Positions 1 through 14,303 of a stretch of DNA of 14,303 nucleotides are shown piece by piece (the first letter of the stretch is position 1; every line of letters starts with the position of its first letter). The notes beneath the pieces are model-generated. The model was not told the DNA's origin and made no database searches. It saw nothing but the letters and a program-made list of their open reading frames with translations. The DNA lies in NCBI GenBank assembly GCA_003696665.1, contig RFGJ01000511.1, forward strand, positions 1 through 14,303. Direction: 5' to 3'. This DNA comes from Gammaproteobacteria bacterium (GTDB taxonomy: Bacteria > Pseudomonadota > Gammaproteobacteria > Enterobacterales > GCA-002770795). A program made the translations under genes and the position numbers.

Positions 1-9
1 CCGTTTTTG

Positions 10-1674
10 TTATTTCTTCGTTTTAGACGGCTCATTCAATTTAAACAGCTGGGCCAAATTGGACGCGCCGCCGAGGATGGCCGCCGCCGCATTCAAAGAA
101 CCCTTGCTCTCGCCACCCACATAAATCACGGGCACCTTGACGATGTCCGGGTTGGCTTTGGCGACCTCCAAGAACTCTTTGAGCATCTGCAACTGCATAA
201 CGCGATCTTCACCCAAAACACGGGCCTGCGCTTTCTGACCTTCGGCAATTTGCATCAACTTAAGTTTCTCACCCTCGCCCTCTAATTTGAGCTTGTCGCG
301 GTTATGTTTGGCCGCTTCCTTGGCGATTTCAGCCGCCACCAGCACCGCTTGTTGATCAGCTGTCGCTTTTTCACGTTCGCGCGCGATACGCTCTTTTTGA
401 GCTTCTCGTTCACGCGCGTAGGTGGCTTTCAATTGGTTGGCGAGTTGTTCTCGCAAGGTGGCGACCATCAGCTCAGGGGGAATGGCCGGCTCTCCTAAAC
501 GCACTTCCATTAACGTGACACCCGCCTTGGCCGCTTCGACGCGCAAATGACTTTCTAAGCGTTTGGCAATACCATCGCGATTGTTCACGAAATCGAGTAC
601 TTTGGACGTCCCGCCGATGGTGCGCAACATATCGCGGATCAAAGGCGTAATGACTTTATCCTTGACCTCATTGATGCCACCGATGCCAGCGACAATACGC
701 GGGGCGCTGGCTGGCTCGACATAAGCGAGCACGCGCACTTCGACCGGTACCGTCCAGCCTTCCACTCGGACATTAATGGCCGGTCCGGCTGCGGTATCCG
801 GCACATCCACGCTTTCTTCGACGAAAGACTGGTGAATCTTGCCATCTTCGCCCACTTCCAGTTTAACGTCCCGCTTTGTATAACCGCCCTTGTATGTCCA
901 CACTTGCGCTCTGGTCGGCACAATGGTCGGTTTGTATGCAATCGGGTTAATGTAATGAATTCCCGTCGTCAACACGGTGTCCCAAACTCCAGGACAGCCC
1001 TTGGGAACCAACGGCACGACAAACGGACTGTCATCGCTGGCTTTTACCTTGGATGTGTCCGGACAATCATCGCGTTCCTTCACTGCTGAACGAATGACAG
1101 CCACCTGTCCAGCTTCGACCACCAACGCTGGCTTGAGTTGATACTTGAACAAATAATGATTGAAACGGTAGCGGCCCGGTGGCAAAACTGTAAGCTGTGG
1201 TCCCTTCTGGCCGCGTCCTTCGGTCAGGAAATAGGTCGCATCCAACATTTCCATTTTCTTGTCTTCTGGCCAGGCATCCGCGAACACCTGACCTGGGCGT
1301 AACATGGCGCCATCACGCGCGTGCAACAATAAGACATTATTGGGTGGCACTTCGACCACCGGCTTCATTTCAATGTCATAAATCACTCGCCCAAAAGGAA
1401 TAAAGTGATACCCAGGGCCAAGGATCTCGGCCTGAGGGCCTTTTTGTCCCGCCAAACCGATGATACGCCCCTCAGGTAAATCGCTCGCAAAATAAATTCG
1501 TTTCAGGTGGCCAACCTCATCTTCGCCTACCCAAACGGAAGACATGGTCACCAGCACAACACTCGCGCCCACAAACGCCAGTGCACTCACCATGATGCGC
1601 CGAATGCCCGCCAAATTTTTCAGGGCAAACAACCCAAACAGCACCAAAACCACGAATAAAATAAGAAAAATCAT
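10..1674 (-). CDS. Flotillin-like SPFH/band-7 family inner-membrane protein (YqiK-like), 554 aa
   Basis: Complete ORF with TAA stop at 10-12. The start ATG (1672-1674) lies 6 nt downstream of a GGAGG Shine-Dalgarno. There is an N-terminal hydrophobic helix (MIFLILFVVLVLFGLFAL). Two SPFH-like beta-rich segments are present (GYHFIPFGRVIYDIEMKPV; VPVEVRVLAYVEP; EVKDKVITPLIRDMLRTIGG). A long Ala/Glu/Lys/Arg-rich coiled-coil region (ATYAREREAQKERIAREREKATADQQAVLVAAEIAKEAAKHNRDKLKLEGE) and a C-terminal ...PDIVKVPVIYVGG tail are typical of the flotillin C-terminus. Length matches E. coli YqiK (553 aa). Family assignment is from motif recognition only. Confidence 0.7.
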   Translation of the reverse strand: MIFLILFVVLVLFGLFALKNLAGIRRIMVSALAFVGASVVLVTMSSVWVGEDEVGHLKRIYFASDLPEGRIIGLAGQKGPQAEILGPGYHFIPFGRVIYDIEMKPVVEVPPNNVLLLHARDGAMLRPGQVFADAWPEDKKMEMLDATYFLTEGRGQKGPQLTVLPPGRYRFNHYLFKYQLKPALVVEAGQVAVIRSAVKERDDCPDTSKVKASDDSPFVVPLVPKGCPGVWDTVLTTGIHYINPIAYKPTIVPTRAQVWTYKGGYTKRDVKLEVGEDGKIHQSFVEESVDVPDTAAGPAINVRVEGWTVPVEVRVLAYVEPASAPRIVAGIGGINEVKDKVITPLIRDMLRTIGGTSKVLDFVNNRDGIAKRLESHLRVEAAKAGVTLMEVRLGEPAIPPELMVATLREQLANQLKATYAREREAQKERIAREREKATADQQAVLVAAEIAKEAAKHNRDKLKLEGEGEKLKLMQIAEGQKAQARVLGEDRVMQLQMLKEFLEVAKANPDIVKVPVIYVGGESKGSLNAAAAILGGASNLAQLFKLNEPSKTKK

Positions 1675-1711
1675 TGACGCCTCCTCCCGAAGAATATTGT
1701 CCCATCACCCG

Positions 1712-3358
1712 CTACTGACCAATCCGACACGCAGCAGTTACATCCAAGTCGCTATCATATACGTCAGTTTCAATAGACATAAGGCCAAGCAGACTGTGGG
1801 ACACAACATCATGTGTCAGCCGTCGTTTTATCGATTGGGCAAGACATTGACGCGATACACCATGAATCCGTTGGAACGACTCGGATAACCACCAAATCAT
1901 TGGCACCCGTTTTTGTTCGTCAGGCGCCATAAAATAGGGTAATCCATGTAAATACACACCATTCTCACCAAGTGACTCCCCATGATCGGAGACATAAAAC
2001 ACCATGCTCGGTCGATTGGGATAATTTTGTTCAACCCACTCGATCACTTTATTGATAAAAAAATCGGTATAAAGAATTGTGTTGTCGTATGCATTCACGA
2101 CCGCCTGTTGCGAGCACTTCTCCAGTTGATTGGTGCGACATTCAGGCTGAAACTTCGCAAAGTTGGGCGGGTAGCGCCGATAGTAGGAAGGACCGTGACT
2201 GCCAATGGTATGCAAAACAATCAATGTTGGGGCATTGGCCTGATTGATCCAGTCAGACAAACCATTCAATAACACTTCATCATAACAACTTGTGGCAGAG
2301 CATTTGTCCCGGGTGCCAAATTCCTTGTAATTCTGAAATGCAACCCGATCACAAATATGTTTACAACCAGTGGAATTATCCCGCCACAAAACGCGGTAAC
2401 CGGCTCGCTTGGCGACGTCCAACACATTTTCTTGATATCGCGCGGTCTCAACGTCAAACTGGTCACGCGTCAGAAAACCGAACATACATGGCAAAGAATG
2501 CGCTGTATCAGTACCACACGACCAGACATCGTCAAAATTGATGAGGCTGTTCTGTCGCATTGTCAATTCTGGGTTGGTCTGGCGCGCATAGCCATTCAGC
2601 GAGAAATGATCACGCCGGGCAGTTTCGCCGGCGATAAAGACAATCAGTGGCGGTTGTTCATCCGACCAGCGTTTGTCCAGCGCGACATTTTTAGCCACCT
2701 GCTTAAACACTGGGGGATGCCTGAACTTCTCTTGCCAGTAGCGCGCGGTGTAATACACCACATTGGTTGGCGTGGCCATAAAGCGAATTTCTTTATGATT
2801 GCGAAATAGCGAAGAGATGCCATCGAATTGGACCATGATCGCAAGCACCATTGCCACGAGCCCCCAAGCCGTCCCGAACACGCTGCTCAGCCAAGGCCTT
2901 TTTCCCCAAGACAGGTCAAGGCGCCAAATCCCCCAAACCGGCAACACGAAGGTCACAAGCGCCCACCACAGCATATTGAGGTTGAGCAAATCCAAGGCTT
3001 CACGCTGATCCGTCTCGAACACGTTCCGAATCATGGCTTGATCGATGACAACATGGTAATGGGCCATGAAATAGGCCACCGACGCAGCCAGCAAGGTGAG
3101 TAATGAGCTCCAGACCTTAAACAAGCCTGGCCATGAACCAAGCGCCAACAGCAAGCGAAAAGTGCCCCACAATATCACCGCGAACGCGAAAACGCTGCCC
3201 CAGGCCACTCCTCGTGCCAGGCCAATCTGGTAAAGATGTTGCCACAAGGTCGTGTTAAAGACTGTCAACCAGTAAAGCGCAATAACATGCGCTAAATTGA
3301 TTGGGTTACGTAACCACTGGTGCAGCTTTTGTGCGATCTCTGTCGTTGACATAGCCAT
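1712..3358 (-). CDS. eptA: Phosphoethanolamine--lipid A transferase, EptA/PmrC (MCR) family, about 548 aa
   Basis: Strong colinear similarity to E. coli EptA and the MCR-1 sulfatase-like catalytic domain: GETARRDHFSLNGYARQTNPEL, SCGTDTAHSLPCMF (catalytic Thr nucleophile context), LIVLHTIGSHGPSYYRRYPP, YDNTILYTD, VSDHGESLGENGVYLHGLPYFMAPDEQKRVPMIWWLSE. The N-terminal about 200 aa has several hydrophobic helices, as in EptA. The six-frame ORF extends to 3463, but the first 35 codons overlap the lpd 3' end. The ATG at 3356-3358 (MAMSTTEIAQ...) gives the family-typical length of about 548 aa. Whether this is the eptA, eptC or an mcr-like subfamily member cannot be decided by eye. Confidence 0.88.
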   Translation of the reverse strand: MAMSTTEIAQKLHQWLRNPINLAHVIALYWLTVFNTTLWQHLYQIGLARGVAWGSVFAFAVILWGTFRLLLALGSWPGLFKVWSSLLTLLAASVAYFMAHYHVVIDQAMIRNVFETDQREALDLLNLNMLWWALVTFVLPVWGIWRLDLSWGKRPWLSSVFGTAWGLVAMVLAIMVQFDGISSLFRNHKEIRFMATPTNVVYYTARYWQEKFRHPPVFKQVAKNVALDKRWSDEQPPLIVFIAGETARRDHFSLNGYARQTNPELTMRQNSLINFDDVWSCGTDTAHSLPCMFGFLTRDQFDVETARYQENVLDVAKRAGYRVLWRDNSTGCKHICDRVAFQNYKEFGTRDKCSATSCYDEVLLNGLSDWINQANAPTLIVLHTIGSHGPSYYRRYPPNFAKFQPECRTNQLEKCSQQAVVNAYDNTILYTDFFINKVIEWVEQNYPNRPSMVFYVSDHGESLGENGVYLHGLPYFMAPDEQKRVPMIWWLSESFQRIHGVSRQCLAQSIKRRLTHDVVSHSLLGLMSIETDVYDSDLDVTAACRIGQ

Positions 3359-3373
3359 ATTCCAGAATGAATA

Positions 3374-3391
3374 GGGCGGCCTAAGCCGCCC
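3374..3391 (-). terminator. GC-rich stem-loop (GGGCGGC-CTAA-GCCGCCC) between lpd stop and eptA start; candidate intrinsic terminator or attenuator for the PDH operon
   Basis: Perfect 7-bp GC stem (3374-3380 pairs with 3385-3391) with a 4-nt loop. It lies 17 nt after the lpd TAA (3408-3410) on the minus strand. The following RNA is UAUUCAUUCUGGAA, which is only moderately U-rich, and the hairpin ends about 15 nt before the eptA ATG. Confidence 0.4.
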
Positions 3392-3407
3392 AATCGTAAT
3401 GTCTCGC

Positions 3408-4826
3408 TTACTTTTTGCGTTTCGGTGGCAAGTCAGTACAAGTGCCTTCAAAAAACTCGGCACAAAGTCCGACCGATTCAGAGAGGGTCGGGTGAGGATG
3501 GATGGTCAATGCAAGGTCTTCGGCATCACAGCCCATCTCCACCGCCAAGGCAATTTCAGAAATCATCTCGCCAGCATTGATGCCAACGATGGCGCCGCCA
3601 AGCACACGATGTGTTTTGGCATCAAAAATCAGCTTGGTGAAGCCTTCTGTGCGTGAGACGCCAATGGCACGTCCGCTGGCAGTCCATGGGAACTTGGCTG
3701 TCTCAATGGCAATGCCTTTCTCTTTGGCTTCTTTTTCGGTGATGCCAACCCATGCCACCTCCGGATCCGTATAAGCAACCGACGGAATCACGAGAGGTTC
3801 AAAGAAGTGCTTCTTACCGGCAATCACTTCTGCGGCGACATGGGCTTCGTGTGTCGCTTTGTGCGCCAGCATTGGCTGACCAACAATATCACCAATGGCA
3901 AAAATATGCGGCACATTGGTTCGCATTTGTTTGTCTACCGGAATGAAGCCACGCTCGTCAACCTGCACACCCGCCTTGTCGGCATCAATCAGATCGCCAT
4001 TCGGACGGCGCCCAACTGCAGACAAAATCTTGTCATAGCGCTGCGGTTCACTGGGAGCATTTTTGCCTTCGAAAGTCACCCAAAGGCCATCTTTCTTGGC
4101 TTCCACCTTGGTGACCTGAGTCGAGAGCATAATCGCTTCATATTTCTTGCTGATGTACTTGTGCAGCACATTGACCACGTCTTTGTCGGCTGCCGGGATT
4201 AACTGATCTGCCATTTCGACAACCGAGATCTGGCTGCCAAGCGCGTTATACACAGTCGCCATTTCCAGTCCAATAATGCCCCCGCCAAGACACAGCATTC
4301 TCTGTGGTACATCCTTGAGCTCCAACGCAGTGGTCGAATTGAGGACACGCTCATCTTTCGGCAGGAACGGCAATTCCACTATCCGAGAGCCGGCCGCAAT
4401 AATGGCATAGTCAAAACGAATGGTCGTCTTGCTGCCATCTTCGGCTTCGACCACTAAAGTGTGGTCATCGGCAAAACGACCATAGCCCTGGACAACTTGC
4501 ACTTTGCGCATCTTGGCCATCGCCGACAAGCCGCCGGTTAACTGCTTGATAACGCCTTCCTTATAGGCCCGGATCTTGTCAATATCGATCTTGGGCACAC
4601 CAAAATTGACGCCATGTGCGCCCATCTCGGCCGCTTCGTCAATCACCTTGGCAACATGCAACAGCGCTTTTGACGGGATACAACCGACATTCAAACATAC
4701 ACCACCCAAGGTCGCATAGCGCTCAACAAGCACCGTATTGAGGCCCAAATCTGCCGCACGAAATGCCGCAGAATAACCTCCAGGCCCAGCGCCCAACACC
4801 ACAACCTGTGTCTTAATTTCGCTCAT
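3408..4826 (-). CDS. lpdA: Dihydrolipoyl dehydrogenase (E3 component of pyruvate/2-oxoglutarate dehydrogenase complexes), 472 aa
   Basis: N-terminal FAD-binding fingerprint VVVLGAGPGGYSAAFRAADLG. Redox-active disulfide motif GGVCLNVGCIPSK. NAD-binding GGGIIGLEMA. C-terminal HPHPTLSESVGLCAEFFEG matches the E. coli Lpd C-terminus. SD AAGGGG sits 6-7 nt before the ATG at 4824-4826. It follows aceE-aceF as in the enterobacterial PDH operon. Confidence 0.96.
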   Translation of the reverse strand: MSEIKTQVVVLGAGPGGYSAAFRAADLGLNTVLVERYATLGGVCLNVGCIPSKALLHVAKVIDEAAEMGAHGVNFGVPKIDIDKIRAYKEGVIKQLTGGLSAMAKMRKVQVVQGYGRFADDHTLVVEAEDGSKTTIRFDYAIIAAGSRIVELPFLPKDERVLNSTTALELKDVPQRMLCLGGGIIGLEMATVYNALGSQISVVEMADQLIPAADKDVVNVLHKYISKKYEAIMLSTQVTKVEAKKDGLWVTFEGKNAPSEPQRYDKILSAVGRRPNGDLIDADKAGVQVDERGFIPVDKQMRTNVPHIFAIGDIVGQPMLAHKATHEAHVAAEVIAGKKHFFEPLVIPSVAYTDPEVAWVGITEKEAKEKGIAIETAKFPWTASGRAIGVSRTEGFTKLIFDAKTHRVLGGAIVGINAGEMISEIALAVEMGCDAEDLALTIHPHPTLSESVGLCAEFFEGTCTDLPPKRKK

Positions 4827-4892
4827 TTTCTAACCCCTTTTCTTAACAAATTTTGCACGTTTCCAAGGGCGTGCCCAAAATTTTCCTGCATT

Positions 4893-6515
4893 TTACAGCA
4901 GAATGCGACGAATATCTGCCAGCACGCTCGACAAATGTGTGATAAAACGAGCCGCCACAGCACCATCAATGACTCGATGATCATAGGATAGCGACAAAGG
5001 CAGCATCAATCTTGGTTCAAAAGTCTCGCCATTCCATATCGGTTTCATCTGGCTTTTGGATACCCCTAAGATTGCCACATCAGGCCAGTTGACAATTGGC
5101 GTAAAGGCCGTACCACCGATGCCGCCCAGTGAAGATATGCTAAAACAGCTGCCCTGCATGTCTGCAGGTGACAACTTGCCTTCCCGGGCTTTTGCGCTGA
5201 CATCGGCCAGCTCCCGCGCCAAGTCATACACCGACTTTTGATCGACATTGCGAATCACGGGCACCACGAGACCATTCGGAGTATCCACGGCCACCCCGAG
5301 ATGGAAATATTTTTTAAGGATCAAGTGTTCACCGTCGTCTGCCAATGAAGCATTGAAGGTCGGAAAGGCTTTCAACGAACAAACCACTGCCTTCATAATA
5401 AATGCCAATGGCGTCAAGCGAATCCCTTCCTTGGCCGCTTCGGCTTTCATCGACTGGCGAAATGCTTCCAATTCCGTAATGTCAGCCTCATCATGCTGCG
5501 TGACATGAGGAATGGTGATCCAATTTCGGTGTAAGTTAACACTTGAAACTTTCTGAATGCGGGACAATGGCACCTGCTCGATTTCGCCAAATTTGGAATG
5601 ATCCACTTTTGGCATCTCAGGCATCGCAAAACCACCTGTGGTGGCTGTGGCTTTGGGCCGTGCCAACTCTTCTTTGACAAAACGTTGTACATCTTCTTTA
5701 ACAATCCGCCCCTTGGGTCCAGTTCCCTGTACACGCGTCAAATCAACCCCAAGCTCTCTCGCAAAACGGCGAACAGCAGGTGAAGCGTGCACCACTCCCT
5801 TCCTTGTGGGCTGATGCAATGCAGGGCGCTCCGGAACAGGTGGTTTCGGCACTCGGGGAGATACAGGGGAGCTCGGCGTTTGCTCGACCACGGTGGGGGC
5901 TGCCTCTGCCGGTGTGTCGGTGGTTTCAATTTCACCGATGACATCGCCGCTGTTGACCTTATCTCCCACCTGAACCGACAACTTGACAATTTTGCCCGCC
6001 AACGGTGACGGCATTTCCATCGTCGCCTTCTCAGACTCCAAGGTGAGAATGGGATCATCTGCCGCCACAACATCCCCTTCCTTGACCAGCACCTCGATCA
6101 CTGCCACGTCCTGCACATCGCCAATATCGGGCACACACAACGGTTGCCGGGCCGTAGCGCCCCGTTCAAGCGCTGGTGCTTCCGAGTTTGGTTCCGTCGG
6201 CAACGCATTTGAATGTGTCGTGGTATTTTCTGCGCTCGCTTCAGGCGCAGGTGTGGCCACATCCGAAGCCTCTGAATCATCGATTTCCAATCGCAAAATC
6301 GGCACGCCTTGCGACACCTTGCTTCCCACATCGACGAGTATTTCTTTAACAATGCCAGCCTGCGGAGAAGGTACCTCCATGGTCGCTTTATCCGACTCCA
6401 ACACCAGTACCGGCGTGTCAACATCAATGTGGTCGCCTACTTTCACCGGAATTTCAATGACATCGACCTCTCCGACATCACCAATATCCGGTAACGGGAT
6501 TTCTTTGACAGCCAT
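4893..6515 (-). CDS. aceF: Dihydrolipoamide acetyltransferase (PDH E2), 540 aa, with two N-terminal lipoyl domains
   Basis: Two lipoyl-attachment motifs (LESDKATMEVPSP and LESEKATMEMPSP) are separated by an Ala/Pro/Glu-rich linker. A peripheral-subunit-binding domain (ASPAVRRFARELGVDLTRVQGTGPKGRIVKEDV) follows. The C-terminal catalytic domain ends in the DHRVIDGA active-site motif. SD GGGGGAGA precedes the ATG at 6513-6515, and there is a 16-nt gap after the aceE stop. Confidence 0.96.
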   Translation of the reverse strand: MAVKEIPLPDIGDVGEVDVIEIPVKVGDHIDVDTPVLVLESDKATMEVPSPQAGIVKEILVDVGSKVSQGVPILRLEIDDSEASDVATPAPEASAENTTTHSNALPTEPNSEAPALERGATARQPLCVPDIGDVQDVAVIEVLVKEGDVVAADDPILTLESEKATMEMPSPLAGKIVKLSVQVGDKVNSGDVIGEIETTDTPAEAAPTVVEQTPSSPVSPRVPKPPVPERPALHQPTRKGVVHASPAVRRFARELGVDLTRVQGTGPKGRIVKEDVQRFVKEELARPKATATTGGFAMPEMPKVDHSKFGEIEQVPLSRIQKVSSVNLHRNWITIPHVTQHDEADITELEAFRQSMKAEAAKEGIRLTPLAFIMKAVVCSLKAFPTFNASLADDGEHLILKKYFHLGVAVDTPNGLVVPVIRNVDQKSVYDLARELADVSAKAREGKLSPADMQGSCFSISSLGGIGGTAFTPIVNWPDVAILGVSKSQMKPIWNGETFEPRLMLPLSLSYDHRVIDGAVAARFITHLSSVLADIRRILL

Positions 6516-6531
6516 GAATCATCTCCCCCTA

Positions 6532-9210
6532 TTAAACAGTGGCCGGATTAGGTTTGTCCGGATCAATGCCGTACTTCTTAATGGCGGCACTCACTGTCTT
6601 GCGCTCAATATCGCCTTGCTGCGCCAAGGCCGAGAGGGCGGCCACCGTAATATAGTACCGATCAACTTCAAAGAAACGGCGCAAATTCGCTCTCGAATCG
6701 CTTCGACCAAAGCCGTCTGTGCCAAGTGTAATGTAGGTGCCTGGCACCCAAGGACGAATCTGGTCAGCAAAAATCTTCATGTAATCGGTCGATGCCACCA
6801 CTGGGCCACCCCAGCGCTTCAAACATTTCTGCACATAGGCCTCACGCGGCCGGGATTCTGGGTGCAACATGTTCCAGCGATCTGTTTCCAAGCCTTCGCG
6901 CCGCAATTCTGTAAATGAGGTGACGCTCCATACGTTTGAAATAATGCCCCAGTCTTGCGCCAACAACTCAGCCGCGGCCAAACATTCGCGCAAGATGGTG
7001 CCGCTGCCAAGCAACTGAACCATCTCACCTTTTTTGGGTTTCCGCTTTTGCGTCCAACCCTGTTTGAGCAGGTACATCCCTTTAATAATCCCTTCTTCAG
7101 CCCCCTCGGGCATTTCCGGATGGGGGTAGTTTTCATTCATCGTCGTGATGTAATAAAACACGTTTTCCTGCTCTTTCACCATGCGTCGCAATCCCTCGCG
7201 TATGATCACGGCGAGCTCATAGCCATAAGTTGGGTCATAGGACACACAGTTCGGAATGGTTGATGACAGTACATGGCTATGACCGTCCTGATGTTGCAGA
7301 CCCTCCCCGTTAAGGGTGGTTCTCCCGGCCGTTGCCCCGATCAGAAAACCGCGCGCCTGAATATCGCCAGCAGCCCAGGCCAAATCACCAACGCGCTGGA
7401 AACCAAACATGGAGTAAAACACATAGAAGGGAATCATCGGCAAGTTATTGTTTGAATAGCTTGTCGCCGCCGCTATCCAAGATGACATGGCGCCAGCTTC
7501 ATTGATGCCCTCTTCAAGTATTTGTCCCTTCTTATCTTCTCGGTAATACATCAATTGATCAGCGTCCACCGGCCGGTAAAGCTGGCCAACCGAGGAATAA
7601 ATGCCATACTGCCGGAACATGCCCTCCATGCCAAAAGTGCGTGCCTCATCCGGAACGATGGGCACAACGTTGGCCCCGATATTCTTATCCTTCATGAGGG
7701 TGTTGATAATTCGAACCAGCGCCATCGTGGTGGACATTTCTCGGTCACCCGAACCTTTATAGAGCGCCTCGAAGGCATCACTCGGTGGCACACCCAACGA
7801 AATGCTGCGCCGACGGCGACTCGGCAGATAACCACCGAGCGCGGCGCGGCGCTCGCGCAAATATTCGAGTTCTGGACTATTTTCTGCGGGCTTGTAATAA
7901 GGCACTTCAGCTAGCTGACTATCGGGAATTGGCACATCGAAACGATCACGGAAGTAACGGATCGCCTCCATGTCGAGCTTCTTCACTTGGTGGGCAATAT
8001 TTTTCCCCTCGCCGCTCGGGCCCATACCATAGCCCTTCACGGTTTTGGCCAAAATTACAGTCGGCTGTCCCTTGTGATGAACGGCCGCATGGTAAGCGTT
8101 ATACACCTTGTGCGGATCATGCCCCCCACGGTTCAAGCGCCAAATGTCTTCATCTGACATATTGGCAACCATTTCTTTAAGTTCAGGATACTTACCAAAG
8201 AAATGCTCGCGCGTGTATGCCCCACCTTTCGCTTTACAGTTCTGATATTCGCCATCGACCGTTTCTTCCATGACTTTGAGCAGTAGCCCTTTGGTGTCCC
8301 TTGCAATCAGCGGGTCCCAGTATCGCCCCCAGATCACCTTGATGACATTCCAGCCAGCACCGCGGAAATCTGCTTCCAATTCCTGAATAATTTTTCCGTT
8401 ACCGCGTACGGGGCCGTCAAGCCGCTGAAGATTACAATTGATGACAAAGGTCAAATTATCCAGTTGCTCACGGCCGGCGAGTGAAATGGCGCCGAGAGAT
8501 TCCGGCTCATCCATTTCGCCATCACCCATAAATGCCCAAACACGGCGATTAGTTGTGTCAGCCAATCCACGGTTATGCAAATATTTCAGAAAACGTGCCT
8601 GATAAATCGCTTGGATCGGCCCCAAACCCATCGATACCGTTGGAAATTGCCAGAAATCTGGCATCAACCAAGGATGCGGGTATGAACTTAACCCCTTGCC
8701 GTCCACTTCTTGACGGAAATTATCTAATTGTTCCGCGGTCAACCGTCCTTCGAGAAAGGCGCGTGCATAAATTCCAGGGGCGGAATGCCCCTGAATATAG
8801 ACAAGATCGCCACCATGTTTTTCGTTAGCGGCATGGAAGAAGTGATTAAACCCGACGTCGTACAAAGTGGCTGCCGAAGCAAAGCTCGAAATATGTCCAC
8901 CAAGCTCAAGATTCTTTTTACTGGCTCTAACCACCATCGCCATGGCGTTCCAACGGATAATCGAGCGCAATCGGCGCTCCATGGCCTGATCACCTGGCAT
9001 CGCCACCTCTTGGGACGGAGTGATGGTGTTCAAATAGGCCGTGGTCATTTTATACGGCAAATACGCGCCGGAACGCCGCGCCTTATCGATAAGTTTTTCA
9101 AGTAAAAAATGAGCGCGTTCAGGCCCCTCTCGTTCAAGCACTGCCTCCATGGCATCCAGCCATTCGCTGGTTTCAATCGGGTCAATATCAGTTTGCTGAT
9201 CAATGCTCAT
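6532..9210 (-). CDS. aceE: Pyruvate dehydrogenase E1 component (homodimeric AceE type), about 892 aa
   Basis: N-terminus MSIDQQTDIDPIETSEWLDAMEAVLEREGPERAHFLLEKLIDKARR is colinear with E. coli AceE (MSERFPNDVDPIETRDWLQAIESV...), and the length of about 890 aa fits. The ORF track begins at a GTG (9229-9231). The ATG at 9208-9210, preceded by AGGGGGAA with 6-nt spacing, is the better-supported start. Confidence 0.94.
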   Translation of the reverse strand: MSIDQQTDIDPIETSEWLDAMEAVLEREGPERAHFLLEKLIDKARRSGAYLPYKMTTAYLNTITPSQEVAMPGDQAMERRLRSIIRWNAMAMVVRASKKNLELGGHISSFASAATLYDVGFNHFFHAANEKHGGDLVYIQGHSAPGIYARAFLEGRLTAEQLDNFRQEVDGKGLSSYPHPWLMPDFWQFPTVSMGLGPIQAIYQARFLKYLHNRGLADTTNRRVWAFMGDGEMDEPESLGAISLAGREQLDNLTFVINCNLQRLDGPVRGNGKIIQELEADFRGAGWNVIKVIWGRYWDPLIARDTKGLLLKVMEETVDGEYQNCKAKGGAYTREHFFGKYPELKEMVANMSDEDIWRLNRGGHDPHKVYNAYHAAVHHKGQPTVILAKTVKGYGMGPSGEGKNIAHQVKKLDMEAIRYFRDRFDVPIPDSQLAEVPYYKPAENSPELEYLRERRAALGGYLPSRRRRSISLGVPPSDAFEALYKGSGDREMSTTMALVRIINTLMKDKNIGANVVPIVPDEARTFGMEGMFRQYGIYSSVGQLYRPVDADQLMYYREDKKGQILEEGINEAGAMSSWIAAATSYSNNNLPMIPFYVFYSMFGFQRVGDLAWAAGDIQARGFLIGATAGRTTLNGEGLQHQDGHSHVLSSTIPNCVSYDPTYGYELAVIIREGLRRMVKEQENVFYYITTMNENYPHPEMPEGAEEGIIKGMYLLKQGWTQKRKPKKGEMVQLLGSGTILRECLAAAELLAQDWGIISNVWSVTSFTELRREGLETDRWNMLHPESRPREAYVQKCLKRWGGPVVASTDYMKIFADQIRPWVPGTYITLGTDGFGRSDSRANLRRFFEVDRYYITVAALSALAQQGDIERKTVSAAIKKYGIDPDKPNPATV

Positions 9211-9346
9211 GCGGTTCCCCCTGTTCACCACAGGCCAATGCCTACAGAAAGTGTAGTGCCGAATTCGAATTTGTCAGATCTGGCAATCGTGACAGCTCGG
9301 CCCGTTGACAAAATTGGGCACAGGATAACAGGTGGACTGGCGACAA

Positions 9347-9360
9347 CAGGTCTGACCAGG
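9347..9360 (-). promoter_or_regulatory. PdhR/FadR-type (GntR family) operator-like palindrome CAGGTC-T-GACCAG (core GGT-N3-ACC) in the aceE upstream region
   Basis: Near-perfect 13-bp palindrome with a perfect GGTCNGACC core. It fits the T-GGT-nnn-ACC-A architecture of the E. coli PdhR box (AATTGGTAAGACCAATT). It lies immediately downstream of a candidate sigma70 promoter, the same relative position as the PdhR box in the E. coli pdh promoter. A partial copy (ACAGGTGGACTGG) sits 18 bp further downstream at 9328-9340. Confidence 0.35.
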
Positions 9361-9375
9361 CTATTTTGCTTTATT

Positions 9376-9404
9376 TTTATATAGCATCTAGAAAATGGAC
9401 ACAA
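9376..9404 (-). promoter_or_regulatory. Candidate sigma70 promoter for aceE-aceF-lpd (-35 TTGTGT at 9399-9404, 17-nt spacer, -10 TATAAA at 9376-9381), overlapping the ampE stop codon
   Basis: Minus-strand read is TTGTGT-CCATTTTCTAGATGCTA-TATAAA, followed by an A/T-rich tract and the PdhR-like palindrome about 15-30 nt downstream. Hexamers were picked by eye. The implied 5' leader is about 160 nt and contains a 10-bp perfect palindrome AATTCGAATT (9262-9271). Confidence 0.3.
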
Positions 9405-10101
9405 ACGCCAGAATCACAAGCAAGGCTAACAGTGCGCGACGGTTGAGGGCAGAACGCTGTATCTGCTGTTCAGGCGCAGTCAGTTCGTCCCACAGCGGTT
9501 CAAGCGCCGCGATACTTCCACGTTCGACCAATTCTTCAGCCTCACCATCACGAGGCAACGCCAATCCTTTTGCCATCAAAAAATGCATGCAAGTATGGAA
9601 ATTTCCTACTAAGGCATAACTGATGACGACGACTCGCGCTGGCACCCACAAAACCCACGGAATCACGACTTCCGACACCTGAGTCCAAACCGCCTGACTT
9701 TGACGTGTTAACAACAAACGTACAGAAACAAGCCCCAAAATACCAAATACCCCATAAAAGAAGACACAGCTGACCAAACGAAGCACTTGTGCCGTATCCA
9801 TGTCCTCGTCAAAGCCAATCGGCCCCAGTGCCACCGTCAATACCAACACATGAAGAAGCAGCAGCGCCAATAAATGGTTTCCAGAAATTATTTTGACCAA
9901 TGCGGCCACCACGACCGCCGTACCCAAAATTGTCAGGCTCCAGCCAGCAACGCCTCGCCCCCATGATTTTTGCGCTAACCCTTGCCAGCAATAGTCAACC
10001 CAGCGTTCCCACAACTCAACCACCTGTTCGGCCAATTGAGGATATGCCTGTTGCCACCAATAAATGGCGAGCGTGGCAAAAACCAATGCGACAAAAGTCA
10101 T
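9388..10101 (-). CDS. ampE: AmpE-like inner-membrane protein (ampD operon partner), 237 aa
   Basis: Polytopic hydrophobic protein located directly downstream of ampD, as in the E. coli ampDE operon. The C-terminal region (PARVVVISYALVGNFHTCMHFLMAKGL) resembles E. coli AmpE ([32 protein letters not shown]). SD AAGGGGTGA precedes the ATG at 10099-10101. It is shorter than E. coli AmpE (284 aa). Confidence 0.72.
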   Translation of the reverse strand: MTFVALVFATLAIYWWQQAYPQLAEQVVELWERWVDYCWQGLAQKSWGRGVAGWSLTILGTAVVVAALVKIISGNHLLALLLLHVLVLTVALGPIGFDEDMDTAQVLRLVSCVFFYGVFGILGLVSVRLLLTRQSQAVWTQVSEVVIPWVLWVPARVVVISYALVGNFHTCMHFLMAKGLALPRDGEAEELVERGSIAALEPLWDELTAPEQQIQRSALNRRALLALLVILAFVSIF

Positions 10102-10190
10102 TGTTCACCCCTTACCTCTATTATCTGTTGCTTATTGGAACACGACAGCGCAACGCAAACAAGATGCGGACGAGAATTGGGACATGGCGG

Positions 10191-10820
10191 TTACTTTCGG
10201 CAAATCTGCCTGAGGTAATATGGCCAATCGAAAAAAGGCCCTGGATCCGTCTTCCGGCCCGGTGCAATGTCGCTGTGGCCTACGATACGTTCCGGCACGA
10301 CCATCTCGTATCGACGCATTATGGCCTTGGTCAACGCCACCAGTGCGTCGTACTGCACCGACTCAAAAGGTGCGTCATCGGTGCCCTCAAGCTCGATACC
10401 AACCGATCGGCTGTTACAGTCTGGATGACCAAGGTAGGTCGATTCCCCAGCATGCCACGCCCGATCTAACGTGCTGACAAATTGGACGACCTCGCCATTT
10501 CGACGAATAAAAAAATGAGACGATACACGCAAGTCCTTTATTTCTACAAAATATGGATGCGCACTCTCATTCAGAGTGCCGAGAAAAAATTGCTCAACAA
10601 AGGGGGTGAGATAATGCCGTGGTGGCAAGCTAATGCAATGAATGACCACCATATCAACAAGACCTGTCATGCGCACATTAAAATGCGGGGAGGGCACATG
10701 TCTCGCCCCTTGGCACCAACCATCTTCTTTTATGGTGAAACCAACCTGCCTTTCCAAGTCACGTTGACCAAGTCTATGTGTATTCTTCACTTTTTGACTT
10801 AAGTGCCCGGAGGTTAGCAA
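10191..10820 (-). CDS. ampD: 1,6-anhydro-N-acetylmuramoyl-L-alanine amidase AmpD (zinc amidase_2 family)
   Basis: Colinear with E. coli AmpD: GWCQGARHVPSPHF vs GWLVGARRVPSPHY; VVIHCISLPP (zinc-ligand His); AHPYFVEIKDLRVSSHFFIRRNGEVVQFV; RAWHAGES; IGIELEGTD; GHSDIAPGRKTDPGPFFDW (second His and Asp zinc ligands). The start codon is uncertain. The six-frame ORF opens at a TTG (10818-10820), and there is no in-frame ATG upstream of the conserved N-terminus. Alternatives are a GTG at 10788-10790 and a TTG at 10755-10757. None has a convincing SD. The 5' end overlaps or abuts the stop (10774-10776) of the upstream 805-aa gene. Confidence 0.85.
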   Translation of the reverse strand: MLTSGHLSQKVKNTHRLGQRDLERQVGFTIKEDGWCQGARHVPSPHFNVRMTGLVDMVVIHCISLPPRHYLTPFVEQFFLGTLNESAHPYFVEIKDLRVSSHFFIRRNGEVVQFVSTLDRAWHAGESTYLGHPDCNSRSVGIELEGTDDAPFESVQYDALVALTKAIMRRYEMVVPERIVGHSDIAPGRKTDPGPFFDWPYYLRQICRK

Positions 10821-13191
10821 TGACTGACTCTAACGCACGGTCAAATAAGGCGCCATCTTCCAGCGGACGCATTTCGCCTCTGCGCATGGCAATGGCAAGC
10901 CCGGCTCTGGTGTAATCAGCGACCTTGGTTCCGGTTCGACTGACGAAAACATAGCGATCCACAGTTGGGATAATGGCAGCAAGTTTGCACCGTGTTTTGT
11001 TGCCGTCTCGGGTCATTTCAAACCATGTTCCGGACCGCAACAAATCGACCTCCATGAGATATTTATCGTCCTCTGGCAGGCTCGCAACCTCACCCGTCAT
11101 ACCCTCAATGTCCGACAGTTCAATTTCTTCAACGACAGCGTCACCTGAAGGCAAATCATCCTCTGAGGTCGATTCGCTCAACGTTGTCGCCACAGTTTCC
11201 GGTGCGTGTTCAAGGTCGTGGTCGAGAATTTCTTCAACGCTTTCCATTCTCTTCAAATCTTGTCCAAGCCCGGCCTCTCTGTCAGTTTCAACATTCCTGT
11301 GATCTGCCTCCTGGTCTGCCAACCTTTCCCCACCTTCACTCTTCGGCGCACTTGTTTGCGACTTAACTGGCGCAAGGTCTTCGCCTTTAAGCACCCTTAA
11401 GTGCAATTTTTCGAGCTGATGCAATAGTTCTTCTGACTCAAGCTGGCCAAAAGAGGCAGCCTCTAGACCGGAGCGTATTTTTTGAATGAGGTGCGGCAGT
11501 CGAGCGGTGAGCGTTTTTCGCCCTTCTAAACTTTGTGGCGGTGTGAGCGACATCAACAGATCCTGGACAACGGCGACGGCCTGTGACCAATGCGCACTGT
11601 CCGGCCCTTCCTTCAGATACGCCAAGAAAAGCACATTTTTCCAACCATTGAACAGCAACCGACGAACAGCCTCGGGCAATTCCCGACCGGCGATGCACTC
11701 ATGGAGTGTCCGCATGACTTCACGCTTGGCCAACTCTGCTTTAGCCCGGCCTTCCTCGGCTTGTTTTGTCCGTTCTTCAATTCGTTTCGCTCGGCGCTCG
11801 AGCTCATCCATGAAAGCCCGAAATTCCTCTAGTAACTCTTCGAAGATAGACGTATCGTCATCGAACTCTTCAAGAATCCGATTGACAATAGCCTCCATTT
11901 TTGGTTTCAGTCCGCCGTTTTGGCCAGCTCGGGCAGGATCCCAGCCAAGCCCCGCTTGTGCCATTTCATTCAGTAATTTCCGCGCGGGGTGGTTGGATTT
12001 TGAGAAAAACGTCTTGTCGATAATGGCGACCTTAAGCATCGGGATCTGGAGGCGACCGATGATGGCTTTCATCTCATCGGGCAGGTTCTTATCGCCAAGA
12101 ATAAATTCAAACAGCATGGCGATGACGTCAATGACATCTTCATTGACCTGACCGAGTGCGACTGGTTGACCACCCGAAACTGTCGGAAGCACTTGACCGA
12201 TTTGCTGCCTTAGTGCCTGTGGTGACGTAATGACTGGCGCCTGTGCTTGTACCGAACCTAGTGCGCTAACCAGCGTATCGGCGTCAATCGCAACGTTTTG
12301 CGATGTCTGTGAATTACCCACCGGACTATTCTCGGATGACATCCCAGCCGAGCGACGAGCCACCGTCAATAGTTCGTGCAATGCCTCAAGGATCTCGCTG
12401 CTTTCGTGCCCCTCACCACCGGCATCGTTCGTAACGTGCCGGGCTCTATCGGATGAGCCTTTAGACGACCTATGTGATTGGCGACGTTGTGGTGCGGCCA
12501 TCGCCAAGTCCGGCAAGATTCCATGTTGGGCAAGATATTCGTTGAGTTCGGCGTACAAATCACCAAGCGTGACCATCACCATACGTTCGAAAAGTTTATA
12601 GACCACTAATTTCGCACGGATCTCAAGCTCAAGACAGCTCGCCGCTTGTCGAAACGCATTGGCGATGGCCACTGGATCGACAGGATTATTCTCTTGCGTG
12701 ACTGGGATATGAGTGACAACCGCATCCATACGACGCGTCAACGCTTCTAACTGTTCTTTACAATCAGCGCGCACTTTTTTGACCATGTTTTCCACGGCCA
12801 AATCTTCTTCAAGCTGTTCCTCCTGAACCAGCTGTAACTGGTCGACCCTGATTCTTTCAAGGTTGTTGTCTTGAGTGGCTTCCGTGTCGGAATGCGTCGT
12901 CAATTCGTCAAACTTTTCCTCAAGCCGTCGGCGAAATGCACTTTCGACTGCCTTTCGTTTAATACGAAGGGCGCGCATAGAGTCAAAGTATTGGGTTTGA
13001 TCTTTGTCGTTACCGGCACGTTCCGCCAAATCAAACAGGTGGTCATCTGCGCCACTAAGCATACGTGCCAGACTATCCATCAAATAGGCGACGGCCTTAT
13101 CTCTTACTTGTATTAACAACTTGGGTAGACTCCTAGACCTAGTCGAAACAAACTGCGTATCCTTATCCGTAATAAACGATTGACGCTTCAT
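10774..13191 (-). CDS. Large (805 aa) acidic, coiled-coil-rich conserved hypothetical protein, possibly DUF1631-like; function unknown
   Basis: Uninterrupted 2.4-kb ORF with ATG at 13189-13191 and a GGTGA SD-like sequence 5 nt upstream. The N-terminal block is LPKLLIQVRDKAVAYLMDSLARMLSGADDHLFDLAERAGNDKDQTQYFDSMRALRIKRKAVESAFRRRLEEKF. A Ser/Gln/Gly-rich, probably disordered segment runs roughly aa 230-330. A conserved-looking core reads GRLQIPMLKVAIIDKTFFSKSNHPARKLLNEMAQAGLGW. Long Glu/Arg/Lys coiled-coil stretches follow (ELERRAKRIEERTKQAEEGRAKAELAKREV). There is a very acidic segment (SESTSEDDLPSGDAVVEEIELSDIEG) and a compact C-terminal domain (WFEMTRDGNKTRCKLAAIIPTVDRYVFVSRTGTKVADYTRAGLAIAMRRGE). 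No signal peptide or TM helices are evident. The DUF1631 assignment is from memory of that family's HPAR...LLN core and is not verified. Confidence 0.8.
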   Translation of the reverse strand: MKRQSFITDKDTQFVSTRSRSLPKLLIQVRDKAVAYLMDSLARMLSGADDHLFDLAERAGNDKDQTQYFDSMRALRIKRKAVESAFRRRLEEKFDELTTHSDTEATQDNNLERIRVDQLQLVQEEQLEEDLAVENMVKKVRADCKEQLEALTRRMDAVVTHIPVTQENNPVDPVAIANAFRQAASCLELEIRAKLVVYKLFERMVMVTLGDLYAELNEYLAQHGILPDLAMAAPQRRQSHRSSKGSSDRARHVTNDAGGEGHESSEILEALHELLTVARRSAGMSSENSPVGNSQTSQNVAIDADTLVSALGSVQAQAPVITSPQALRQQIGQVLPTVSGGQPVALGQVNEDVIDVIAMLFEFILGDKNLPDEMKAIIGRLQIPMLKVAIIDKTFFSKSNHPARKLLNEMAQAGLGWDPARAGQNGGLKPKMEAIVNRILEEFDDDTSIFEELLEEFRAFMDELERRAKRIEERTKQAEEGRAKAELAKREVMRTLHECIAGRELPEAVRRLLFNGWKNVLFLAYLKEGPDSAHWSQAVAVVQDLLMSLTPPQSLEGRKTLTARLPHLIQKIRSGLEAASFGQLESEELLHQLEKLHLRVLKGEDLAPVKSQTSAPKSEGGERLADQEADHRNVETDREAGLGQDLKRMESVEEILDHDLEHAPETVATTLSESTSEDDLPSGDAVVEEIELSDIEGMTGEVASLPEDDKYLMEVDLLRSGTWFEMTRDGNKTRCKLAAIIPTVDRYVFVSRTGTKVADYTRAGLAIAMRRGEMRPLEDGALFDRALESVIANLRALKSKSEEYT

Positions 13192-13258
13192 GATATCACC
13201 GCTTGTGATCGCCTGGCCAGATGAAGAACCTTCACTTTCTCAAAATTGTAAAGATAAA

Positions 13259-13283
13259 ACAGTGACCGTGTTAACAGTTACCG
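13259..13283. promoter_or_regulatory. Imperfect 10-bp direct repeat ACAGTGACCG / ACAGTTACCG around a TGTTAACA palindrome in the divergent intergenic region between the 805-aa gene and nadC; candidate regulator-binding site
   Basis: The sequence aaACAGTGACCG-TGTTA-ACAGTTACCGggg is seen directly. It lies 76-100 bp upstream of the nadC ATG and 68-92 bp upstream of the 805-aa gene ATG. A TATGAT -10-like hexamer sits at about 13320-13325 on the plus strand. Confidence 0.25.
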
Positions 13284-13358
13284 GGGCATGGTGGCGCTTC
13301 CAAACTTGAATAAAGCCCAGTATGATTGCGCCATACTGTTCATGTGAAGACTTCGACT

Positions 13359-14243
13359 ATGCACCCCAAATTGACTGCCAAATTGCGTCGCTATGACTGG
13401 CCAAAAATTATTTCTGAAAACGTCCATATTGCCCTGCAAGAGGATCTTGGTCCAGATACTATTGATGTGACCGCGCAACTCATTGATGAGCATGCTGAAT
13501 TTACGGCCGATCTTTGGGTGCGCGAATATTGTCGCCTGGCAGGTCAAGACTGGTTTACTGAAAGTTTTCGACAAGTGAGCGAGGCTGTCTGCGTCGAATG
13601 GTATTATCAAGACGGAGATGACATACCGGCCAATTCCCATGTTGCTACCGTCACAGGTCCAGCTCGCGCGATTCTCACGGCTGAACGAACGGCAATCAAT
13701 TTTCTACAAACCCTTTCCGGCACGGCGACCCGGACGGCCAATTGGCAGAAAAAAATCGCACAACAGCATACGGTACTCCTCGATACTCGAAAAACTATCC
13801 CAGGCTTGCGATTTGCACAGAAATACGCGGTATTTTGCGGTGGCGGACAAAATCACCGAATTGGGCTTTTCGATCAATTTCTGATCAAGGAAAACCACAT
13901 CGCCGCCGCCGGAAGCATTGTCAAAGCCATAGACAAAGCCAGAAAACTCGCACCCACACTTAAAGTCGAGGTCGAAGTGGAGAATTGGGAGGAGTTTCAG
14001 GCAGCGGTGGAAGGAAAAGCAGACATTATCATGCTCGATAATTTTACACTTGACGACATCAGGCGCGCTATCCACTGGCTTTCAGAGCAGGACATCACGC
14101 CCCGTCCAATGCTCGAAGCGTCCGGGAACATCAGCGAAGACAATCTTGCCGATTATGCAGCAACAGGTGTGGATTACATATCGAGCGGAGCATTAACCAA
14201 GTCAGTCTCTGCCATTGACTTTTCGTTGCGTTATCGCACGTAA
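13359..14243 (+). CDS. nadC: Nicotinate-nucleotide pyrophosphorylase [carboxylating] (quinolinate phosphoribosyltransferase), about 294 aa
   Basis: Colinear with E. coli NadC: ALQEDLGPD...DVTAQLI; GPARAILTAERTAINFLQTLSG; LLDTRKTIPGLRFAQKYAVFCGGGQNHRIGLFDQFLIKENHI; EVEVENWEEF; ADIIMLDNF; LEASGNI; GVDYISSGALTKSV. The ORF track opens at a TTG (13326). The first ATG at 13359 gives the family-typical length. TAA stop at 14241-14243. It is divergent from ampD as in E. coli and Vibrio. Confidence 0.92.
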   Translation: MHPKLTAKLRRYDWPKIISENVHIALQEDLGPDTIDVTAQLIDEHAEFTADLWVREYCRLAGQDWFTESFRQVSEAVCVEWYYQDGDDIPANSHVATVTGPARAILTAERTAINFLQTLSGTATRTANWQKKIAQQHTVLLDTRKTIPGLRFAQKYAVFCGGGQNHRIGLFDQFLIKENHIAAAGSIVKAIDKARKLAPTLKVEVEVENWEEFQAAVEGKADIIMLDNFTLDDIRRAIHWLSEQDITPRPMLEASGNISEDNLADYAATGVDYISSGALTKSVSAIDFSLRYRT

Positions 14244-14303
14244 GACCGTCATTGCGTTCACGAAAACGCGAGGAAAGGCAGCACCAATTCACCAACAGAA
14301 ATA

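Follow-up and report, generated by a model that had tools for sequence, protein, structure and literature searches.

Introduction

What is a phosphoethanolamine (pEtN) transferase gene doing directly behind a pyruvate dehydrogenase (PDH) operon, with no regulator at its side; is it a mobile colistin-resistance gene that came to rest there, or has it long belonged to the chromosome? The gene, which we call ept, comes from an uncultured gammaproteobacterium of an iron-rich hot-spring metagenome and lies in a 14.3-kb stretch of DNA, the whole of which was analyzed and is referred to below as the window. NCBI already names its product a phosphoethanolamine--lipid A transferase (RMH38393.1), so the questions of interest are which branch of the enzyme family it represents, how it came to its present position, and how it is expressed. 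The reading that we favor, with a probability of roughly 0.8, is that ept encodes an intact inner-membrane pEtN transferase of the lipid A type within the EptA/MCR clade, and that it is vertically inherited and probably expressed by read-through.

The gene and its neighbors

The ept open reading frame occupies positions 1712–3358 of the minus strand, runs from an ATG at 3358 to a TAG at 1714–1712, and on translation gives a 548-residue protein; its location directly behind aceE-aceF-lpd is thus as first described. The frame is uninterrupted and full length. A second in-frame ATG at 3352 would yield a 546-residue form, as in the Logan assemblies. A GTG start at 3463 (583 residues) was also considered and is unlikely because it would overlap lpd by 56 nt and span an intergenic hairpin; the N-termini of homologs lend it no support either.

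All of the neighbors that concern us are on the minus strand, in the order aceE, aceF, lpd, ept and an SPFH gene, in agreement with the original prediction that ept follows lpd. The PDH components are recognized by their family models: E1 by TIGR00759 (aceE, 6532–9210, with an 892-residue start; 1531 bits), E2 by TIGR01348 (aceF, 4893–6515; 680 bits) and dihydrolipoyl dehydrogenase, or E3, by TIGR01350 (lpd, 3408–4826, immediately upstream of ept; 502 bits, above the cut-off). The best named relatives of AceE are from the Kangiellaceae (Pleionea, Kangiella, Aliikangiella), at just 75–77% identity. On the other side, 37 nt downstream of ept and behind a strong Shine-Dalgarno sequence (GGGAGGAGG, 1680–1688), lies a gene for a 554-residue SPFH/Band-7 membrane protein (10–1674; Pfam PF01145, E = 7e-19). 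This gene had been called a flotillin; an SPFH-domain gene does follow ept, but the name goes further than the match, as only Pfam Band_7 is found (residues 233–427) and NCBIfam returns nothing for this protein. Among the open reading frames of the 14.3-kb window, 1.7 kb of which lies downstream of ept, there is no response regulator or histidine kinase, and the claim that no two-component genes flank ept, in particular none like pmrAB, therefore stands for this stretch. Neither pap2 nor dgkA is present in the window.

Catalytic residues, fold and the question of decay

Does this gene still encode a working enzyme? The three motifs on which the first description relied were all recovered on checking the translation, and each can be mapped by alignment onto the characterized enzymes. 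CGTDTAHS (2495–2518, minus strand; residues 281–288) contains Thr285 (nt 2504–2506), which aligns with the nucleophiles Thr280 of Neisseria meningitidis EptA (NmEptA) and Thr285 of MCR-1; Cys281 of the same motif maps to the first disulfide, with Cys291 as its partner. HTIGSHGP (2189–2212, minus strand; residues 383–390) provides His383 and His388, the counterparts of His378 and His383 in NmEptA and of His390 and His395 in MCR-1. The third motif, DHGESLGENGVYLHGLPY (1934–1987, minus strand; residues 458–475), contains the zinc ligands Asp458 and His459 together with Glu461 and His471 (D452, H453, E455 and H465 in NmEptA), and Glu245 aligns with NmEptA E240; in MCR-1, the residues matching E245, D458, H459, E461 and H471 are E246, D465, H466, E468 and H478. 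In addition to all of these, N112, T116, E120 and K333 are conserved, as are all ten cysteines of the five NmEptA disulfides.

The predicted architecture is also that of the family. Hydropathy suggests five N-terminal hydrophobic segments (residues ~22–186), followed by a periplasmic domain with the sulfatase fold (237–528), and Pfam divides the protein accordingly into PF08019 (EptA_B_N, 66–211) and PF00884 (Sulfatase, 237–528). An AlphaFold2 (AF2) model is confident across the whole length (pLDDT 89.5) and superposes on full-length NmEptA (5fgn) with TM-scores of 0.89/0.91 and an rmsd of 2.4 Å, and on MCR-1 (9nww) with a TM-score of 0.87.

By homology, five transmembrane helices would anchor the periplasmic domain, in which a Zn2+ ion held by Glu245, Asp458 and His459 would activate Thr285. 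A covalent intermediate would form as the threonine accepts pEtN from phosphatidylethanolamine, diacylglycerol being released, and the pEtN would then move on to a lipid A phosphate, such that the outer membrane would become less negative and would bind polymyxins, cationic peptides and metal cations more weakly.

One could instead regard ept as a decaying or non-functional remnant stranded behind the PDH operon, given that its Shine-Dalgarno sequence is weak (ctggaatATG) and that a terminator-like hairpin sits immediately upstream. We consider this highly improbable: the frame is full length, the catalytic and disulfide residues are all intact, the AF2 model is confident from end to end, and the ortholog at the syntenic locus L001, described below, is likewise intact although only 52% identical, which points to purifying selection.

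Family membership and the likely acceptor

Profile scores place the ept product in the lipid A branch of the family without making it a strict ortholog of any named member. The general lipid A transferase model of NCBIfam (NF028537) is passed with 560.6 bits, the cut-off being 500 (E = 3e-168, residues 20–540 of 548). The best specific model is the EptA equivalog NF008619, with 498.5 bits, which falls under the cut-off of 660, and the protein is for this reason not a strict ortholog of enteric EptA. The models for EptB (204 bits; cut-off 493) and CptA (144 bits; cut-off 404) both fail. So do all of the models for MCR-1 to MCR-13, the best being the MCR-3-related one (409 bits; cut-off 1075) and the remainder scoring 334–396 bits against cut-offs of 1100–1250.

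Segments of the protein had been described as very close to both E. coli EptA and MCR-1. This holds for the family-wide motifs only; overall, global identity is 35.4% to E. coli EptA, 34.5% to MCR-1 and 34% to Neisseria EptA, and stays within 32–37% when MCR-3, -5, -8, -9 and -10 are included. Identity to EptB (26%) and EptC (20%) is lower still. In a neighbor-joining tree built from simple corrected p-distances with 200 bootstraps, the ept product lies within the EptA/MCR clade, with 84% support against EptB and EptC. A grouping with either of these two, the result that the original prediction had named as contrary to it, was thus not seen; both are outgroups. Within the clade, the protein pairs with a homolog designated P0002 (96%) and next with another, P0003 (82%), to form a small subclade of its own, with no affiliation to any MCR in the tree; MCR-2, -4, -6 and -7, absent from it, were covered by the NCBIfam models instead, and the deep nodes inside the clade are weak (10–57%). 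P0002 is also the closest homolog among 5.8 billion proteins, at 52–53% identity, with the rest at ~40%, and a scan of genome contigs with two peptide patterns from the alignment of the two proteins yielded just distant homologs of 36–44% identity (Hyphomicrobium, Chromatiaceae, Fluviicoccus and others). Judged by sequence, then, the ept product and P0002 represent a deep, uncharacterized subclade, related to the colistin-resistance enzymes but assignable to no MCR family.

Is lipid A really the acceptor? Members of the EptA/MCR clade vary in their site selectivity, and some have targets other than lipid A, C. jejuni EptC being an example. The ept product might accordingly modify Kdo, as EptB does, the core heptose, as EptC/CptA does, or a protein or glycan, as do C. 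jejuni EptC and neisserial PptA. The substrate is not legible in the sequence, the subclade is deep and at most 52–53% identical to anything else in the protein collection, the EptA equivalog cut-off is missed, and the catalytic domain of C. jejuni EptC (4tn0) is matched well (E = 1.5e-73; for comparison, NmEptA 5fgn gives E = 1e-105). We nevertheless think such an acceptor unlikely. The EptB and CptA models score far more weakly than the lipid A-type models, and the tree sets the protein apart from EptB and EptC. Moreover, N112, T116 and E120 in the membrane domain, together with K333, are as in NmEptA and MCR-1 and are altered in EptB or EptC, and the five EptA disulfides are all present here while most are missing from EptB and EptC. 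These observations support an EptA/MCR-type lipid A pEtN transferase that is neither EptB nor EptC, with lipid A as the presumed acceptor.

Inheritance or mobility

The alternative with the most practical weight is that ept is a recently acquired, mobilizable mcr-like gene for colistin resistance that sits beside the PDH operon by chance. It has two points in its favor: the lack of an adjacent regulator recalls the "single-gene operon" context of mcr-4, -5, -9 and -10 (PMC10285318), and the GC content of ept (0.493) is slightly under that of its neighbors (0.50–0.53). The second point loses its force on inspection, as GC3 (0.554) and codon usage (RSCU correlation 0.78) are indistinguishable from those of the neighbors, and the L001 ortholog shows the same small offset within a genome of 59% GC; we therefore rejected recent horizontal transfer as the source of the low GC.

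The arrangement DUF1631-ampD-ampE-aceE-aceF-lpd-ept recurs at loci L001–L004, and between the window and L001, which comes from a metagenome-assembled relative, the ept products are 52% identical, a value like those for DUF1631 (54.5%), AmpD (55%) and AmpE (46%); Lpd is 89.8% identical. The divergence of ept thus matches that of its non-core neighbors, and each gene follows the GC content of its own genome (51% here, 59% for L001). The 14.3-kb window contains no transposase, IS, integrase, tRNA or flanking repeat; an Rfam scan of it found nothing, and short repeats are present at chance level. In agreement with this, all 2339 plasmid matches are under 60% identity. The earlier statements that no IS or transposon remnants are visible and that the gene looks chromosomal and intrinsic, not mobile, are consequently upheld.

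Taken with the failed MCR models, the 32–37% identity to any MCR and the tree, these data largely refute a mobilized mcr, which we now regard as having only a very slight chance of being correct. The slot shared with L001, the neighbor-like codon usage and the absence of IS, tRNA and repeats from the window point instead to vertical inheritance: ept took its place behind lpd in a common ancestor of the window and L001 lineages and has passed down vertically since, and the comparison of loci shows a long-standing chromosomal resident.

Expression across the lpd-ept gap

If no regulator adjoins ept, how is it transcribed? The 49-nt gap between lpd and ept is filled by a GC-rich hairpin, GGGCGGC-TTAG-GCCGCCC (3374–3391, minus strand), which is followed by TATTCATTCT; 15 nt lie between its end and the ept ATG. 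The element is terminator-like with a weak U-tract, and its fold has an energy of -24.1 kcal/mol (z = -2.6). In a 10.2-kb scan it stands first in the list of 12 terminator-like sites, none of the others having seven G-C pairs, although the scans for promoters and terminators only match simple consensus sequences, and their regional counts do not exceed the shuffled expectation. By the same consensus approach, a sigma-70-like site lies upstream of aceE (9277–9250), none lies near the ept start, and no terminator-like site separates the ept stop from the SPFH gene. At L001, too, a hairpin follows lpd.

Because the hairpin in the gap has a weak U-tract and no promoter-like site lies beside it, transcription of ept probably begins farther upstream, either as read-through of the lpd/PDH message or at a promoter within lpd, and would then run on into the SPFH gene, which is probably co-transcribed with ept. 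The hairpin may alternatively be an mRNA-stabilizing element, and a weak or non-sigma-70 promoter within lpd, or a regulator elsewhere in the genome, beyond the 14.3 kb, is possible. Should read-through hold, lipid A would be modified in a largely constitutive manner and not upon induction by PmrAB. One might go further and imagine that the whole subclade of the ept product and P0002 is permanently attached to the PDH operon at its 3' end and expressed only through a leaky lpd hairpin, with co-transcription of the SPFH gene in the present case, such that pEtN addition to lipid A would be constitutive and tied to central carbon metabolism in place of a PmrAB-type sensor of the envelope or of metals, possibly as an adaptation to an iron-rich, saline hot spring; we offer this as speculation and doubt that it is correct in full.

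Implications and comparison with known systems

For resistome surveys, the practical lesson is that an "mcr-like" match to ept is not to be counted as mobile colistin resistance; what such a match would report is an intrinsic, vertically inherited pEtN transferase of an environmental gammaproteobacterium, ~35% identical to the MCRs. The attachment to the PDH operon is lineage-specific, and neither it nor the missing regulator changes our understanding of the enzyme family. The gene is a divergent but ordinary chromosomal member of a known family, with a function that its NCBI annotation already states.

The nearest relative, P0002 at locus L001, shares with ept the CGTDTAHS and HTIGSHGP motifs, the gene order and the hairpin after lpd; L001 differs in having a convergent aconitase gene downstream where the window has the SPFH gene, and a lpd-ept gap of 137 nt versus 49 nt. 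No two-component system is found within 10 kb on either side of the L001 ortholog, and the gene for P0003 adjoins lptFG, again with no two-component system.

Among characterized enzymes, EptA of N. meningitidis and N. gonorrhoeae (LptA, 5FGN) shares the architecture, nucleophilic threonine, zinc ligands and five disulfides of the ept product, with little or no difference in the HTIGSHGP and CGT-x-TAHS motifs. The neisserial gene, like ept, is not next to a two-component system; it shares a transcript with serC, a housekeeping gene upstream of it (PMC6111236), and so offers a precedent for the expression proposed here. The two differ in that the proteins are 34% identical and belong to different subclades, in that ept is preceded by lpd and followed by an SPFH gene, and in the poly-T phase-variation tract of the neisserial gene, none of which was noticed on reading through ept. 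MCR-1 has the same fold and catalytic machinery but lacks two of the disulfides found in the ept product, C332-C336 and C505-C544. The genes mcr-4, -5, -9 and -10 resemble ept in having no adjacent regulator, pap2 or dgkA (PMC10285318); unlike MCR-1 to MCR-13, ept is not on a mobile element and keeps a conserved chromosomal synteny. EptA (PmrC) of E. coli and Salmonella shares its lipid A-type clade and its catalytic motifs with the ept product, but in E. coli K-12 eptA, basR and basS are contiguous, whereas ept is followed by the SPFH gene with no basR/basS. In the set of Gaballa et al. 2023, every chromosomal eptA has as its neighbor either a two-component system or a regulator of the TetR type (PMC10285318). 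Outside the enterics, it is not exceptional for a two-component system to be missing from the neighborhood, and ept provides one data point against the view that a chromosomal eptA always adjoins a regulator.

Family assignment

The open reading frame on the minus strand at 1712–3358 runs from an ATG at 3358 to a TAG at 1714–1712, and its product already carries the PGAP name 'phosphoethanolamine--lipid A transferase' (RMH38393.1, 548 aa). An identical sequence was found in the Logan assemblies of SRR7905022, a metagenome of the Jinata iron-rich hot-spring source pool (PMC12501874), and SRR7905024. On sequence evidence, we assign this protein, Ept, to the broad lipid A phosphoethanolamine transferase (PET) family as an EptA/MCR-type enzyme in mechanism and fold. 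When NCBIfam model scores were compared with each model's cut-off, Ept passed the general lipid A PET model NF028537 (560.6 bits; cut-off 500). A strict EptA equivalog, MCR, EptB or EptC identity was rejected, all scores being below cut-off: 498.5 bits against 660 for the enteric EptA equivalog NF008619, 334–409 against 1075–1250 for the MCR-1 to MCR-13 models, 204 against 493 for EptB and 144 against 404 for CptA. Pfam places EptA_B_N and Sulfatase domains in the protein, and among solved structures the best sequence matches are full-length Neisseria meningitidis EptA (NmEptA; PDB 5fgn, E=1e-105) and then MCR-1 (9nww, E=6e-101).

A neighbour-joining tree (533 columns, 200 bootstraps) was built with E. 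coli K-12 eptA, eptB and eptC, the plasmid-derived MCR-1.1, 3.1, 5.1, 8.1, 9.1 and 10.1, a P. putida plasmid PET, an NmEptA sequence rebuilt from the PDB alignment and twelve database homologues. Ept falls inside the EptA/MCR clade (84% support against EptB and EptC) and therefore does not group with EptB or EptC, in line with the original prediction of an EptA/MCR-family enzyme. Its nearest partners are P0002, its closest homologue (bootstrap 96%), and then the more distant P0003 (bootstrap 82%), and the tree gives no support for grouping it with any MCR family. The protein thus belongs to a small, deep subclade, and its sequence gives no hint of a new activity. Global identity to Ept is 36.8% for MCR-5, 36.7% for MCR-8, 35.4% for E. 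coli EptA, 35.2% for MCR-3, 34.5% for MCR-1, 34.0% for NmEptA, 32.5% for MCR-9 and MCR-10, 26.3% for E. coli EptB and 20.3% for E. coli EptC. Segments had been called very close to EptA and MCR-1; this holds for the motifs, which are nearly invariant family-wide, but not overall, at 34.5–35.4% identity.

Catalytic residues and fold

The three motifs quoted originally are indeed present, at residues 281–288, 383–390 and 458–475. Alignment to NmEptA and MCR-1 finds every residue of known importance in those two enzymes conserved: E245, T285, D458 and H459 of the zinc site and nucleophile; H383, H388, E461 and H471; N112, T116 and E120 of the membrane domain, together with K333; and the full set of ten cysteines that form the five disulfides in NmEptA. 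The same alignment returns E246, T285, H390, H395, D465, H466 and H478 for MCR-1, in agreement with the numbering of the MCR-1 literature, which speaks for its correctness. An AlphaFold2 model derived from 30 aligned sequences (mean pLDDT 89.5, pTM 0.88) can be superposed from end to end on 5fgn (TM 0.89/0.91, 2.4 Å) and on 9nww (TM 0.87/0.90), and hydropathy indicates five N-terminal hydrophobic segments. Because the residues are conserved and the modelled fold and hydrophobic segments are intact, ept is very probably functional.

Gene order and inheritance

The window is a 14,303-bp contig from an NCBI MAG labelled 'Gammaproteobacteria bacterium'. With a single exception its large ORFs are on the minus strand, in the transcription order DUF1631 protein (10774–13191), AmpD (10191 to about 10790), an AmpE-like membrane protein with a weak match (9388–10101), aceE (6532–9210), aceF (4893–6515), lpd (3408–4826), ept and an SPFH/Band-7 protein (10–1674); nadC (13326–14243, plus strand; NCBIfam/Pfam) is divergent. 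The true AmpD start is uncertain: the longest ORF, which begins at 10820, shares 47 nt (10774–10820) with the 3' end of the DUF1631 gene, and other gene calls place the start later (199 or 153 aa, in loci L006 and L005). The 237-aa ORF in the ampE position between ampD and aceE matches NCBIfam AmpE below threshold (E=3e-7, 30 bits; cut-off 238), has no match in a Pfam search and is named hypothetical by NCBI. Sigma-70-like sites lie at 9250–9277 (minus), upstream of aceE, and at 4980–5009 (minus), inside the aceF 3' end upstream of lpd, and aceE in this lineage has no pdhR repressor gene in front of it.

Among 5.8 billion sequences, a single protein cluster, P0002 (52–53%), exceeds 46% identity to Ept, and its gene, present in several samples on contigs reaching 1 Mb, occupies exactly the same position in DUF1631-ampD-ampE-aceE-aceF-lpd-ept. 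Between the window and L001, the locus encoding P0002, identity is 90% for Lpd, 87% for AceE, 71% for AceF, 55% for AmpD, 54.5% for DUF1631, 52% for Ept and 46% for the AmpE-like protein; the divergence of Ept thus resembles that of the block's other non-core genes. The GC content of ept tracks its genome, at 0.49 where the genome has 0.51 and at 0.56 where it has 0.59, and within the window its GC3 (0.554) and RSCU correlation (0.78) are in keeping with those of its neighbours. The original prediction of a chromosomal, non-mobile gene is borne out by this synteny, by neighbour-like divergence and codon usage, by the lack of any tRNA, Rfam element, transposase or flanking repeat in the 14.3-kb window, and by plasmid-borne homologues that are all below 60% identity.

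The next-closest lineage by AceE (76–77%), Pleionea litopenaei and two MAGs, keeps nadC/DUF1631-ampD-ampE-aceE-aceF-lpd and lacks ept after lpd. The simplest reading is that ept was inserted once after lpd, in an ancestor shared by the window and L001 lineages, and would then have descended vertically. Synteny breaks on the 3' side of lpd, the upstream block being kept in all loci compared: ept and the SPFH gene follow in the window (3408 region), ept and a convergent aconitase gene in L001 (9863–11700), and in Pleionea and related MAGs (L032–L034, about 14900–16700) an HDOD-SpoIIE (PP2C) gene.

Expression of ept and the SPFH gene

The 49-nt lpd-ept gap is filled by a hairpin, GGGCGGC-TTAG-GCCGCCC followed by TATTCATTCT, that tops the list of terminator-like sites in a 10-kb scan and folds better than shuffles (z = -2.6). 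In L001, too, lpd is followed by a hairpin. Since the window hairpin ends 15 nt before the ept ATG and a consensus scan finds no sigma-70-like site near either, ept mRNA must cross it; the gene would be transcribed either as an extension of the lpd/PDH transcript, by read-through, or from a promoter that lies within lpd. The SPFH gene follows 37 nt after the ept stop, with a strong Shine-Dalgarno sequence (GGGAGGAGG, 1680–1688) and no terminator-like site in the scanned interval, and the two genes are likely co-transcribed in this genome. Both read-through and co-transcription are read purely from consensus scans, and L001 does not share the pairing. That lipid A modification is constitutive and coupled to PDH, with an SPFH partner, in an iron-rich habitat strikes us as improbable.

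The SPFH protein itself (554 aa) starts with a hydrophobic helix, and its SPFH/Band-7 domain is confined to residues 233–427, without an NCBIfam match or a flotillin-specific domain. It matches prohibitin structures weakly (E about 1e-4), is named hypothetical by NCBI and is a singleton at 90% clustering.

Comparison with known loci

No two-component system, TetR regulator, pap2 or dgkA occurs in the window, as originally noted for two-component genes, or within 10 kb of the L001 orthologue. The PDH-operon position and the missing neighbour regulator are mildly interesting lineage-specific features. The P0003 gene, beside lptF/lptG, also has no adjacent regulator. In contrast to this regulator-less locus, the genes for P0017 and P0006 (about 40% identity; L030 8001–12344 and L031 6020–12704) belong to classic cassettes that also carry PAP2, a histidine kinase and an OmpR-type regulator; close to the P0006 gene there are in addition dgkA, bacA and another member of the sulfatase family. 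The best plasmid-borne homologue (40% identity), on the conjugative P. putida plasmid pKF715B (L027 3914–5611), has an IS3 transposase, a CDF transporter and a heavy-metal response regulator in its vicinity, and illustrates the context of a truly mobile, metal-linked PET.

Gaballa et al. 2023 found that the chromosomal eptA genes they analysed adjoin a two-component system or TetR regulator, and that mcr genes are single-gene units or adjacent to pap2/dgkA (PMC10285318). By this scheme the window ept has an 'mcr-like' context, yet it is clearly non-mobile. A precedent for eptA without an adjacent regulator is the neisserial gene, co-transcribed with serC, which the window ept resembles in this respect (PMC6111236).
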